This document shows positions 1 through 64,000 of a stretch of 64,000 bases of DNA, piece after piece; positions within the stretch are counted from its first letter, which is position 1, and every line of letters begins with the position of its first letter. The position numbers and the translations under genes were made by a program. The stretch is from Candidatus Micrarchaeota archaeon (GTDB taxonomy: Archaea; Micrarchaeota; Micrarchaeia; Anstonellales; Bilamarchaeaceae): positions 13,293 through 77,292 of the forward strand of contig JBBSVN010000001.1 in the NCBI GenBank assembly GCA_038046765.1. The letters run 5' to 3'. A model generated the notes under the pieces. The model worked only from the letters and a program-made list of their open reading frames with translations, made no database searches and was not told the origin of the DNA.

Positions 1-41
1 TTGGTGTCCGAAGGCTTGTTCCAAAAGAAGCAGTAGAAGCT

Positions 42-251
42 TTGACCCACATAAGTAATGATTACTATTCAGTAGGTCAGGCAGTTAAGGAACTTCATAA
101 AAGCGGCATTAAAATTAAGAGGAATGCATTTGAAAGACGATTGGATAGAGGAAGAATTCCACATGTAAAAGTTGGTGGAAGACGATTTATCCACGGTGAA
201 GTTTTAGAAGAGTTAACTGACAAGGAAATTGCATTAAAGGAAACTGGATAA
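42..251 (+). CDS. small helix-turn-helix DNA-binding protein (excisionase/MerR-like HTH)
   Basis: 69-aa ORF with TTG start. An in-frame stop lies just upstream (33-35), so it is complete in the window. The segment RGRIPHVKVGGRRFIHGEVLEEL resembles the excisionase-type HTH signature. Confidence 0.45.
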   Translation: MTHISNDYYSVGQAVKELHKSGIKIKRNAFERRLDRGRIPHVKVGGRRFIHGEVLEELTDKEIALKETG

Positions 252-383
252 AATTTCCTTTCTTTTAATTTTCTTATTTTATTTTTTATTTTTGTTGCTT
301 TTCTTAGTATTTGGTTTACTTTTTCTTTTTAAATTTTTTTATTTTATCTATCGTTTTTAATATCTTTTATTCTTAATTTATTT

Positions 384-2765
384 ATGGTAATAAGAAAAGC
401 CTATTTTTTAGATGCAGACTACGTTTTCAAAAATGACCTAACTTACGTTCGTTTACAGCTTAAGGGTAAAAAAACAACTTTCTTATACTACCAAACTGAC
501 CCTTACTTTTACGTTGATGCGTCAACAGATAAAATTGACGATTTAAAGAAAATAACTGCACAAAATAAAGACGGCTCAATCTGCTCAATTCTTAGAGTTG
601 AATCAGTTAAGAAAAATGTTTTTGGAACAGAAAAATCACTTCTTAAGGTATTTTGCAAGCAGCCTCGAGATGTGCCTTCTTTAAAACACAGTATTCCTTT
701 TACTTGCTACGAATACAATATTCTTTTTGGTAAACGGTTTATGCTAGATATGCAGCTTTCACCTTTTTCAGTTATCACATACGAACGGGAAGGTAATAAA
801 ATAAAAAAAATAATTAAAATTGAAACAGGTAAACCTCCTGATCTAAAGTCTTTAGCATTTGATATTGAAACATACAATCCGGTTGGTATGTCTAGGGAAA
901 AAACCGATCCCGTAATCATGATTAGTTATTCTAACTCTAAAAGCGAAGTTCTAACCAGCAAAAAAAGTAAGCATGATTTTGTTCGATCATTTACCAGCGA
1001 AAAAGAAATTCTCGAAGGGTTTTGCAAAATCGTGCAGCAAGAAAATCCAGATGTAATTTTTGGTTATAACTCAAGTCAGTTTGACCTTCCATATTTACAA
1101 GCTCGTTCCGATATCCTAAATACAAAACTAGATTTAGGAAAAGAAGGCAAAAGAATAAAACAAATTCGAAAAGGAATGGTAAATGGGATGCAAATTTTTG
1201 GCAGGACGCACGTTGATCTTTACCCATTAGTTCGGTTTTTTTCATTTATTGGCTTAATAAAAACTGAAGATTTTACTCTTGATAAGGTTGCAAAAAGTCT
1301 TAATGGTATGCAAAAAATTGACATTGACAAAAAATTAATCTATCAGATGTGGGATCAAGACCAGGTTGATACGCTTGCTGATTATGCGCTTATGGACGCT
1401 AAAGTAACAGAGCAGATTGGTCAAAGATATTTAAATCTTTTAATCGAACTAGCGAACATTACAAAGTTCCCTTTATTCGACTTAGCACTTTCAACAAGCG
1501 GGCAGATGGTCGAAAGCGTCCTTATGTTTAACGCAAACACGCGAAATGAAATAATTCCTTCTAAACCTAGTGAAGCGGCGATAAAAGAAAGAACGCTAAA
1601 CCCGATTCAGGGTGCGTTTGTCAAATTGCCTGAACCTGGAATTTATGATAACATCGCCGTAATGGATTTTAGAGGTCTATATCCAAGCATAATCGCATCG
1701 TACAATATAGATCCTTATACAATTACTAAAACAGGGGATGAAAAAACATGTCATTACGCACCAAATGGAGCAGTGTTCCTAAAGCAACCAATGGGGTTAA
1801 TTCCAAGTGTCGTTAACTGGCTTCTAGATTACCGGACTAAAATCAAAAAAGAGCTTAAGAACCACGATAAAAATAGTGAAACATACAAACAGTTAGATGC
1901 TAGGAGTTGGAGTCTAAAAATCGTTACAAATTCTATTTATGGTTACCTCGCTTATCCTCGTTCAAGATGGTATTCTCGTGAATCCGGGGACGCAACTACT
2001 GCGTATGGTAGGAAGCACATTACTGAAACAATTGCCGAAGCAGAAAAATGGGGGTTTCATGTTTTATATGGTGATACGGACAGCATATTTTTCTTATACA
2101 AAGAAAAACAAAAAGTTCTTGAATTTGTCGAACACATAAATAAAAATTTACCCGAAAAGATGGAATTAGAACTTGAAGGGTTTTATCCAAGAGGAGTTTT
2201 TGTCAGTAAAAAAACAGGGTCGCAAGAAAAGGGCGCTAAGAAAAAATATGCACTCTTAGGGGATGACGGGCGAATCAAAATTCGTGGTTTTGAATTAGTT
2301 CGGCGCGATTGGAGTGATATTGCAAAGAAGACACAGTACGATGTGCTCGAAGCAATCCTAAGGGAAGGTAGCAAGGAAAAGGCAGTAGCCATCGCAAGAA
2401 AAACTATCGAGCGGTTAAAAAAAGGAGAAGTAAGTTTAACTGAACTTGCAATTGAAACGAAAATAAGTAAGGATATGGATAAGTATGCAATAAAAAGTCC
2501 TGAAGTAGCGGCTGCTGAAAAAGCACAACAACGGGGAGTCAAGTTTGAAAAAGACAACATTATTTCGTATGTTATTACAAAGAAAGGAAAATCCATATCT
2601 GAAAAAGCCGAACTTCTTGAATTTGCAAAAGATTATGATCCGGACTATTACATAAATAATCAGGTACTTCCTGCTGTTATGAAAATTTTAAAGGAATTAG
2701 GCTACGATGAGCATGCTTTAAAAATGGGAGGCGTGCAAAAAGGATTAGGATCATTCTTTGAATAA
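384..2765 (+). CDS. polB: family B DNA polymerase
   Basis: 793 aa. Exonuclease motifs FDIETYN, YNSSQFDLPYL and YALMDA. Polymerase motifs DFRGLYPSII, KIVTNSIYGYL and YGDTDS. No intein. Confidence 0.95.
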   Translation: MVIRKAYFLDADYVFKNDLTYVRLQLKGKKTTFLYYQTDPYFYVDASTDKIDDLKKITAQNKDGSICSILRVESVKKNVFGTEKSLLKVFCKQPRDVPSLKHSIPFTCYEYNILFGKRFMLDMQLSPFSVITYEREGNKIKKIIKIETGKPPDLKSLAFDIETYNPVGMSREKTDPVIMISYSNSKSEVLTSKKSKHDFVRSFTSEKEILEGFCKIVQQENPDVIFGYNSSQFDLPYLQARSDILNTKLDLGKEGKRIKQIRKGMVNGMQIFGRTHVDLYPLVRFFSFIGLIKTEDFTLDKVAKSLNGMQKIDIDKKLIYQMWDQDQVDTLADYALMDAKVTEQIGQRYLNLLIELANITKFPLFDLALSTSGQMVESVLMFNANTRNEIIPSKPSEAAIKERTLNPIQGAFVKLPEPGIYDNIAVMDFRGLYPSIIASYNIDPYTITKTGDEKTCHYAPNGAVFLKQPMGLIPSVVNWLLDYRTKIKKELKNHDKNSETYKQLDARSWSLKIVTNSIYGYLAYPRSRWYSRESGDATTAYGRKHITETIAEAEKWGFHVLYGDTDSIFFLYKEKQKVLEFVEHINKNLPEKMELELEGFYPRGVFVSKKTGSQEKGAKKKYALLGDDGRIKIRGFELVRRDWSDIAKKTQYDVLEAILREGSKEKAVAIARKTIERLKKGEVSLTELAIETKISKDMDKYAIKSPEVAAAEKAQQRGVKFEKDNIISYVITKKGKSISEKAELLEFAKDYDPDYYINNQVLPAVMKILKELGYDEHALKMGGVQKGLGSFFE

Positions 2766-2781
2766 GTTTAAAGGTGTAATT

Positions 2782-2994
2782 ATGGTCGAACCTATTGCAA
2801 AAAGAAAACCATCTGTTGCAGATGAATTAAAATTTTTAAAAGCAGAAGCAGTTATTCCAAAACGTTCTGCCCGAATCGCTGTCCCTAAAAAAAATGAAAC
2901 GCAAGATGTATCTAGAAAAGAAGCTGAAAAACTTGCTGCAAGTTTAGAAAATGAAGCTAGAAAAATCGAAGCTAAAAAAGTAAAAAGGTCTTAA
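2782..2994 (+). CDS. small Lys/Glu-rich hypothetical protein
   Basis: ORF in the track is 2758-2994. ATG at 2782 is preceded by aaaggtg (SD-like). Tightly packed between polB and the next ORF. No recognisable domain. Confidence 0.4.
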   Translation: MVEPIAKRKPSVADELKFLKAEAVIPKRSARIAVPKKNETQDVSRKEAEKLAASLENEARKIEAKKVKRS

Positions 2995-2996
2995 TT

Positions 2997-3347
2997 ATGG
3001 GATTATTCGAACTTTTAGATGATGCCACTAAGAAAAATTCCGCTAAAATCTGGAACGGCATGAAACAACTTGAAAAAGACCAGTTTGTTGATCAGGTTTC
3101 ACTTACTCTTAGTATTTTAGGCAGTGATAAAGATGGTCCAAAATTTGTTACAAAAATTCTCTCTAATTTAGTAAAAGATGGTTCAAGCAATCTTAATGAT
3201 TTTGGTCTTTACATTGAAACAATTCACGATGATGATAAGTTTCCAGAAGAACTAAATCAAAAAGTACATCGGGCTTTAAGTGTTGTTGAAGACTATCGGA
3301 TTAAGCATGCATTAGCAAGTGAACCAAGCAAGGATATAGGAATCTAA
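2997..3347 (+). CDS. hypothetical protein (116 aa)
   Basis: Starts 2 nt after the upstream stop and ends 2 nt before pus10 (operon-like packing). No motif recognised. Confidence 0.45.
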   Translation: MGLFELLDDATKKNSAKIWNGMKQLEKDQFVDQVSLTLSILGSDKDGPKFVTKILSNLVKDGSSNLNDFGLYIETIHDDDKFPEELNQKVHRALSVVEDYRIKHALASEPSKDIGI

Positions 3348-3349
3348 TT

Positions 3350-4381
3350 ATGTTAATTGAAGGAGAAAAATTAGACAAAATGCTCTTAGACGCAAAAACT
3401 GTTCTTGAACAAAGCAATTGCAAAACTTTTAGTGTAAGCAGTGTAATTCCTAAAGAATGGCTTGTTGACGAAGAAAAAGAGTTCGACAAAATGATTACTA
3501 AAAGCAGAACTGTTAAAGCCAAAATAAATCATATGCTAATTAAAGAAATGACTAAAGGTCAAACTAAAAAATGCACAATCGATGCAGATGTAAAAATTAT
3601 TTTTGATTTTAACACCCACAAAATTAGTATTTCAAATGAGCCTATTTTTATTTTTGGAAGATATAACAAACTTGAAAAAGAAATTTCGCAGTCCCGTTGG
3701 CTATGTAAAAAATGCGAAGGCGAAGGTTGCTTTAAGTGCTATTATAAAGGAAAAAACTACACTTCGGTTGAAGAACTTATTGGAGAACATTTCAAAGAGT
3801 TGGCACAAAGTTCAAACTATTGTATGCATGCTAGCGGGCGTGAGGATGTTGATGTAATTAATACTGCCGGTCGTCCATTTGTTCTTGAAATAATGAATCC
3901 TAAAAATCTTTTACTTGATTTAAATGAAGGTGCTAATCTAATAAATGCTCAAAAAGAAGTTTCTGTTTCTAACCTAAAAAAAGTTCCACGCTCTTTTGTT
4001 GAACTCGTATCAAACTCGCACTTTGATAAAGAATATATTGCAGAGGTTGAACTTGATCGGAATGTAACTAAAGAAGACGTGGACATTCTTTCTAATTTTA
4101 AGGGCGTGATTGACCAGCAAACGCCTAATCGAGTTGCGCATCGAAGAAGCGATTTACTAAGAAAACGAATTATAAAAGATCTTTCGGTTGTTAGTCATGA
4201 AGCTAATAAAGTAAAAATAAAAATATTCTGCGAACCTGGTACTTACATTAAAGAATTAATTTCAAGCGATAAAGGTAGGACAAATCCAAGCATAAGTTCG
4301 CTTCTAAAGTGCGAAGCAAAATGCATTGATTTAATCGTTTCCAAGATTAACGACGGATTTTTGGATTTGGTTGTTTGTTAA
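3350..4381 (+). CDS. pus10: tRNA pseudouridine synthase Pus10
   Basis: 343 aa. Zn-ribbon CKKCEGEGCFKCYYKG, catalytic-Asp segment SGREDVDVINTAGRPFVLEI, and VAHRRSDLLRKR, all typical of archaeal Pus10. Confidence 0.8.
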   Translation: MLIEGEKLDKMLLDAKTVLEQSNCKTFSVSSVIPKEWLVDEEKEFDKMITKSRTVKAKINHMLIKEMTKGQTKKCTIDADVKIIFDFNTHKISISNEPIFIFGRYNKLEKEISQSRWLCKKCEGEGCFKCYYKGKNYTSVEELIGEHFKELAQSSNYCMHASGREDVDVINTAGRPFVLEIMNPKNLLLDLNEGANLINAQKEVSVSNLKKVPRSFVELVSNSHFDKEYIAEVELDRNVTKEDVDILSNFKGVIDQQTPNRVAHRRSDLLRKRIIKDLSVVSHEANKVKIKIFCEPGTYIKELISSDKGRTNPSISSLLKCEAKCIDLIVSKINDGFLDLVVC

Positions 4382-4388
4382 ATCTATA

Positions 4389-5729
4389 TTATCTATATAC
4401 CGCATAACAATTTGTCCAGAGTCCTTTTTCTTTTACATACGCTATAAGCTTTTTGTGCTCTGTTTCGGTCATTCTTGGTTTTAATAAATCATTTAGTATA
4501 ACTCCATCAAATTCCATCCAAAGGTCGCTTAAAGGTTGTACTTCGTTACCATTTCCTATTAATTTAAACCCCTTTACGAATGCATCAATCGTATCTTTCA
4601 TTGCTTTAACAACAGTTTCTTCTGGTATTCCCTTAGAAAAAAATCCTTTTCTTATACTTAGTTCCAGGATTTGACCCCTAATAAGTTCAATTCCTGCTTT
4701 AATTGATTGTGCATAAGCTGTAGCAGGTAAAGTTATTAGTTTATCTAACTTCTGGCCAACTCGCATATTTTCCGGCCATGCTTTTTCTGCATCTTTTGCC
4801 ATTTGTTTTCCTTGATCCATTAATTTTGGATCAAATAATTTTTCGAATGGTTTGCCTTCGTGTTCTAATATTACTGATCTTTGAAACATTATTCTAGTAA
4901 TATTTTCTATTGCGTCACTACCTAAATAAGATAAAAGAGCATTATCTGAAATTAAATTAAAACCATCTATTTGGGTTGTTATTGGTACTAAGCTACCTGG
5001 GATCATGTCTACTTCTCCTGAACCACTCGCTCTAAAAGCAAGTTCAAGTTTTAAGTTCATAGGACTTACTATAAAAAAGTTGTCCCTATCTCCATTCAAA
5101 ATTACTGTTGCTGGCATATTCGCTGTCTGGTTACCAATTTCATATATGTTCGCTGCATAAGCCTCTCTCCTAAGTGCTCGTAATATCGCAGTTTGTAATA
5201 CTGTAAGTTCTGTTACTGGAAAATGTATGGGGGTATATTGTCCGATTTCTCCAAAATTTCTATCTGAAACAGGTAAATTTCTTTTAGGATCCACTAAATC
5301 TCTTGCAGTCATTGGTCCTAAGTATTCCTCTCTTGTCGCATTCTCACTGTTATTCACAAATAGGGTAAAATCCTCTCGTCCATAAAGTTTATCTGTATTC
5401 AATATTGCTTGTGCGATTACCCATTCTTGTGCAGTTACTTGTATTGGGTTAATCAAAATTCTAGGTTTAAGTAGATCTGTTACTAGTTTTAGTTCGGTTT
5501 CAAAGTTTCCTTTTGCTATCGCGTTTATATCTCTTGCAATTCTCCCAATCTTATCTAGTTCTGCTGAACTAAATGGCCCGTCTTTTTTCATTTCTCGTTC
5601 GCGTAATCTGTTCGCAATTACTTTGAAATCTTCTATGCTAAATTCTCTAGCTGCATTAAATGAGCATCTAACATTAACTTTGTGAATATTTCCGCAAGGT
5701 GTTGTTTGGGTTTGGGCGAGTCTGATCAT
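4389..5729 (-). CDS. hypothetical soluble protein (446 aa), no recognised domain
   Basis: Long uninterrupted ORF with normal AT-rich codon usage. No TM segments and no motif I can assign. Confidence 0.6.
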   Translation of the reverse strand: MIRLAQTQTTPCGNIHKVNVRCSFNAAREFSIEDFKVIANRLREREMKKDGPFSSAELDKIGRIARDINAIAKGNFETELKLVTDLLKPRILINPIQVTAQEWVIAQAILNTDKLYGREDFTLFVNNSENATREEYLGPMTARDLVDPKRNLPVSDRNFGEIGQYTPIHFPVTELTVLQTAILRALRREAYAANIYEIGNQTANMPATVILNGDRDNFFIVSPMNLKLELAFRASGSGEVDMIPGSLVPITTQIDGFNLISDNALLSYLGSDAIENITRIMFQRSVILEHEGKPFEKLFDPKLMDQGKQMAKDAEKAWPENMRVGQKLDKLITLPATAYAQSIKAGIELIRGQILELSIRKGFFSKGIPEETVVKAMKDTIDAFVKGFKLIGNGNEVQPLSDLWMEFDGVILNDLLKPRMTETEHKKLIAYVKEKGLWTNCYAVYR

Positions 5730-5830
5730 ACTATAATTGTGTCAAAAAGTCTTTATAAATGTATTCTTTTTAACTTAGTTTTGCTAATTCGATTGTTACT
5801 ATTAAATATTCTCCTGTCAAATTACTATTT

Positions 5831-6472
5831 ATGAATCCTAATCAATTAGTTAAACTGTTATTGCCATTGTTTCTTATTCCGCTGACACTGTACTCAGTTT
5901 CATTATTCGGTCATGATGCGGGAAATGCAGTAATCGGAATCGCGTTCTTTATTGCAGTTGTAAAATTTGCGAACGAAAGCGAACGTAAATACATGATTAT
6001 TCTAGCTGTTTTTGCAAGCATATTTGAGAGCGTAAACGTAATTAGCGGAGGATATAAATACATCGGAGCGCCTTTAGTCCCTCTTTGGGTTGGTTTAGGT
6101 TGGGGTATTTTAGGATTATATTTAGTTAAAAATGTTGAAACTTTCAAAAGTATAAATAATAAAAATGCGTATATTCTATCAGCTATTTTCTTTTCTGCAG
6201 TGTGGGTTCTAACTGGCGCAAGCATTCCTTCGCTTGTTTTCTTAGGAGTCGCTATTTCAACTACTTATGTTCTTAGTTTATCCTCCAAATTCCCCGCATC
6301 ATTTTTCTTATTTACTGGAGTTATGGGGGTCGTAATCGAGTTCTTCGGAACTTCGGTTGGAGTTTGGAAATATTTCTTAAACGGTTTACCAATTGACCCG
6401 CCTTTACTCGCTTTAAGCATGGCATATTGTTCGGTTATCGCGTTTGGGATTTGGTTAAGTCGGATTGACTAA
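5831..6472 (+). CDS. polytopic membrane protein (about 6 TM)
   Basis: 213 aa, almost entirely hydrophobic helices. No family assigned. Confidence 0.6.
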   Translation: MNPNQLVKLLLPLFLIPLTLYSVSLFGHDAGNAVIGIAFFIAVVKFANESERKYMIILAVFASIFESVNVISGGYKYIGAPLVPLWVGLGWGILGLYLVKNVETFKSINNKNAYILSAIFFSAVWVLTGASIPSLVFLGVAISTTYVLSLSSKFPASFFLFTGVMGVVIEFFGTSVGVWKYFLNGLPIDPPLLALSMAYCSVIAFGIWLSRID

Positions 6473-6485
6473 ATTTATTTAAACT

Positions 6486-7259
6486 CTAACTGGATACGTT
6501 ATTTAGTTTTTGCCATTCTTCTTTAGTAAACCAAGCTACAACTACAAGTCCCCTGGATGAGTACTCACTTAAATTTAATCCATCTCCTGAGAAACAGATC
6601 GCAGATTTTATTTTGTTCTCTTTATATCCGATTTCAAAAGTTCCATTTAGCTGAGAATTTATAAATTCTGTGTGGTTTGTTGTGTGAAATGGAAATGTTT
6701 TATTTGATAAAAAATTTGTGTTGTCTGCACTTACATTTACTTCTAAAATACAATCCGAACAAACTTCTCCATTCGTTTCTTTTATTATATATCTACAGTT
6801 ACTAGAATTGTCGACAAGAATTTCTAAAAATACCGTTACATTGGTCGATACACAACTTGGTTTTAATGCACTAGAAAAATAAAAACTTTTATTTCTTATT
6901 TCACCAGCGCTTATTTTATCTGAACTCCAATTTAGTAAAAATGTTGAAGTCTCTCTACCAATTGTTAGTTTAGAATTAATCTGACTATTAGCAACATTGT
7001 AATCTCTTTCCAGACAGGAAAACTTATACTCTGTATATACCCTATCGAAATTTTTGTTTCCTGTATTCGCTAACGTAACTGGAATTCCATTATCTTTTGG
7101 ATTATCCGAAATATCTATCTCAATTTTAGGGTTAGGAATAAGGTTTGGTACATTCAAAGTAATTCCTAAAAAAGCTAAAAATGCCAAAACAGTAATAATT
7201 TTATTTAACAGTGATTGTTGTCTCCATGACTGTTTTAAACTTGCAATTAATTTTGTCAT
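6486..7259 (-). CDS. N-terminally anchored extracellular protein, many N-x-S/T sequons
   Basis: One N-terminal TM (IITVLAFLAFLGITL), then a Cys- and Asn-containing ectodomain. Confidence 0.55.
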   Translation of the reverse strand: MTKLIASLKQSWRQQSLLNKIITVLAFLAFLGITLNVPNLIPNPKIEIDISDNPKDNGIPVTLANTGNKNFDRVYTEYKFSCLERDYNVANSQINSKLTIGRETSTFLLNWSSDKISAGEIRNKSFYFSSALKPSCVSTNVTVFLEILVDNSSNCRYIIKETNGEVCSDCILEVNVSADNTNFLSNKTFPFHTTNHTEFINSQLNGTFEIGYKENKIKSAICFSGDGLNLSEYSSRGLVVVAWFTKEEWQKLNNVSS

Positions 7260-7297
7260 TACATTACCAAAATTTCTTCGATAAAATACTACTTCAA

Positions 7298-8320
7298 CTA
7301 ATTCAATATCGCCGCTATCCCGCCAATTCCCTTAAGTCTTTCTCCTGCATCGTTTTGCGCAGTAAATATAATCAGATAAGCACCCTTATGATCCGCATAA
7401 TCAACTAATTTTTCAACTTCCTTTGAATCTCGAAGCAACTCATCTAAAACAAGAAGCTTATTGACTTTGCCAGATTCCACAGCAGCTTTTACTCTCGGGA
7501 TTCCATAAACAGCTAATCCATTTTCCTTCCCTTCTTCTTCCATGATTTTTTCAATGTACTTTAATTCTTTTTGAACACGCTGTTCACCAATAATTTTTTC
7601 TACCGCGCCTCCTTTAAATAATTCGAGTATTCCAGAGCGCTCAGCATAACTACAAAATTCAAAAATAATTTTCTTAAGTAATTTTGGATTTTTATTTTCT
7701 AAAAATGTTTTTAAATTGTCCTTTGTAAATCCAGGCCCAGCTACTAAGACAGTTTCCTCACTTCGGTCTATTTCCCGAGTTATTCTTGTATAATAATCCT
7801 CTGTCTTAGCTTCAAACTTTTTAGGTTCATCACGTTTGCGTGCGTCATTGCTAAATTCTACGCCGTATTCAATTCCGTACCCTCTAACCGTAGCCACAAG
7901 CGCGTGTTCTTCATCAAGTACGATTATTCTTAATTTTGGTTTTTTGGTTTCTTTTTCTGCCTGTTCTATTCTTTTAATTTGGTAAGCTTTCCATTCTTTT
8001 ATTATCTGGATTCTCGTTCCTATTTCAACATCTAAAGTGTGATATTTCCCCATTTGGATATACTCTTCAGGGCTTCCACGAATTATTTTTCCTAGTAGCC
8101 TAAGCCGGTTAAGCGTTTTAGAAAATTCGATGTTTTCAATTTTTATCGCAATGTGCATTGGTTTTTTTTCTTCTTTAGTGCCTATTTTGACAGTTCTAAA
8201 AGTGCCTGATTCTACTTCGTCACCTACGCTTAATGACCTTTCAATGTGCCAGATATCTTCAAGGTTTTCTGTTCCTAGTATAAGTAAATTGGCTTTTCTG
8301 TCGAATTTGAATATTTTCAT
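7298..8320 (-). CDS. pelA: Pelota (Dom34 homologue, mRNA surveillance factor)
   Basis: MKIFKFDRKANLLILGTENLEDIWHIERSL..GD N-terminus and eRF1-like C-terminal domains ending GIGGIAAILN. I prefer ATG at 8320 over the track start at 8350. Confidence 0.85.
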   Translation of the reverse strand: MKIFKFDRKANLLILGTENLEDIWHIERSLSVGDEVESGTFRTVKIGTKEEKKPMHIAIKIENIEFSKTLNRLRLLGKIIRGSPEEYIQMGKYHTLDVEIGTRIQIIKEWKAYQIKRIEQAEKETKKPKLRIIVLDEEHALVATVRGYGIEYGVEFSNDARKRDEPKKFEAKTEDYYTRITREIDRSEETVLVAGPGFTKDNLKTFLENKNPKLLKKIIFEFCSYAERSGILELFKGGAVEKIIGEQRVQKELKYIEKIMEEEGKENGLAVYGIPRVKAAVESGKVNKLLVLDELLRDSKEVEKLVDYADHKGAYLIIFTAQNDAGERLKGIGGIAAILN

Positions 8321-8333
8321 GCAAGTCACTTTT

Positions 8334-9605
8334 CTAATATCCTTTTTCAAGTAACCATTTCCATAACGGTAAATATTTTATTTTGCCTTTTATTCCGAAC
8401 CATTCCTCTTCTTTTTCATCATCATAGTCTTCTGTTATTATGATAAGATTCTGACACTTTAAGTCTCGACTTCCTTTAAGTAGTGCTCTTATTTCCCTAT
8501 TTTTAGTATCTGGATTTGCTAAATCAACACAAACTTGTACGAGTTTACTTATTTTTTCGTTCTCTGTTATTACAAAATCTATTTCTTCATTTTGCTGATT
8601 TTTCCAATAATAAAATTTAAGTTTGCCTGATATTTGTGCTTTCTTTAACTCCATAGCAACTGTGTTTTCATAAATTTTTCCTTTATCTTGGCTCATTTTA
8701 AATGCCTTGGCAGTTATGAAACCGTTATCGAAGCAGTATACTTTCTTATTTGATCTAATCTGTTCCTTTACCTTAAAGGAAAACTTATAAATTCTAAACA
8801 GTATAAAAGTTTCTTCTAGATATTTTATGTACTTGTCAATCGTGTGAATACTTTTACATACAGTTACGTCTTTAAGTGTATTGTAAGAATAAAATGCAGC
8901 TAAATTAGATATCAAATAGTTTGCTAGATTTTCAATTCTTTGCGGGGCTCTTATTTTATATCTTTTTACGATGTCCTTGTATATGATCGCATCAAAAAGT
9001 AGGGAAATATAGTTTACTAAGTCCAATTTTTTTACTAAAGGTTCTGGATATCCACCTGTACTTAAAAATTCATCAAGAGCCGCCTTTTTTTCATGATTAG
9101 TTAGTTCTGTTGTCTTTAAATTAAGAAACTCTCTAAAAGAGAAACTGAAGATGTATATCGGTATATATCTTCCAGTTAAGTGGGTTGCCAGTTCTCCGCT
9201 AAGTAAATTTGAGTTACTTCCAGTAATTACTAATTTATAATTGCTTCTCTGAAGTCTATTTACAAAAAGTTCCCATTTGGGTAAGTTTTGTATTTCATCT
9301 AATACTATATAATCCGGATCATTATACCTTGTTTTTATTTTTGTTAAAAGTTCATCATAATCCTTTAATTCTACTAATTTTTCATTGTCAAAGTTAATGT
9401 AAGCAAAAGTTCCAAATTCTTTTAATCGGTGTATTGCAAATGTTGATTTGCCCGCTCTTCTTGGCCCTATAATTACCCTAATAAGATTATCTTCGGGTTT
9501 TTTGAAGTTTGCGTCACGTTGAATATAAAGCTCATTTACCTTTATTTCTAATTCTCTCTTTTGCATCTGTAATATGTTGTTTAGCTCCTCAGTCATATAA
9601 ATCAT
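8334..9605 (-). CDS. AAA+ ATPase with DUF4143-type C-terminal domain (COG1373 family), copy 1
   Basis: Walker A GPRRAGKST and Walker B IVLDEIQ. C-terminus YLPLWKWLLEKGY parallels copy 2 (59517-60740). The track N-terminal extension to 9683 is hydrophobic junk covering repeat motifs, so ATG 9605 or 9596 is preferred. Confidence 0.8.
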   Translation of the reverse strand: MIYMTEELNNILQMQKRELEIKVNELYIQRDANFKKPEDNLIRVIIGPRRAGKSTFAIHRLKEFGTFAYINFDNEKLVELKDYDELLTKIKTRYNDPDYIVLDEIQNLPKWELFVNRLQRSNYKLVITGSNSNLLSGELATHLTGRYIPIYIFSFSFREFLNLKTTELTNHEKKAALDEFLSTGGYPEPLVKKLDLVNYISLLFDAIIYKDIVKRYKIRAPQRIENLANYLISNLAAFYSYNTLKDVTVCKSIHTIDKYIKYLEETFILFRIYKFSFKVKEQIRSNKKVYCFDNGFITAKAFKMSQDKGKIYENTVAMELKKAQISGKLKFYYWKNQQNEEIDFVITENEKISKLVQVCVDLANPDTKNREIRALLKGSRDLKCQNLIIITEDYDDEKEEEWFGIKGKIKYLPLWKWLLEKGY

Positions 9606-9711
9606 ACTGCACAAAAGTTTATAAATTTGTGCATTACGATATACAAAGTGCACAAAAGTAGTTAAAATTTGGGTATAAAGCATAACCTTTTAAACACTTT
9701 TTGACACATAT

Positions 9712-11646
9712 TTGGATATGACAAGAAGGCTCACTCCAAGTAGTGGCAATGTAATACCTATAGAAGCAGCTAGAACTAGAGCTTTTGCCGTCAAAACTGA
9801 CCAAGATCACAAATCTTTAGGGATAGTTACTGGAGAAAGGGGAGGTTATGAACTAAAAAAATCTATTTTCAAGAACAATGGCACAACTGAATTATTTTTA
9901 GCAACTGATTTAAAAACTAATAAAGAGGTAATCGTAAAAAGAGTAACTCTTAAGGCAGAAGATTCAACCTTTAAACTTGCCCCAAGGGAATTTGACATTA
10001 TAAACTATCTAGATCATCCAAACGTGGTTAAAGCGATTGATCAGACTATGACATCGAAGGAAAAAGACGGAAACCAGATAACCGAGTATTTCTTAGTAAC
10101 AGAAAAAGTCGAAGGCAAAAATCTAAGGGAACATAGCGCTTTTGGCACTAATTTTTCAGAAGAAGAAAAAATAGAAATTATAACACAGATTTTGCAGGCA
10201 CTAGAATATCTTCATGATAGTGGCGTAATACACAGAGATGTAAAACCAGAAAACATAATGGTTCATAAAACAGAAGATGGAAAAATAAATGTAACTTTGG
10301 TTGATTTTGGCGTTACGCTTACTGCAGTTAGTACTGGTTCAACCGCGCTTCTTCCAATATTTAGTAAGGGTTTTACTGCTCCAGAAGTTTTAGCATGTGC
10401 ATCTGATGTTGATGGCAGAGCGGATATCTATTCTACTTCAGCAGTTTTGTCCTGGATTTTTACCGGTTTAGATGGAACAGATATGCAAACTAAATTAAGG
10501 ACCAAAGAAGAAATTGACTGCATTGATGGTCAACTTTTAAGTATAATCAAAAAGGGATTAAAGGCAGACCCTGAAGAAAGATATCAAACTGCAAAGGAAA
10601 TGAAGGAAGCTTTGGTTAGTGAGATAGAAGAAGGGGCAGATATTGCCGTAGTTGAACCCATTGACAAAGTGAATAAAATTTATCGAGAACTTAAAGCAAG
10701 AAAAATGGAATTAAGAACTAAGTATGCACAATTGGATCGTTCATTTAAGGAAAGCATGAGAAAAACTTTGAAATATGTTATCCCGTCATTTGTAGTTTCT
10801 GTAGCTAGTCTTGGTTATATTTTGACTGAACAACCAAAAGGACTGGCAGCTTTGCTATCTAGTATTGGAGTCTTCTTAGGTTTAACTGTTGCTGGTTTAG
10901 TGTTGCATTTTAAGTCCAAGGCTAACGCGGATAAACTTAAAAATCTGGATGACCTAGAATTACAAATCGGTGATCTTGCATCAGATTTAGAAGAAATTGA
11001 AACAATTCGGGATTTGGATTCTAAGCGTGATCTGTTTTTAGAAGCTAGATCAGAATCTTTGCTTAGGCTTAAGTCTTCAAAAAAAGCATTAAAAGAAGCA
11101 AAAGTCAAAACACAAGACACGGATGTTGTCGACTGGTTCCTTCTTGACCTTACAAGTAAAGAAATCCAAGTCCATAAAAACTTAAACTTAGAACAAACTC
11201 TTGCATTAGAAAGACTAGATTTTGTAATTTTACCAAATAGTGTTATTGATGAGATTTTACAAGATGGTGCGTTAAGAGAAAAATACACAAAGCTAGGTTT
11301 ATTCCCCTGCAGGACTGGAACATGGGTAGAACTTGATGGAGAAAATTGTATAATAAAACAGGATGGAAAAAGTAAGAAAACAAAACTGCATATACAAGAT
11401 GGCTGGTATAAAAAAGATAACCTCGGCATTCCTTCTGGCGAACCTACAAATGAAAATGATCAAGATGCAAGATTTTTGTGGAGAACTAAAAAATATGTTG
11501 GCCCTTTGGTCCGTGGCTTCGACTGGAACGACTTCAACGGGCAGGATGTCGGTGCCCTCAGAAGGCTCGACGGCGGTTACGGGGTGGCGTGCATTTCTCG
11601 AGCCAAATACGAAGAAATTTTGGCTCGATCTATTCAAAATGAATAA
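9712..11646 (+). CDS. Ser/Thr protein kinase, two TM helices, coiled coil, C-terminal variable-looking module
   Basis: Hanks-type motifs VIVKRV (Lys), HRDVKPENIM, DFG and TAPE. Two TM helices lie around aa 355-400. The C-terminal about 130 aa is paralogous to ORF 39954-40829. Confidence 0.85.
   Translation: MDMTRRLTPSSGNVIPIEAARTRAFAVKTDQDHKSLGIVTGERGGYELKKSIFKNNGTTELFLATDLKTNKEVIVKRVTLKAEDSTFKLAPREFDIINYLDHPNVVKAIDQTMTSKEKDGNQITEYFLVTEKVEGKNLREHSAFGTNFSEEEKIEIITQILQALEYLHDSGVIHRDVKPENIMVHKTEDGKINVTLVDFGVTLTAVSTGSTALLPIFSKGFTAPEVLACASDVDGRADIYSTSAVLSWIFTGLDGTDMQTKLRTKEEIDCIDGQLLSIIKKGLKADPEERYQTAKEMKEALVSEIEEGADIAVVEPIDKVNKIYRELKARKMELRTKYAQLDRSFKESMRKTLKYVIPSFVVSVASLGYILTEQPKGLAALLSSIGVFLGLTVAGLVLHFKSKANADKLKNLDDLELQIGDLASDLEEIETIRDLDSKRDLFLEARSESLLRLKSSKKALKEAKVKTQDTDVVDWFLLDLTSKEIQVHKNLNLEQTLALERLDFVILPNSVIDEILQDGALREKYTKLGLFPCRTGTWVELDGENCIIKQDGKSKKTKLHIQDGWYKKDNLGIPSGEPTNENDQDARFLWRTKKYVGPLVRGFDWNDFNGQDVGALRRLDGGYGVACISRAKYEEILARSIQNE
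11500..11592 (+). other. local G+C-rich, A-poor, NNC-codon patch inside the kinase 3' end (DGR VR-like)
   Basis: Hand count over 11500-11604: about 64 percent G+C and 15 A in 105 nt. 17 of 31 codons end in C and 1 ends in A, against AT-rich flanks. Confidence 0.6.
11599..11627 (+). other. 9-bp hairpin immediately 3' of the G+C-rich patch
   Basis: CGAGCCAAA (11599-11607) pairs perfectly with TTTGGCTCG (11619-11627), with an 11-nt loop. Confidence 0.6.
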
Positions 11647-11708
11647 TTAATTTTGAATATCGCGCGAAACTTATGAGAAATTATTCGTAGATAAAATCTA
11701 AAGTTTGT

Positions 11709-12302
11709 TTATCTGCTCTTACTAATCGTATTATTTATTATCAATTCTTCAAGAGTTGAATTTATTTCAAACATTCCTGATAAATACGTTCCGTTAACAA
11801 ACACAAGCGGTACTACACGCTCAGTTACATTGTATTTGACCATAAACTTATCATAAACGTCAAGTTCATTTTGTATAAGTACATTGTACCAGATAAAGTT
11901 TGTAACATTCTCGTATTTTTGTTCTAGTTCGTTAATTTTCGGGTTTATAGAATTGGAAAACGGACAAAGAGGTGAATAAAAGTAATTAACTTCAAGATAC
12001 CCTGTTTTGTTCTTTATTGTTGTGTTTTGATTTTGATTCGTTTCGTTATTTGTTAGATTAACAATGTTTAGACCTGAACTATTCGTTTGGTTTATTCCAA
12101 GCACGTCTATTTTTACAGGAGTACTATCATTTAGTTTGGTTATATTGGATTTCGTTATATTCGTCTTGTTTGTACTCTCTAAACTGGTTTGGCTGTTATT
12201 GCTCGTATTATCATAAAATCCATTTTTGTCGTTTTTTACACTCGTACAACCAGAAATGAGTAGCATTAAAGAAAAAAACGCTAGAATTAAAACTTTTTTC
12301 AT
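11709..12302 (-). CDS. secreted lipobox protein with thioredoxin/glutaredoxin-like C-terminal domain
   Basis: Signal plus lipobox LLISGC, an Asn/Thr-rich linker, then a YFYSPLCPFSNS segment (single Cys in the CxxC position) and a Trx-like beta-alpha pattern. Confidence 0.5.
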   Translation of the reverse strand: MKKVLILAFFSLMLLISGCTSVKNDKNGFYDNTSNNSQTSLESTNKTNITKSNITKLNDSTPVKIDVLGINQTNSSGLNIVNLTNNETNQNQNTTIKNKTGYLEVNYFYSPLCPFSNSINPKINELEQKYENVTNFIWYNVLIQNELDVYDKFMVKYNVTERVVPLVFVNGTYLSGMFEINSTLEELIINNTISKSR

Positions 12303-12356
12303 AGCTATTAGTTAAACCGATTGTGTTTTAATTTTTAGGCTTTAATAATATTTACA

Positions 12357-15300
12357 ATGCGTAAGGCATTTTTCTTATTTCTCTTAATATTTGCGATAGC
12401 TCAGCTTGGTTTTTCCACTCCTTATTCTTTAACATCATTGCCTTGGGACGATTACGAATGGAAAAAAGCAAACCCATATATTTTGTATCCTGGCTCCACC
12501 GAAATCTTTGATGGCAATACTATGCACCAAAGTCTACAGTCGCTTAATCTTTCGAACCCAATTTATGATGGTATAACCGATAGTGCCATAAAAACAAATA
12601 TGTTATCTGCAAGGTCATCCTACCAAAAAACCCTTGAACAAAAGGATCGATGTAATAGTTACATGACTATAAATCTGGTTTCTTATGGCTATTTTTCTCT
12701 TGTTTCAGGTAATCTTCTTATCGATCTTTTTAGTGCATTTAATTCAAAAAATTCAAAAGACATAATCTTTGTTAGTGGCGTTAAAGGATCAGAATATCTA
12801 TCTCTTATTTATCAAAATACTGACTGCATGGCTTATTCAAGCAACTGGAAATCCATAATGACTTCTGCTACAAACAGTGTTTTATTAAGTCAAAGTCTAA
12901 ACAATCAAATTGACAAAAACCTAAATTTGTCACTGCAAAAGCTATATTTTTCAGGAGTGTGTGAAGAATACTACTCTGGAATAGAAAGAGTAGCCTGCGA
13001 TGAGATTGAGCGCAATATACAATCCTATAATAAGTTAAATAAAAATCTTGATATTGATTTGTCGGCATTTAACGATGATATCTCCAAAAACAAACCCGTT
13101 ACTTCCAAATTTGTTCCAATTATGACCTCCTTATGGGATAAGGACGGTGTAATAATCCTTGGTTCAGATATTCTTAATCAGTCTGATTCAACCCTAAATT
13201 CTGCGATATCTGTCCTTAATTTCAAAAAATTAGAACTAGAAAATGAATCCAAAAAAGTCGATTTAGCTATAACTGATGGAGAAAAGCAAAAATTATACCT
13301 TATCACAGAAGGTCTAGATTTTGACGGGGTTATTGGTTCTAATACAGATACGATCGCACAAAAATTTTCTATTTTAAAAAACAAACAAAAAAGAGCTAAG
13401 GATTTACAAAACAATGCCTCAATTCCAATATCTAAAAAATCTTATCTTAAGGATTCTCTAAATAACATCAAAATTGCTAAAGATATCGTTAGTTCAAATA
13501 GCGAAGAATCTATTTTGCTATTGCTGGATGCACAAAACGTAGTTGAAAATAATAAAAAAATTACAGAAAAAGAGTTTGCAGATTTAGAAGAATCCTATCA
13601 AAGTAAAACTCCAAGTGTAGACATTGCAAAGAAATTTTCCGCTATAAGTAAACTTTTAAACCAAACAAAACCGGAAGATCCTTACGGAACACAGTTCACA
13701 GATTATGCTGAAGCACGATCTCAAATAAAGGTATTAAAAGAACAAATCAATGGGTACGATCCTGTTACGCAAAAGCAGGCAGATCTTTTATTTTTAGATG
13801 TTGAAAAGTTAATTAAAAATGCCAAAAGCGATGGGTTAGACACTATTTCCGAGGATTTAAAGTTTAATCTAATTAAGGACTCAAGGTCCAAAACCTTATC
13901 TTTGGAAGTTCTAGGTGATATTCGATCATCTATCCTAAAAAAGGCAGCAAATACATACTCTGATTTACAATCTCAAAGTGATCGGTTACACTTCCTAGTA
14001 GACGGCGTAGCTGATTTATATTACTATCAATCGAAACTTCTGGATGCTGAAAACGGTCTTTTCAAAAATGGCAATTTAATCGTTGATGGAACATCTATCG
14101 GTCGTTTATCTGGTCTCAAAAATACCTACGATCGTCTGGAACTAGATCTATCAAAGTACAAATCAATTACCTTATCCGCTAAACTTGTACCTACAATTAT
14201 TTTCTACACTAATGGCATATTACTTGATGAATCCGTTCCTTACTCTTTGGCAGTGAATATCGATAATCCGTTTGGACTGGATGCAGAAAATGTAAAAGTT
14301 TCAGTTACTATTCCCCAAGGACTTATGTTTACCAAATCGGACATTAAGCAAGGAAGCGAAAATATAATCGATATTACCTTAAACAAAAACCAGCTTGAAC
14401 TTAATCTAAAGAATATATCTAAATATTCCAATTATCAGGTCGTTTTTGATAAATCAGCTATTCTTGCACGTTCACTTTCAACTAAAAAATTCGTTTATGG
14501 TACTGGGGCAGGTGGCGCAATTTTAGATAAAAACACTACAATCATGCTAGATACTGATGGAAGTTTGATCCTAAACTCTTCTTCAACTTATATTGTTGAT
14601 GGCAATGAGTACCTAGGAGAAGTTCTTTCTGCCGGAAGCCACGTATTAACTAGCCAGATCAAGCTGTTTAACGCTTATAATCTGAGTTACGAAAATTATC
14701 AAACAAGCAGGTTAGGGTTAAACCAAGTTGTTTCTTATGACGAGGTTATTAAATCCGATGTCGACCTTGATAAAGTTCCTGTTTTCATTAGTGACAAAAA
14801 TGATCAAAAAATCTCGCGTGTTAATGTACTTGCAATAACTAGTCACAAAACTTTGAATAAAGGTATTTTAAGTAACGGTATATACAAAACCGAAGTTTAT
14901 GAAATTAAAAAACTCACGAATGCGACACTAAAAATAAGCTATATTCTAGAAAATGTCAGTGATTACATAAATGAAAAAATAATCCTCCTAAAAGGAGTCA
15001 CTAATAATAGTCAAATTCTTTCTTTAGTAAATGCTGCACAAAGTGATTTGCAAAATAATGATACTTCAAATGCCGTTATAAATATTCAAAAAGCACAAAA
15101 TGAGCTAGATCGGTTGAACTCTATTTTAGTGCAAAAACAATCAGAATACGATTCTTTAAGAGAAGCTGTTGACGCGCAATATATTCGTGTTAGTGCTGCA
15201 CTTTCAAACCTCGATCAAAAAAGTGAATTCTATTCCTCCTTCCTAAAACGTAAAAATGAACTTTCAAAAACACTTTCAAATTCCGATGAACTTAAACAAA

Positions 15301-16238
15301 ATCAAATTGAAAAAGCAATCTCTACTTTAAAAGAAGTTGATAATTCTTGGGAAAAGACCACTACTAATTTAGCTAGCAAGAAAATTTTCCTAGATTACAA
15401 TTCGATTAAATCCAAAATACTTGCGCATGGCTTTGAAAGTGATCTAATCGAAGAATTCAATTCATTTGAAATCGCGCTCGGAGATTTTGGCAGTTCGAAT
15501 AATTTAGATTCTTTTGTTACTCTAGCAAATTCATTTGCACAGGTTTCTAAAGTTGGATCAAACTACGAATCTAATTACACTAATGGTCTTATAGAAGGCT
15601 CAACTACTATAAACATCCTAAAAAATCAGTTGAAAAATGATTTGAACTTATACATTTTGGAATATAAAAATGCTAAAGGAAGTAGCTATGAAAAATTATT
15701 CCCAGTTGACCCCTCTTCTTTTGACAAAATTATTAAAGATGCGGAGTTAATTATCTCTAAAAAAGGCTCGCTTAAAGAACTTTCTTCGAAGAATAGTGAA
15801 TTACAACTTAGTGCATTAAAAATAAAATCCAGTTTGACTGATCTTAAAAAAATCTCCGAGGATCAGGTCTCTAGTCTTAAAACTCTATTTGCTGCTAAAA
15901 AAGATTCTGTTGATTCTAGCCAAGCCGTAAAAATACAAAAGAATATTGATCGGGCTAGTGCGTTTATTGATACTAAACAGTACGTTGATGCGCTTAAACT
16001 TTCACAAAATACCTTACTTGATCTAACCAAAACTAATCCTAAAGACCAGACCCAGTTGATTATTCTTTCTGCCTTAACAGTAATTGTTCTTGGTGCGATT
16101 GCCTTTTACATCATAAAACAGAAAAAAGGGGAAGATAAAGGCAATAGCAAGGTATTTAGAAAGCTGGAAAAAGTTGAAGAAGTTGCAGATAATAATTCTC
16201 CATCAACTTCTCAAAGCTCTGATGAAAAATATTTATGA
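12357..16238 (+). CDS. giant cell-surface protein (S-layer-like or adhesin-like), C-terminal TM anchor
   Basis: 1293 aa. N-terminal signal peptide, Asn/Ser-rich ectodomain with long coiled regions, C-terminal TM LIILSALTVIVLGAIAFYII followed by a basic tail. Confidence 0.7.
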   Translation: MRKAFFLFLLIFAIAQLGFSTPYSLTSLPWDDYEWKKANPYILYPGSTEIFDGNTMHQSLQSLNLSNPIYDGITDSAIKTNMLSARSSYQKTLEQKDRCNSYMTINLVSYGYFSLVSGNLLIDLFSAFNSKNSKDIIFVSGVKGSEYLSLIYQNTDCMAYSSNWKSIMTSATNSVLLSQSLNNQIDKNLNLSLQKLYFSGVCEEYYSGIERVACDEIERNIQSYNKLNKNLDIDLSAFNDDISKNKPVTSKFVPIMTSLWDKDGVIILGSDILNQSDSTLNSAISVLNFKKLELENESKKVDLAITDGEKQKLYLITEGLDFDGVIGSNTDTIAQKFSILKNKQKRAKDLQNNASIPISKKSYLKDSLNNIKIAKDIVSSNSEESILLLLDAQNVVENNKKITEKEFADLEESYQSKTPSVDIAKKFSAISKLLNQTKPEDPYGTQFTDYAEARSQIKVLKEQINGYDPVTQKQADLLFLDVEKLIKNAKSDGLDTISEDLKFNLIKDSRSKTLSLEVLGDIRSSILKKAANTYSDLQSQSDRLHFLVDGVADLYYYQSKLLDAENGLFKNGNLIVDGTSIGRLSGLKNTYDRLELDLSKYKSITLSAKLVPTIIFYTNGILLDESVPYSLAVNIDNPFGLDAENVKVSVTIPQGLMFTKSDIKQGSENIIDITLNKNQLELNLKNISKYSNYQVVFDKSAILARSLSTKKFVYGTGAGGAILDKNTTIMLDTDGSLILNSSSTYIVDGNEYLGEVLSAGSHVLTSQIKLFNAYNLSYENYQTSRLGLNQVVSYDEVIKSDVDLDKVPVFISDKNDQKISRVNVLAITSHKTLNKGILSNGIYKTEVYEIKKLTNATLKISYILENVSDYINEKIILLKGVTNNSQILSLVNAAQSDLQNNDTSNAVINIQKAQNELDRLNSILVQKQSEYDSLREAVDAQYIRVSAALSNLDQKSEFYSSFLKRKNELSKTLSNSDELKQNQIEKAISTLKEVDNSWEKTTTNLASKKIFLDYNSIKSKILAHGFESDLIEEFNSFEIALGDFGSSNNLDSFVTLANSFAQVSKVGSNYESNYTNGLIEGSTTINILKNQLKNDLNLYILEYKNAKGSSYEKLFPVDPSSFDKIIKDAELIISKKGSLKELSSKNSELQLSALKIKSSLTDLKKISEDQVSSLKTLFAAKKDSVDSSQAVKIQKNIDRASAFIDTKQYVDALKLSQNTLLDLTKTNPKDQTQLIILSALTVIVLGAIAFYIIKQKKGEDKGNSKVFRKLEKVEEVADNNSPSTSQSSDEKYL

Positions 16239-16248
16239 TTTATGCTCT

Positions 16249-17769
16249 TCAAAAAAAATCGGCCATGCTGCTCTGCCCTTTTTTTAATTGGGCAGTTTCG
16301 TTAGCGTTTTTATTTTCCTCTGTTTGTTCTGATTTAATTTCTTTTTTTTTCCTATCAATTTCAAAACTAGTGCGCATTGTACCAACAATACTCTTCATTT
16401 TCTTTTCCTTGTTTATAGCTGACCAATAATAATACTCGTCTCTAGTTCCCTTTGTCATTAAGATATAAATTTCCCCTTTCTTTAATCTTGCTGCCCGACC
16501 TCTTCTTTGAATACTTCTTATTTCGCTAGGTACTGGTTCATAAAATATTACTGCATCGACACTTGGGATATCTAGTCCTTCTTCTCCAATTGATGATGCA
16601 ACTAAAATATTGAAAACTCCCGATCTAAAATCATCTATTGTTTGTTCCTGTATCTTTCTTGTAACTCCATCTTTTTTTCCGACAAACTGTTTAGATACAA
16701 AATTGTTCTTATTAAGTTGGTCTTCTAGTAACTTGATTTGATCTCTATACTGGGCAAAAATTATTATTTTTTTATCTTTAAGTCTTTGCATTAAATTAAG
16801 AAGAAGTCTTAATTTTGGGTGATCCTCTACACTTTGCGTGTTTGCAAGATTAATTACTTCGTTAAATTCTGTTTCGCTTAGTAGTACTTTCGCTGATTTA
16901 CCCTCCTTTTCATTAAGTTTTTTTATGTATTCTCTTAGTGCAAAAAGTCCCTGTGTTTCAACTAATTCAGTCATATGCAAAAGATTTAGTAATATTGTAT
17001 AATGCACTATCGCGCGGTACTTTATGTCATTTGGTATATCCATTATTTTCTGGCGCATCTTTAGGAATTCTCCTTTATTTTTTAGTGGGGGTGGAAAACC
17101 CATTCCGCCTAGCATTCTTGCATGCTTTGACGTAAGATTATCGAGTTGTCTTTTTATCAAAAGTAACGTAGGGGAAAGCTCTGTTGTAAGCCAGGTCATT
17201 TCGCTTTTTTGAACATACTGTTTTACGTCGGGGTCATCAATAGTTCTAATTTCAATGTTTGTTATATTTAGTGCCTTTACGACCTCCTGTATTTTATCTC
17301 TTTTTCCTCCGGGCGAAGCAGTTAAACCTACAATCAAAGATTTTTTCTTTAAGGCGTTAGCAACAAAAGTGTATGCGTAATTCTTAACTGCGCGGTGCGA
17401 TTCATCAAAAACACAAAGTGCAAAATCTGGTTCAAGAACATTATTTTTTATATCATTTGCAATTGTTTGGGGAGTTGCGATTATTATGCTATTTTTATAC
17501 TCTTTTATTCTAGTCTGTACATTTTTTTCCCCTGTAATTAGTGCAATATTGTCTGTTTCCAGTTCTCGTTTTGTTGTTTCAAAATGTTGCTTTGCCAGTG
17601 GTTTAGTTGGAGTTAATAATAAGCATTTCCCGTTTTTCATTTTTTCTTTTATTAGCATTAGGGAGATTAATGTTTTTCCTAATCCAGTTGGCAGTATAAC
17701 TAGTGTATTGCCGTTTTGCATTATCGAATTGTAAATTGCAAGCTGATATGCTCTTGGGATTAGCAGCAT
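16249..17769 (-). CDS. hef: Hef/FANCM/Mph1-family SF2 helicase (COG1111), no ERCC4 nuclease domain
   Basis: Motifs LPTGLGKT, DESH, TASPG and QRRGRAAR, with an inserted domain between the RecA lobes. Lys-rich C-terminal tail. Confidence 0.85.
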   Translation of the reverse strand: MLLIPRAYQLAIYNSIMQNGNTLVILPTGLGKTLISLMLIKEKMKNGKCLLLTPTKPLAKQHFETTKRELETDNIALITGEKNVQTRIKEYKNSIIIATPQTIANDIKNNVLEPDFALCVFDESHRAVKNYAYTFVANALKKKSLIVGLTASPGGKRDKIQEVVKALNITNIEIRTIDDPDVKQYVQKSEMTWLTTELSPTLLLIKRQLDNLTSKHARMLGGMGFPPPLKNKGEFLKMRQKIMDIPNDIKYRAIVHYTILLNLLHMTELVETQGLFALREYIKKLNEKEGKSAKVLLSETEFNEVINLANTQSVEDHPKLRLLLNLMQRLKDKKIIIFAQYRDQIKLLEDQLNKNNFVSKQFVGKKDGVTRKIQEQTIDDFRSGVFNILVASSIGEEGLDIPSVDAVIFYEPVPSEIRSIQRRGRAARLKKGEIYILMTKGTRDEYYYWSAINKEKKMKSIVGTMRTSFEIDRKKKEIKSEQTEENKNANETAQLKKGQSSMADFF

Positions 17770-18062
17770 GGATAATCTGTTGCATTAACAGAATAAAAAA
17801 TAATGCCTTATTCTAAAACAGCTTAATTTTCTTAAATAATTTTATCGTTGCTCGGTTTAATTCAATTTTTAACAAGTCTATTTTACTGCTTTTATTGTCG
17901 ATTCGCCTTGTTTTATTAAAATCACGCTATATGGATGTTTTATAATTTTCTGGCATTTTCGTTTAGATGTCGCCTTTTTAGTAATAAGGCGTACGCAATT
18001 CGAACTACACAAAGCTTTTTAATAAAAATCTGGTATAACATTGCAGAATCAAATCATTTACG

Positions 18063-18332
18063 ATGGTGAACAATATGACGACCAAGTTATCTAGAATGTA
18101 TGGAATGGACTTATTTACCGATAGTGGTAAATTCTTAGGGAACGCACAGGACTTTATTCTTGACGCAGAAAGCGGTGAAGTTTCAAGAGTATTAATTGAA
18201 CAATTGCCAAAAGGAAAGGAAGAAGCAAAAAAAGCACTTCGTGAAAAGAGTATCCTCTACAAAAATGTAAAATCTGTAGAAGATGTTATTGTAGTTACAA
18301 AAGGTCTTGGCGGAGCTCCAGTAATGGAGTAA
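18063..18332 (+). CDS. PRC-barrel domain protein
   Basis: 89 aa. GMDLFTDSGKFLGNAQDFILDAESGEVSRVLIE matches the PRC-barrel pattern. Confidence 0.6.
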   Translation: MVNNMTTKLSRMYGMDLFTDSGKFLGNAQDFILDAESGEVSRVLIEQLPKGKEEAKKALREKSILYKNVKSVEDVIVVTKGLGGAPVME

Positions 18333-18390
18333 ATTTTTTCTATTTTTAATTATTTTTAATTTTTAATTTGTTGATTGGAGGTTAAATTAT

Positions 18391-18576
18391 ATGGCAAAAA
18401 GTTGGGTGCGTGGTCTTGTTTTTATTGTTGCGGTAGCGATTGGTTACTTTGTAACTACTATCTGGGGGCAATTACGGCCTGAAGATGATTCAACTACTGT
18501 TTTAATCGTTGGAGTTGTAGTTACGCTAGCCTCTTTTGTTGCGATGTATTTTATGACTAAAGGGGGCGGAGATTAG
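18391..18576 (+). CDS. small two-TM membrane protein
   Basis: 61 aa with two hydrophobic helices. GGAGGT (18377-18382) lies 8 nt upstream of the ATG. Confidence 0.5.
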   Translation: MAKSWVRGLVFIVAVAIGYFVTTIWGQLRPEDDSTTVLIVGVVVTLASFVAMYFMTKGGGD

Positions 18577-18722
18577 TATAAATTAATCCAATACTCCTCA
18601 ATTTGAAAAAAGCGCAAGTTCTAAATACAAACCTGTCGGAAGCGACATTAATCATTTACTCATGGTCGCTTCAGCAGAACACGATTATAAACAATTTTTC
18701 AATTATCTCTTCTTAACTCCTT

Positions 18723-19226
18723 CTATATTTTCAACTTCTTAAAAATCCGTTCAACTCGTTTCCTAGTCTTCTGATCATTTTTAACTAAAACAATTCCCTT
18801 GTGGGGTTGCCCGTAAACAAGTACATAGTTCTTAGGCATTTGGTTCATGAACGCAAGTGCAGTAATGTCTTCCTCGCCTTCTATTAAAACTCCGCAATGG
18901 TGCTTAAGTAATTCTTTCGCATCATTAATCAATTTCTTAGAAAGCGTCCCCGCCGGGTTCTTGTATTTGACCATCTTACCAAAACTTTTTTTCATTACAT
19001 CTACGTATATTTTGGGTAAGTCTCTTCGCATATATTTTAAGTCAAACACACCCACATATGGTTTTACTCCTAGAGCTAAAAGCGCAAGTGTTGAAATGTC
19101 CCCTACGCTTATTATTTTGTATCTTTTACTAATTATTTTTATTTCCTGTAAATCCGCATATACTTTTCCGAATGGTCTTTTTAGTTCCTTTCTAATGCTT
19201 GAGTTTATTAGAACGTAATCATTCAT
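18723..19226 (-). CDS. DUF359 protein, probable archaeal GTP-dependent dephospho-CoA kinase
   Basis: 167 aa. ISVGD, GEEDITAL and YGQPHKGIVLV segments are typical of the COG1909/DUF359 family. Confidence 0.6.
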   Translation of the reverse strand: MNDYVLINSSIRKELKRPFGKVYADLQEIKIISKRYKIISVGDISTLALLALGVKPYVGVFDLKYMRRDLPKIYVDVMKKSFGKMVKYKNPAGTLSKKLINDAKELLKHHCGVLIEGEEDITALAFMNQMPKNYVLVYGQPHKGIVLVKNDQKTRKRVERIFKKLKI

Positions 19227-19278
19227 ACTATTTACTTTACAAACTTATTTTTTAAACTCGAGCGAGTATGTATTATCT

Positions 19279-20457
19279 ATGCGTTCTAAATCAAAACTTA
19301 GTAAAAACACCAAATTACTTGCCTTAACTAGTTTTCTAGTAGATATTAGTTCAGAAATGGTTGTTCCCTTATTACCCTTTTTTGTTACAACTATTTTGGG
19401 AGCGCCATTATTTGTTCTAGGTTTAATCGAAGCCGTGCGTGAATTAACTGCGAATGTCGTTGGCATATTTTCTGGAATAATCAGTGACAAGCTTGGAAAG
19501 AAAAAGAATATTATAATTCTTGGGTATTCGCTTTCTGGTTTAATGAAAGTTTTTCTTGTTACTGCTACAACTTGGTTTAGTGTACTTCCAATTGTATTTT
19601 TTGAACGGGTTGGAAAAGGAATAAGGGAAGCTCCGCGTGATGCGTTAATTACGCATTCTGAACCAAAAGAAAATTTAGGTTACGCGTTTGGATTTAGAAA
19701 AATGTGTGACAACGCGGGCGCATTTATTGGGCCCATACTTGCGACATTTTTACTTACTATTCTTATTTCGCAAGGAGTTGATTATGCTTATCGGACAATC
19801 TTTCTTATCGCATTAATTCCAGCTGCGCTTTCAATTGTTGTTCTATTATTTTTACAAGAAAAAGATGGACATAAGGCAACTGATGGCGTAAAAACAATTA
19901 TCGGTGATGTCCTAAAAATTCCTAATTTTAAAAAGTTTGTCTTTTGTATGTTTTTGTTTTCGCTTGGGCAGTTTGCAATCTCGTTTTTTCTGATTCGTGC
20001 TGCAGATTACCTGACTTTGTTTTTGATTCCGGTCGTATACTTAGCGTATAATGCAATGTACACTGTACTTTCTCTTCCTGCGGGTTATTTTACTGATAAA
20101 GTGGGTGCTAAAAATTCTCTTTTATTTTCTCAAGTGTTATTTCTGACAGTTCTTTTAGGATTCTCATTTTTTGCAAACTCTGTTAGTTTATTCCTATTTT
20201 TTGGATTGTTTGGCGTGTTTATGACTATAAACGAAACCGCTCCGCGTGTTTTTTTAGCTAAGAGCGTTGATCATAAACACTATGCAAGTTCGATCGGTTT
20301 ATATCAAGGATTAATTGGTGTTGCTGCACTTCCAGCTAATATTCTAGCTGGTTTTCTATACACGACAAAAATACTAGATGTTCCAGCGTCTTTTGTATTT
20401 TCGATAGTTACAACTGTTTTATCCATGCTGCTGCTTTTGATTTTGGTTAAAGAATAA
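19279..20457 (+). CDS. MFS transporter
   Basis: 392 aa, about 12 TM. Loop motif GIISDKLGKKK between TM2 and TM3. Confidence 0.8.
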   Translation: MRSKSKLSKNTKLLALTSFLVDISSEMVVPLLPFFVTTILGAPLFVLGLIEAVRELTANVVGIFSGIISDKLGKKKNIIILGYSLSGLMKVFLVTATTWFSVLPIVFFERVGKGIREAPRDALITHSEPKENLGYAFGFRKMCDNAGAFIGPILATFLLTILISQGVDYAYRTIFLIALIPAALSIVVLLFLQEKDGHKATDGVKTIIGDVLKIPNFKKFVFCMFLFSLGQFAISFFLIRAADYLTLFLIPVVYLAYNAMYTVLSLPAGYFTDKVGAKNSLLFSQVLFLTVLLGFSFFANSVSLFLFFGLFGVFMTINETAPRVFLAKSVDHKHYASSIGLYQGLIGVAALPANILAGFLYTTKILDVPASFVFSIVTTVLSMLLLLILVKE

Positions 20458-20469
20458 TAAAATGATAAA

Positions 20470-21630
20470 TTATTTGTTAAAAATAACTACTTCAATGTAA
20501 CTATCATTTTTAGTCTGGTTTTTTGTTATGTCTATTGTGTATAAGTTTTCTACGTAAACTGTTTGATTGTTTACAGTTGTGTTAAGTTTTATTGGTAAGT
20601 ACACTCCCTTAGCTTTGTTGCTGTTTTCACATAGTGCAACTTGCGTTCTAAGGTTTGGCTCAGTTGTTACACTATAACCGCAGAACTCATATGTTTTATT
20701 TCCTACACTTAGGTTTTGGTTTAGGTAAATTCTTTGTTTTAAGCTAGAGATTTTTACCAATTCTTCAAAGGTTGTATTAGATGCATTTGTTTGCCATGTT
20801 TGATTTATTTGAGTACTATTGGAATAATTTTGATCATAAATAAAGCCCTGTTTAATTACTTCCTGTTTTGGTTTTGTTGCAATTATCTTTAATTTAGGCC
20901 CGGTTTCCAAGTCCTTAAACTCTACTACAATTATATTATTGTTCCCAAATAAACTAATCTGGTCTCCTTCTTTTATATCATCAAAATAACCATTCATAGA
21001 TATAATTATTCTATTAACGCAAACATACTTTTCATTGTATATTTTGGGGTATTCCTTAGTTACCTTCCATTTATCATCTCCTAAAAATGCTGAATTATTC
21101 TGTAGTTCTGATAAATTATACCTCTGACCTAATAGGTATATCGTTTCCGAATCCTGAATGCACCAATCTTGCGAGTTGGTATAAATATAAACTGCATTAA
21201 ATAAGCTAACCTTTTTCTGATCACCATTATCGCTAATAATTGGTGTAAGATAAATTTCTTCTCTTGGGTACCCGCCACCATCAAATGGTTCTATGAATTG
21301 GATTTGTTGATTTGTTAATCGTATAAATTCTTTGCTGTAAATCCCTGCTCCTTCAAGATTAATTCCGTATTTTTTAAGTGGAAATAAAAAAGTCCCTTTC
21401 CCAGTGGAAATCCCATCTCCCTTAATCGCATTTATAAGAATGGTAGAACTATTTTCATCAGAAGTTATGTTCATGTACCTTTTTTCGTTAACTTCATCTC
21501 TAACATATTCATAAGTACCTTTACTATATTCATATACTTTTTCAACCCGATCATTAATACAACCAAAGAATAATAATGAAACTAGCAGAATTCCTAAAAT
21601 AATCGACTTGTTCATGTTCATTAAAATCAC
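20470..21630 (-). CDS. secreted lipobox protein, Asn-rich, unknown function
   Basis: Signal plus FFGC lipobox. The start overlaps the upstream stop by 4 nt (ATGA), so it is co-transcribed with 21627-23258. Confidence 0.6.
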   Translation of the reverse strand: MILMNMNKSIILGILLVSLLFFGCINDRVEKVYEYSKGTYEYVRDEVNEKRYMNITSDENSSTILINAIKGDGISTGKGTFLFPLKKYGINLEGAGIYSKEFIRLTNQQIQFIEPFDGGGYPREEIYLTPIISDNGDQKKVSLFNAVYIYTNSQDWCIQDSETIYLLGQRYNLSELQNNSAFLGDDKWKVTKEYPKIYNEKYVCVNRIIISMNGYFDDIKEGDQISLFGNNNIIVVEFKDLETGPKLKIIATKPKQEVIKQGFIYDQNYSNSTQINQTWQTNASNTTFEELVKISSLKQRIYLNQNLSVGNKTYEFCGYSVTTEPNLRTQVALCENSNKAKGVYLPIKLNTTVNNQTVYVENLYTIDITKNQTKNDSYIEVVIFNK

Positions 21631-23258
21631 CCTGAATTATTAAATACTATTTCAAATGCTGTACTATCGCGAGGGATGAAAATTGATTTGATTCCTGGAT
21701 TTAATGTATCCTCGTTTCCCCAGATTACTTTGACGTCTTTGTTGGTTTGATTTATTTCTAGAATATCTGAGAAAACTGAAATAAATGCAACTGAATAACA
21801 ACAAGGTTCCATACGTGATACTTGCCAAATTCGAACATATTTTCCCCTTACATCCTCTGTCTTTCCTACTTCGAGTTTCCACGTATAATTATTTTTGTCT
21901 TTTAGCACTAAAAATTCCTTGTAGGGAGGGTAATATCCATTTCCTTCAGAACTAGAATACCTAAATTCTTCATTGCTTATATTTAATTTATCATCTTGAA
22001 AAAATATATTTGGTTTACCTTTTGCTAATAATAAAGAATAGTTCTCCTTGTCTTTCCTTAATCTTAGAATAGACCAAGTTTGATTTAAAATATCTAAAGT
22101 AATGCCACTTTGATCAATCATTGAAGAACTTGAAAAACCCAAAGACATTAGTTCTACGGTATCATTTGCTCTGGTTTCTTTTCTAAAGTAAGAATAATAA
22201 CAATTATTATTAGTAATATTTAGTTCAGTTATATTTTGATTGTAAACCTCACATTGATAAATTAGAGGATCGAATTCCAGATAAATTCCACTTTCATTAA
22301 GTTGTTCTGTTTCGTTAATTAGTCCATAATTTGTTACTATTTTTGTTCGTTTTCTATTTTTTGGAAAAATCCTTATCGATTTTAACAGAGGTATGTCTCT
22401 AGTGTGATTGCCTTGACTTATGTTTCCGTCTTCCCAAAGTATATCTGAATTTGAGTAGTTTAGAACTTCTATATCAGATAAAACTGAAATAGAAATCCAG
22501 CTCGGAATAATTGGTTCTAAAGTAGTTGAATTAAGTGCACTACCTGATGGACCAAATTGCCAAATGTGAACATACCTGCCATTAACAAAAACCGTACCCC
22601 CTACTGCAATTAAGATTGATGAATCATTTGCATTTTCTAAAATTACATAAGTTCGATTGATAGATGCAATAAAAGTATAATTTGAGTATGTCCAGTTTAC
22701 ACCATCTATTTCAAAACTATCCGAACGGTTAATCCATTTTATAGAATAATTTTTTCCTAATATGACCTCACTTTTACTCTCCTTCTTCTCAAACTTTAAA
22801 ATAGCGATTTTCTCTCCATTCTTTGTTCTAAATGACAGCGCATTCGATTCAGTAAGATCAAAGTATGTTGCATAATTATAAGAATAACTTTTTGCTACAG
22901 GTATCGAAGGATAGAAATCTAGTTTTAATTCACTTCCATTAAAAGTTTGATTTACAGCGTAGATCGTTCTATAGTCTCTACCAAAAATTCCTTGCTCAAT
23001 AACACTTGAAAAATTGTAACTGGTTGATTCGATTACGTTTATTGGATTGTTATTTATTATTATGTTATTCGAATTATTCGACAAATTAGTTTGATTCAAA
23101 ACATTCGGATTATCAAGTTCATTTACTTCAACAACCATAGAAACATTTCCAGAATCATTAGTTATGTTCGCTTTGATATCATAGTAACTACTATCAGTGC
23201 AGCCAAATAGTATAAACAAACTTAAGGCCAAGATAAATAATTTTGTGTTCCCGTTCAT
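21627..23258 (-). CDS. secreted lipobox protein with an internal duplication, unknown function
   Basis: Signal plus LFGC lipobox. Two related modules: GRYVHIWQFGPSG...ISVLSDIEVLN and GKYVRIWQVSRMEP...ISVFSDILEIN. Confidence 0.6.
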   Translation of the reverse strand: MNGNTKLFILALSLFILFGCTDSSYYDIKANITNDSGNVSMVVEVNELDNPNVLNQTNLSNNSNNIIINNNPINVIESTSYNFSSVIEQGIFGRDYRTIYAVNQTFNGSELKLDFYPSIPVAKSYSYNYATYFDLTESNALSFRTKNGEKIAILKFEKKESKSEVILGKNYSIKWINRSDSFEIDGVNWTYSNYTFIASINRTYVILENANDSSILIAVGGTVFVNGRYVHIWQFGPSGSALNSTTLEPIIPSWISISVLSDIEVLNYSNSDILWEDGNISQGNHTRDIPLLKSIRIFPKNRKRTKIVTNYGLINETEQLNESGIYLEFDPLIYQCEVYNQNITELNITNNNCYYSYFRKETRANDTVELMSLGFSSSSMIDQSGITLDILNQTWSILRLRKDKENYSLLLAKGKPNIFFQDDKLNISNEEFRYSSSEGNGYYPPYKEFLVLKDKNNYTWKLEVGKTEDVRGKYVRIWQVSRMEPCCYSVAFISVFSDILEINQTNKDVKVIWGNEDTLNPGIKSIFIPRDSTAFEIVFNNSG

Positions 23259-23318
23259 ATGCTTTTTCTTAAATTCGCTTATTTAAATAAACTTTTTAGC
23301 AATAGTTGTTTCTAAAAT

Positions 23319-24062
23319 ATGTTTATAAATAAAGAAATGCTTCATTTAGCTATGCGAACAGCAAATTACCTTAGATTTTTTATTCTCTTATTAGTCTTAA
23401 TTAGCTCTAGCTTCGCTTCATTTATTTATGGTGATATCTACTCGAACAACCTGGAAAAACTAAACAAAACGCTCATCAAAATTGACGGTCGTTTTAGTTA
23501 CCAATTCGTTACTGAAAAATCAAACTATTCGATATTTCTTCCTGATGGCGAGTTTAACATAACTGCAAGTAATTTTGATAATAATGGTGAACTTGTCCTC
23601 TATAGTAAAGAGCAGTTTAAGGCGGGGGATAAAGACCAGAAAATTGATTTGGTACTTAACTCAGTTGGTAAGTTTAATTTCGATTGGATTGTTACGCTTG
23701 GAGTTCTTCTAATTAGTATTACTTTAATGTTTTTAGTAGTACTTTGGTTTGATTCTAAAAAACAAGGAATAATAATTAAAATTCCGGAAATCAAAATTCC
23801 GGATCTAGAAAACAGTGTCATTTCAAAGCAATTGTCTATCTCAAAGTCCGAAATTCAAACCGAATCGGCAGAGCTAGACCAGGATGCTAAGTTAATTCTG
23901 TCAATTCTAGAATCATTAGAAAACCGTGCAACGCAGAGCGAACTAAAGGATAAAACTAACTTTTCAGATGCTAAACTTAGTCTTATTCTAAGCGAGCTTG
24001 AGCAATTAGGCAAAATAAAGAAATTCAAACGCGGAAGGGGAAATATTATACGGAAACTTTAA
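23319..24062 (+). CDS. membrane-anchored winged-helix regulator (ectodomain - TM - cytoplasmic wHTH)
   Basis: N-terminal signal/TM and a carboxypeptidase-regulatory-like beta domain. A central TM (VTLGVLLISITLMFLVVLWF) is followed by a C-terminal MarR/ArsR-like segment ATQSELKDKTNFSDAKLSLILSELEQLGKIKK. Confidence 0.55.
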   Translation: MFINKEMLHLAMRTANYLRFFILLLVLISSSFASFIYGDIYSNNLEKLNKTLIKIDGRFSYQFVTEKSNYSIFLPDGEFNITASNFDNNGELVLYSKEQFKAGDKDQKIDLVLNSVGKFNFDWIVTLGVLLISITLMFLVVLWFDSKKQGIIIKIPEIKIPDLENSVISKQLSISKSEIQTESAELDQDAKLILSILESLENRATQSELKDKTNFSDAKLSLILSELEQLGKIKKFKRGRGNIIRKL

Positions 24063-24433
24063 GATTCGAGCTTAAATCTTTCCAGACCCAAAACCTCATC
24101 GTAAACATGGTCTGAACTTATGATTACGTAAGGTTGTGAACATGCAGCATGAAACGCATCAAAAACCCCTATCTTATTGTCATCAATATAACTTGCAGCT
24201 AAGTACGCAATTTCTTTTTCTAGTCCTCTTACTTCAAATAATTGATAAATATCGCTGACAATCTGCTCACATTCCATATTAAACTTTTTAGATATTAACA
24301 TTGTTTCCAGAACTACAAAACTGCTAGTCCAAATTTTTCCTTTATGTTGCTCATAAACTTTCAAGGCTTTTTCTCTAAGCCAATCGTCATTTTTTATCAA
24401 TGCACATATAAAATCCGTATCAGCAAAAAATAT
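24059..24433 (-). CDS. vapC: PIN-domain toxin (VapC-like), apparent ATA start
   Basis: The track ORF starts at TTG 24400. The in-frame upstream codons encode IFFADTDFICA, which is the conserved first acidic strand of PIN domains. No ATG/GTG/TTG occurs between the upstream stop (24449-24451) and 24400. DAFHAACS motif lies downstream. Confidence 0.65.
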   Translation of the reverse strand: MFFADTDFICALIKNDDWLREKALKVYEQHKGKIWTSSFVVLETMLISKKFNMECEQIVSDIYQLFEVRGLEKEIAYLAASYIDDNKIGVFDAFHAACSQPYVIISSDHVYDEVLGLERFKLES

Positions 24434-24437
24434 ACAA

Positions 24438-24698
24438 TCACCTTCTTTTTAAGTTCGAAAGTGCTTCTTTTTCAGCATCTTCTCTTGCAATTCTTTTCAA
24501 ATCGTTAATTGTCAAATGTGCTGGTATTTTTTTTCCTTGTTCTTGAAGAGATTTTAACGGATCTTTTGATATTGGAATTAGAAGCAGTTTGGTTCTAGTA
24601 CGAACTAACTCGTAATCTCGACCAAATTCTTGAATCACTTCCTGTGTAAGATTTACCCTACATTTTGAATCGGCATGTAATGAAACCATTTTTCCCAC
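24438..24698 (-). CDS. vapB: AbrB/SpoVT-type antitoxin (VapB-like)
   Basis: 86 aa. N-terminal swapped-hairpin pattern KCRVNLTQEVIQEFG. Sits immediately upstream of the PIN gene. Confidence 0.7.
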   Translation of the reverse strand: MGKMVSLHADSKCRVNLTQEVIQEFGRDYELVRTRTKLLLIPISKDPLKSLQEQGKKIPAHLTINDLKRIAREDAEKEALSNLKRR

Positions 24699-24776
24699 CT
24701 AGATATACTTTGGTGGGCAATATTTATAAATTTTCCCACTTGGCTATAACCCTGCAAAATTCAACCTTTTCAGAAT

Positions 24777-26078
24777 TTATCCTTTTGTCGGATCATTAAC
24801 TTTGCCTATAAATATAATCGACCCTGTGCCTTTATCTTGAATTATAAAAATAAATGGATGATCTGCTTTGAACACTGGTGGCGAAGGTAACGTCATAGGT
24901 TTCATTTCAACTGCTGTTGCAGCTGCTGCTTCTGTTCCTTCTTCGTTTACTTCAACAAATGCTTGGTGAATTACTTCTGATATGCTTAAATCCTTGTTAC
25001 CCGTAATTCCTGAAAAATCTGCTTTGCTTGAATCAAATGAGGTTGACATACCTAAATCAATGAGATTTTTACCAAGATAATATTTACTCTGGAATTTGAA
25101 CTTTGGAATTGAAACATCAACTTCCTGCGTTTGCATTTTCTGCTTCCATCTATTTAGATTTTCTAAAGACAGATTACTTTCTAAACTAGTCATTTCTTCT
25201 TTAGGTAAAATAATCAACATTGAAAGTTCGTTGTCTTTATAGGGTAGTTCTAATATTTGTAATCGTTCATCTTCAAAATAATTAAAGCTTTTAGTTTTTT
25301 TCATCATCTGCGCTTTTACTATTTTAGTGGAAGTTACTTCAAAATCTTCTTCTTTTGTTAAACTTTTATCAAATTTTGTTTCCCAACTGCCTTTGAAATA
25401 AATTGCATTTGTGATAATTAGCCTTATATTTTGATCAAGATCGTTTGGGCCAATCATGTCTTTTATTTTTTGATTCGTTTCGTTTTCAATCCAGTTATTT
25501 ATCATTAATCTGGATTGCTCAAGTTGGTTGACAAAATCAACATTGGTAGCTTCCGCGCCATAATAGTTTTTGACAATGTCCTTGTAACTCTGTAATATTG
25601 AATAATCTTTTTGTATCCAAAGCGCGTTTGCTGTACTTAGATTATAACTTTTATTCGCTTTATTTAAGTTATTATAAATACTTGCGAACCCGGATCGTCT
25701 TACGGATTCGTTTTCAGAAAAATAAAACACTTTCTGTATTTCTTGTGCGGTTTGTCCTTTAGCTCCTTCATAAGTTATTGCTAAAGCACTTGAAATGCTA
25801 TAAGGTGAGAAGAAAACGTTTTCATCGTTTGTTTTTTGTTTTGAATAAAGGTCAAATGCAAACTGATTGCTAGCTTCAACCATACTCTTTTTTTCTTCTG
25901 TACTTAGGTTAAGCGCAGTTGAATTTAATTGAAGTTGCAGTGCTGGAATTTCAGGCGTTTTATTGTTTGTTTCATTTTTAAGAAAGTTGTTTGAATCCTT
26001 TGTACTCGCACATCCTGAAATAAAAAGAGCTAATGCAATTATTAGTAATAGAAACATTCGTCCGCTCGTTGTTTTCAT
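24777..26078 (-). CDS. serpin (serine protease inhibitor) with lipobox signal
   Basis: 433 aa. Signal plus FISGC, a reactive-centre-loop hinge GTEAAAATAV, and C-terminal FKADHPFIFIIQD. Confidence 0.9.
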   Translation of the reverse strand: MKTTSGRMFLLLIIALALFISGCASTKDSNNFLKNETNNKTPEIPALQLQLNSTALNLSTEEKKSMVEASNQFAFDLYSKQKTNDENVFFSPYSISSALAITYEGAKGQTAQEIQKVFYFSENESVRRSGFASIYNNLNKANKSYNLSTANALWIQKDYSILQSYKDIVKNYYGAEATNVDFVNQLEQSRLMINNWIENETNQKIKDMIGPNDLDQNIRLIITNAIYFKGSWETKFDKSLTKEEDFEVTSTKIVKAQMMKKTKSFNYFEDERLQILELPYKDNELSMLIILPKEEMTSLESNLSLENLNRWKQKMQTQEVDVSIPKFKFQSKYYLGKNLIDLGMSTSFDSSKADFSGITGNKDLSISEVIHQAFVEVNEEGTEAAAATAVEMKPMTLPSPPVFKADHPFIFIIQDKGTGSIIFIGKVNDPTKG

Positions 26079-26143
26079 AAAAATAATGTGATTCGAAGGC
26101 TTTAAGGTATAATGTGATTTCCTTAGGTTTTTGCCTAATTTAC

Positions 26144-26818
26144 CTATAATTCCCTCGCCCCGTCTTTCCCGCCAATAATTATCTTATCAAACTTCGTAAA
26201 TATCCCGTTCTCAACAACGCCCGGATAATTCTTCAACTCTGCTTCAGTTTTTTTAGGGTCTTTAACTAACATTTCACAATCAAGTAAAAAGTTTCCATTA
26301 TCAGTAATTATTGGGCCAAGTTTTCCATCAGAAGCGCGATAGGTTACCTTGTTTGTAAATGTCTTTAGAAAACGCATTACCGTACTATGCGCAAAAGGAA
26401 CTACTTCAACGACTACTTTACCTTCTAGTTTTGGTTTTATCTTAGATTCATCTGCAATTACTATGAATTTTTTAGCAGCATATGCAACTACCTTTTCCCT
26501 AGTTAAAGCTCCGCCTCCGCCTTTTAGTACGCCAACTTTAGTTGCAACATCTGCACCGTCCACTGTCAAATCGATTCGTTCTACTTCGTCAGGTTCAGCA
26601 ATCTTTAAACCTAATCCGAGTGCATAAATTCGAGTATCAAAAGAAGTAGGTATACATTTTATATTTAATTTTTCTTTCTTTACGCGCTCTGCAAGCAGTT
26701 TGATAAATTCTTTAGCAGTGCTACCGCTTCCAATTCCTAAAATCGAATTATTTTCGACAAACTCGAGCGCGGCTTTTGAAGCATTAATTTTTCCTAATAA
26801 ATTCGATGAAGAAGACAT
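26144..26818 (-). CDS. rpiA: ribose-5-phosphate isomerase A
   Basis: GIGSGSTA, VDGADV and KGGGGALTREK motifs. Confidence 0.9.
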   Translation of the reverse strand: MSSSSNLLGKINASKAALEFVENNSILGIGSGSTAKEFIKLLAERVKKEKLNIKCIPTSFDTRIYALGLGLKIAEPDEVERIDLTVDGADVATKVGVLKGGGGALTREKVVAYAAKKFIVIADESKIKPKLEGKVVVEVVPFAHSTVMRFLKTFTNKVTYRASDGKLGPIITDNGNFLLDCEMLVKDPKKTEAELKNYPGVVENGIFTKFDKIIIGGKDGAREL

Positions 26819-26853
26819 AAATAGAATAAAAGAAACTAATATTTATAATTGCG

Positions 26854-27099
26854 CTAGGATTTTTTAAATTTCTCAGCTAGTTTTTTATCCTGCGTAAATG
26901 TTGCCTTTCCCTTGCTTTGCCCCAAGTATTCTATGATGTTACCTTCCTTATCGGTAAGCGTCATATCAGTTATTTCCTTACCAGTTCGCATAGTTAAAAT
27001 AGCAGGTTTTCCTTTGAACATTACGCTTATGCTGTATACTTTTGTATCCTGGTTATACGCATAATGTATATCGCAGTTTTTAAAATCCTTAATAGACAT
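26854..27099 (-). CDS. hypothetical protein (81 aa)
   Basis: ORF only. No motif. Confidence 0.4.
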   Translation of the reverse strand: MSIKDFKNCDIHYAYNQDTKVYSISVMFKGKPAILTMRTGKEITDMTLTDKEGNIIEYLGQSKGKATFTQDKKLAEKFKKS

Positions 27100-27106
27100 A
27101 AAATCA

Positions 27107-27355
27107 CTAAACGCTTACAAGTCTTAGCATTATCGAATCGTTAGCTTTAAGCATTTCTTTTATTTGTGAATTTTTTAAGAATGGTTCCATAAATTTAGCT
27201 GATATATTATACGCCTGAGCGGTCTCGGTCATTTTGATTTTATTTGTCATATCAGTTGTTTTTGCAATTTCGAGTTTTGGTATTTTTATTATTATATTTT
27301 GAAGTCTTTTGTTTTCTTCATCGTATTCTTTTGGTTTAAACGCTTCTGGTGACAT
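27107..27355 (-). CDS. hypothetical protein (82 aa)
   Basis: ORF only. No motif. Confidence 0.4.
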   Translation of the reverse strand: MSPEAFKPKEYDEENKRLQNIIIKIPKLEIAKTTDMTNKIKMTETAQAYNISAKFMEPFLKNSQIKEMLKANDSIMLRLVSV

Positions 27356-27387
27356 AATTTAATATTAAACTAGGCATAATTAAATAC

Positions 27388-28056
27388 CTACGTTCTACTT
27401 TCATGTTTCTTCTTATTGCTACAAAGGTCGAACAAAACCTCGTAAGCTTTTAGAAGTTCTGCATCTTCAACAAAAATCAGGAATTCTGGGACGCATGTCA
27501 TTAATTCATAGATTAATACGTTATTTCGAAAGAGTTCGTTAAGAATTACTAAACCCACTCCCCGAGTTTTAACTATCACCGGAGGCAGGTGTAAATTTAT
27601 TTCTGCTATGTTTTTCTTAACATCAATTATGTATTCTTTAGAAACGATATCCAAAAATTCCTCAATTTTAGACTCGTCAATCATAACTCTTATCGATTCT
27701 TCTCCCTGAACAAATCGAATCATTTCTCCTTTTTCATATTTTACGCTGTTAAAGATTTCAGATAAGAGTTCAGTAACTTTAGGGCTTTTTTTAACTGCAA
27801 TAATTGCGAGGTGACTTTTAGTAGATATTTTTGCGCCTCTAATAAGTTTTGCAGCTTCTTTGTACTGATCTAAATATTTGTTTTCTTTAGGATATCTTCT
27901 TATTGCGCTAATTATTGCGTCTTCGCTACCCTCAATTCCATTGTCTCTACAATGTCTAGCTAGTGCTCGAACGTTTATCATGTCTCGTTCTAGGTCTAAG
28001 CGTATTGACGGGTCCTTGTCTATAAGTTTCCAAACAGAATCTCGAATATTTGTCAT
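27388..28056 (-). CDS. conserved archaeal hypothetical protein, possibly ACT-like regulatory domains
   Basis: 222 aa. The N-terminus DSVWKLIDKDPSIRLDLERDMINVRALARHC..AIISAIRRY resembles archaeal ACT-domain proteins I only vaguely recognise. Confidence 0.4.
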   Translation of the reverse strand: MTNIRDSVWKLIDKDPSIRLDLERDMINVRALARHCRDNGIEGSEDAIISAIRRYPKENKYLDQYKEAAKLIRGAKISTKSHLAIIAVKKSPKVTELLSEIFNSVKYEKGEMIRFVQGEESIRVMIDESKIEEFLDIVSKEYIIDVKKNIAEINLHLPPVIVKTRGVGLVILNELFRNNVLIYELMTCVPEFLIFVEDAELLKAYEVLFDLCSNKKKHESRT

Positions 28057-28148
28057 AAATACATTAAATGTGTCAAAACTTATTAAAATGTTTATTTTTT
28101 GTCATAAAATATAAATGCTACTTTTTGCAATAAACATTTGGTGAAAAA

Positions 28149-29093
28149 ATGAAATTACTAATGAGTTTTGGAAAACATCAGAATGCTTTAGACGCTAGTG
28201 AATTAAGAGCTGATCTTGTCAGGTTTAAACCGCACGTGTACGTTAAAGAAACAATTCTCCTTACGCCAGATCGTAGATTACCAATCATTGCTTTTCAAAA
28301 TAAAAGAATCAAAGATGGAAGAAAAAGTCCAGAAGAAAAAAAATCTCAGATGCACGATATAGCAAAGGCGTTTAGAGAAGAAGACTGGGTCGAATTTAAA
28401 GTTGAAGAATATTCTATAGTTGCGGATTCGCAAGTAAGGTGGATGCATAATGTTGAAGATTATCCACAAGAGCAGATTCAAAGGATGGCTGCTGCTGGGC
28501 TGTGCCACACGCGTATGGGTGGGATTATCCTTAGCTTTGTCTCAAGAGGAGATTTTGGATACGCTATGGGGTTAGCAGAACAAGAATTGCGTGGTTTTAA
28601 ACTGTTGGTCAAAGATCGAAACAAACGAATAGTTCGCGGTATTATGGAAATGGAAAAGGAACTGCCGAATCTAGCCTTAGATGAAGAACTTAGAGTCTTG
28701 TGTCGATTTGGTTTAACTCATAAAGAAATATCTGTTCAACTAAAAGAAAAACTTGGTGAAAGCGTAGAGTTAGTTCGGTATCCTAAAGTTAACCGATACG
28801 TGGAGCTTTTATCCGACCCTAATCCAGGTATTTCAAAAGATGATCTAGTATATTATATGTTCTATTGTCTCTACAACGATTTTGTCGATACTCAATTTGG
28901 TGTTGATTTTGAAAAATCTGTTAGAATTGAAGAAGAAGTTTTTAGGCAATTAGGAGGCAGTGCGGGTTTCTTAGAGCGCATGGAAAAAGCTCTAAATCTT
29001 GGTATGGAGGGGGGAGGAGTAGATCTAAGAGTCGTTCAAAACAAGTTTATAGAAAACTTAAAAGAAGTCTATGAGAAAACATTAAATGGGTGA
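28149..29093 (+). CDS. hypothetical protein (314 aa)
   Basis: Long ORF with slightly higher G+C. No motif assigned. Confidence 0.55.
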   Translation: MKLLMSFGKHQNALDASELRADLVRFKPHVYVKETILLTPDRRLPIIAFQNKRIKDGRKSPEEKKSQMHDIAKAFREEDWVEFKVEEYSIVADSQVRWMHNVEDYPQEQIQRMAAAGLCHTRMGGIILSFVSRGDFGYAMGLAEQELRGFKLLVKDRNKRIVRGIMEMEKELPNLALDEELRVLCRFGLTHKEISVQLKEKLGESVELVRYPKVNRYVELLSDPNPGISKDDLVYYMFYCLYNDFVDTQFGVDFEKSVRIEEEVFRQLGGSAGFLERMEKALNLGMEGGGVDLRVVQNKFIENLKEVYEKTLNG

Positions 29094-29100
29094 AAAATAT

Positions 29101-29832
29101 ATGCAACAACCACTTTATCTTCTTGATAGTTACGCAAAAGATTTGGAAACTTCGGTTAAAGAAATAATTGAAAAAGACGGCAAGCATTTTGTTGTTCTAG
29201 ATGATACTGTATTTTACGCACGCGGAGGAGGACAACCATCGGATACCGGAAAGATTATCAGATTAAGCGATAACAGCGAATTTAATGTTGTTTCCGTTAC
29301 AAAATTCGAAGGTAAAATCTTACATGAAGTAAGTGGACAAGACGCAAAACTCGAAACAGGAAACAGGATCAAATGCATTATTGACTGGCCTAGGAGATAT
29401 CGCTTAATGCGCATCCATACTGCTACACATATTCTAGCTGCAATCATGCATAAAGAATAAGGAGTTCTAATTTCGGGTAACGAACTAGGCGAAGATAAAG
29501 CTCGAGTTGATTTTAACCTGCAAGACGCGAACAGCGAAAAAATCCAAAATTATATAAACAAAACAAATGAAGCGATTAAACGAAATCTAGAGGTAACAAT
29601 GACTTTTATGCCTCGGGAAGACGCATTGAAGTTACCGGGCGCAGTAAAATTAATGGGTGCGCTTCCACCAGACATCCAGACATTGCGAATCGTACAAATT
29701 GGAGACGTCGATTTGCAGGCAGATGGTGGAACGCATGTTAAAAACACGAGCGAGATTGGAGAAATCGAACTAATTAGAATTGATAATAAGGGTAAGGATA
29801 ATCGACGGGTTTACTTTAAGTTGAAAGATTAA
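29101..29832 (+). pseudogene. alaX: AlaX-type alanyl-tRNA editing protein interrupted by one in-frame TAA
   Basis: Track ORFs 29086-29460 and 29599-29832 are in the same frame. The stretch 29461-29598 is also open. The only stop is TAA at 29458-29460. N-part has GGGQPSDTG and HTATHIL (HxxxH). C-part has DGGTHVKNTSEIG, with Asp where CxxxH is expected. Confidence 0.7.
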
Positions 29833-29841
29833 CTGCAAAGG

Positions 29842-29888
29842 GTAGTGCCTAAGTTTTTATAAAGATATGGATTTTTCTTAGGCACTAC
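29842..29888. terminator. 12-bp perfect hairpin between convergent genes, T5 tracts in the loop
   Basis: GTAGTGCCTAAG (29842-29853) pairs with CTTAGGCACTAC (29877-29888). The loop is tttttataaagatatggattttt. Confidence 0.45.
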
Positions 29889-30014
29889 AAAATTTAGAAA
29901 ATAATTAGTTATCCTTTTGCACAGTAAAACTCATCATCTGTCCAGAATTAGAAACGTTACTTATCGAGTCTGGAGTCTGTAATAAATTTTGCTAAAAACT
30001 TCTAAAAAATGAGT

Positions 30015-31016
30015 TTATTGTACAACACATCTTCCAGCGCTACAATAGCTATTTGGTGAAGTACTTGAACATGGTAGTGTAATACTTTTTACTTCATTAC
30101 CATCACAGTAGTATTCAAGTACCTTTGTCGAATCAACACAAGTATCATAATTGTAAACTATTGACGCATTGTAAAGAATAGGGTGAACGTTAACATATCC
30201 TGATACTTCTCTTGTTATCCCATCACTATCTTTACAAGAAACATCGCTTCTACAAGCTCCATTTTGGCAAGGACAATTTATCTGTTCGGTTGCTTGCATA
30301 TTCCCATTGCAATAATATTGGGTTAGTGTTGTTTCGTTTGAGCATGTATCCGTATAAATTCCTGGAAGTCCGTCTCCAAAGTCTACTTTTACAGAACCCT
30401 TAAGCGTAGTATTCCTAGTTGTATCATTATTAGTACAAATTTGTTGGAATTTATTACACGCTCCATTACTACAATAGTAGCCGGATGGACATTCGTAAAC
30501 TGATGAGTCTATTTTGTTGCCTACACAAGAATACTCTCGAACATTCTTTGTTGAAGTGCAGATATCAGAATAATTTTGACCTCCATAGATAACCGTTCCA
30601 GGGGTATTTACGTTTCCTCCATTATCACTATCTGTACAATCATTTGTAGTAGTTAGAATGCATTTTCCTAAAAAGCAACTGTATCTATTAGGGCATAAAA
30701 TCGCTTCTTTTTGTAATTGTCCATCTTGACAATAATATTCATCAACAGTATTGGTATCAACACAACTTTCTGATACATATTTATCATTTACAAATGCGTC
30801 TGCTGCAACATATATGTTTTTACCATCACTATCATTACAAACCGAAGTTGGATTTTTTATCTGATCTGTTATTGACGGTTTTGTTTGTGTTTCTTTAGTA
30901 GGAGTTGAATTTTGTACCTCTGTTTGATTTGTTGGAGTAACTACTTCTTTATAAGCGCTAGTACAACCAAAAATAACCAAAATCGCCGCGAGTAATAAGA
31001 TCGTAAAAATTTTCAT
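30015..31016 (-). CDS. secreted lipobox protein made of four tandem Cys-rich repeats of about 65 aa
   Basis: Signal plus IFGC. Four units of pattern C.DSDGG...G.V......Y.D.C......V.EY.C.G......CP..C..G.C. Confidence 0.7.
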   Translation of the reverse strand: MKIFTILLLAAILVIFGCTSAYKEVVTPTNQTEVQNSTPTKETQTKPSITDQIKNPTSVCNDSDGKNIYVAADAFVNDKYVSESCVDTNTVDEYYCQDGQLQKEAILCPNRYSCFLGKCILTTTNDCTDSDNGGNVNTPGTVIYGGQNYSDICTSTKNVREYSCVGNKIDSSVYECPSGYYCSNGACNKFQQICTNNDTTRNTTLKGSVKVDFGDGLPGIYTDTCSNETTLTQYYCNGNMQATEQINCPCQNGACRSDVSCKDSDGITREVSGYVNVHPILYNASIVYNYDTCVDSTKVLEYYCDGNEVKSITLPCSSTSPNSYCSAGRCVVQ

Positions 31017-31142
31017 AAGATACCTTTTAACGTAAATTATTAAAAATACCCCTTAATCTGGGAATTTGCTTTAATACCTTTGTAGTAATATATATTAGAC
31101 TAAGAAAAGAATATTAACAACCGATTTTAAGAGGTAGATAAA

Positions 31143-31739
31143 ATGCAGTTTAAAGATATTGTAATGAACAGATATGCTACAAAATTGTTTGACGGGAAAG
31201 AACTACCAGAAGAAAAAGTACATGAACTGTTGGAATTAATCAGATTCTCAGCCTCATCTTTCAATATTCAGCCTTGGAAAATAAAAATAATAAAAGATAA
31301 AGAAACTAAGGAAGCTTTATTTGGTGCATCATATAATCAACCTCAGGTAACTAGTTGTTCGCATTTATTAGTTTTTTGTGCTGATACAAATATAATGCCG
31401 TTAATTGATAAACTCGAAAAACACCTCAAGGGTGCTATGTCTCCAGATAAATTAAAGCCATACATGGAAATGATGCGCGGATTTGCTGGAAGTATGAACG
31501 AGCAACAAACACTATCTTGGTCACAAAGACAAGTTTATTTAGCTCTAGGTAATGCATTAAATGGTGCTAAATCTTTAGGATTTGACTCCTGCCCTATGGA
31601 AGGATTTAGTCCTGCTGAATACTCAAAAGTACTTAAGCTTCCAGGAAATATCGTACCGGCTGCAATTTGTGCAATAGGTCATGCCGCAGATAAAGCGCAT
31701 CCAAAAATGAGATTTTCTAAGGAGGAAATTTTAATTTAA
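31143..31739 (+). CDS. NAD(P)H nitroreductase family protein
   Basis: RYATKLFDGKELPEEKVHELLELIRFSASSFNIQPWKIKII is the canonical nitroreductase N-terminus. Confidence 0.85.
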   Translation: MQFKDIVMNRYATKLFDGKELPEEKVHELLELIRFSASSFNIQPWKIKIIKDKETKEALFGASYNQPQVTSCSHLLVFCADTNIMPLIDKLEKHLKGAMSPDKLKPYMEMMRGFAGSMNEQQTLSWSQRQVYLALGNALNGAKSLGFDSCPMEGFSPAEYSKVLKLPGNIVPAAICAIGHAADKAHPKMRFSKEEILI

Positions 31740-31845
31740 CTTTTTTCTTTTTTATTTGTTTTTAATTTTTCTCCAAGTTTTTGTATCTTTTAGAAACTTA
31801 CACCTTTCACTACTATTTATAAATATTTCCTAGCTAATTATAATT

Positions 31846-32130
31846 ATGCAAGTTCAATTAAATGTACCTGGTGCGAAAAATATTCCTGCTCGTGCCTTTG
31901 CTTCTAAAGCTCCACTTATGGGTGATAAAATTAAGGCGAATTCTCTAGTTATCCCTCTTAGTCCAGAGGTTATTGAGAGCGAATTAGGTCGACTAAGACG
32001 AGAGCAAAAACTTCCTGTAAGTATCCCAATTTATCAACCAGAAATGCCTGCAAATGTTCCAGATAAACCAAATTCTGCTCCCAAAGAAGAAGAACAAAAA
32101 CGTGGAGTTGTAATAATTTCTATTTTTTAA
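31846..32130 (+). CDS. hypothetical protein (94 aa)
   Basis: ORF only. Confidence 0.35.
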   Translation: MQVQLNVPGAKNIPARAFASKAPLMGDKIKANSLVIPLSPEVIESELGRLRREQKLPVSIPIYQPEMPANVPDKPNSAPKEEEQKRGVVIISIF

Positions 32131-32178
32131 TTTTCTTTCGGTTTTCTTCTTTTTTCGATTCTATTTTAAACAAACTAA

Positions 32179-33141
32179 CTAGTAAAAACTATGTAATCTT
32201 ATGTTTAAATCGTGCGAATCGCTCGCAACAAAATGCCCTGTTCTTACAGTTTCCACACTTCTACTTAGTTCGGGGGTTACTAATGCTAAAGATTCTTTAA
32301 TTTCCTTTGCTCCAACTAATAAATCGTCTTCTCCGCAAACGCAAAGAAACCTTTTAGGTAATTCAAATACTCTTAATTTTAAAAGTTCAAATAGATCTTC
32401 TGCTTGCTTGAACATTGTTGATAAAACCATTGTAGTTACTTCTGGGCTAGATCTTTTCAAATCTGCTAAAAATGAATCAAATGATTCAACTGCTTTATCT
32501 CCTGTCGCGATATTTCGAGCGATTAATGGACTAAATAATTCAAAAACTGCTCTTGTTAGCATAAATGATTTATATGCTGATCGATTAAGTTCTTGCGAAT
32601 AGGCTGCGTTCTGGTCTAAATTGTACATAGTATTAAATCCTGCTAAAAGTGAACGCGTAAGTAACGAAACACAAGGTAAATTTGTATAAGGAAGGGTTCT
32701 TCTTACATCTCTTATGATTGGTGCAGCTAAAACAATACTCTCTGCTTGAATCATTTTTTGATTTTGTTGCGAAAGCCTAGCATAGTTTATTGCTACTAGT
32801 CCGCCCCAGCTATGGCCTAATAAGTGTAACCTTCTAATCCCTAGTTCTTTGCATAAATTTGCGATTGCTCGAGTCGAATCATCAAGAATTGTTGCTGCAG
32901 TTGATTCTCCTAATGCGGATAATCCATGACCTGGCAAATCTATCACGACTAAAGGTTTTCCCATACTACAAATCGGTTCGACTTGTCCTAAGAAATCTTT
33001 GTGTGTTCGACCTAAACCGTGTATTGCGACTACTGCCTCTGCATTAGTATTCAATCTACCAAAAGTTTTATAGTGAATCAGGGATTTATTGCCTGCTGGT
33101 GTTTTACCTAAAGTTAACTGGCTCATCAGTATATAATGCAT
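32179..33141 (-). CDS. alpha/beta-fold hydrolase
   Basis: HG oxyanion segment VAIHGLGRT and nucleophile elbow LLGHSWGG. Confidence 0.8.
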   Translation of the reverse strand: MHYILMSQLTLGKTPAGNKSLIHYKTFGRLNTNAEAVVAIHGLGRTHKDFLGQVEPICSMGKPLVVIDLPGHGLSALGESTAATILDDSTRAIANLCKELGIRRLHLLGHSWGGLVAINYARLSQQNQKMIQAESIVLAAPIIRDVRRTLPYTNLPCVSLLTRSLLAGFNTMYNLDQNAAYSQELNRSAYKSFMLTRAVFELFSPLIARNIATGDKAVESFDSFLADLKRSSPEVTTMVLSTMFKQAEDLFELLKLRVFELPKRFLCVCGEDDLLVGAKEIKESLALVTPELSRSVETVRTGHFVASDSHDLNIRLHSFY

Positions 33142-33248
33142 AACACTCTTTTTAAATGTTGCTAAAAATGGGATATTTTGATATTTAACTTATATCTCAT
33201 TAACGTTTTCCAATAATTTCTTTAAACGTACTAGATACATTAACTACT

Positions 33249-33313
33249 AGGTGCATGCATAATGGCTACTTGAGCTTTTAGCAATGACAAATTAGCTGAA
33301 CAGGCATGCACCT
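33249..33313. other. about 65-nt element closed by a 10-bp perfect inverted repeat (possible small RNA or terminator)
   Basis: AGGTGCATGC (33249-33258) pairs with GCATGCACCT (33304-33313). Lies in a 180-bp spacer between two minus-strand genes. Confidence 0.35.
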
Positions 33314-33321
33314 TCTTATTT

Positions 33322-34203
33322 TTAATTTTGTTTGGAGGGTGCAACAAATGAAGTAACATTTACACCTGCATTCATTAATAGTTCAATTAGCCTAGTTGTT
33401 TTTTCCGAGTCTTCTTCTAACGGATGGGTAAATCCAAATTCTCCTTCTTCCCCCTCAATTTTGTAAACAATGTGCAACTGGTGAAGCAAATCCACGTTTT
33501 CATTAAATGCTTTCATTGTTTTATAATACGTAAATGGTTCGTTAATACCAAGCATTACCTGGATATATTTATTATCAATTATTGATGCATCTTTACGGAT
33601 TAGTTCTTCAAAATTAATTTTTGATTCTGCTAAAAATCTAAGGTTCTTAAGAATTATGTTGCATTCTAATTCCAAGTCCAATCCTCTTAGGTGCTCCTCA
33701 GTTAATGTTTTTACTCTACCAAATTCTCCGTCCGTATATTCCCATCCCTTTTTCTCAAACTCCCGTAAAAGTGCCTTAACTGTAGATTTTTTTCTATAAA
33801 TAGGAGTCTCGCTAAGTGCTTGATCTAATCGTATTGCCAGAAACTTCAATTCATCTGTTAATGTTATTGATGAAAATTTTTTTGTAGTATAAAGCGCAAT
33901 TTTTGGTTTTATTTTTTCTCGAAATCTTAAAAAAGTAGGATTAGTATCATCTTCTATAGCTGCCCACAAAACCATTCTCATTTCGCTAAGTCTAGTTAGA
34001 AGTTCGAGCGTTTTCTTTGCCTGCCTTAGTTTTTTGTTTTCAAGTTCAACAAGTTCTATTTCTCCGCTTTCCAACTTTGTTCTATCTCCAAGCCTAGTTC
34101 CTTCTACAAAAATTCTTACGTGTTTTTTACCCTTACTTAATGCTTCTTTTGCAGGAATAAAGATGTCTACTTCTTTAGGTACAACCATCAATGTCCTTGT
34201 CAT
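33322..34203 (-). CDS. hypothetical protein (293 aa)
   Basis: Long ORF ending 13 nt after the pcn stop region, i.e. directly downstream of PCNA on the same strand. No motif assigned. Confidence 0.55.
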   Translation of the reverse strand: MTRTLMVVPKEVDIFIPAKEALSKGKKHVRIFVEGTRLGDRTKLESGEIELVELENKKLRQAKKTLELLTRLSEMRMVLWAAIEDDTNPTFLRFREKIKPKIALYTTKKFSSITLTDELKFLAIRLDQALSETPIYRKKSTVKALLREFEKKGWEYTDGEFGRVKTLTEEHLRGLDLELECNIILKNLRFLAESKINFEELIRKDASIIDNKYIQVMLGINEPFTYYKTMKAFNENVDLLHQLHIVYKIEGEEGEFGFTHPLEEDSEKTTRLIELLMNAGVNVTSFVAPSKQN

Positions 34204-34216
34204 TATCTAGAACCCG

Positions 34217-34957
34217 TTACTCGCTCTCAATTCTTGGAGCTAGATAATAGACAACCTTTGCCTTTTCTATGTCATATTCTACCTTAAGTGGCCTGTCTGT
34301 TTCTAGGTTTATTGTAACTGGAGAAGATCCGCTAGCTGCCTTTACAATATCCTCTAAATACTGCAAAGGGAAAGTTGCTTTTGTCTGAACGGCTGTTTGT
34401 ATTTCGCTTACTTCGTCCCCTTTTTCAAACTCTGCTCTTACATCCCCGCCTTCGCCTTTCACATCTACAATAAATGCATTAGGTTCTAAAATAAGTCTTA
34501 CGTGTGAGCTTACTAATTTTGCATCTTTTAAAGCTTCTTTTAATGCATCTGCGTTTATTCTAGCGTAATTTGCATAATCAATTTTAAGTTCCTTGGATAA
34601 TCCAGAACCAATGTCAAGAATCGGTACTTTAAACGTTCTTTTTCTTTTATCTGTGAAAAACTTCACGACTAATCTTCCTTCTTCGAGGGTTAGTTCTGCT
34701 TTTTCTCCTTTTTTACCTCGAGCTAGGATGTTTACAAATTGTGAAATATCAAGTCCAAGTTTTGTTTCTTCTTCTACTGAGTATTCGACAAATGCACTTT
34801 TTGGCATTGTAAATGAGACCATGCTTATCTGGCTTGGGTCCATTGCCTTTAATTGTAGTCCGTCTTTTTTTACCTCAAAAACTCCTTCTTCAACTAAGCT
34901 TGCTATTGAATCTATTGCTGATTTAAGAGATGGTGCTTCTTGTATAACTAGCTTCAT
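34217..34957 (-). CDS. pcn: DNA polymerase sliding clamp PCNA
   Basis: 246 aa. LKSAIDSIASLVEEGVFEVKKDGLQLKAMDPSQISMVSF and a C-terminal YYLAPRIE pattern. Confidence 0.9.
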   Translation of the reverse strand: MKLVIQEAPSLKSAIDSIASLVEEGVFEVKKDGLQLKAMDPSQISMVSFTMPKSAFVEYSVEEETKLGLDISQFVNILARGKKGEKAELTLEEGRLVVKFFTDKRKRTFKVPILDIGSGLSKELKIDYANYARINADALKEALKDAKLVSSHVRLILEPNAFIVDVKGEGGDVRAEFEKGDEVSEIQTAVQTKATFPLQYLEDIVKAASGSSPVTINLETDRPLKVEYDIEKAKVVYYLAPRIESE

Positions 34958-35151
34958 AAAATTCGCCTCCGTGTCGTGTAATTTTTATATGCTTCTTATG
35001 TTCTTTTTTCTAAATCTCCCATTATATATAAGTAGTATAAATAAAAAAAGCTTTGTATTTACTGCTTCTCGAGTTTAATTTCCTTGCATTTCCAGTACTG
35101 TTCGTTCTTTTGAACAAAGAAAATAAAAACATCAAATACATTTAAATTTTC

Positions 35152-35772
35152 ATGCAGAAAGCAATGGCTGAGTTTATTGGTATTTTACTTGGTGATGGGT
35201 CTATAGGTATTTACAAATCCAAAATTAAGAATAAAATAAAAACGTTGTACCGAATAAAAATTACTCTCAATTCAAAAGATGACCTGGATTATTCTGAATA
35301 TGTTCGTAACCTTATAAAAAAATTATTTAAATTAGAAACCATAGTCAAAAAAAGAAAAGATGAAAATGCCTTAGATATATTTATTTTCAAGAAAGAAATT
35401 ATTATTCTTTTGTTAAACTTAGGGATGGAATTAGCTCCTAAATGGAATCGGGCAAAGGTGCCAAGATACTTCCTAGCAAAAAATTTAATTTCAGATGTTC
35501 TTAGAGGATATGTAGATACAGATGGTTGTATTAAACTTGCTCAAAATAATGGGACCTTGTACCCTCGAATAGAAATGAAAATTTCTCCAGCACCAATGCA
35601 AAAGCAATTAATTGATGGTTTATTTGAATTAGGGTTTGAACCAAAAATTTATCAAATAGGTAAGGGAAAGGTAAGCGTATCCTTGCATGGAAAACGTAAT
35701 CTTAAAATGTGGGGCGAGAAAATTGGTTTTTCCAACCGAAAAAATATTCTTAGATATAATAAGTTTAATTAA
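35152..35772 (+). CDS. free-standing double-motif LAGLIDADG homing endonuclease
   Basis: First motif FIGILLGDGSIG and second motif LRGYVDTDGCIK, about 100 aa apart. No flanking extein or host ORF. Confidence 0.8.
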   Translation: MQKAMAEFIGILLGDGSIGIYKSKIKNKIKTLYRIKITLNSKDDLDYSEYVRNLIKKLFKLETIVKKRKDENALDIFIFKKEIIILLLNLGMELAPKWNRAKVPRYFLAKNLISDVLRGYVDTDGCIKLAQNNGTLYPRIEMKISPAPMQKQLIDGLFELGFEPKIYQIGKGKVSVSLHGKRNLKMWGEKIGFSNRKNILRYNKFN

Positions 35773-35783
35773 AATAAAAAATC

Positions 35784-35822
35784 CAACAAAAAGCACAAGA
35801 GCGTTTGTTATCTTTTTTGTTG
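35784..35822. terminator. hairpin between the endonuclease gene and the tRNA 3' end
   Basis: CAACAAAAA (35784-35792) pairs with TTTTTGTTG (35814-35822). T-runs on both strands. The tRNA discriminator is followed by TTTTTTG on the minus strand. Confidence 0.45.
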
Positions 35823-35832
35823 AAACAAAAAA

Positions 35833-35987
35833 TAGCGGGAAGTGGAATACCAACCATAAACCAAAGCTGTGGTTTAAAATTTTTGAACCAATGATCTCCG
35901 GGTTATGAGCTTCGCCTCGAAATTTTTATACTATAAGAAATATAAAAATTAAGATCCGGCGGGTACTCCAGGCTACCCTATCCCGCT
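35833..35987 (-). tRNA. initiator tRNA-Met (CAT) with two predicted non-canonical introns
   Basis: Minus strand reads AGCGGGA TA GGGT AGCCTGGAGT ACCC G CCGG [45 nt] G CTCATAA CCCGG AGATC ATTGG TTCAAA [35 nt] T CCACT TCCCGCT A. Perfect 7-bp acceptor with A1:U72. Three G:C pairs close the anticodon stem (initiator features). One T.C mismatch in the T stem. The mature length would be 74 nt plus discriminator. Confidence 0.6.
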
Positions 35988-36013
35988 ATTCGTAGAATAA
36001 AGATGTGTCTAAC

Positions 36014-36027
36014 TATTTATAAATATA
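36014..36027 (-). promoter_or_regulatory. TATA-box-like element upstream of the tRNA
   Basis: tatttataaatata, with palindromic TTTATAAA at 36016-36023, i.e. about 29-36 nt upstream of tRNA position 1. Confidence 0.4.
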
Positions 36028-36038
36028 GATGACTCGTT

Positions 36039-36797
36039 TTAGCCGCTACTTTGATTTATCGTTATGTTTCCGCCAACGTTGACCACTGCGCTTGTATTTG
36101 CGCTACTATTAACTGATACGTTTGCTTGCGGGAGGGTATAACTTTTTGGATAAAATTTAACTGTACTTACAAATTGCTTAGCAGTTGCATCAGCCATATC
36201 TGGGTTAGTAGAATAAATCCGAACTCCATACAATGCCTGATTTTCCGCTGGGACTATACTCATTGCTATTCCGAAATACTTTACATTTTTTCTTAATGCA
36301 ATAAATTTCATGAACGCGCCCTTTGCTGTGCCTACATTTATTGCAGAAATATCGCTCATATTAGTTGCAAAATGCAATATTCCTAAAGGATCAGTTTCTG
36401 CTTCCGCCTCGCTTTGAAGGTTTGTCCCTGCAAAATCATAAGGATCTATCTGGCTTACGTTCTCTAAATTTCCTGTGTAAAAGTAAGTTACTAAAAGATA
36501 GGTATCATCTGGGCCGCTAAATAATACCGAAGCGTAACCATTACTACTATTATATCCATTTAATCTTTCTTCCCAGTCAAAATTTGCTGGATACTGGAAT
36601 GTAAATAATAATTTGCTATAATTTTTAGTTTCGTTAAACGTTATCTCGTTTTGCGTTATCGGAGGAGTAACTGTACTGTTAAATGGAGGTATCTTGGTGG
36701 TATTTTGGTCGCTTGATTTTCCTAATAATTGTAAGCACCCGCTTAATAATAATGAAATAATTAAAATTCCTATAAAAATTCTACTTACCTGTTTCAT
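36039..36797 (-). CDS. secreted lipobox protein, unknown function
   Basis: Signal plus LLSGC lipobox. Confidence 0.6.
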   Translation of the reverse strand: MKQVSRIFIGILIISLLLSGCLQLLGKSSDQNTTKIPPFNSTVTPPITQNEITFNETKNYSKLLFTFQYPANFDWEERLNGYNSSNGYASVLFSGPDDTYLLVTYFYTGNLENVSQIDPYDFAGTNLQSEAEAETDPLGILHFATNMSDISAINVGTAKGAFMKFIALRKNVKYFGIAMSIVPAENQALYGVRIYSTNPDMADATAKQFVSTVKFYPKSYTLPQANVSVNSSANTSAVVNVGGNITINQSSG

Positions 36798-36815
36798 AGT
36801 TTTGCCTCATCTATC

Positions 36816-37712
36816 TTATTTTGTTAAAATTCTTACGCCATTTTCTTCTACAAGTATAGTGTGTTCAAACTGTGCCACAAGTCCGCCCCCTGTTTCTTTT
36901 AAGACTGGGTATCCTCGAACTACCTGCATTGAAAGTAATTCTTTTAGTGCTGATGTGACAAGAAGTTTTGAAGAAAATTCTTTTCTTACCCATCGCTCTG
37001 CAAATGGTAGTGTTGTGTAATTATCTTTTACAAAATTAAGTATTTGCCTGGATTGCCTCATTCTGACGGGGTTATCCGACACAATGCTAAATATTTCTAC
37101 CTGTTCGGCATCTTCAACATATCCTTTGCCATTTGTAGTAAATGGCTCTATTGCAAATATTTCGCCTTCCTTTAACTTGTACTTTTCACCGGTTTTTACA
37201 TTTGGTATGTTGACTCCGGCGTGTAAATCTCCAGTTGATATGCTATGCCCGCTTAGGTTTGAAATTGGTTTAACCCCAAAGCTTCGAATTTTTTCCTCTA
37301 TTATTTCGCCAATTTGCCCGTTTGTTACTCCTGCTTTTGCGAATTTTAGCGCAGCATCTAAGGCCTCGCGTGAAGCGTTAATCAAATTTTCGTTTTTGCC
37401 GCTTAAATCTATTGTGTAAGCAGTATCTCCTATTGCGCCATCAACCGATACTCCAATATCAATTTTTACCATGTCGTTTTCATCAAGGGCTAGAGTACAA
37501 TCAAATTCTGGTGTGTAATGCGCTGCGATGTTGTTTATACTTATATTAACAGGAAATCCTGGTTTAGCCCCTTCTTCAAGAATCATTGATTCGATGTTCT
37601 CAGCTATTTCGAGTAAAGGTTCGCCCACCATTATTAGTTTTTTACTATCTTCGCGTATTTTGCCTGCTATTTTTCCAGCTTGTATAAAGTTTTCTAGTTC
37701 GGTGCTATCCAT
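36816..37712 (-). CDS. map: methionine aminopeptidase, type 2 (archaeal)
   Basis: 298 aa. NIAAHYTP, DIGVSVDGAIGDTA, SGHSI and FAIEPF metal-ligand segments. Confidence 0.9.
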   Translation of the reverse strand: MDSTELENFIQAGKIAGKIREDSKKLIMVGEPLLEIAENIESMILEEGAKPGFPVNISINNIAAHYTPEFDCTLALDENDMVKIDIGVSVDGAIGDTAYTIDLSGKNENLINASREALDAALKFAKAGVTNGQIGEIIEEKIRSFGVKPISNLSGHSISTGDLHAGVNIPNVKTGEKYKLKEGEIFAIEPFTTNGKGYVEDAEQVEIFSIVSDNPVRMRQSRQILNFVKDNYTTLPFAERWVRKEFSSKLLVTSALKELLSMQVVRGYPVLKETGGGLVAQFEHTILVEENGVRILTK

Positions 37713-37800
37713 AAAAATACCTGTTAGTAATAAGCTAAGGTTTTATTTAAAATACTGCTTTTACTATCTATTTAAATACTTGTTCTACCACAACATAGGT

Positions 37801-38283
37801 ATGAATAAAACTAGAAAATCAGTAATTGCAGCTTCGATCGTAATTAGTGCAGTCGGTTTAAACGTGGCAGATTGGAAACAAAAGCAACCTCAAAATGAAC
37901 AAAACAGAAAACCCACGACTATAGTTAATCTTAGGTCAGAGCTAATTGATAGCGAGCAAATTTTTAGGGAATTGAATTACTTACAAATGAATCCGGTGCC
38001 CATGGGTGAACGTGCGGAAAGATCCCTTTTGTTAAGAAATAAAGTTCTAGAGAAGGTTAGGGAATTTGAATCAGAAATTAGCAAAGCACGTACACCTAGA
38101 GAACTAAAAATAATCGTAACTGAGATAAACTCATTTTTGGAAGAATTTGGTGCAATAAGTCCATCTGAGTTAAAACGAGGACGCCCTATGTTTAATGAAC
38201 TTTTAGAAATGGCAAAGAAAAAGGGGGAAAATTTAGTTGCAACTAAGTTTAATTTGTTAGATAGTCTAGGAATTCATCCATAA
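37801..38283 (+). CDS. small N-terminally anchored helical protein
   Basis: ATG at 37801 (MNKTRKSVIAASIVISAVGL...). The track ORF from 37528 is an antisense extension over map. Convergent with, and 1 nt from, the HExxH gene. Confidence 0.5.
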   Translation: MNKTRKSVIAASIVISAVGLNVADWKQKQPQNEQNRKPTTIVNLRSELIDSEQIFRELNYLQMNPVPMGERAERSLLLRNKVLEKVREFESEISKARTPRELKIIVTEINSFLEEFGAISPSELKRGRPMFNELLEMAKKKGENLVATKFNLLDSLGIHP

Positions 38284-38284
38284 T

Positions 38285-39769
38285 CTATTTTTTCTTATCT
38301 TCAATACTTGGAATTTCTTTTGCAAGAGCAACGGTCTCAAATTCAGGTATAAGTTGTAAAGTTCTTAAAATCTCAAATCTTGGGTCAGACCTCACTCTTT
38401 TAACATATTCGTTGTTAGGGTCTGCTTTTTTCAATTCTCTAAACTTAGTCCATAAAAGAGCAGTCGCTCGCATACCTCTTCTTTGTGATTCTGTTGAGTT
38501 TGCATTACCTGTTACAAATGCATTTTGTGAATTTGTTATGTCTCCTCCCCAAGCGTGTGTTTTATCTCCTGTTAATATCGCCATCAGACCGCGCGACATG
38601 CCGCCTGGAGGGTAATAACTTGAGTCTTTTTTGAAAATTTGGTCTAACTGTTTGGTAAATTCATCAAAACCAGTACCATTAATTTTAAGGTAATTTTCTT
38701 CGCCATTTGGAAGATGTGCAAAAAATAGATACAGAAGTTGGTTATATACATAAACTTTTTCAGATGCAGCAGTATTGTATCCCTTACTCTTGGCAATTTC
38801 GATTGAAGTAACCTGCGCGTATCCTTCTTTTAATGGATAAAGTATATTACTTTGGTCAAAATGATGTAATTGTTCATGAACAGATGCAACATATATCGTG
38901 CCATCATCAGGTTTAGCTTTAACCATTGATTCTAAATTAAAGAGCACATTGCCGCTATGTCTATGATATATTCCAAATGCCAGACCAGGAATATAATCGA
39001 CATTATCAAATGGTTGTGGTTCTCGTGCACCGCCATCGGTCCCAGTTTGTTTTACTTCTGATTTTTCAGGGATATCAACTGGTACCTGGACATTTACGCT
39101 AGCTCCGTTTCCGAATCTTCTTAAGAGATTAGCTGGGATGTTTGTGCGATTACCATAATATTCTCTAACTGCTGCAACTGCACTATCTTTATAATCTATA
39201 AGTTCTTTTTTTACTTTTGTGTGCTGGGTACCTAATATTTTTGCATTTTCAATAAAATGAATTACTTCGGGGCGTTTAAGAAGAAGATCTACAACAGAAG
39301 AAAATTCAGGTAGTTTATCTGTCTGTTTTTCTTTAACAATTTCTTTTTTCCCTTCTTCGGATTTTTGTTCCTCTTTCACTAGCTTTATTGGTTTAGTCAT
39401 CTTTGCCAAATATCTGCTTGCTTCATAGTAATGCTCTTTTTGATCTCCCGTTCTACCAGCTAGTTCGTAAGCTATTTCTTCTGTTGCTTTAGTGATAATT
39501 TTTCCTTTTTTCCTCTCCGCTGCAATTTCTATTTCGATAGCTTTTACTGGACTTTGCTCGGCAAGTTTGGAAAATAATGTTGCCTTTAATCTTCCGGTAC
39601 CTCCGCTAGAATTAGTAAGAATCGCGTCAACTTCCTTTGAATTGTTTAATACTAAATTTCTATTAAGATAAAACTCAAAAACAGATTCAGTTTTTTTACC
39701 TAGTTTCCTGTTTTTTATATCTTCACGCGCGTCAAATTCTTTTGGTGCTCCAGTTGTCATTTCTGCCAT
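38285..39769 (-). CDS. HExxH protein (putative zinc metallopeptidase), paralogue 1
   Basis: VHEQLHH followed by KEGYAQ. The N-terminal region aligns by eye with 44755-46035 (SVFEFYLNRNL vs SVLEYYQLTYL; IEIEIAAERKKGKI vs LRIEISAMEKKHGI). ATG 39769 is preferred to the track start 39832. Confidence 0.6.
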   Translation of the reverse strand: MAEMTTGAPKEFDAREDIKNRKLGKKTESVFEFYLNRNLVLNNSKEVDAILTNSSGGTGRLKATLFSKLAEQSPVKAIEIEIAAERKKGKIITKATEEIAYELAGRTGDQKEHYYEASRYLAKMTKPIKLVKEEQKSEEGKKEIVKEKQTDKLPEFSSVVDLLLKRPEVIHFIENAKILGTQHTKVKKELIDYKDSAVAAVREYYGNRTNIPANLLRRFGNGASVNVQVPVDIPEKSEVKQTGTDGGAREPQPFDNVDYIPGLAFGIYHRHSGNVLFNLESMVKAKPDDGTIYVASVHEQLHHFDQSNILYPLKEGYAQVTSIEIAKSKGYNTAASEKVYVYNQLLYLFFAHLPNGEENYLKINGTGFDEFTKQLDQIFKKDSSYYPPGGMSRGLMAILTGDKTHAWGGDITNSQNAFVTGNANSTESQRRGMRATALLWTKFRELKKADPNNEYVKRVRSDPRFEILRTLQLIPEFETVALAKEIPSIEDKKK

Positions 39770-39953
39770 ACAATAATATGAGATTAACTTAATTAAAAAA
39801 GCTACGTGCCAATGGCTAAGAACTAAAGGCAACTAAATAGGTACCTTGGCTTAACCGTATATTAAGTTTATTTTAATGTAAAACAATGGTTTATAAATAC
39901 TTCGATGCACATTGTATTTACTAATAATTACAACATTTAGAGGCGTTAATTTT

Positions 39954-40829
39954 ATGAGCACAACAATTCAACAACCAACTCAAAGAATAAGAGGCCCAAA
40001 GTTAGAAGTGTTCATATCAAGATTATATGGTCTTCCTTTTGATGAAGAATTAGCTAGAGCAGATAAAGATAATAGAGTTATTGTTTCTAGTAAAAGACTA
40101 AGTTCAGCCCTAATTGGAAGCGATGAATGGAAAGCAATCAAAAAAGCTTTTGCTTGCTGGTCTGGAACTATGACTGCTTATGTTGAACCAAATGTAGAAC
40201 TTGGGCAAGCTGCTAGAAGACTTAGCGATCTTGGAGATTTTCCTAAGTTAAGTAAAAATCAGTACGAACATGCTATTGTTTATACTGACCCCCAAACAGG
40301 AAATGATTGGATCTTTCCAATTCCAGAAAAATATTTAAGAGTAAAAAATGGAATTTTAGTTATTGAGCACCCTGATTATGGTTTAGATAGAGAAGGAACA
40401 AATAGATTAGTTTTACCAGTATCAGTTGAAAGAGTTGATTTAGTTGAAGGTTTTCCAGTTCGAAATGGTTGGTATTTACCAGATGCGATTCATGGAATAC
40501 CTCAAACAAGTCAAGTAGATTATTCAACTAAAGCTAGACACTTGTGGAGAGTTGATAAAAGAGTTGGTCCGGTTAGGCTCGGCTACGACGACATGGGCGG
40601 CATCGACGACATTAACGGGCGGTATGTCGACTTTGACGATAGGCCGTCCAATGGTTACGGGCTGGTAACAGAGGCCAGCGAAGCTGGCACGCCGGCTACA
40701 AAAGACGAAATTAAAACTAGTAGACAATCTAGCGTCATTCAGTTAAATGAAGGAGACTCCGAATTAATAATTCGAGGAAGCGATGCAAAAATTGAAGCAG
40801 CTTTAAGACTTTTAGAAAGTTTGAGATAA
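39954..40829 (+). CDS. stand-alone protein carrying the same C-terminal module as the kinase (variable-looking)
   Basis: Shares FACWSGT / NGWY..D..GIP / AR.LWR....VGP..G.D with kinase residues FPCRTGT / DGWY..D..GIP / ARFLWR....VGP..GFD. ATG at 39954 is preferred. Confidence 0.6.
   Translation: MSTTIQQPTQRIRGPKLEVFISRLYGLPFDEELARADKDNRVIVSSKRLSSALIGSDEWKAIKKAFACWSGTMTAYVEPNVELGQAARRLSDLGDFPKLSKNQYEHAIVYTDPQTGNDWIFPIPEKYLRVKNGILVIEHPDYGLDREGTNRLVLPVSVERVDLVEGFPVRNGWYLPDAIHGIPQTSQVDYSTKARHLWRVDKRVGPVRLGYDDMGGIDDINGRYVDFDDRPSNGYGLVTEASEAGTPATKDEIKTSRQSSVIQLNEGDSELIIRGSDAKIEAALRLLESLR
40566..40699 (+). other. second local G+C-rich, NNC-codon patch with embedded hairpin (DGR VR-like)
   Basis: 19 of 45 codons end in C. 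Hairpin GCCAGC-gaa-GCTGGC at 40674-40688. The flanks return to AT-rich composition. Confidence 0.6.
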
Positions 40830-40837
40830 AATTAATT

Positions 40838-41227
40838 TTAAATTTTTCTTAATGTCTCCTCTGGTTTAAGTATTATTATTTCCCTAAATTTCTCTAAGTC
40901 CAAGAGATGATGATCATACGAAACAATAAAATCAGCATTAGCTTCTACTGCCCCTTCTAAGACTTTGTCATCATCCGAATCTACTTTAATAAATTCTATT
41001 TTCTCTTTTGGAAAAACTATTATTAAAATCTTTATAAGTTCCTTTATTCTCTCATCCTTCTCTTCTTCATTATGTTCGAAATCTCTTTTTAAAATTTCCC
41101 CATATTCTTCCAAGATTTCTGGACTTGTAAATCCTTCGATTTGTTTTTCTTGTATTTTAAGAAGTAATTCATAAGCGACGCCCTTAGAGATCGTACCTGA
41201 AATTAGTACGTTTGTATCAAGAAAAAT
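40838..41227 (-). CDS. PIN-domain toxin (PIN_3 type), apparent ATT start or TAG read-through
   Basis: The track ORF starts at TTG 41113. In-frame upstream codons encode TTKIFLDTNVLISGTISKG, the canonical PIN N-terminus. They begin directly after the antitoxin TAG (41237-41239) in the same frame, with no ATG/GTG/TTG in between. Confidence 0.65.
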   Translation of the reverse strand: MFLDTNVLISGTISKGVAYELLLKIQEKQIEGFTSPEILEEYGEILKRDFEHNEEEKDERIKELIKILIIVFPKEKIEFIKVDSDDDKVLEGAVEANADFIVSYDHHLLDLEKFREIIILKPEETLRKI

Positions 41228-41236
41228 CTTAGTAGT

Positions 41237-41512
41237 CTAAGGAACGCCGCGCCTCTTGTGAACTATCTTTACTACGTCTTCTTGTTTTATTCCCAAAGAT
41301 TTGGCTTTTTTACTGCTCTCTTCTACAAGTTTGTCCCATGAAGATTTAAAATCTTCTTTACTCGGTTTGTAAACTTTTTTTAGCATAATTGTATCTCCTG
41401 TACCAAATACTGCGAATACTGTACCTTTTCCCGCTTTAATCTCGTTACGAATGTCCAATGGTATTACTATTTGCCCTTTTGATGTCATATGTGTTATTTC
41501 GACTTCCGACAT
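41237..41512 (-). CDS. AbrB/MazE-type antitoxin
   Basis: MTSKGQIVIPLDIRNEIKAGKGTVF is the SpoVT-AbrB signature. Confidence 0.75.
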   Translation of the reverse strand: MSEVEITHMTSKGQIVIPLDIRNEIKAGKGTVFAVFGTGDTIMLKKVYKPSKEDFKSSWDKLVEESSKKAKSLGIKQEDVVKIVHKRRGVP

Positions 41513-41610
41513 ATTATCACCTAGTAGTATATTCTTACTTTCTTACTTTATAAATGTTGTGGCATAATACAATAAGTTCTTTTCTGTTTGAACAAGCTAC
41601 CTATAATCAT

Positions 41611-44196
41611 TTAAATTTTCCAATACTTTTTATTTTTAATAAACATTTTCTGCGAGTTTAGTAAATCAAGATAAAACTGTTCTTCATTTGGGTGTAATTT
41701 CTTTAATACGCGCTCAGCTCCGCCAACTCCAATTCCATAAACTGAAAATGCAATTATCGCCAAAATTCCGTAGTTTCGTATCAATCTGGATTTAGCTAAT
41801 AAAACTTCTCTTTTTTCTCCCTCGCGCTCGATCATTGTAAAAGATATTGTATTACATTTTTGACAAATAATTTTTTCTTTGCCTTCCTCTAGATGTCCTC
41901 CAATGTGCAGATATCTTGTAGCACCACAATTCATACATTTAAGCGAAACTGTTTTTTCAATCGTCCTTTCCTTTAATGCCTTTACCATCGCTGCTCTAGG
42001 CTCGAAACCCCCTATTGCTTCGCCCGAAGATACGCGGTCGATACCAATCTTTCCAAAATAGCTAAAACTTTCGCGTTTGTCAAATATAAATTTAATTTCT
42101 TTTTTATCAATTTTGCTCGCAATTTTTTCTAAACTATCTACATCGAAATATCTGAAAAATGTGCTTCTTAAGGCCTCTTCATAAACTACGCTGTTTTTTA
42201 ACGCATCAATAAATCTGTGCGTTACTATCGCATCTTCTTTTAAAAGTCCAAATAGCCGCCCTACATGCGTGAACCTGGATTTTAGAAGCATTGAATTTTC
42301 AAGACTAAGTTCTAACTGCTTAGTTGGGGATTTTATACTTCGAATCGCATTTTCTAAGTTTTTATTATCTAGTGGAAAAGGAAGCTTTATCATTATTCTA
42401 TACGCATCAGCTACTGCTCTTACGCTTTCGCCAATTAATTTGGAAAGATTATACGATATTATTCTTCCAAATGCTTCGTTTATCTTAGTTCCAAAGCAGC
42501 AGTGTAAAATTACTGTTTGGTCAACCACTTCGATTATAATCGTCTGTTGGTCTGCAATAATTTTATCTTTTTTATATGCTTTTCTTAATTCGCCTACTCC
42601 CTTAGCTACTTCGTAGCTTATTGGTATATCCTCGCCCGTCCACTCTGGAATTGCGATATCTAATGCGATACTTGGATCAACTAAAACTTCACTTTCGGTT
42701 ATATCAATAACCTGCCATGGTGAACCTTTACATAAAAAGCTCGATCCGTTTTCTATGTTCATAACAAAGTCTTCATCTAAGCTTGCGATTATTGAATTAC
42801 TTGAAATATTTTTAAGCAGGTATTTTTTTCCTTTTGGTATTGTTGAAACATTGGTGTAATAATATTCGCGTGCACGCGGAGCATTTTTTATATGCGCATT
42901 TTCGCTTTCGCCTTGGTCATTAGTTATCTGCTCAAAATAAATTATGCCTTCTGCATAAAGTTGCACGGCTATTTTTTTTAATTTTTCAAATTCGATTCCG
43001 TACGCGTAAGACCTAGATAAGATTTCATGTATGCTTTTTAAGTCTGTTTTTCCCCGGTCAAAACAAATTCCTACGATTTGGTGAGCGATTACATCAAGCG
43101 CGCCTTTTTCAACATTTTTATCTTCAAGATAGGAATTTTCTGATAAAATTTTTATCATCTGTGCTTCAAGATAATCATCTAAATCTGATGTAAAAACTAT
43201 TCCTTTTGGTATTTTGTTTAGGCTATGCCCGCTTCTTCCAACTCGCTGTATTAAACGAAAAACTTGGTGCGGTGAGCCGTACTGAACTACTAGATCAATA
43301 TCTCCAATATCAATACCAAGCTCTAATGAACTGGTTGAAACTAGCGAGTGGATCTTACCTTGTTTAAATTGTTCTTCTGCATTTATTCTTACTTCTTTTG
43401 AAAGCGAGCCGTGGTGTATTTCAATCGGTGCTCCAAGTGTTCTTAAACTTGCACTTATTTCTTCAGCAGTACTTCGCGTGTTTGTAAATATTATCGCACG
43501 ATGATTTTTGGATAATTCACTTATTTGGGAAATTCGCTCTTCCTGTTTTGGTATGTGTTTTATTTCGATATGTCTTTCTCGTATCCTATCTACTTCCGCA
43601 ACAGAGTAGTTCCTAAATCCAAAAATTAGCCGTGCCGCTTCTTCCTCCTTTGCAACAGTTGCGCTTATTGCAATTCTTTTGAACTGGGCAATTTCTTCTA
43701 AGCGTTCTAAACCAAGCGATAACTGCGCGCCGCGTTTATTATCTAGTATATCATGAACTTCATCAACAATTACAAACTCGATGTTTTTTAGGTGTTCACG
43801 CATAACTCGTCCTAAGAGTAATGCCTGCAAACTTTCAGGAGTTGTAAGAAGTATTTGGGGCGGATTGTTTCGTTGTTTTGTCCGTTCGTACTGAGTCGTA
43901 TCTCCTGTTCGTACCTCATGACTTACCTCAAGGCGCTCGCACCACCAGTCAAATCTTTGGTATAAATCGCGATTTAGGCTTCGAAGTGGGGTTATATAAA
44001 GTGCTTTTATCCCCTGTTTTTTATCGCCTATTTTCTCTAGTACTGGTAGTAATGCGCACTCTGTTTTTCCGCTTCCGGTTGGAGCAATTATTATTGTATT
44101 TTCTCCAGATAGTATTTTGGGGATAGCAATTTTTTGTATGTGCGTCAAATCCCCGAACCGTTCGCGAATCAGTTCTGCAACTGTTGTCATATACAA
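41611..44196 (-). CDS. lhr: Lhr-family large SF2 helicase
   Basis: 861 aa. APTGSGKT, DEVH, SAT and QRVGRSGH motifs. Long C-terminal extension with Zn ribbon CMNCG...CQKCN. Confidence 0.85.
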   Translation of the reverse strand: MYMTTVAELIRERFGDLTHIQKIAIPKILSGENTIIIAPTGSGKTECALLPVLEKIGDKKQGIKALYITPLRSLNRDLYQRFDWWCERLEVSHEVRTGDTTQYERTKQRNNPPQILLTTPESLQALLLGRVMREHLKNIEFVIVDEVHDILDNKRGAQLSLGLERLEEIAQFKRIAISATVAKEEEAARLIFGFRNYSVAEVDRIRERHIEIKHIPKQEERISQISELSKNHRAIIFTNTRSTAEEISASLRTLGAPIEIHHGSLSKEVRINAEEQFKQGKIHSLVSTSSLELGIDIGDIDLVVQYGSPHQVFRLIQRVGRSGHSLNKIPKGIVFTSDLDDYLEAQMIKILSENSYLEDKNVEKGALDVIAHQIVGICFDRGKTDLKSIHEILSRSYAYGIEFEKLKKIAVQLYAEGIIYFEQITNDQGESENAHIKNAPRAREYYYTNVSTIPKGKKYLLKNISSNSIIASLDEDFVMNIENGSSFLCKGSPWQVIDITESEVLVDPSIALDIAIPEWTGEDIPISYEVAKGVGELRKAYKKDKIIADQQTIIIEVVDQTVILHCCFGTKINEAFGRIISYNLSKLIGESVRAVADAYRIMIKLPFPLDNKNLENAIRSIKSPTKQLELSLENSMLLKSRFTHVGRLFGLLKEDAIVTHRFIDALKNSVVYEEALRSTFFRYFDVDSLEKIASKIDKKEIKFIFDKRESFSYFGKIGIDRVSSGEAIGGFEPRAAMVKALKERTIEKTVSLKCMNCGATRYLHIGGHLEEGKEKIICQKCNTISFTMIEREGEKREVLLAKSRLIRNYGILAIIAFSVYGIGVGGAERVLKKLHPNEEQFYLDLLNSQKMFIKNKKYWKI

Positions 44197-44227
44197 ATAA
44201 TATATATGTTTTGAGCTATTAATATTT

Positions 44228-44755
44228 ATGGATGAAATTGAAGTTAAGGTAATTGAAGAAGATTTTACGCTAATTAGAAAGCAACTAATAAAATTAGGTG
44301 CTAAGAAAACATTTTCCGGTAAATTTTCAACTATTTATTTGGACACTTCCGACCTAAAATTTAAAAATGAGAAGAAAGTTTTGCGAGTCCGAGAAGGCAA
44401 GAAAAATGTAATTACTTTTAAAGAAACAGTTAGCGAGAGTGGCATAAGTATCTATGACGAACTGGAAACCGAGGTTAAAGATACAGAAATTCTTGTTCAA
44501 ATCCTAAAGCGACTTGGTTATATTATCTCTGATAAAATAGAAAAAATAAGAGAAATTTACGAGCTAGATGACGCGGAAATTGTTTTTGATAAGCTTCTTG
44601 GTAAATACTATTTTGTTCCAGAGTACATGGAAATCGAAGCATCTAATAAACAGATAATAGAATCATATATATCTAAATTAGGCGTAAAAAGCGAGAACAT
44701 AAAGTCTATAAATAGCCACGAACTTATTAATTATTATAAGAAAAAGAATGACTAG
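44228..44755 (+). CDS. CYTH-domain protein (CyaB/ThTPase family)
   Basis: N-terminal EIEVKV signature and alternating acidic/basic beta strands over 175 aa. Confidence 0.7.
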   Translation: MDEIEVKVIEEDFTLIRKQLIKLGAKKTFSGKFSTIYLDTSDLKFKNEKKVLRVREGKKNVITFKETVSESGISIYDELETEVKDTEILVQILKRLGYIISDKIEKIREIYELDDAEIVFDKLLGKYYFVPEYMEIEASNKQIIESYISKLGVKSENIKSINSHELINYYKKKND

Positions 44756-46035
44756 TGAAATTGATGGAAGCAACAAAAGTTTCTGCTTTAGAAAAAAAAG
44801 CACAAAGTGTTCTTGAATACTATCAACTTACTTACCTGCCAATTACTCTAAACAAAAGATCATTTACTGCAAAAGAATCAGAAGAGATTATTAAAAAGGC
44901 AGTTCTAACAAGTACAAATAATCCTTCTAAAATACGATCGGGAGTATTTAGGGAACTTACCTATCGAAATCCAGAACTTGCCTTAAGAATTGAAATTTCA
45001 GCAATGGAAAAAAAACATGGGATTAAATTAACAGAAGTCGAACAAAGTAATCTCGTAATGTTAACTGCAAAAACGTTTGTGCAAGATAAGTCTTTTAATA
45101 AAATAGAAGCGCATGAGGCATATCTGGGAGCAAGTAAAAAACTAAGTATTCTAGTAGAAAAAAAATTACAAAAACAAATTCCATCAACACCTAAAGAAGT
45201 TCCAATTGCAGCAGAAGATTTTGAAAAAGTCGTTGATACAACATACAAAAAAGCATTTGTTGATTTTAAATCTTTTTTAGATCGAACTGGATTTGGTGAT
45301 ATCTCAAAGAAAATGCCAACAGCGCCTCCAATAAATATTCTTGAATCAAATCCATCTAATCTTGCTGAGTATGATTCTGATAAAAAATCTATAAATATCT
45401 TTAAGGAAAACTTAAGAAAAAATCCTTCTTTACTTTATGGCACGCTTGTACATGAATTATTTCACGCAAGTTTTGATGCTTACGCAAGCAAAGATGCAAT
45501 GACAATCTTTGCGGGTAGTTCTGTTTTTTCACGAGTCATGAATGAAGGGCTAGCTGAGATAATGTCTGGTATTTTTAATGACTTAGAAAAAAGAAATGTT
45601 TACTATGGATCTAGAATAACTGCTGGCTTATTTAAGTGGATTCTTAGCTTGGACTCAACTGGTTTTAATTCAAAAGGTGGGATAACTGTTCCAGAAATCG
45701 GAAAAAATAAGGTTATGCGAGCAGTGCTAAACCATGATTGGCAATCATTAAGGGAAAGTTTTGATGCTAAATTCGGAAAGGATTCCTGGGGAGAATTTTT
45801 TAAGACTCTTACTCGGGATAAAGATAGGAAAATTATTGAAGATGAGGACAAATACGAAAAAGCCGCCATTAACGGAATGGTCTACATGTTAGATAATGTT
45901 TCTAAACTAGGTCAATCGGATGTTCAAAGAATGCTTTCATCAAGGATGATTCTTAATGATCCTGCTTTTAAAGATGTAAAAGACGCTTTATTTGAAGCTA
46001 GAAAAACGGCTATTTATGCTAAAGTTAGTAAGTAA
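44755..46035 (+). CDS. HExxH protein (putative zinc metallopeptidase), paralogue 2
   Basis: LVHELFHAS followed by NEGLAEIM. N-terminal region is homologous to 38285-39769. The GTG start overlaps the CYTH stop by 1 nt. Confidence 0.6.
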   Translation: MKLMEATKVSALEKKAQSVLEYYQLTYLPITLNKRSFTAKESEEIIKKAVLTSTNNPSKIRSGVFRELTYRNPELALRIEISAMEKKHGIKLTEVEQSNLVMLTAKTFVQDKSFNKIEAHEAYLGASKKLSILVEKKLQKQIPSTPKEVPIAAEDFEKVVDTTYKKAFVDFKSFLDRTGFGDISKKMPTAPPINILESNPSNLAEYDSDKKSINIFKENLRKNPSLLYGTLVHELFHASFDAYASKDAMTIFAGSSVFSRVMNEGLAEIMSGIFNDLEKRNVYYGSRITAGLFKWILSLDSTGFNSKGGITVPEIGKNKVMRAVLNHDWQSLRESFDAKFGKDSWGEFFKTLTRDKDRKIIEDEDKYEKAAINGMVYMLDNVSKLGQSDVQRMLSSRMILNDPAFKDVKDALFEARKTAIYAKVSK

Positions 46036-46534
46036 CTTTTGGACTAGCAGCTACTTTTCTTGTTCCCGTTTCTGCAATTTTTCCCAGTACTTCGTTTTCT
46101 ATTCTTTTTTTGGCAAATACGTCGTAAGTTTTTTCTAATCCTTGTTCAATCATTTCTTTTCTAAATTGTTCGATTTCAGCTTTAATTTTTTTAATTCCTT
46201 CCTCTTTTTTCTTTGAGTTAGAATCAGTTTGTAATTCTTTGGCTCTTTTACTCCATCCCTCTATTTTTTTATCCATCTGTTTATAGCTTGGGCTGCTGAA
46301 AAAAGAAAGCAAGTCTGATCCAAAATTTCTTAATGCCTTATCTGATTCTTCATCATAAACTAGTCTAGGCACTGCTGTTTTCAAATCTTTTCTTGGTTCC
46401 GACATTGGTTTTTGCACCTTAAATATTTTTGCATCAGGCGCGGAGTTTAGCATTCTTCTGCTTTGTTCGCTCCTGCAGCTTGGTGCATATAAGCAAAGTG
46501 CAAATATTAATGCTTTAGTGCGAGCGTACTTCAT
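46025..46534 (-). CDS. small signal/lipobox-like helical protein
   Basis: N-terminal hydrophobic segment with Cys (LCLYAPSC), then a Lys/Glu-rich helical region. Its 3' end overlaps the HExxH paralogue 2 by 11 nt (convergent). Confidence 0.5.
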   Translation of the reverse strand: MKYARTKALIFALCLYAPSCRSEQSRRMLNSAPDAKIFKVQKPMSEPRKDLKTAVPRLVYDEESDKALRNFGSDLLSFFSSPSYKQMDKKIEGWSKRAKELQTDSNSKKKEEGIKKIKAEIEQFRKEMIEQGLEKTYDVFAKKRIENEVLGKIAETGTRKVAASPKVTY

Positions 46535-46618
46535 AGTTATAGTGTGTTAAAATAAGTATTTAAATCTATAAGAATGGGTGTTAGATAATAAATTATAAAA
46601 AAAGAAATTAAAAAATCC

Positions 46619-46660
46619 AGAGAATTGCATTCTCTAGCTTTTCAAGCTCTGGCTTGAAAA
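46619..46660 (-). terminator. two adjacent hairpins followed by a U-run downstream of the small Cys-rich gene
   Basis: TTTTCAAGC/GCTTGAAAA (46639-46647 / 46652-46660) and AGAGAAT/ATTCTCT (46619-46625 / 46629-46635). The minus-strand transcript continues GGAUUUUUUAAUUUCUUUUUUU. Confidence 0.5.
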
Positions 46661-46670
46661 TCAAATTTAT

Positions 46671-46916
46671 TTATTTCTTTGCTGCTTTTGCTGTGCCTTT
46701 GTCATCCATTTCACAGCATCCTTCTTTGCATGCACCGCACATTCCCATGCTGTGTGCTAAAGAACCAACACCAAAGAGCAATAATAATAATCCTGCTGCC
46801 ATGTTTGCTGTTGTTGAACTTAAGGATCCTAATCCTGCAAGTAAAAACATTAAACCAGCAAGTAATACCATTAATCCTGAAACTTTTTCGCACATTCCTC
46901 CTTTACACATATACAA
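46671..46916 (-). CDS. small two-TM protein with Cys-rich termini (possible metal-binding)
   Basis: 81 aa. N-terminus MCKGGMCEK, two Gly/Leu-rich TM helices, C-terminus MGMCGACKEGCCEMDD. It has the best codon pattern of the four overlapping track ORFs here. Confidence 0.55.
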   Translation of the reverse strand: MYMCKGGMCEKVSGLMVLLAGLMFLLAGLGSLSSTTANMAAGLLLLLFGVGSLAHSMGMCGACKEGCCEMDDKGTAKAAKK

Positions 46917-47020
46917 TTCACCTGAAAAGTTTTTTATTATTAAGATAAACTACAAACAAAAGCTTATAAATACATGTTAGTACATATTTATTGCTAATTA
47001 TTATAACAGGTGGGTATTTA

Positions 47021-47203
47021 ATGGAAATAACTAAATATGAACTTTCAAGATTAATGGGTGCACGGGCACTACAATTATCATGCATGGCACCTCCGCTTGT
47101 AAAAGCTACTGCTAAAATGAGTTTTCTTGATGTAGCTGAACTCGAGTACAAACAAAAAGTTATTCCTTTAGTCGTATTTAGAAAGAAAACAAAAGAAAGT
47201 TAA
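47021..47203 (+). CDS. rpoK: DNA-directed RNA polymerase subunit K (Rpb6/omega homologue)
   Basis: MEITKYELSRLMGARALQLSCMAPPLV matches the RpoK core. ATG at 47021. Confidence 0.8.
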   Translation: MEITKYELSRLMGARALQLSCMAPPLVKATAKMSFLDVAELEYKQKVIPLVVFRKKTKES

Positions 47204-47241
47204 CTTTTTTTCTTACTTTAATTTTACTTTAATTATTCATC

Positions 47242-47880
47242 TTATTCTTTACTTACATTAAAAGGAGCTTGGACTAAATCTATTTTATAACCTGGTCCGG
47301 TTTCCCTTAATAGCACTCTTTTTTCTTGGTCTATCCATCTATAAAATGTCTGTCTGGTTTTACCCTGCCCTAATTCCAGCCTTATCCTATAAGCACTTCT
47401 GCCAAGCGTGGTATCATTACCCTCACTTATTAGATCGATTCTGTTTGTTATTACTGATCCCATCGCAAGACTATATTCTGATTCAACACTCCAGTTCCAA
47501 GTATTATCAATTGCAAGCATCCAAGGTGCAAAAACATAGAAAAATTGATCCTTTAAGGTGTAATTATTATATGTTCTATCATTTCCAAATTGATCGACGC
47601 ATGCAAATGTTCTGTTTAGCGTTCCCTGTATTTCTATTGCAGTGCAATTTATTCCCTTCTTTATATTATACAAAATTATAAATGAGTTGTTGGATGCTGA
47701 CACATTATATAAATAAACATATCTTTCTCCATCAAGTAGCGCAAATTTTGTGTTCTTTACTAAAGGCGCTTCCCTTACCGAATTACTCTGGACGATTTTT
47801 TGTGCTGGAAATAAGTAAACTGATGCGCTAATCATAAGTACAAAAACAATTACTGTGTATAAGAAAATCTTATTATCCAT
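47242..47880 (-). CDS. N-terminally anchored extracellular protein, unknown function
   Basis: N-terminal TM IFLYTVIVFVLMISASVYLF, then a soluble domain. Confidence 0.55.
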   Translation of the reverse strand: MDNKIFLYTVIVFVLMISASVYLFPAQKIVQSNSVREAPLVKNTKFALLDGERYVYLYNVSASNNSFIILYNIKKGINCTAIEIQGTLNRTFACVDQFGNDRTYNNYTLKDQFFYVFAPWMLAIDNTWNWSVESEYSLAMGSVITNRIDLISEGNDTTLGRSAYRIRLELGQGKTRQTFYRWIDQEKRVLLRETGPGYKIDLVQAPFNVSKE

Positions 47881-47888
47881 AGTCTCAC

Positions 47889-48404
47889 TTATTGTACTTT
47901 TGCCGCTTTTCCAAACTTTGCGTAGGGTTTAGTTGTTGGGCTATCCATTTTCTCAAAAAGAATCTGGGTAATGCGCATTCCCGCATGAAGTTTTATACTA
48001 AAAGGCGCGAAGTTAACTATTTCTAAAACTTGTCTGTTGTCGCTTCCAGGTTGGACTAATGCGGCAGTTACATGTATACATAGTCCCATTCTTGCGTATC
48101 TTGTACGTCCTTCTAATTTTCCCATTATTGATGGGCTAAGTGTAATCTTTTCAATCGTTTTTCCTAAGCACATTTCTCCTGGTTTTAATGTAATTATCTT
48201 CGCTTTTTTAAGTTCGAGCGCTTCGTTAAAATCAGTTTCTTTTAAGTCAACAATCTTATTGTGAAATTTCTTTTTGAAAAAATACCATTCATCGCTTAAT
48301 GTTAAATCGACTGTTGCTCCTCCTAGTTGCGAGGGCTCGAACGGAGTTATCTTTATCTCGCCTTTTTTCATTGCTTTTTTAATATTGGAATCACTTAGTG
48401 GCAT
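47889..48404 (-). CDS. dcd: dCTP deaminase family protein
   Basis: LSDSNIKKAMKKGEIKITPF...GGATVDLTL and the GRTRYARMG pattern. ATG 48404 (cat at 48402-48404) is preferred to the track start 48461. Confidence 0.85.
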   Translation of the reverse strand: MPLSDSNIKKAMKKGEIKITPFEPSQLGGATVDLTLSDEWYFFKKKFHNKIVDLKETDFNEALELKKAKIITLKPGEMCLGKTIEKITLSPSIMGKLEGRTRYARMGLCIHVTAALVQPGSDNRQVLEIVNFAPFSIKLHAGMRITQILFEKMDSPTTKPYAKFGKAAKVQ

Positions 48405-48455
48405 AAATAAGAAAACAAGACAAAGATTAAAAAGATTCCAGAAGCAGATAACGCT

Positions 48456-49157
48456 ATGCAAATTAAATCAATTAAGATAATTGTCAACCCGAAAAAAGAA
48501 TGGGCGATTAAACTCGCTAAAGAAGTAGGGTTATTTCTTATTCAAAATAAATTTAAAATCTCAAAGCAAAAAGCAGACTTAACAATTTGTATTGGCGGAG
48601 ACGGAACAATTCTTTACGCAAATCACAAAGACCGGATTGATGGCGCAATACTTGGGATCGGAAGTAGCACGAGCGTTGTATGTATACTACGAAATGATAA
48701 CTGGAAGGAAAAAATTCTGGATCTTATTAAATCTGCGAATGTCGAAAAGCGTCTTAGCCTCTTATGCGAATTTGAAGGTAAAAAGATATCTGCAATAAAT
48801 GATGTAGTAATTCACTCCTGCGATTATCGGGTAATAAAAATAAATCTTAAAATAAATGGCGAAACTTTCGAATTTCAGGGAGATGGGGTAATAATTTCAA
48901 CTCCAACTGGTTCAACTGCTTATGCGTATTCAGCTGGCGGGAAAACGTTATCTACTGTTTCTCGGGAAATCGAAATTGTTCCGATCTGCCCTTATAAACG
49001 GACATTTGAAACAGAAATAACTGATCAAAATAGTGAAATTGAAATAATTTGTGACCGAGGGAGTGCGCTTATAATTGACGGGATTTTTATCGGGAAGGTA
49101 AAACCAAATCAGACAATAAGAGTTAAAAAAGGTGAAGATGTAAGCTTTATCGTATAG
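48456..49157 (+). CDS. nadK: NAD kinase
   Basis: GGDGTILY, NDVVI and STPTGSTAYAYSAGG motifs. Confidence 0.85.
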   Translation: MQIKSIKIIVNPKKEWAIKLAKEVGLFLIQNKFKISKQKADLTICIGGDGTILYANHKDRIDGAILGIGSSTSVVCILRNDNWKEKILDLIKSANVEKRLSLLCEFEGKKISAINDVVIHSCDYRVIKINLKINGETFEFQGDGVIISTPTGSTAYAYSAGGKTLSTVSREIEIVPICPYKRTFETEITDQNSEIEIICDRGSALIIDGIFIGKVKPNQTIRVKKGEDVSFIV

Positions 49158-49168
49158 GTGATTACTTT

Positions 49169-50368
49169 ATGAAAAAATTCTTGTTTGCGTTGTTACTATT
49201 TTCTATTCTCTTATTAGGTTGTACTCAAAAACCATCCATTATAAAGGCCAACGATTCTGTAATTGTACCACCAACAGTACAATCAAATGTTTCTAACCTC
49301 ACAAATACATCTGAACCACCTGCTGTTGTTAAATCTGAAACCGTTAAGTTTGGGGCCATCTTGCCTTTAACTGGTACGCTTGCTAATATCGGAGATGGTA
49401 TGAAAAATGCAATGCTTCTAGCTGTTCGTGAAATAAACGGACAGGGCGGTATAAATGGCAAAATTGTTGAACTTGTAATTGAAGATAGTGCATGCAATCC
49501 GTCAAACGGCGTTTCTGCGGCAACTAAGCTTGTTTCTATTGATAAAGTTTTGGCAGTAGCCGGTCCAACATGTTCGGGTGAAAGTTTAGCATCTGCAAAT
49601 GTTTTTACTGATAATAAAGTTGTTGCACTTTCCCCTAGCGCAACAAGCTCTAAATTGACTACTTCAAGTGATTATCTATTTAGAATTGTCCCAAGCGACT
49701 CTTTTCAGGGAAGCGTAGCTGCGAAATATTCTAGAAATACGCTTGGTGCAAAAAGATCTGCAATATTCTATATTAATAACGACTGGGGCGTGGGACTTCG
49801 GGACTCGTTCAAAAAAACATTTGTTGATATGGGCGGGGAAATTTCAACTGAACAGAGCATGATGGGGGACGCAACTGATGTAAAGACAGAGTTGACTAGG
49901 ATAAGAGCACTAAATTCTGACCTTATATATCTGGCATGTTATCCAAAAGAGTGTTCAATTGCATTAAAACAAATTTCGGACTTCGGTATCAACATAACTG
50001 TGCTTGGTGCAGATGGAGCTGATGATCCACAAACATTATCTAGTTTAGGAAATGCTGCAGAAGGCCTTACGATAACGATCGCAAGTTCTCAAAACGCAGT
50101 TGACTTTTCTAAAAATTATAAATCTTTATATGCAAAAGAAGCCGGTGCTTACACTGCACAATCTTATGACTCTATAAATTTGCTTGCCAGTGCAGTAAAA
50201 AGCGGTGCGATAGACGGACCATCGATAAAAAGCTACCTTTACGGTGTTAATTACAAAGGCGTAAGCGGTAACATTGAATTTGATTCAAACGGCGACCTAA
50301 AAGGTTACAAATACGACCTTAAAAAATGGACTAATGGAAAGTTTGTTTTGCTAGAGAAAGCAGGTTAA
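49169..50368 (+). CDS. livK: branched-chain amino acid ABC transporter substrate-binding lipoprotein (LivK/LivJ type)
   Basis: Signal plus LLGC lipobox. Type-I periplasmic binding fold pattern (KFGAILPLTG...GPTCSGES...). Confidence 0.85.
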   Translation: MKKFLFALLLFSILLLGCTQKPSIIKANDSVIVPPTVQSNVSNLTNTSEPPAVVKSETVKFGAILPLTGTLANIGDGMKNAMLLAVREINGQGGINGKIVELVIEDSACNPSNGVSAATKLVSIDKVLAVAGPTCSGESLASANVFTDNKVVALSPSATSSKLTTSSDYLFRIVPSDSFQGSVAAKYSRNTLGAKRSAIFYINNDWGVGLRDSFKKTFVDMGGEISTEQSMMGDATDVKTELTRIRALNSDLIYLACYPKECSIALKQISDFGINITVLGADGADDPQTLSSLGNAAEGLTITIASSQNAVDFSKNYKSLYAKEAGAYTAQSYDSINLLASAVKSGAIDGPSIKSYLYGVNYKGVSGNIEFDSNGDLKGYKYDLKKWTNGKFVLLEKAG

Positions 50369-50372
50369 TTAA

Positions 50373-50484
50373 TTGCTTGTAGCCTGTGGCTTGGTAGCTA
50401 TTAGCCACTTGCTAATTGCCACGAGTCACTCGCCAATAATTGCTACTTGCAACCCGTTACGGTCTACATGCCATTAGCTGATTC
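50373..50484. repeat. degenerate 7-nt tandem array (about 16 units), G+C-enriched, in the livK-livH spacer
   Basis: Splits cleanly into heptamers: ttgcttg tagcctg tggcttg gtagcta ttagcca cttgcta attgcca cgagtca ctcgcca ataattg ctacttg caacccg ttacggt ctacatg ccattag ctgattc. Confidence 0.55.
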
Positions 50485-50486
50485 AT

Positions 50487-51368
50487 ATGTCTGAACTTGT
50501 TTTAATTCTGCAAATTCTTGTAAACGGGATAATTGCTGGTGCAATACTTTCGTTAGTTGCAATTGGGTACAATATGATTTATGGGATTCTTAAGTTTATC
50601 AATTTTGCACATGGAGATGTTGTAACATTTTCCTCTTTTATCTTCTTTTTTTTCTTTGTTCAGATTAAGTTGCCAATTTACTTATCTGTTATCCTGGCAG
50701 TTATTCTGACTTTGACTCTATCTATGGCTATGAATCATTTTATATATAAAAAACTTAGGTCCGCGCCAAAAATATCTTTGCTAGTCGCTGCCATTTCGCT
50801 TTCATTAATCATTCAGGCTGCAATACTTATGAGTTTTGGGGCAGATGTTAAAATTATTCCAAATCCATTTTCCCCTAAACCTTTGGAATTTTTTGGTGTA
50901 ATTATTACTTCTGTTCAGATTGCAATAATTTTTGTATCTGTTTTTCTTTGTATTTTACTAGAAATCTTCTTGCAAAAAACAACTTTAGGTAAACAAATAC
51001 GTGCTACATCAGCAGATCCAGAACTAGCTAAAACAATTGGTATTGACACAGAAAAAACAATCGCAGATGCTTTTGCAATTTCATCTCTTTTGGCTACTGT
51101 TGCCGCAATTATGATAAGTTTTGAGCAACCAATTAATTATTACCTTGGATTTAATTTAGGAGTTAATGCATTTGCCGCGAGCATAATTGGGGGGATAGGT
51201 AGCATTTACGGATCTTTCCTAGGTGCTTATTTTATCAGTATTCTTGAAAACTTAGGATTGCTATTTCTTCCATCTGGTTACAAGGATGCAATTGGCTTTT
51301 TGGTGTTGGCAATCTTTTTATTATTTAGACCAAACGGAATAATTCACAATAAATCTAGAAAGTTGTAA
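50487..51368 (+). CDS. livH: branched-chain amino acid ABC transporter permease (LivH type)
   Basis: 293 aa polytopic protein. INFAHGD motif near the N-terminus. Confidence 0.85.
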   Translation: MSELVLILQILVNGIIAGAILSLVAIGYNMIYGILKFINFAHGDVVTFSSFIFFFFFVQIKLPIYLSVILAVILTLTLSMAMNHFIYKKLRSAPKISLLVAAISLSLIIQAAILMSFGADVKIIPNPFSPKPLEFFGVIITSVQIAIIFVSVFLCILLEIFLQKTTLGKQIRATSADPELAKTIGIDTEKTIADAFAISSLLATVAAIMISFEQPINYYLGFNLGVNAFAASIIGGIGSIYGSFLGAYFISILENLGLLFLPSGYKDAIGFLVLAIFLLFRPNGIIHNKSRKL

Positions 51369-51417
51369 AATGTGTAAAAAAGATAGATTAAAAAAAGATT
51401 TGTTATAATAAATTGTT

Positions 51418-51948
51418 ATGGACGATTTAATACAGAAGCTAAATACGGCAGATCAATCTAAACCTGAATTTTCTATTTATATTGAGCAAGCTGGAGAAAC
51501 ACAGTCAGTTAAAGTCCTAGATACTCTTTTAAAAATACTAAAAACTGGCAATAAAAAACATTTATGTGCAATTGCAAGGGCATTAGCCAAGATTGGCATA
51601 AAGGAGGCAGTACCAGAACTTTTAGAGCATTTATTCTTACCCGATTTTTACAAAAGACGGGAAATTGGTCAAGCGATAAAAGACATCGTTACACGTGCAA
51701 AAAAAATTGAAGACCTTGGGTACATTATCGATGCGGTTGTTACTTCCATAAAAAATAACCGGAATCACCCATTTTGTCAGGAACGTGATCAGGAAGTTCA
51801 GTCTGTTCTGCATGCAATAAACGCAAAAAATGAATTCCTAAGGCAAGAAAAAATTGTTCAAACCTCTAATGGTCATATCTTAAAATTAAAAAACCCTAAC
51901 GGAATTCAACTGGGAAAAAAATCTGCCCCTAAGAAATTAATCTGTTAA
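51418..51948 (+). CDS. HEAT-repeat (PBS-lyase-like) protein inserted in the liv operon
   Basis: LCAIARALAKIGIKEAVPELLEHL is a HEAT/PBS-lyase-type repeat. 176 aa, soluble. Confidence 0.5.
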   Translation: MDDLIQKLNTADQSKPEFSIYIEQAGETQSVKVLDTLLKILKTGNKKHLCAIARALAKIGIKEAVPELLEHLFLPDFYKRREIGQAIKDIVTRAKKIEDLGYIIDAVVTSIKNNRNHPFCQERDQEVQSVLHAINAKNEFLRQEKIVQTSNGHILKLKNPNGIQLGKKSAPKKLIC

Positions 51949-51952
51949 CTCA

Positions 51953-52006
51953 TCTTTCGCAAAGTACGAAATTAATTTCGACGCCAGCGAAAAACGCTTT
52001 GCGAAA
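51953..52006 (+). other. nested hairpin element upstream of livM
   Basis: CTTTCGCAAAG (51953-51963) pairs with CTTTGCGAAAG (51996-52006), an 11-bp perfect stem. It encloses the palindrome CGAAATTAATTTCG (51965-51978). Confidence 0.5.
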
Positions 52007-52113
52007 GTTTAGGTGTTAGCTACATCTTCCAAGAAATAGACGCTCCATTACCAGAATTAATGTAGTTAACGATTCCAAAAACCTTTTTATTAAACGCTTC
52101 TGATAGTTAGTTT

Positions 52114-53004
52114 ATGGAATCCGGAATATTCGTTTATTTATCTAGTTTAATTTCGCGTGCTTCGATTTACTTAGCAGGTGTAATTAGCGCCAACATGCAG
52201 TACGGTTACACCGGAATGCTTAATCTTGGTGTTGCGGCATTTTCCATGCTCGGTGCGTATGTTACCGCCATTTTAGTTACTCGCTTTGACGCTGATTTTC
52301 TAACAACAATAATCGCTTCTATAATTGTATGCGTAATAGTTTCGATTTTTATCGGATTAGTTAGCCTTAGGACAAAGGGTGATTATTTTGCGCTTGTTAC
52401 TCTTGGTTTTGGTTATGTCTTATACTCACTTTTTTTGAACTACCAGGATGAACCAATTAATGGTGCTTTAGGTATTCCCTCAATAAGGCGTCCTTCTTTT
52501 GGCGATTTTATTTTAACCCGGGAAAGTTTCTTTTTCCTTTGCCTGGGGTTTCTGGTTATTCTCTACTTTATTGCAAATAAAATTCTCAAATCACACTATG
52601 GTACTGTTTTGCGCTCTATTCGGGATAATGAAGATGCCGCGCGCTCACTTGGTAAAGACGCGGACAAGTACAAACTTAGTATATTTGTTATCGGGGCTGT
52701 TTTTGCAGGATTAGGCGGTTCCATGTATTCATATTGGGCAAGTTACATTGACCCTGGCTCTTTTGGAATTATTGACTCTTTATATATAATTTTTGCAGTT
52801 TTAATTGGTGGAAAGGGAAATTTACTCGGAAGTGTTGCAGGCGGGTTTCTTTTTATTTTGCTTCCCGAGCCTTTAAGGTTTCTTAATTTGCCGCCTAATA
52901 TAATTGGCGGGGCAAGGCAGCTTATACTGGGAGTTCTTTTGCTTCTTACAATTTTGTACCGTCCAGATGGAATATTCAAGGAAAAAACAAAGAAATTTAA
53001 CTAA
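52114..53004 (+). CDS. livM: branched-chain amino acid ABC transporter permease (LivM type)
   Basis: 296 aa polytopic protein, LivM-like (LRSIRDNEDAARSLG segment). Confidence 0.85.
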   Translation: MESGIFVYLSSLISRASIYLAGVISANMQYGYTGMLNLGVAAFSMLGAYVTAILVTRFDADFLTTIIASIIVCVIVSIFIGLVSLRTKGDYFALVTLGFGYVLYSLFLNYQDEPINGALGIPSIRRPSFGDFILTRESFFFLCLGFLVILYFIANKILKSHYGTVLRSIRDNEDAARSLGKDADKYKLSIFVIGAVFAGLGGSMYSYWASYIDPGSFGIIDSLYIIFAVLIGGKGNLLGSVAGGFLFILLPEPLRFLNLPPNIIGGARQLILGVLLLLTILYRPDGIFKEKTKKFN

Positions 53005-53031
53005 ATATCTTCTAATTATATATGATGATTT

Positions 53032-53781
53032 ATGCCTAATCATATTCTTAAAGTCAAAAACCTTTGCAAACATTACGATGGTGTAGTCGCTCTTGATAAC
53101 TGTAGTTTTGAAATTGAAGTTGGTACAATAACTGGTTTAATTGGTCCAAATGGTGCTGGTAAAACTACTTTATTTAATGTAATAAGCGGGTTCGAAAAAC
53201 CAACTTCAGGAAGTGTTTATTTGCATAACCAAAATGTCACTAATCTAAAATCTCACGAAGTAGCTTCTTTGGGTCTTTGCCGTACATTTCAGTCAACAAA
53301 GCTTTTTAGTCACATGACTGCAATGGAAAATCTTATTACTGCGCAAAAAACCAGCAATAATTATATCGATATTGCAAAAGACCTTTTTCGAGATCAGACA
53401 ATTATCGCAAAGAAAAGTTTAGACATTCTATCTTGGGCTAACCTGCATGAAAAGAAAAATCATCTGACTAAAGATTTATCTTATGGTCAGCAAAAAATCT
53501 TAGCTCCTCTTAGAAGTCTTGCAGCAGATCCTAAGGTGCTTCTTTTAGATGAACCATTTGCTGGAGTAAATCCTAAAATGGTAAAATCAATAATGGAGAA
53601 TATCGTGAAAATAAAAAATACTGGTAAAACTATTCTTCTTATTGAACATAATCTAAGTGCGGTTATGGACTTATGCGAGGGGGTAATTGTTCTTGATCAA
53701 GGTAAAAAAATTGCACACGGTTCAATTGATGAAATAAAAAATAACAAAAAGGTTATTGAAGCTTATTTGGGTGCGGTTTAG
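53032..53781 (+). CDS. livG: ABC transporter ATP-binding protein (LivG type)
   Basis: Walker A GPNGAGKTT, signature LSYGQQK, Walker B LLLDEP. Confidence 0.9.
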   Translation: MPNHILKVKNLCKHYDGVVALDNCSFEIEVGTITGLIGPNGAGKTTLFNVISGFEKPTSGSVYLHNQNVTNLKSHEVASLGLCRTFQSTKLFSHMTAMENLITAQKTSNNYIDIAKDLFRDQTIIAKKSLDILSWANLHEKKNHLTKDLSYGQQKILAPLRSLAADPKVLLLDEPFAGVNPKMVKSIMENIVKIKNTGKTILLIEHNLSAVMDLCEGVIVLDQGKKIAHGSIDEIKNNKKVIEAYLGAV

Positions 53782-53782
53782 T

Positions 53783-54469
53783 ATGTCTGCTGCTACTTTA
53801 TCAATAAAAAATATCTATGCTGGCTATGATAAATTAGAAATCCTGCACGATATTTCGTTTAGCTTTAATCAAACAGATTTTGTAACTCTAGTTGGTGCAA
53901 ACGGAGCTGGTAAAAGCACGCTGCTTAAGGTAATTTCCGGGGTTATTGTTCCAACAGATGGGGTGGTTGAATTAAACGGAAAAAATCTGCTAAGTTTATC
54001 CGTTAAAGAAAGACTCGAAAACGGTATTGCGTACGTTCCACAAGGTAAAAAGATTTTTCCTGGTTTATCTGTCAAAGAAAATCTGGAGTTAGTTTCATCT
54101 GATTTTTCGCATGTTTTAGATATTTTTCCTTCTATAAAAACAAAACTAAATATTCGTTCTGAATTTCTAAGCGGCGGGGAGCAGCAGATGGTGGGTCTTG
54201 CCCGGGCTCTGTTATTTAAGCCAAAATTTCTCTTACTTGACGAACCTTCAATAGGACTTTCCCCCAGCTTGGTTGATAAAACTTTTAAAATTTTTAAGAA
54301 ACTAAACGAAGAAGAAGGAACCGGAATTTTGGTTGTCGAACAAAACGTGAAAAAAGCATTGGAATACGTACATTACGGGTACATTTTGGAGCTTGGGAAA
54401 ATAAAACAAAAAGTAACTAAAGACGATTTGGAAAACCCCGATTTTAAGAGAGTTTATTTGGGGATTTAA
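53783..54469 (+). CDS. livF: ABC transporter ATP-binding protein (LivF type)
   Basis: Walker A GANGAGKST, signature LSGGEQQ, Walker B LLLDEPS. ATG at 53783 lies just after the livG stop. Confidence 0.9.
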   Translation: MSAATLSIKNIYAGYDKLEILHDISFSFNQTDFVTLVGANGAGKSTLLKVISGVIVPTDGVVELNGKNLLSLSVKERLENGIAYVPQGKKIFPGLSVKENLELVSSDFSHVLDIFPSIKTKLNIRSEFLSGGEQQMVGLARALLFKPKFLLLDEPSIGLSPSLVDKTFKIFKKLNEEEGTGILVVEQNVKKALEYVHYGYILELGKIKQKVTKDDLENPDFKRVYLGI

Positions 54470-54474
54470 TGTTA

Positions 54475-55572
54475 TTAAAATTCTCCCAGCGTTTTTTGTC
54501 CTTTTTTACTTTCTAGTTTTTCCACACGAACTCCAGCACGCCGAAAGTTTACGGTAGTGATGCTTAAAAGTTCTGTGTACAATTCTTTTGCTACTTTTTT
54601 AATTTCCTCAACATCGCTTGAAGCCCTCATGATTGTCTTTGACTTAGTGTGCATCGCAATTGTAGAATCTATTGCATTTATCCCAACAGTTTCGAAAGTA
54701 AGATTATTTGCCTTTAGTTCTTCTGCAATGTCTTCTGCTAAAGCATTAACTAGTTCCATTATCTCGTTTATATCTCGTGTATCCTCTTTAAGCGTAGCAA
54801 TTCGACTAATCTGTTTTTGTTCAGAAGACATTTGGACAATGCTTTCATCAATTCCTCTACTTGCCTGGTAAAGAAAAACTCCTGTTTTTTTACCAAACTT
54901 TTCTACTAAAATAACTGGGTCAATTGACCTTAAGTCTGAAATTGTACGTACGCTCATCCCTTCCAAAGCTTCTTTTGTTTTGTCGCCTACCCCTGGAATT
55001 GCATCAGCTTCCATGTAAGATAAAAAAGTCTCCACTTCGTTTGGTTTAACCATTGTAAGCCCATTTGGTTTAGCCTGTGCGCTTGCGATTTTAGCAATTA
55101 ATTTATTTGGTCCAATCCCAACTGAACATGTTAGTTTTATCTTTTCCAAAATTTCTTTTTTGATTCTTTGTGCAAGGTCTTTTGCTTTAAAGTAATCCCC
55201 TTTTGATTTTTCGCTTAAGTCAAGATAAGCTTCATCAATACTGGTTTGTTCGAACTTGGAAATACTTACTTGCTTTAGAAGAATTTGCATAATTTGCTCG
55301 GAGAAATTTGCATAATATGCGTGATCCGCTCTTAAGAAAGTCGCATCTTTTCCCTCAAGAATTTTCTTTGCCCGAATAATTGGCATTCCTGATTTAACCC
55401 CGAATTTCCTGGCTACGTAATTGCATGTTGAAACTGCTCCGCTATCCTGCGTTCGTCCTGAATAAATACAAACGACGATTGGTTTTCCTTTTGAATCTGG
55501 GTGTCTAAGTTCCTCAACTTGGGCAAAGAAGTAGTCTAGGTCAAGGTGGAGAATGATGCGATTGGGAGACAT
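54475..55572 (-). CDS. dinB: Y-family DNA polymerase IV (Dpo4/Dbh type)
   Basis: ILHLDLDYFFAQVEE, SIDEAYLD and the little-finger C-terminal domain. Confidence 0.9.
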   Translation of the reverse strand: MSPNRIILHLDLDYFFAQVEELRHPDSKGKPIVVCIYSGRTQDSGAVSTCNYVARKFGVKSGMPIIRAKKILEGKDATFLRADHAYYANFSEQIMQILLKQVSISKFEQTSIDEAYLDLSEKSKGDYFKAKDLAQRIKKEILEKIKLTCSVGIGPNKLIAKIASAQAKPNGLTMVKPNEVETFLSYMEADAIPGVGDKTKEALEGMSVRTISDLRSIDPVILVEKFGKKTGVFLYQASRGIDESIVQMSSEQKQISRIATLKEDTRDINEIMELVNALAEDIAEELKANNLTFETVGINAIDSTIAMHTKSKTIMRASSDVEEIKKVAKELYTELLSITTVNFRRAGVRVEKLESKKGQKTLGEF

Positions 55573-55574
55573 GG

Positions 55575-56012
55575 TTATCGTTTAGTTAATTCTTTTGATT
55601 TTTGTAAGAATTCTTTTGCAACTTTGATAATATGTTCTGCGGATCTATCAGAGTAAGCTAAGCCATAATCCGCATCCATCCTAGAGATCATACACTCTCT
55701 AAAATTCCTACTTAATCTTGGTTCGATTTTATTGGTAAGCACGTACAATTCTTCCAATGCAGTTAATAAGCAATAGTGGCTTTTTTCCCTATAACCTTGT
55801 AAGAAAACTAATCCTTTTGCAGCGTGAAACATTGAATAATAAGCTTGTATGATCGCCCATTTAGGGTCGTTATCAGAAAGAGATTTTTCTGCACTTTTCA
55901 GGTCTTTCTCCGCTTCATTAATTTCTTTTTCAACTAAACCATAATCGAAATTGATCTTAACTAATGCACCTCTTTCTAGACATTTTTTAAAATCTAGATT
56001 CATTTTGATCAT
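55575..56012 (-). CDS. HEPN-domain protein
   Basis: 145 aa helical protein. WAIIQAYYSMFHAAKGLVFLQGYREKSH segment. Overlaps the upstream MNT gene. Confidence 0.7.
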   Translation of the reverse strand: MIKMNLDFKKCLERGALVKINFDYGLVEKEINEAEKDLKSAEKSLSDNDPKWAIIQAYYSMFHAAKGLVFLQGYREKSHYCLLTALEELYVLTNKIEPRLSRNFRECMISRMDADYGLAYSDRSAEHIIKVAKEFLQKSKELTKR

Positions 56013-56529
56013 CCCAAATAAAAATGCCTTTATTTATCCTTTGATAGAGTGGTTTATCTTTTTCCATTAAATTCGAATATTCCAAGCTATTTAATATTAA
56101 TGGAGAGACTTTAGAAAACTTTTGTATTGCTTCAAATACTTTGCTTTTTTCGCTACTTAGTATAAATAAGTCGATATCACTATCTGAAGTGTTGGTACCT
56201 TCGGCACAGCTACCAAATAGAATAACTTGTCTACTAAAAAGCTTAATTTTTTCTACAATTTCTTTTTCTAGAAATTCCACAACCATGGAAATCTTTAGTT
56301 GTCTTACTCTTGCGCTCTTGTCATTTCTTTTGTAAAGGGTCATTCTTCCTAGTTTTCTTTTTTCAACTAAATTTTCTTTAGTAAACTTCTTTAATACTGA
56401 ATTTGCAGATCCAACGCTGACCTTTGCTTTTTTGGCAATTTTTCTTTCATACATTTCTTCATCTTGCTCTAAAATGAAGTTCAGTATTTTTACTTCTGTT
56501 TTTGAAAGCAAATTCAATTTTTTGAACAT
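55987..56529 (-). CDS. minimal nucleotidyltransferase (MNT) fused to an N-terminal winged-helix domain
   Basis: GSCAEGTNTSDSDIDLFIL matches the GS..G....SD.DL signature. The N-terminal 70 aa look like a MarR/wHTH domain. Confidence 0.8.
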   Translation of the reverse strand: MFKKLNLLSKTEVKILNFILEQDEEMYERKIAKKAKVSVGSANSVLKKFTKENLVEKRKLGRMTLYKRNDKSARVRQLKISMVVEFLEKEIVEKIKLFSRQVILFGSCAEGTNTSDSDIDLFILSSEKSKVFEAIQKFSKVSPLILNSLEYSNLMEKDKPLYQRINKGIFIWDDQNESRF

Positions 56530-56575
56530 AAGTTCAATTTAATGAACAAACGTTTATTAAATATTTGCATTTTGA

Positions 56576-57337
56576 CTACTTTTTAGTTGATTTGCCAAGT
56601 TTCCAAAGGAGGTTAAAGTAATGGAGGTAACTATCAGCTACTTCTTTATTTTTAATCAAAATCGATAGTTTCTGTTGTTCGGTAACAACCATTATCGCAA
56701 CATATTCTTTGAAAATATGAATGAATGCTGGAGTTTTGATATTTTTTGGCAAATATCTTTGCTCTGCGTAAGGTCTAGGTTCTCTTTTCTTTCCAAACCA
56801 CGTATCGTAATCATAGAGAATTTTACTGTGAACTTTTTTCTTAGTCATCTTTATGTGAAAATCCTTAAAATATGCATTAAGTAATTGGCTAGCTAAAAGT
56901 GGGTAACCTATAGTATAAAACGTTTCATTAGAAGTAGTTAATTCAAGCGAGAGATCATAGACGCTTTTTACTCCCCTTAGCCCTTCTAAAAGTTCTACAG
57001 AATATTCTTCTTTTTCTTTTGAATAAAGTTGCTTCAGTTGAGGTATAATCTGGTCTAGGTCGAATTTAGTTTTAACCAATTCCTGCTCTTTTAAATCTAA
57101 TAGATGCCTTATTGCATTTGGTCTATTAGCCCGGAATTTTTTAACCCCTCCTTGAAGAAAATAACCAACTAAGCCTTTTTGTACGAGCTTATCTAATATG
57201 TAATAAATTTTAGATGAAGGAATGTTCGTATTTTTAACAAGAGGTCCAGTTGTAATTTCCCCTAGATTAAGAAGAGTAAAATAAACTTTGATTTCTTTGT
57301 CATCAAGGCCGAGTTTTTTTAATGTACTTAAATCCAT
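56576..57337 (-). CDS. TrmB-family transcriptional regulator
   Basis: LGLDDKEIKVYFTLLNLGEITTGPLVKNTNIPSSKIYYILDKLVQKGLV is the TrmB wHTH, followed by a C-terminal sensor-like domain. Confidence 0.8.
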   Translation of the reverse strand: MDLSTLKKLGLDDKEIKVYFTLLNLGEITTGPLVKNTNIPSSKIYYILDKLVQKGLVGYFLQGGVKKFRANRPNAIRHLLDLKEQELVKTKFDLDQIIPQLKQLYSKEKEEYSVELLEGLRGVKSVYDLSLELTTSNETFYTIGYPLLASQLLNAYFKDFHIKMTKKKVHSKILYDYDTWFGKKREPRPYAEQRYLPKNIKTPAFIHIFKEYVAIMVVTEQQKLSILIKNKEVADSYLHYFNLLWKLGKSTKK

Positions 57338-57360
57338 ACTACTACCAAATAGTAGTAGTA
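57337..57360. promoter_or_regulatory. perfect 9-bp inverted repeat in the TrmB / HD-gene divergent promoter (candidate operator)
   Basis: TACTACTAC caaata GTAGTAGTA. It begins at the TrmB start codon and lies about 35 nt upstream of the HD gene ATG. Confidence 0.5.
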
Positions 57361-57393
57361 AAAGGATATATTTATAATTAACCTAGTATATTT

Positions 57394-58026
57394 ATGGCTT
57401 ACACATACAATCCAATCTATACTCATTTTAAAGGAGACAACATCTCACGTTGTGAATTAATTGAAAGAAAGGTCGTAGAAATAATTTTGAAAAGTGAAAT
57501 GCCTGACGAAGAAAGGTCATGGGGTAAAACCTTTGAACTAAAGCATAGCTCAGCAGTAACTCAAATAGGCAGAATTTTAGCGCAGAAAAGAGGATTAGAT
57601 CCAGAACTAGGTGCGATTATATGTGCAATGCACGACATTTATGTTTTTACGACTGGAAGGGTTACTGATCATGCTCACAAAGGAGCACCTATTGCTAAAA
57701 AAATATTGGAAGAAACCAAGAAGTTTACGAGCCAAGAAATAGAAACGATAACAACTGCAATATATGCTCACAGTGATAAACATCTCGTGTCTGATAATCC
57801 TTATGTTGAACTTGTTAAGGATGCAGATGTACTAGATTGTGGGCTCTATGAAGGAGTTCACGATGCGTATGTTTATGAAAAATCTCCTGAAAACTGCAGA
57901 CATTACTTTGATCGAATTAAAAGAGTTCGAACTGAACTTGGATTGCCTAAAGATGCAAAATGGGATAGCATAAAATATATAGAACAAGGGAAATATTTTA
58001 AAGAGGAGAAAAAGAATGAAAACTGA
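57394..58026 (+). CDS. HD-domain phosphohydrolase family protein
   Basis: LKHSSAVTQIGRILA...CAMHDI (H...HD) and a later HSD segment. Confidence 0.7.
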   Translation: MAYTYNPIYTHFKGDNISRCELIERKVVEIILKSEMPDEERSWGKTFELKHSSAVTQIGRILAQKRGLDPELGAIICAMHDIYVFTTGRVTDHAHKGAPIAKKILEETKKFTSQEIETITTAIYAHSDKHLVSDNPYVELVKDADVLDCGLYEGVHDAYVYEKSPENCRHYFDRIKRVRTELGLPKDAKWDSIKYIEQGKYFKEEKKNEN

Positions 58027-59455
58027 ACATTGGTTTACCTGGGAAAGGGAAGCAACAATTCATCCAATACTTATGTGCATGGAAGCTTGGATCGAACCAA
58101 TGGCAAAAGCTTATGCAAGACCTTGGCCAACTACAATAATTATCTATAATGGAGATATTGTTTCTTGGTATAATCCTTGGGTGGAACTTCTGGACTATGG
58201 AGATTTTCTTATAAAAAGATTTTCTAAACCAGATGAACAAAAAGCATTAGTGGAACAGATAGAAAGATATGCAAAAGAAATAGTAAATATGTTTAGAGAA
58301 TTTGAAGAAATAGACCTGAGCGATTTATCTGCTAAAGAAATTTTACCTATTTATAATATCCTTCACAAAAATTATGTAAACTGGTTTATTCCAGGTGGCT
58401 TAGTAGAACCAATAGGGCATCAGGGAGAAAAACTTGTACGAAAATTGCTTGAGAATTTAGATGAAACTGAAAAGAACGATTCATTCACCATACTAACCTC
58501 AGCTACTAAAGAATCTTTTAGCAGACGCGAATTAAAGGAACTTTTAGAAATTGCAATAGTAAAAAAAGAAGGAAAAGATGTCAGCAAACTTTTGCAATTG
58601 CATGCTAAAAAATATTTTTGGACTCATAATAATTACTTTGTAACTGAGGTTTTGGATAAAAAATTCTTTGAAAAAGAATTTGAACTAGTTATTGCAAAGT
58701 ATTCTGATCCAAAACAAGAAATAATCAGAATGGATGAAGAACTTAAGAAAGTTCAAAAAGACAAAGAAGAGCTACTAGGAAAACTGAAAATCGATCAAGA
58801 TGGAAGAAATTTAATCGAACTACTTAATTTATTTAGTTGGTATCAAGACTATCGAAAAGAAATTACAATGCAAATGCTACACTATTTGGATTGGGTTTTA
58901 GAAGAAATCGGAGCACGAAACGAAATTAGTTTGAAGGAAATGAAATACACTATGGCTACGGAAATCCCTGCTTTACTTGAAGGTAATTTTGATAAAGATG
59001 TTTTGAAAGAACGAATGAAAAGGTTCCTATTTTATTATGATTACAAAGAAAATAAAATTGAATCCGGTACAGGCGAATGGAGTGTAAAAAAAGAAAAGGA
59101 AATATTCCAATCTTTAAAACATGAAGATGAAATCCTGGAATTAAGTGGAATGGTTGCAAGCAGGGGTTTTGTTAGGGGAATTGCAAGAGTGGCGATGAGC
59201 GCAAGCTATGCAACGAATATCCTTCCGGGGGAAATCTTAATTAGTTCAATGACTACTCCTGATTTTGTAACTTCTATGAAAAGAGCTGCTGCAATTGTCA
59301 CCAATGAAGGCGGAATTTTATGCCATGCCGCCGTAATTGCAAGAGAGTTTGGACTTCCCTGCATTGTCGGAACAAAGCTCGCTACAAAGGTTTTCAAAAC
59401 AGGAGATTTAATCGAAGTTGATGGTGAACTGGGAGTTGTAAGGAAAATAAAATAA
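58016..59455 (+). CDS. PEP-utilising-enzyme mobile (swivelling phosphohistidine) domain protein without ATP-grasp domain
   Basis: The C-terminus TTPDFVTSMKRAAAIVTNEGGILCHAAVIAREFGLPCIVG is the PEP_mobile signature. The N-terminal about 370 aa is helical and unassigned. Overlaps the HD gene by 11 nt. Confidence 0.75.
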   Translation: MKTEHWFTWEREATIHPILMCMEAWIEPMAKAYARPWPTTIIIYNGDIVSWYNPWVELLDYGDFLIKRFSKPDEQKALVEQIERYAKEIVNMFREFEEIDLSDLSAKEILPIYNILHKNYVNWFIPGGLVEPIGHQGEKLVRKLLENLDETEKNDSFTILTSATKESFSRRELKELLEIAIVKKEGKDVSKLLQLHAKKYFWTHNNYFVTEVLDKKFFEKEFELVIAKYSDPKQEIIRMDEELKKVQKDKEELLGKLKIDQDGRNLIELLNLFSWYQDYRKEITMQMLHYLDWVLEEIGARNEISLKEMKYTMATEIPALLEGNFDKDVLKERMKRFLFYYDYKENKIESGTGEWSVKKEKEIFQSLKHEDEILELSGMVASRGFVRGIARVAMSASYATNILPGEILISSMTTPDFVTSMKRAAAIVTNEGGILCHAAVIAREFGLPCIVGTKLATKVFKTGDLIEVDGELGVVRKIK

Positions 59456-59470
59456 ATCAGAGATAGCTTT

Positions 59471-59536
59471 AAAAGTATGTAGTTTCTAAATATACATATT
59501 ATTAAAAGTATGTAGTTTGGTGATATACATATTATT
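59471..59536 (+). repeat. 33-bp tandem duplication spanning the start of the COG1373 ATPase copy 2
   Basis: Unit 1 is aaaagtatgtagttt-ctaaa-tatacatattatt (59471-59503). Unit 2 is aaaagtatgtagttt-ggtga-tatacatattatt (59504-59536). They match at 28 of 33 positions, and all 5 mismatches are central. Confidence 0.85.
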
Positions 59537-60740
59537 AGAAGATGCTTTAATCGAAACAAATCCTTGGTGGAAAGGGGAATTCTTTAAAATAGATATAAAA
59601 CCCAGAAGGATATACTATACTTTGCTCCCTTACTTAGAAAAGAAACAGGTAATCGGAATTTATGGATTACGTAGAACAGGCAAATCTTACTTAACATTTT
59701 ACTTAATAAAAAAACTAATTGAAAAAGAAAATCCAAAATCAATTTTTTATTTCTCTTTTGATGAGTTTAATCAAACTAACATTTCGGATGTTCTTAAGGT
59801 TGCGGAACAATTCACTAAGACTCCAATAAAATTTGTTTTTTTTGATGAGATTCAAAAACTCGATAACTGGACTGAACAAATAAAAAGATTATACGATTTT
59901 AGAAATCTTAAGATAGTTCTTACAGGTTCAGAAACATTAATGCTTAGAAAAAGCTCTAGGGAATCACTCGCAGGGAGGATATTTGAATTTAAAATGAACC
60001 CACTTTCTTTTTCTGAATATCTTGAATTTAAAGGGATTTTGAATGATAAATTACACGAAAATGAAATAAAAGAAGCAGTAGAACATTACATGCTAATTTC
60101 GGGGTTTCCTGAATTAGTTAATGAAACTGAACATCTCTTTATCAAAAAATATATAAAAGAAGGGATATTAGAAAAGGCAATCTACAAAGACATTCCAAAA
60201 AGATATAAAATAGATGATCCCTCGCTTTTGGAAAGAATGATGAATATAATTGCCAACAATCCCGGGTTGTTGATTGATAAAAATAGTTTTGCCAGGGATC
60301 TTGGTGTTTTTAGGCAAACTATTTCAAAATATCTTTTTTATCTTGAAAGTTCCTTTTTGATAAAAAGTTTGTATAATTATTCTAAAAATGCTAGTACAAG
60401 TGAAAAGAAACTTAAAAAGTATTATCTGGGGTTTTCGCCTTTAGCTGTTGAATTAAATCATGAAAATGAATTTATTGGTAAAGTAGTTGAAAATATATGT
60501 ATTCTAAAAAGTAATGCAAAATTTTTCTGGAGATCTGCGCAAAAAGATGAAGTAGACATTATTTTGGAAAATCCAGTTTTTCCTGTTGAAGTTAAATATC
60601 GTAATCAGGTTAGTTCTGGTGGAATTGATAGATTTAAGGAATTATTTAAGGTAAAACGTAGTTTAGTTATAACTAAAGATATTGAAAAAATAGACGGAGA
60701 TAAAAAATACGTTCCATTTTGGAAATGGTTACTCGAATAA
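59517..60740 (+). CDS. AAA+ ATPase with DUF4143-type C-terminal domain (COG1373 family), copy 2
   Basis: NPWW N-terminal motif, Walker A GLRRTGKSY, Walker B VFFDEIQ. C-terminus YVPFWKWLLE. The TTG/GTG start lies inside repeat unit 2. Confidence 0.8.
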   Translation: MVIYILLEDALIETNPWWKGEFFKIDIKPRRIYYTLLPYLEKKQVIGIYGLRRTGKSYLTFYLIKKLIEKENPKSIFYFSFDEFNQTNISDVLKVAEQFTKTPIKFVFFDEIQKLDNWTEQIKRLYDFRNLKIVLTGSETLMLRKSSRESLAGRIFEFKMNPLSFSEYLEFKGILNDKLHENEIKEAVEHYMLISGFPELVNETEHLFIKKYIKEGILEKAIYKDIPKRYKIDDPSLLERMMNIIANNPGLLIDKNSFARDLGVFRQTISKYLFYLESSFLIKSLYNYSKNASTSEKKLKKYYLGFSPLAVELNHENEFIGKVVENICILKSNAKFFWRSAQKDEVDIILENPVFPVEVKYRNQVSSGGIDRFKELFKVKRSLVITKDIEKIDGDKKYVPFWKWLLE

Positions 60741-60744
60741 AAGA

Positions 60745-61218
60745 TCAAAACTCCTCCATTTCTCCTTTATTTTCAATCTTCTTTTTGTTTAAAGTTTCTA
60801 AGTCCTTTATTAGTTGCTCTGAGTTTTCAAAATTATCTATTTTTATCATGAATCTTTTTCGATCGGATTTGATCCAAATGCTCTTTGTTTTAACTGGTTC
60901 AGATAATCTTTCAATACGACCTACGATTGTTTTATAATCGATTTTATCAAATTTAGTTATCTTAACGCTTCTAAATGAATAATTTAAAATAAGTTCCTTG
61001 TTCGTCATTTCGATACTAAAAATTTCCAGGTAAAACATCAACAAGGTAAGTAGTGCCCCACAAATTCCAATAATTGAAAAGAAGATACTAAAGGGATTTA
61101 CAAAACCTTTAGTTAAACCTAAAAATCCGAAAAACAGAAACAGCGAACAACCAATAATCAGTAAAAGATATGTTAAGAAAATTTGAATAAATGCAGATTG
61201 TTTTAACTTGTATTTCAT
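60745..61218 (-). CDS. membrane protein (2-3 TM) with a small C-terminal soluble domain
   Basis: 157 aa. The hydrophobic N-terminal half is followed by a beta-rich region and an acidic tail. Confidence 0.55.
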   Translation of the reverse strand: MKYKLKQSAFIQIFLTYLLLIIGCSLFLFFGFLGLTKGFVNPFSIFFSIIGICGALLTLLMFYLEIFSIEMTNKELILNYSFRSVKITKFDKIDYKTIVGRIERLSEPVKTKSIWIKSDRKRFMIKIDNFENSEQLIKDLETLNKKKIENKGEMEEF

Positions 61219-61273
61219 ATCTAGTTAATTAAGATAAAAATTAAAAATTAGTTACTTCGTTGTCAATTACAAA

Positions 61274-61314
61274 TTATTATCCCACTGTAGGATTATCCTG
61301 TGGCAGGATAATAA
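61274..61314. terminator. ATTATCC-motif cluster forming alternative hairpins just downstream of ORF 61315-61824
   Basis: TTATTATCC (61274-61282) is the perfect complement of GGATAATAA (61306-61314). A second direct ATTATCC lies at 61292-61298. Confidence 0.35.
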
Positions 61315-61824
61315 CTAAATAATCTCACAGCCTCTTCTAATTGTAGTCTCCTGTGGTTCATTTATCGCATCGCTCTTTTCAGTTCGATTTATTAACTCCA
61401 ATTCCTCTGGATTATATCCTTCTCGTTTATTTTCTATATCTATAGGTATTGCAACGTAAAGACAAGCTGCTTGTGTTGGTACTCCTTTTACTTTAAGGTT
61501 TATTCTAGGGTCTAAAGGATTATCTGCAGGAGCTGCATCGTACTTGGCTGATTTTACTACATAAATTCTAGCATTTTCTTTAGTTGCAAGTGCTTTTGCT
61601 TCATCTAATTTTGGAATGTTAAAACTTCCTATAATCGTTCCGATTACGTTTCCTTCACTAAAATTATCCGCTCGACTAACTTCTCCACTTGATAAATATA
61701 ATGGGTGGCTATTTGCCCACAAAGTTGGCGTATTAAAATGAAGTTTTCCTGTTGTAAAATCAGTGGGTGGGGCGATGATCTTTGTTGTAATTTTTACTTC
61801 TGGTGCTGGAATTCTAGTTTTCAT
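61315..61824 (-). CDS. hypothetical protein (169 aa)
   Basis: ORF with normal codon usage. No motif assigned. Confidence 0.5.
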   Translation of the reverse strand: MKTRIPAPEVKITTKIIAPPTDFTTGKLHFNTPTLWANSHPLYLSSGEVSRADNFSEGNVIGTIIGSFNIPKLDEAKALATKENARIYVVKSAKYDAAPADNPLDPRINLKVKGVPTQAACLYVAIPIDIENKREGYNPEELELINRTEKSDAINEPQETTIRRGCEII

Positions 61825-61992
61825 ATTTATTACCTGTATTAAATTAGTTCAAAATAGTTTATAAAAATTCATTTCTATTATTTTAGCCTAGTTTTGGTAG
61901 AAATAGAATAATAAAATTAAAAAATCCAAAAATAAAAAGCTTAAAAGAAATAAACTAAAAATAAAAAAAAACAAAAAATTAAAAATAAAAGT

Positions 61993-63978
61993 TTAACCAA
62001 GTATCCCAATCGACTTCGCAACCAATATTGATGCAAAAACCAATGAAACCGTGTTTACTACTTTTATTAAAGCGTTTAAACTTGGTCCAGCAGTATCTTT
62101 AAGTGGATCACCAACCGTATCTCCAACTACTGCTGCCTTGTGCGTATCGCTTCCTTTTCCTCCAAGCGCTCCTCCTTCGATGTATTTTTTAGCATTATCC
62201 CAAGCTGCTCCTGCTGTTGTCATTACTAAAGCAAGTAAAAACCCGCTTGCAATTGCTCCAGCTAGTAAACCTCCTAAAGCTGCTACTCCAAATACATAAC
62301 CGACTAATAATGGAGTAAAGACTGCGATTATTCCTGGAAGAGTTAATTCCCGAAGTGCAGTTTTGGTTGAAATATCAACACATTTTGCATAATCTGGGGT
62401 TGCTTTTCCTTCCATCAATCCTTTTATTTCTCTAAATTGTCGTCTTACTTCTTCAACAATTTCGAATGCTGCCTTTCCAACAGCCCGAATTAAAAGGCTC
62501 GAGAATATAAATGGCAAGAGCGCGCCAATAAATAATCCGATCGTTACACTTGGTTGCAATAAATTTATTGAAGTTAATTTACTTTCAACTGCAAAAGATG
62601 CAAATAATGCTAAAGCTCCAAGGGCAGCTCCTGCTATTGCGTATCCTTTGGTTGTTGCTTTAGTTGTGTTTCCAACTGCATCAAGTGCGTCCGTTACCTT
62701 TCTTATTTTTTCATCTAATCCTGACATTTCAGCTATTCCGCCAGCGTTATCCGTTATAGGGCCATATGCATCGATCGCAATTATTATCGCGCTCATACTT
62801 AACATTGCGGAAGCGGCTACTGCAACTGCATATACTCCTCCTAAGGAATACGCTGCTGCGATTGCGGCTATTATTATTATTGTAGGTAGAAGTGTTGACT
62901 CCATACCTATTGCTAATCCTTGTATTATTGTTGTAGCTGCGCCCGTTTTACCGGCGTTTGCTATTTCTTGAACTGGAGAATACTCCTTTGCTGTATAATA
63001 CTCTGTAACATAAAACATCAGAATTGTAACTGCAACTCCGATTACTACTGAGAGGAACAGCGAAAAGTTATTTCCTGGTAATAATACTACTAACATTACG
63101 TAAGATAAGGCTAACATAATTATTGCGGTTGCGAAAATTCCATTATAAAACGCTCCCATTATATTGTTGTTTTTTGCTAGTTTAACAAATAATGAACCGA
63201 TTATACTTGCTAATACTCCCGCGGATGCGATTAAAATCGGTATCGCTGGATTTCCTAAAAGCATAGCTGCCATTACCGTAACTACAAAACTTTCAAATAC
63301 ATCTGCTGCCATTCCTGCGCAGTCACCAACGTTATCCCCTACATTATCTGCGATAACTGCTGGGTTTCTTGGGTCGTCTTCTGGAATTCCTTTTTCTACT
63401 TTACCAACTAAGTCAGCTCCAACGTCTGCTGCTTTTGTATAAATTCCACCTCCAACTCTAGAGAATAACGAAATTAATGACGCTCCAAATGCGTATCCAA
63501 TTAGTGCGTTCGTATTGCCAAATATAACATACGTTCCAACTAACCCTACAAGTCCTAAACCAGCTAAGGCGAATCCGGTTACAGCGCCTCCTTTAAACGC
63601 CATATCCAGTGCGCTTGCCATTCCTTTTTTAGCTGTTTCGGCTACTCGTACATTTGCCCTTACACTAACTTGCATTCCTACATATCCAGCAAGTGCGCTT
63701 GAAACTACCCCTAGTAAAAATGTGATCGCTGTTGTTGATGAATTTAAGCCGAGCCATATAACTACAAACAATACTAACACAACTGGAAGAAGTGTCTTAT
63801 ATTGCCTAGATAAAAATGCGTCTGCTCCCGTATGAATTGCCTTTGCAATGCTCTGCATTTTTTCATTTCCCTTTGGTGCTTTTGTTATTACAAAGGTTAA
63901 ATATGCGGCATACAAAAGTGAAATTAAACCAATTACAAAACCTATCGTGAGTGCTGATTGCATTGACAGGTCAATCAT
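61993..63978 (-). CDS. hppA: membrane-bound proton/sodium-translocating pyrophosphatase
   Basis: 661 aa. [38 protein letters not shown] and [17 protein letters not shown] motifs. Confidence 0.95.
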
Positions 63979-64000
63979 ATTTGCTACTAACGTTGTTGCT

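Follow-up and report, generated by a model that had tools for sequence, protein, structure and literature searches.

A probable DGR variable region at the 3' end of a Ser/Thr kinase gene in a Micrarchaeota genome

The kinase gene and its C-terminal module

The DNA analysed here (the window) is a 64-kb stretch of a Micrarchaeota genome. It contains a Ser/Thr kinase gene and, further downstream, a standalone gene, ORF291, whose products carry related modules with a probable variable region (VR) of a diversity-generating retroelement (DGR) (Table 1). The kinase domain matches Pkinase (PF00069) over residues 61-292 (E = 7e-35; 121 bits, cut-off 31.7). The catalytic motifs HRD (172), DFG (196) and APE (221) were found, together with the VAIK-type lysine in VKR (73); judged by its sequence, the protein is a Hanks-type Ser/Thr protein kinase. 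An identical product of 642 residues is recorded in the NCBI assembly GCA_964365985.1 and in ENA ERZ1292620. Hydrophobic helices were called by the Kyte-Doolittle method in 19-residue windows of at least 1.6, giving a predicted membrane hairpin, and the topology was taken from the positive-inside rule. In this predicted topology, the kinase domain and the VR module both lie in the cytoplasm.

The C-terminal module of the kinase aligns with ORF291 (BLASTP E = 2e-08) through the motifs GWY..D..GIP, AR.LWR and GVA. Only three homologues of the fused kinase module were found among 5.8 billion proteins, and the kinase protein clusters alone, as a singleton, in the cluster look-up for VR variants.

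Table 1. Features of the kinase and ORF291 loci in window coordinates
Feature	Position	Strand	Remarks
Ser/Thr kinase gene with VR module at the C-terminus	9718..11646	+	642 aa from ATG 9718; the ORF listing begins at TTG 9712
Predicted membrane hairpin (helices aa 353-370 and 376-398, loop EQPKG, K/R-rich flanks)	10774..10911	+	From hydropathy
C-terminal VR-bearing module, aa 470-644	11119..11643	+	Compact paralogue of the ORF291 family domain
Probable DGR VR	11500..11594	+	Composition and codon outlier; orthologues scrambled here alone; in register with proven TR/VR pairs
VR sub-part: 5' scaffold, A-free, GGCCCTTTGGTCCGTGGC	11500-11517	+	
VR sub-part: diversified core of NNC-type codons	11518-11580	+	
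VR sub-part: IMH-like 3' boundary, GGGGTGGCGTGCAT	11581..11594	+	Invariant in the kinase, P0001 and P0163/P0002
Hairpin, 10-bp stem TCGAGCCAAA / TTTGGCTCGA, 11-nt loop	11598..11628	+	4 nt past the boundary motif
ORF291 (P0004), standalone member of the DGR-target family	39954..40829	+	No TM segment, no Pfam match
Second VR	40566..40670	+	Length and scaffold as in proven VRs, e.g. L012
Hairpin after the second VR, GCCAGC-GAA-GCTGGC	40674..40688	+	Same as the L006 hairpin

Composition and codon usage of the 3' patch

The G+C content of 11500-11594 is 64-66% (65.6%), with 14% A, compared with 33.9% G+C for the window, and the patch forms the highest 100-nt G+C peak of the 64 kb. The parts of the module flanking the patch have an ordinary AT-rich composition. 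Codon rarity was scanned in in-frame 31-codon windows of ORFs of at least 150 aa, in which C-ending codons have a mean of 4.0 and an s.d. of 2.0. With 17 C-ending codons, about 6.5 s.d. above the mean, the kinase patch ranked first of 18,100 windows. In the rest of the gene (594 codons), the share of C-ending codons is 11% and that of A-ending codons 41%. These values reproduce the original prediction of a block of about 105 nt with about 64% G+C and 15 A (63.8% and 15 A in 11500-11604), in which 17 of 31 codons end in C and one in A (the same counts in 11500-11592). The single patch described there was confirmed, but a homologous second patch at 40566-40670 had been overlooked. The kinase VR ends 52 nt before the stop codon. 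It shows the codon signature expected of AAY-templated mutagenesis, namely NNC/NNY codons, few adenines and no stops, and some of its codons have a third position other than C (GGT, AGA, TGG).

Comparisons of the kinase module with its orthologues or paralogues P0001 and P0002/P0163 showed 58-90% identity outside the patch. These proteins are scrambled over only about 35 residues and realign at GVAC. The hypervariability among the close homologues is confined to the VR, with fixed scaffold positions interspersed, at both the protein and the DNA level.

As far as can be read from the DNA, the two elements expected downstream, an IMH-like G+C-rich 3' boundary unlike the TR end and then a hairpin, are both present at the kinase VR. 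The hairpin had been described as a perfect stem of 9 bp (11599-11607 / 11619-11627); this stem is indeed free of mismatches, and one further pair brings it to 10 bp (11598-11607 / 11619-11628). With DNA parameters it folds at -9.8 kcal/mol (z = -2.5), a stability reached by three of 200 shuffled sequences. With 10 in the window, vs. 5.6 expected from shuffles, perfect hairpins of at least 9 bp are not rare. Thus, the hairpin carries weight through its placement 4 nt after the patch rather than through the rarity of such hairpins. Its position is conserved across the family, in which the relatives have a GC-rich 6-bp stem with a 3-4-nt loop.

The significant stability of this hairpin, and a peptide rich in G, D and R, would fit a block maintained by selection on RNA or DNA structure, or a patch that merely encodes a Gly/Asp/Arg-rich peptide. 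However, the patch itself folds worse than its shuffled counterparts (z = +1.46, with 192 of 200 shuffles at least as stable), leaving the RNA-structure constraint that had earlier been listed as an alternative without support. Scans of the window for tRNAs and Rfam families gave no matches, and the orthologous patches are scrambled. Moreover, the patch switches synonymously to GGC, GAC, TTC, AAC and TAC, whereas A/T-ending codons are used elsewhere in the gene, and thus the amino-acid content cannot explain the composition. An origin of the patch in structure or peptide content is extremely unlikely.

The ORF291 family and the predicted fold of its module

The second VR has 61% G+C and 16 C-ending codons, ranks second in the window and carries the boundary variant GGGCTGGT at 40659-40666. 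The counterpart of its hairpin in other relatives reads GCCCCC-GAA-GGGGGC. ORF291 belongs to a large, unannotated and mostly Micrarchaeota family; proteins of this type form about 1,000 clusters at 50% identity and have no Pfam model. An alignment of 36 members showed the same block with the fixed scaffold R..V.L..RPS.G.GVA, the variable residues being mostly Y/D/N/G/F/S/C/V/I.

The AF2 model of ORF291 has a pLDDT of 86.5 and a pTM of 0.80, and that of the kinase module has a pLDDT of 73.7. The VR is located in an all-beta region of the predicted ORF291 structure. A Foldseek search with the whole ORF291 model, which a subdomain match may escape, gave no PDB or BFVD match at E <=0.001; the AvpA structure (5ioo) ranked 43 with E = 3 and TM values of 0.28/0.37. 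The kinase module model gave no structural match in Foldseek. Among 35 members, no match to FGE-sulfatase, DUF1566 or lectin-type Pfam models was obtained even at E values up to 1. The kinase C-terminus and ORF291 had no Pfam match, and the PDB profile search gave no informative match. A C-type-lectin-like fold, which the original prediction expected, found no support in the Foldseek PDB/BFVD, PDB profile or permissive Pfam searches; the scaffold may be a divergent C-type lectin or a new fold.

TR and RT cassettes in relatives

In six relatives, a family gene is followed by a template repeat (TR) and then by a DGR-type reverse transcriptase (RT), with the VR 400-500 nt upstream of the TR. The RT ORF downstream of the TR contains the motifs [IL]GxxxSQ and YxDD, and its homologues match PF00078. 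The RT adjoins family genes in L008, L012, L023, L026, L040 and L049. Comparisons of six TR/VR pairs showed that the mismatches fall at TR adenines in 22 of 23 cases in L008, 18 of 20 in L011, 11 of 11 in L012, 15 of 16 in L023, 20 of 20 in L026 and 14 of 15 in L040, and that none of the mismatches in the six pairs has an A on the VR side. The TR of L026 also pairs with L021, which lies on a different contig of its MAG, and all 14 mismatches fall at adenines. The TR of L040 pairs with L043 on another contig, again with every mismatch (6/6) at an adenine. Thus, the family uses remote targets. L008, with a VR of 77% G+C in a genome of 36% G+C and a live-looking cassette, provides a precedent for an AT-rich host. 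The RT reading frame is broken in four of the six relatives, indicating that inactivation of the RT is common in the clade. A homopolymeric run of G/C within the RT gene may act as an on/off switch for the RTs of this clade.

The kinase VR is in register with the TRs of the relatives (AAC GAC ... AAC.GG CAG.AT GTC ... AGG C.. ... GGT ... GGGGTGGC). The kinase boundary and the proven VRs have GGGGTGGC in common, where the TRs read GAAATGAC or GGAATGAC. Measured against a TR consensus from distant genomes, the kinase VR matches 40 of 56 non-A columns (71%) and the ORF291 VR 42 of 57, while the proven VRs match 86-95%. The TR/VR register and the boundary thus indicate that the kinase patch is a DGR VR by descent, and its derivation from a DGR is very probable. 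The original prediction of a DGR target VR whose TR and RT lie outside the window is supported by this protein and DNA homology to VRs that have an adjacent TR and RT in the relatives.

The abrupt change in composition would also fit a segment acquired without any DGR, either by recombination or gene conversion between paralogues or from a G+C-rich donor, with a composition that reflects its source. In P0160, the N-terminal 210 aa of P0005 are followed by the VR and tail of ORF291. This composite may mean that VR ends are swapped between paralogues, or it may have arisen as a chimera during assembly. However, exchange between paralogues explains the spread of the VRs and not the A-poor, NNC-coded scrambling between fixed scaffold bases. 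The register with the TRs and the GGGGTGGC boundary tie the patch to a DGR cassette at the DNA level, whereas simple horizontal transfer, proposed earlier as an alternative, leaves this homology unexplained. The AT-rich composition of the flanking module is also normal. A transferred segment is accordingly a very unlikely source of the patch.

Search for the TR and RT in the same genome

At least six VR-type genes are present in this genome. Blastn, a scan of ORFs for YxDD/IGxxxSQ and an 'identical-or-A' slide revealed neither a TR nor an RT, either in the window or across about 110 kb of this genome. The blastn search used a word size of 7 and was complemented by a repeat search, and the slide of five VRs over 132 kb returned poly-A noise only; the positive controls scored 87/87 and 93/93. 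No RT was found in the window by a six-frame scan for YxDD/IGxxxSQ and by Pfam searches of neighbouring genes, nor at the same-genome loci L001, L003-L005, L052 and L053. None of the top 120 RT homologues could be tied to this genome. Two RT candidates, P0102 and P0109, come from another sample and were rejected as the RT of this genome. The DNA pattern of the VR scaffold had 0 matches in viral and genome contig collections that do not contain this genome, and a TR-compatible degenerate pattern had 0 matches in viral and metagenome contig collections. For the kinase/P0001 subfamily, no direct TR partner was found in any DNA searched. The idea of a remote RT/TR cassette, put forward at the outset, agrees with the remote targets shown in the family and with a window in which neither element was detected.

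The kinase VR may instead be an orphan, written by a DGR in the past, whose TR and RT have since been lost or inactivated, leaving a frozen kinase variant subject to ordinary mutation. Neither a TR nor an RT was found near the five paralogues with readable surroundings, P0163 and P0161 included, which favours this explanation. The VRs are identical in all independent assemblies, as far as the assembled consensus goes (several contigs for the kinase, P0006 = P0004 and P0163 = P0002). The five readable VRs of this genome differ in length and scaffold to the point of mutual incompatibility, and thus a single TR could not serve them all. The VR of P0007 is visibly eroded, having fallen to about 46% G+C. 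The non-C third positions in the kinase VR and the frequent inactivation of the RT in the clade point in the same direction. However, AT-biased drift should erode an abandoned VR, as in P0007, whereas the VR of the kinase stands out most cleanly in composition within a 34% G+C genome and looks fresh by comparison. Its boundary motif and hairpin are intact, the searched part amounts to about 10% of the genome, and the relatives show that having targets on other contigs is usual for this family. We consider an orphan VR a serious possibility, although somewhat short of an even chance. The chances that a matching TR and RT still exist and are active in this genome are about evenly balanced. A DGR-made VR in a non-adjacent, remote target gene is the likely identity of 11500-11594.

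Proposed mechanism and significance

In the proposed mechanism, the DGR RT would copy the TR RNA into cDNA with misincorporation at template adenines, a step shown in the relatives and inferred here, and the cDNA would then replace the VR. Codons of the AAC type in the TR would become NNC codons, resulting in an A-poor, C3-rich and G+C-rich cassette between fixed scaffold bases. By analogy with the Bordetella phage, the GGGGTGGC boundary (TR: GAAATGAC) and the downstream hairpin are likely cis signals for one-way homing and target marking. The VR encodes about 21 residues of the variable core, or about 31 when taken whole. These belong to a small module, mostly beta in the model, which is tethered to the Hanks-type Ser/Thr kinase through the predicted two-helix membrane hairpin. 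With both parts predicted on the cytoplasmic side, diversification would alter the binding or sensing range of the kinase.

Taken together, these features allow a broader but doubtful proposal, which we offer tentatively. Micrarchaeota DGRs may vary an undescribed, mostly beta, intracellular scaffold that is not a C-type lectin (about 1,000 clusters, no Pfam model). The copy on the membrane-anchored Ser/Thr kinase might then act as a hypervariable sensor or substrate-selector, an archaeal counterpart of the bacterial 'antigen sensors'.

To our knowledge, no prokaryotic system other than DGRs produces targeted hypervariation of proteins. In large surveys, the VR regions with an annotation are systematically C-type lectin folds (PMC8144416), and the targets of DPANN DGRs are regarded as surface or attachment proteins, without a link to signalling or conflict domains (PMC6349945, PMC10907252). 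The locus points to a large unannotated Micrarchaeota target family that has a confident model with no C-type lectin match and whose members appear cytoplasmic, one copy being fused to a Hanks kinase. If this is true, DGR variation would be tolerated by a broader set of structures, and very small symbiotic archaea would use retroelement mutagenesis to retune intracellular signalling as well, beyond their surfaces. Remote targets escape metagenome DGR surveys by design (PMC8144416); sequence composition alone can reveal them.

Comparison with known DGR systems

The closest parallels concern the cyanobacterial DGR variable proteins, in which the VR domain occurs alone or on an N-terminal Ser/Thr kinase and has many remote paralogues (Vallota-Eastman et al. 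2020, PMC7517822). As in those proteins, the VR here is located at the extreme 3' end of the gene, one VR module occurs both standalone and fused to a Hanks-type kinase, the paralogues are scattered in the genome away from the RT, and the targets seem to belong to intracellular signalling rather than the surface. Unlike in cyanobacteria, the host is a small-genome DPANN archaeon of the Micrarchaeota, the kinase fusion looks rare, and the VR scaffold matches the C-type lectin of the cyanobacterial VR domain in neither sequence nor fold.

The published DGR targets of DPANN organisms are described as C-type lectin proteins thought to function in cell-cell attachment, as summarized from Paul et al. 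(2015, 2017) in PMC6349945 and PMC10907252. The present system resembles the DPANN/CPR DGRs of these summaries, represented by the AvpA structure 5ioo, in that the hosts are small-genome archaea, often with several targets or loci per genome, and in the target-TR-RT order and adenine-specific mismatches of the Micrarchaeota relatives. It differs from the published DPANN targets, as they are described there, in the predicted cytoplasmic location of the module, in its fusion to a kinase in one paralogue and in the lack of a match to 5ioo.

The putative antigen sensors of multicellular bacteria are also diversified by DGRs (Dore et al. 2024, PMC10907252). They likewise carry a C-terminal VR domain on signalling or effector domains, a protein kinase included, and this analogy points to a sensor that is diversified and acts on an output inside the cell. 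However, those sensors are bacterial, belong to RT clades 5A-5E and have C-type lectin VR domains, often with STAND/NACHT, none of which is seen here.

The DGR of the Bordetella phage BPP-1 comprises the mtd VR, an IMH and a downstream hairpin or cruciform. These elements are established knowledge and are covered by Guo et al. (2011), by way of PMC8144416. Features common to the kinase locus and BPP-1 are the place of the VR (about 100 nt) at the 3' end of its gene, a boundary rich in G+C that differs between VR and TR, a hairpin a few nt downstream and adenine-directed variation in AAY codons. In BPP-1, unlike here, the DGR diversifies a receptor-binding protein of the phage, which has a C-type lectin fold, and both TR and RT lie next to the target. 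The hairpins also differ: that of the kinase has an 11-nt loop and an AT-containing stem, whereas that of BPP-1 has a short GC stem and a 4-nt loop.

The G+C-rich patch at the end of the kinase gene

The kinase product contains a Pkinase domain (PF00069, aa 61-292, E = 7e-35) in which the HRD, DFG and APE motifs are all present. Near the C-terminal end of the gene, the stretch 11500-11604 has 63.8% G+C and 15 A, vs. 33.9% G+C for the whole window, and the patch is the top 100-nt G+C peak within the 64 kb. Of the 31 codons of 11500-11592, 17 have C and one has A in the third position, compared with 11% and 41%, respectively, of the remaining 594 kinase codons. Ranking of 18,100 in-frame 31-codon windows from all long ORFs (mean of 4.0 C-ending codons, s.d. 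2.0) placed the patch first. These values reproduce the composition (~64% G+C, 15 A) and the codon counts of the original prediction. The hairpin that it described as 9 bp is real and one pair longer, with an 11-nt loop and a folding energy of -9.8 kcal/mol with DNA parameters (z = -2.5). The synonymous switch to C-ending codons is not something that amino-acid composition can account for. An RNA-structure constraint, offered earlier as an alternative, is rejected, since the patch is less stably folded than its shuffled versions (z = +1.46) and the window has no match in Rfam. Directly 3' of the hairpin, the kinase stop codon lies within another perfect inverted repeat of 10 bp (TATTCAAAAT / ATTTTGAATA, 9-nt loop), which may be a transcript-end or regulatory element.

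Positions of the features in the window and, where a locus is named, in other loci
Feature	Position	Strand	Remark
Kinase ORF	9712/9718-11646	+	stop codon 11644-11646
Kinase patch, candidate variable region (VR)	11500-11594
Hairpin after kinase patch	11598-11607 / 11619-11628
Inverted repeat at kinase stop codon	11631-11640 / 11650-11659
ORF291	39954-40829	+	standalone 291-aa gene
VR of ORF291	40566-40670		second-strongest composition and codon outlier in window
Perfect hairpin 3' of ORF291 patch	40674-40688		GCCAGC-GAA-GCTGGC
PIN-domain gene and small gene	40838-41113 and 41237-41512	-	directly downstream of ORF291
Gene of 1293-aa protein	12357-16238	+	beside kinase locus
TGTGTCAAAAAG, first copy	5738-5749	+
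TGTGTCAAAAAG, second copy	9697-9708	-
Inverted repeat containing TGTGTCAAAAAG	5738-5782 / 9664-9708		45 nt, 76% complementary
P0007/P0161 VR, same-genome paralogue	L053 7495-7596		partly eroded, ~46% G+C, GAA/GAG/CAG/TTA codons
Second Ser/Thr kinase, same genome	L001 5863-7590	-	575 aa, ~15 kb upstream of window start
Reverse transcriptase (RT) ORF, relative	L040 5479-6585		frame intact at homopolymer position
RT homopolymer tract, relative	L008 ~11561-11573
RT homopolymer tract, relative	L012 ~7455-7463
RT homopolymer tract, relative	L023 ~11546-11555
RT homopolymer tract, relative	L049 ~1422-1431

A second patch and the hypervariable block of the homologues

The second-highest G+C peak of the window (40595-40694, 61%) and the second-ranked C-ending-codon window both lie inside ORF291. 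BLASTP identifies the C-terminal part of its product as a homologue of the kinase C-terminus (E = 2e-08). The two C-termini have the motifs GWY..D..GIP, AR.LWR, VGP and GYG in common, and the two patches can be aligned at the DNA level. The hairpin after the ORF291 patch is identical to that of the relatives' locus L006. The two genes downstream of ORF291 look like a toxin-antitoxin pair, in which the small gene may be the antitoxin partner of the PIN-domain gene (assigned from PF13470 in the matching locus L005).

Only three homologues of the kinase C-terminal module were found among 5.8 billion proteins. They are conserved up to DAR.L.R, scrambled for ~35 residues and conserved again from GVAC, and all have an invariant GGGGTGGCGTGCAT at the DNA level, at the 3' edge of a local 59-60% G+C peak. 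The 36 homologues of ORF291, nearly all from Micrarchaeota, show the same block between RVGPVAR and GVAVEA. Its fixed scaffold residues are R, V, L, RPS and G, and the varying positions mostly hold Y/D/N/G/F/S/C/V/I, the range of amino acids into which AAY codons can mutate. At 50% identity, a profile search retrieved 966 clusters, of which 323 had E of 1e-30 or better. Nearly all of them represent standalone proteins, 200-300 aa long, for which Pfam has no model.

Cassettes of diversity-generating retroelements (DGRs) in relatives

Among 46 genomic loci of the ORF291 family from GTDB genomes, six (L008, L012, L023, L026, L040 and L049) have, just downstream of the family gene, an ORF bearing the [IL]GxxxSQ and YxDD motifs typical of DGRs; homologues of this ORF contain PF00078. 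An imperfect copy of the gene's block lies 400-500 nt downstream in six loci. Mismatches at adenines of this copy make up 22 of 23 in L008, 18 of 20 in L011, 11 of 11 in L012, 15 of 16 in L023, 20 of 20 in L026 and 14 of 15 in L040, and none has A on the gene side. Such a pattern is the defining relation between template repeat (TR) and VR of a DGR. The relatives' VRs terminate in GGGGTGGC, the corresponding TR sequence being GAAATGAC or GGAATGAC. About 15 nt after this boundary motif starts, many loci have a GC-rich hairpin (6-bp stem, 3-4-nt loop). The family also uses remote targets: the TR of L026 differs from the VR of L021, a locus on a different contig of that MAG, at 14 positions, and the TR of L040 from L043 at six, all of them TR adenines. 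The intact-looking cassette of L008, with a VR of 77% G+C in a genome of 36% G+C, shows that an AT-rich genome can bear a strongly G+C-rich VR.

A MAFFT alignment with five of the relatives' TR/VR pairs placed both window patches in register with the cassettes. The ORF291 patch has the same length as the L012 VR. In the non-A TR-consensus columns, it agrees with the consensus at 42 of 57, the kinase patch at 40 of 56 and proven VRs at 49-53 of 56-57, the consensus not being their own TR. The runs AAC GAC ... AAC.GG CAG.AT GTC ... AGG C ... GGT ... GGGGTGGC of the kinase patch are common to the cassettes. The in-register alignment and these runs thus indicate that the kinase patch is related by descent to a DGR cassette, not merely alike in composition, in agreement with the original reading of it as the VR of a DGR target. 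Transfer or gene conversion, the other alternative raised earlier, does not explain the patch on its own, as it leaves the TR-register homology unaccounted for, although exchange of VR-bearing ends between paralogues may nonetheless occur (P0160). P0160, from a 14,410-nt ENA contig, has exactly the sequence of the paralogue P0005 for ~210 N-terminal residues and exactly that of ORF291 from the VR onward. Either the assembly joined two genes across the ARHLWRVDKRVGPVRLG stretch that they share, or the paralogues really exchanged the VR-bearing end.

As a DGR target, the kinase locus follows a known mechanism; what is unusual is its scaffold, its host and the fusion. Its closest parallel is in cyanobacteria, to which the original prediction had pointed for kinase-fused targets and where one VR domain is found either on its own or attached to a Ser/Thr kinase at its N-terminal side, many copies being remote targets (PMC7517822). 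Contig-based surveys miss such targets (PMC8144416). Kinase-fused targets are also found among DGR-diversified putative sensors of multicellular bacteria, domains with which the CPR/DPANN clade is not associated (PMC10907252). DGRs of DPANN archaea as such are already known (PMC6349945).

The RT genes of the Micrarchaeota relatives share a run of 9-13 G or C at a conserved site immediately ahead of the IGYALKAD motif. At this run, four of six loci have a broken frame. Twenty of 95 motif-bearing RT homologues are C-terminal halves starting at this spot, and 11 of 75 full-length homologues have a GGG or PPP run there. The literature searched does not link such tracts to DGRs. The run may be a phase-variable (slipped-strand ON/OFF) switch of the RT or a homopolymer assembly error.

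Module genes and the search for a template in the same genome

The exact kinase protein is encoded on an ENA contig that also bears the paralogue P0001, ~20 kb upstream. NCBI assembly GCA_964365985.1 contains the kinase, ORF291 and P0163, and the AABX38_00025, _02085, _03085 and _07825 tags with MEK698... accessions place P0001, P0005, P0163 and P0007 in one annotated MAG. This shared assembly, contig and locus-tag placement shows that the module is present in at least six genes of this genome. No RT or TR was found around five of them (window, L001, L052 and L053). Sliding the five VRs over 132 kb with an identical-or-A count gave poly-A noise only, vs. 87/87 and 93/93 for positive controls in relatives. 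Thus, the TR-like copy and RT anticipated by the original prediction are absent from the ~110 kb of non-redundant same-genome DNA. The genome's own VR has no match in the GTDB, IMG/VR and JGI collections, so the genome is absent from these. Two RT candidates picked by provenance were rejected because they come from another sample.

The five VRs are unlike in length and scaffold, and several TRs would therefore be needed. The P0007/P0161 boundary, GGAATGGT, resembles the TR form GGAATGAC more closely; in L053 it is followed by neither a TR nor an RT, the next gene encoding an unrelated protein. The very clean composition of the kinase VR in an AT-rich genome, its intact boundary and its hairpin favor recent or current homing, whereas the lack of a TR in the same-genome DNA read and the identity of the VRs across all independent assemblies seen favor an orphan. 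The chances that the kinase VR is still being rewritten or is an orphan are about even.

Predicted topology and fold

In the kinase, EQPKG links two neighboring hydrophobic helices (aa 353-370 and 376-398). Their K/R-rich flanks predict a membrane hairpin that leaves both the kinase domain and the VR module in the cytoplasm. Neither ORF291 nor P0001 has a TM segment. The confident AF2 model of ORF291 (pLDDT 86.5, pTM 0.80) places the VR in an all-beta region. It has no significant neighbor in PDB and BFVD, the archaeal C-type lectin DGR protein 5ioo ranking 43rd (E = 3), and the kinase-module model (pLDDT 73.7) likewise has no significant structural neighbor. Family members lack even weak FGE-sulfatase, DUF1566 or lectin Pfam matches. 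Annotated VR regions are systematically C-type lectin folds (PMC8144416); the models do not bear out this originally predicted fold, in whole-protein searches that can miss a subdomain.

In the second Ser/Thr kinase of this genome, the mid-section is hydrophobic and the C-terminal domain is of another kind and has no VR-like patch, so the genome contains the kinase scaffold in two forms, with the DGR module and without it. The 1293-aa protein has no Pfam match on record; its hydrophobic N-terminus and C-terminal hydrophobic anchor suggest that it is probably a large surface protein. The two copies of the 12-mer TGTGTCAAAAAG lie upstream of ORF 5831-6472 and upstream of an AAA_14/DUF4143 ATPase gene that diverges from the kinase gene. 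Allowing one mismatch gives 3 matches vs. 0.89 expected (3 reached in 4 of 100 shuffles), which weakly supports a shared promoter or operator element.

Follow-up and report, generated by a model that had tools for sequence, protein, structure and literature searches.

A G+C-rich patch in a stand-alone Micrarchaeota gene as the probable variable region of a remote or orphan DGR target

A gene of a groundwater Micrarchaeon, located at positions 39954..40829 (+ strand) and coding for a 291-aa protein from a Micrarchaeota family of variable proteins of diversity-generating retroelements (DGRs), contains a G+C-rich patch that is very probably a variable repeat (VR) written by a DGR. The best explanation for this patch, to which we assign a probability of roughly 0.6, is that it constitutes the VR of a remote DGR target that carries a cis-acting hairpin and is serviced in trans. 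The view of gene 39954-40829 as a DGR target of a DPANN archaeon, either remote or orphan, is supported by its apparent orthology to verified cassettes. All positions given here refer to the window, i.e. the whole stretch of 64,000 nucleotides that was analyzed, and identical contigs are present in the assembly GCA_964365985.1 and in the 'Hain_H52' assemblies.

The patch (positions 40566-40699) showed a G+C content of 61.2%, compared with a mean of 33.9% for the window, and a sliding composition comparison ranked it as the top 134-nt G+C island of the 64 kb, followed by a patch within a Ser/Thr kinase gene (positions 11497-11630; 57.5%) and by a third island that reached 50%. The GC3 of the 45 patch codons was 0.69, compared with 0.15 for the remaining 246 codons of the ORF. 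When 45-codon stretches were ranked by GC3 among all window ORFs of at least 200 aa, the patch (0.69) and the kinase patch (0.64) were followed by a value of 0.51. Hence the anomaly lies at synonymous sites and is, within the window, unique to these two patches. The original prediction, made from the letters of the DNA, had described an island of about 134 nt in an AT-rich gene, with 19 of 45 codons ending in C and with a hairpin GCCAGC-gaa-GCTGGC at positions 40674-40688, and all of its sequence statements were borne out on direct reading: the island is the richest in G+C of the 64 kb, a recount gave the same 19 codons (C3 = 0.42), and the hairpin arms occupy positions 40674-40679 and 40683-40688 at either side of a loop at 40680-40682. 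Its numbering of the patch as codons 218-262 is correct when counted from the TTG codon at 39912, but not from the ATG codon at 39954, which is the start codon favored by the homologues and which makes the patch codons 204-248.

The 291-aa product, in which no Pfam domain was found and for which no close annotated relative was found, has 36 protein homologues, nearly all of them from Micrarchaeota MAGs; the family was not found on viral contigs. The protein alignment revealed a conserved scaffold, in which ARYLWRIDKRVGPVAR is followed by about 20 hypervariable residues and then by RPSxxxGVAVEA, and the hypervariable stretch coincides with the G+C-rich patch. A scan of species-representative genomes yielded 38 loci encoding relatives, nearly all in Micrarchaeota, and the comparison of each locus with itself showed that the homologous segment is a proven DGR VR in eight of the 38 (L009, L012, L013, L023, L027, L029, L037 and L039). 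In these eight loci a second copy, the TR, is located about 450-510 nt downstream of the VR, just past the gene, and an RT gene (Pfam RVT_1, YVDD) follows directly after the TR. The mismatches between TR and VR fell at template adenines in 22/23, 18/20, 11/11, 15/16, 20/20, 20/21, 14/15 and 14/15 cases, respectively, which amounts to an adenine share of 90-100% in the verified pairs. The eight loci are canonical target-TR-RT DGR cassettes, and therefore the family is a family of DGR variable proteins and the patch of the window is a VR homologue.

In agreement with the proposal of the patch as a DGR target, homology to the VRs of the verified Micrarchaeota cassettes was seen in both protein and DNA. 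The patch occupies a position homologous to those VRs, in the 3' part of the target gene, and it aligns over its full length to the TRs of the family at the DNA level (blastn E value of 2e-7 to the TR of L013), even though the proteins are only about 40% identical. Homology to the eight verified TR/VR pairs sets the limits of the VR at positions 40566..40666 (+ strand), from GGTCCGGTT at the 5' end to GGGCTGGT at the 3' end. This IMH-like 3' end (positions 40659..40666, + strand), whose same variant occurs in L017, departs at two positions from the family consensus, the VR end of the family being GGGGTGGC, which stands opposite GAAATGAC or GGAATGAC in the TRs. The motif of the window VR (VR2) reads CGGGCTGG, again a variant in common with L017, with the loop GAA, and that of the kinase patch (VR1) reads CGGGGTGGC.

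The variable core of the VR, which extends between the scaffold anchors (positions 40581-40658), reached a GC3 of 0.77, compared with 0.15 upstream, and none of its 26 residues is K, E or Q, compared with a fraction of 0.15 upstream; the residues present are Y, D, G, I, N, V, F and S plus the R, P and M of the scaffold. The patch thus bears the codon signature of adenine mutagenesis, i.e. NNY codons derived from AAY and no residues that are unreachable from AAY. Since the G+C content of the VR exceeds that of its own genome in all loci, as illustrated by L009 with a VR of 72% in a locus of 36% G+C, the island is a property of the template and not of the host. When the related cassettes are counted, both features of the DUSEL4-type archaeal DGRs, the pair of IMH motifs and the GRA tri-loop hairpin inside the gene, are present.

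The hairpin or cruciform of the window (positions 40674..40688, + strand) has a 6-bp stem and a GRA tri-loop and lies within the coding sequence, where it encodes E-A-S-E-A-G. The original prediction had placed it inside the VR, and this part did not hold, as the homology to the verified TR/VR pairs ends the VR at about 40666 and leaves the hairpin 7 nt further downstream. A GC hairpin is found at the same offset in every TR-bearing locus, 7 nt after the end of the VR and inside the coding sequence, and in the verified cassettes it consists of a 6-bp stem and a 3-nt loop. The stems vary by lineage yet stay complementary (GCCCCC/GGGGGC, GCCGCC/GGCGGC, TCCCCC/GGGGGA and GTCCCC/GGGGAC); that of L039 is CAGCCAC/GTGGCTG, and the GCCAGC/GCTGGC stem is common to the window and L007. 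In an alignment of 22 sequences the covariation score of the stem was 0.298, compared with 0.157 ± 0.036 in shuffles, none of 500 shuffles scoring as high, and it was also above every slid control. Most of the decayed-looking copies of the family lack the hairpin. The window hairpin taken alone is thermodynamically unexceptional (z = -1.4), and the support for it, as read from the sequences, is its position and covariation and not its folding energy. Retrohoming in phage BPP-1 requires a hairpin/cruciform just past the VR, the structure of the stem counting and its sequence not (PMC3240598), and archaeal DGR hairpins have GRA tri-loops within the target gene together with an IMH/IMH* pair of TGGGGT/TGGAAT (PMC4372165). 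From these two systems we infer that the window hairpin may act in cis as a target-recognition element downstream of the VR.

The search for a TR and an RT that the original prediction had called for was carried out in the window plus 14.4 kb of flanks (an upstream flank, L002, of 9.6 kb and a downstream flank, L005, of 4.8 kb), which together make up about 78 kb of the 82-kb contig, and it found neither. No TR or second copy of either patch was detected in these ~78 kb by blastn with a word size of 7 or by an adenine-tolerant sliding scan; apart from the match of the patch to itself, these searches picked up only the kinase patch, at 63% identity, and poly-A tracts. No RT was detected there by a six-frame YxDD scan or by tblastn with the RTs of the family. 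Gene 39954-40829 stands alone; about 50 kb of sequence on its upstream side and about 28 kb on its downstream side contain neither a TR nor an RT. Adenine-tolerant IUPAC patterns gave 0 matches in collections of genome contigs, JGI metagenome contigs and IMG/VR that did not include the source genome. A protein search with an RT profile gave more than 7900 matches in public data, none of which was assigned to the source genome; the candidate P0077 was rejected as the RT of the source organism, since it came from other samples. A precedent for service from a distance was found in the MAG OBJ2_061818_150_3, where the TR of the L027 cassette matches the VR of the stand-alone paralogue L022 on another contig. 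The mismatches between this TR and the L022 VR were at template adenines in 14 of 14 cases, and the VRs of L027 and L022 showed 17 differences, all at TR adenines and without any indel. A third paralogue in this MAG, L036, matched the TR poorly and has no hairpin. Because the L027 TR rewrites L022, remote service of the window target has a precedent within the family.

The gene that harbors the second patch (positions 9718..11646, + strand) codes for a Ser/Thr kinase with a C-terminal copy of the VR-bearing domain; its Pkinase domain spans residues 61-292 and is followed by two hydrophobic segments at residues 353-400. Only at its C terminus, in a module of about 90-140 aa, is the kinase similar to the product of ORF 39954-40829 (72 aa aligned at 36% identity, E value of 2e-8). 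An exhaustive search with this module found 107 relatives, many of them short proteins (about 150 aa) that have no other part than the module. The VR-like patch of the kinase, VR1 (positions 11500..11588, + strand), ends in the canonical GGGGTGGC, shows a GC3 of 0.72 compared with 0.24 in the rest of the gene, and aligns to the TR family. VR1 is not followed by the family hairpin. Downstream of it lies an inverted repeat with a 10-bp stem, TCGAGCCAAA and TTTGGCTCGA separated by 11 nt (positions 11598..11628, + strand), which has a DNA folding energy of -10.7 kcal/mol (z = -3.1) and is not homologous to the hairpin of the family.

The alignment of both patches to the same TR family raises the question of whether one template could serve them both. 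The original prediction had observed 11 codons between aac-ggg and ggt-tac-ggg in both patches, and had denied that both are simple copies of one template in view of a difference of 4 codons in the first half and of some differences at third positions. Direct reading and the alignment gave the same codon figures, with 17 vs 13 codons in the first half. The difference in length alone is a weak argument, because it falls in the AAC-repeat zone, where TRs vary in length and even cognate pairs show gaps of 3-6 nt. The mismatches are more telling: the alignment of VR1 with the window VR contains 44 mismatches in 98 positions as well as a 12-nt gap, and 20 of 53 VR1/VR2 mismatches occur at sites with a non-adenine base that is conserved throughout the eight TRs of the family. 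In contrast, the VRs of L027 and L022, which truly share one TR, differ at TR adenines alone and have no indel, and the inverted repeats downstream of VR1 and VR2 are unlike each other. We therefore regard a common template for the two patches as very unlikely, and the scaffold mismatches appear to exclude it. Still less probable is that the island has no relation to a DGR and represents a foreign fragment brought in by horizontal transfer or gene conversion, a structured RNA, or a composition driven by amino acids. Such an origin could appeal to the failure to find a cognate template for the patch in ~78 kb and to the ordinary folding energy of the hairpin, but it is strongly disfavored already by the eight cassettes in which the same protein segment is a verified VR, with TRs to which the patch aligns as DNA, by the location of the anomaly at synonymous sites, by the presence of a second island at the homologous site of a second protein, the kinase, and by the lack of Rfam matches in the window.

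A more substantial alternative, possible though on balance rather doubtful, is that the patch is a fossil, i.e. a VR written by a DGR that has since been lost or has moved away, which is no longer diversified and whose G+C-rich codons and hairpin have not yet decayed. VR-only partial DGRs occur in Nanoarchaeota (PMC4372165), and for such loci the same alternative was raised by Paul et al. (PMC4372165). Clear fossils also exist within the present family (L019b, L028, L030, L031, and P0004 in a sister MAG), and both TR and RT are absent from the ~78 kb. Moreover, three assemblies, all of them consensus sequences, have exactly the same patch sequence, namely the window, GCA_964365985.1 and ERZ1286166. 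One of the three comes from another sample and differs elsewhere; its overall identity is 97.9%, and it shows numerous single-base indels resembling long-read errors. Comparison of the patch with the family TR consensus gave mismatches that were not restricted to adenines (13/26 A columns vs 16/54 non-A columns; p = 0.09), a test that is uninformative as the consensus is made of foreign TRs. Of the 16 non-A mismatches, seven are C>T, which is the direction of decay in a genome of 34% G+C; these C>T changes would fit either a divergent own template or AT-biased decay. Against a fossil stand the GC3 values of 0.69-0.77, still far from the 0.15 of the rest of the gene, the absence of K, E and Q from the variable core, and a perfect hairpin stem with compensatory changes relative to other members of the family, whereas decayed members have lost the high GC3, the low K/E/Q and, in most cases, the hairpin. 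Thus, the GC3 of the core minus that upstream was +0.62 for the window VR, +0.42 to +0.59 for verified VRs and +0.01 to +0.23 for decayed copies; the K/E/Q fraction was 0 for the window VR, 0-0.04 for verified VRs and up to 0.17 for decayed copies; and the window stem has its 6 bp intact. These three sequence proxies place the window VR with the verified VRs rather than with the decayed copies; its core GC3 of 0.77 is close to the minimum seen in verified VRs (0.75-0.96). In addition, the orthologue P0002 (76% identical), compared at the protein level only, keeps the flanks and the hairpin-encoded EASEAG and differs mainly within the VR, by changes that are reachable via codon positions 1 and 2 (R>W, N>D, Y>C, D>Y and L>V). 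Taken together, these data lead us to lean towards a patch that is still competent as a remote target rather than a fossil.

If the patch is a remote target serviced in trans, its diversification can be outlined by reference to what is known of DGRs and to the cassettes of the related loci. The template repeat would be transcribed, and the DGR reverse transcriptase would copy it into cDNA, misincorporating opposite template adenines. The cDNA would then replace the VR, guided by the IMH-like 3' end and the hairpin, so that only AAY-type codons would change, becoming NNY, within a loop at the surface of the binding domain that the gene encodes. The template would be G+C-rich regardless of the composition of the host, which is why the patch would stand out in a 34% G+C genome. 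Service, if any, would be provided by a DGR located elsewhere in the genome, with a template different from that of the kinase patch.

Direct reading of the region upstream of the target gene revealed a putative archaeal TATA box, TTTATAAATA, at positions 39890..39899 (+ strand), 55-64 nt upstream of the ATG codon, and we infer that it may represent the own promoter of this stand-alone gene. As a separate observation, a block similar to the upstream region of the gene recurs at positions 46954-47008 (family D8). No signal peptide, transmembrane segment or hydrophobic segment was found in the 291-aa product, and this fact, together with the two-helix membrane hairpin that precedes the copy in the kinase, suggests a cytoplasmic location of the VR-bearing domain. 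AF2 models of the full ORF (pLDDT 85, pTM 0.79) and of the minimal domain taken from the kinase (pLDDT 89, pTM 0.82) showed low confidence only in the variable loop. Foldseek returned no PDB match with an E value below 0.1 for either model and none in BFVD for the full-length model, the only one searched there; the best E values were 0.18, 0.21 and 0.44, with TM values of at most 0.4 for the matches at 0.18 and 0.21. HMM/profile searches of the PDB found no solved relative, AvpA included. Known DGR variable proteins have C-type-lectin (CLec) folds, of which new variants keep appearing (PMC8144416; PMC5006420), and a CLec fold of a very derived kind would accommodate the predicted order of secondary-structure elements in the models, in which a short beta element is followed by two helices, several strands, the VR loop and a second short beta element. 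By analogy with cyanobacterial targets, the VR module is most likely a diversifiable ligand-binding sensor. A bolder proposal, which we consider unlikely, is that the domain shared by the ORF, the kinase C terminus and more than 100 small proteins is a non-CLec scaffold that would work as a hypervariable intracellular sensor of DPANN archaea, with several copies per organism, including a kinase, and with remote templates.

Large surveys detect DGR targets only when these are adjacent to an RT (PMC8144416), and stand-alone targets like 39954-40829 are therefore systematically missed. Three signs allow such a target to be recognized from sequence alone: an island of raised G+C and GC3 within a genome that is AT-rich, codons of the NNY type, and a conserved hairpin downstream. 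This recognition then needs to be confirmed by orthology to verified cassettes. The present family extends the DGR targets to Micrarchaeota proteins that have neither annotation nor a recognizable fold, and the cyanobacterial pairing of a stand-alone variable protein with a kinase fused to a variable domain is now seen in an archaeon. If the domain truly had a fold other than that of C-type lectins, it would break the rule by which DGRs diversify no other fold.

Among known systems, AvpA and other CLec variable proteins (Handa et al. 2016, PMC5006420) resemble the window target in having the VR near, but not at, the C terminus and the hairpin encoded in a flexible linker after the VR, and the order of elements in the window domain (beta, alpha, alpha, several beta, VR loop, beta) would fit a derived CLec; unlike them, this domain resembles no solved structure, either in sequence or by Foldseek. 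The target site of the BPP-1 DGR (Guo et al. 2011, PMC3240598) likewise has a GC-rich inverted repeat a few bases past the TR/VR homology, with conserved pairing and a variable stem sequence, but its stem is of 8 bp (7-10 bp in other phage DGRs) with a GRNA tetraloop instead of 6 bp with a 3-nt loop, and it follows the stop codon, whereas the window element lies within the coding sequence. In the cyanobacterial remote and kinase-fused variable proteins (Vallota-Eastman et al. 2020, PMC7517822), where a VR with at least 50% nucleotide identity to a DGR TR/VR of the same organism defines a 'remote VP', both architectures also coexist in one genome, i.e. a protein in which little besides the VR-bearing domain is present apart from a short tail at the C terminus, and the same domain at the C terminus of a Hanks-type Ser/Thr kinase, and paralogues are likewise dispersed away from the DGR cassette; the window system differs in being archaeal and in a VR domain that is not recognizably a C-type lectin. 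The DUSEL4 DGRs of subsurface Nanoarchaeota (Paul et al. 2015, PMC4372165) belong to another phylum than the Micrarchaeon studied here and their target protein family is different; in addition, the IMH of the window is the variant GGGCTGGT and no cognate DGR was detected in the ~78 kb of this genome. Nevertheless, they also come from a DPANN archaeon from groundwater, with a VR that lies inside the target gene and has further coding sequence beyond it, a GRA tri-loop hairpin within the gene, and IMH/IMH* of the GGGGT/GGAAT type, seen here in the related loci, and they include targets with a VR and cis-element but without a nearby RT, which were read there as fossil or remotely diversified.

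The variable repeat (VR)-bearing domain is also found on its own, making up the whole of a protein family of about 150 aa for which more than 100 representatives were collected (P0158-P0262; alignment A5). These small proteins follow the pattern FPCWTGT ... DGWY ... ARYLWR ... GLVVRG-variable-GV, in which the variable part is rich in G, Y, W, D, R and C; some of them terminate in Cys-rich tails (CxxCG). The family gives the impression of a broad reservoir of probable DGR targets that lack annotation.

In the DGR RT genes of related loci, a homopolymer tract of either G8-G12 or C8-C10 occupies an identical site within a variable insertion between RT domains. The tract was located at about 11561-11572 in L009, 7452-7460 in L013, 11548-11557 in L023, 1541-1548 in L029, 11626-11634 in L014, 1431-1438 in L037, and 5897-5907 in L039, where it is a G11 that remains in frame; the RT gene of the related cassette L027 does not have it. 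A frame shift at the tract splits the gene into two overlapping ORFs in six of eight loci, and such frame changes stem either from homopolymer assembly error or from slipped-strand switching that turns the RT on and off. The fact that the same site is occupied by G in some loci and by C in others speaks in favor of the tract itself being under selection.

A related DGR RT, P0077, adjoins both a phage-type integrase and a 214-aa candidate target at its loci L045-L049 (from samples SRR227461xx and ERZ27237183); this candidate target has weak profile similarity to the C-terminal part of the family of the window target (hhalign E 5e-4). The DGR of these loci may be mobile.

In the window kinase (9718-11646), the VR module that it shares with the target gene is placed after two hydrophobic segments (residues 353-400), and an inverted repeat with a 10-bp stem and an 11-nt loop (11598-11628; z = -3.1) lies downstream of the VR. 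This repeat differs from the GC hairpin of the target family. A second Pkinase gene (575 aa), encoded on the minus strand of the upstream flank (L002 2188-3915) some 6-7 kb before the window begins, harbors neither a VR module nor a G+C island.

An upstream block of about 55 nt, which includes TTTATAAATA, is shared by positions 39881-39935 and 46954-47008 (71% identity) and probably reflects a common archaeal promoter architecture preceding two genes. The target region is flanked by two unannotated ORFs, 38285-39832 (minus strand) and 44755-46035 (plus strand), which form a pair of weak paralogues (E 0.002, with 23% identity across 296 aa) and share an HExxH-like motif (VHEQLHH and VHELFHA, respectively); neither had a match in Pfam. 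A PIN_3 toxin-like gene and a MazE/AbrB-like antitoxin gene (40838-41113 and 41237-41512, both on the minus strand) follow immediately 3' of the target gene, which runs on the opposite strand; they fill the position that the TR and the RT hold in related genomes.
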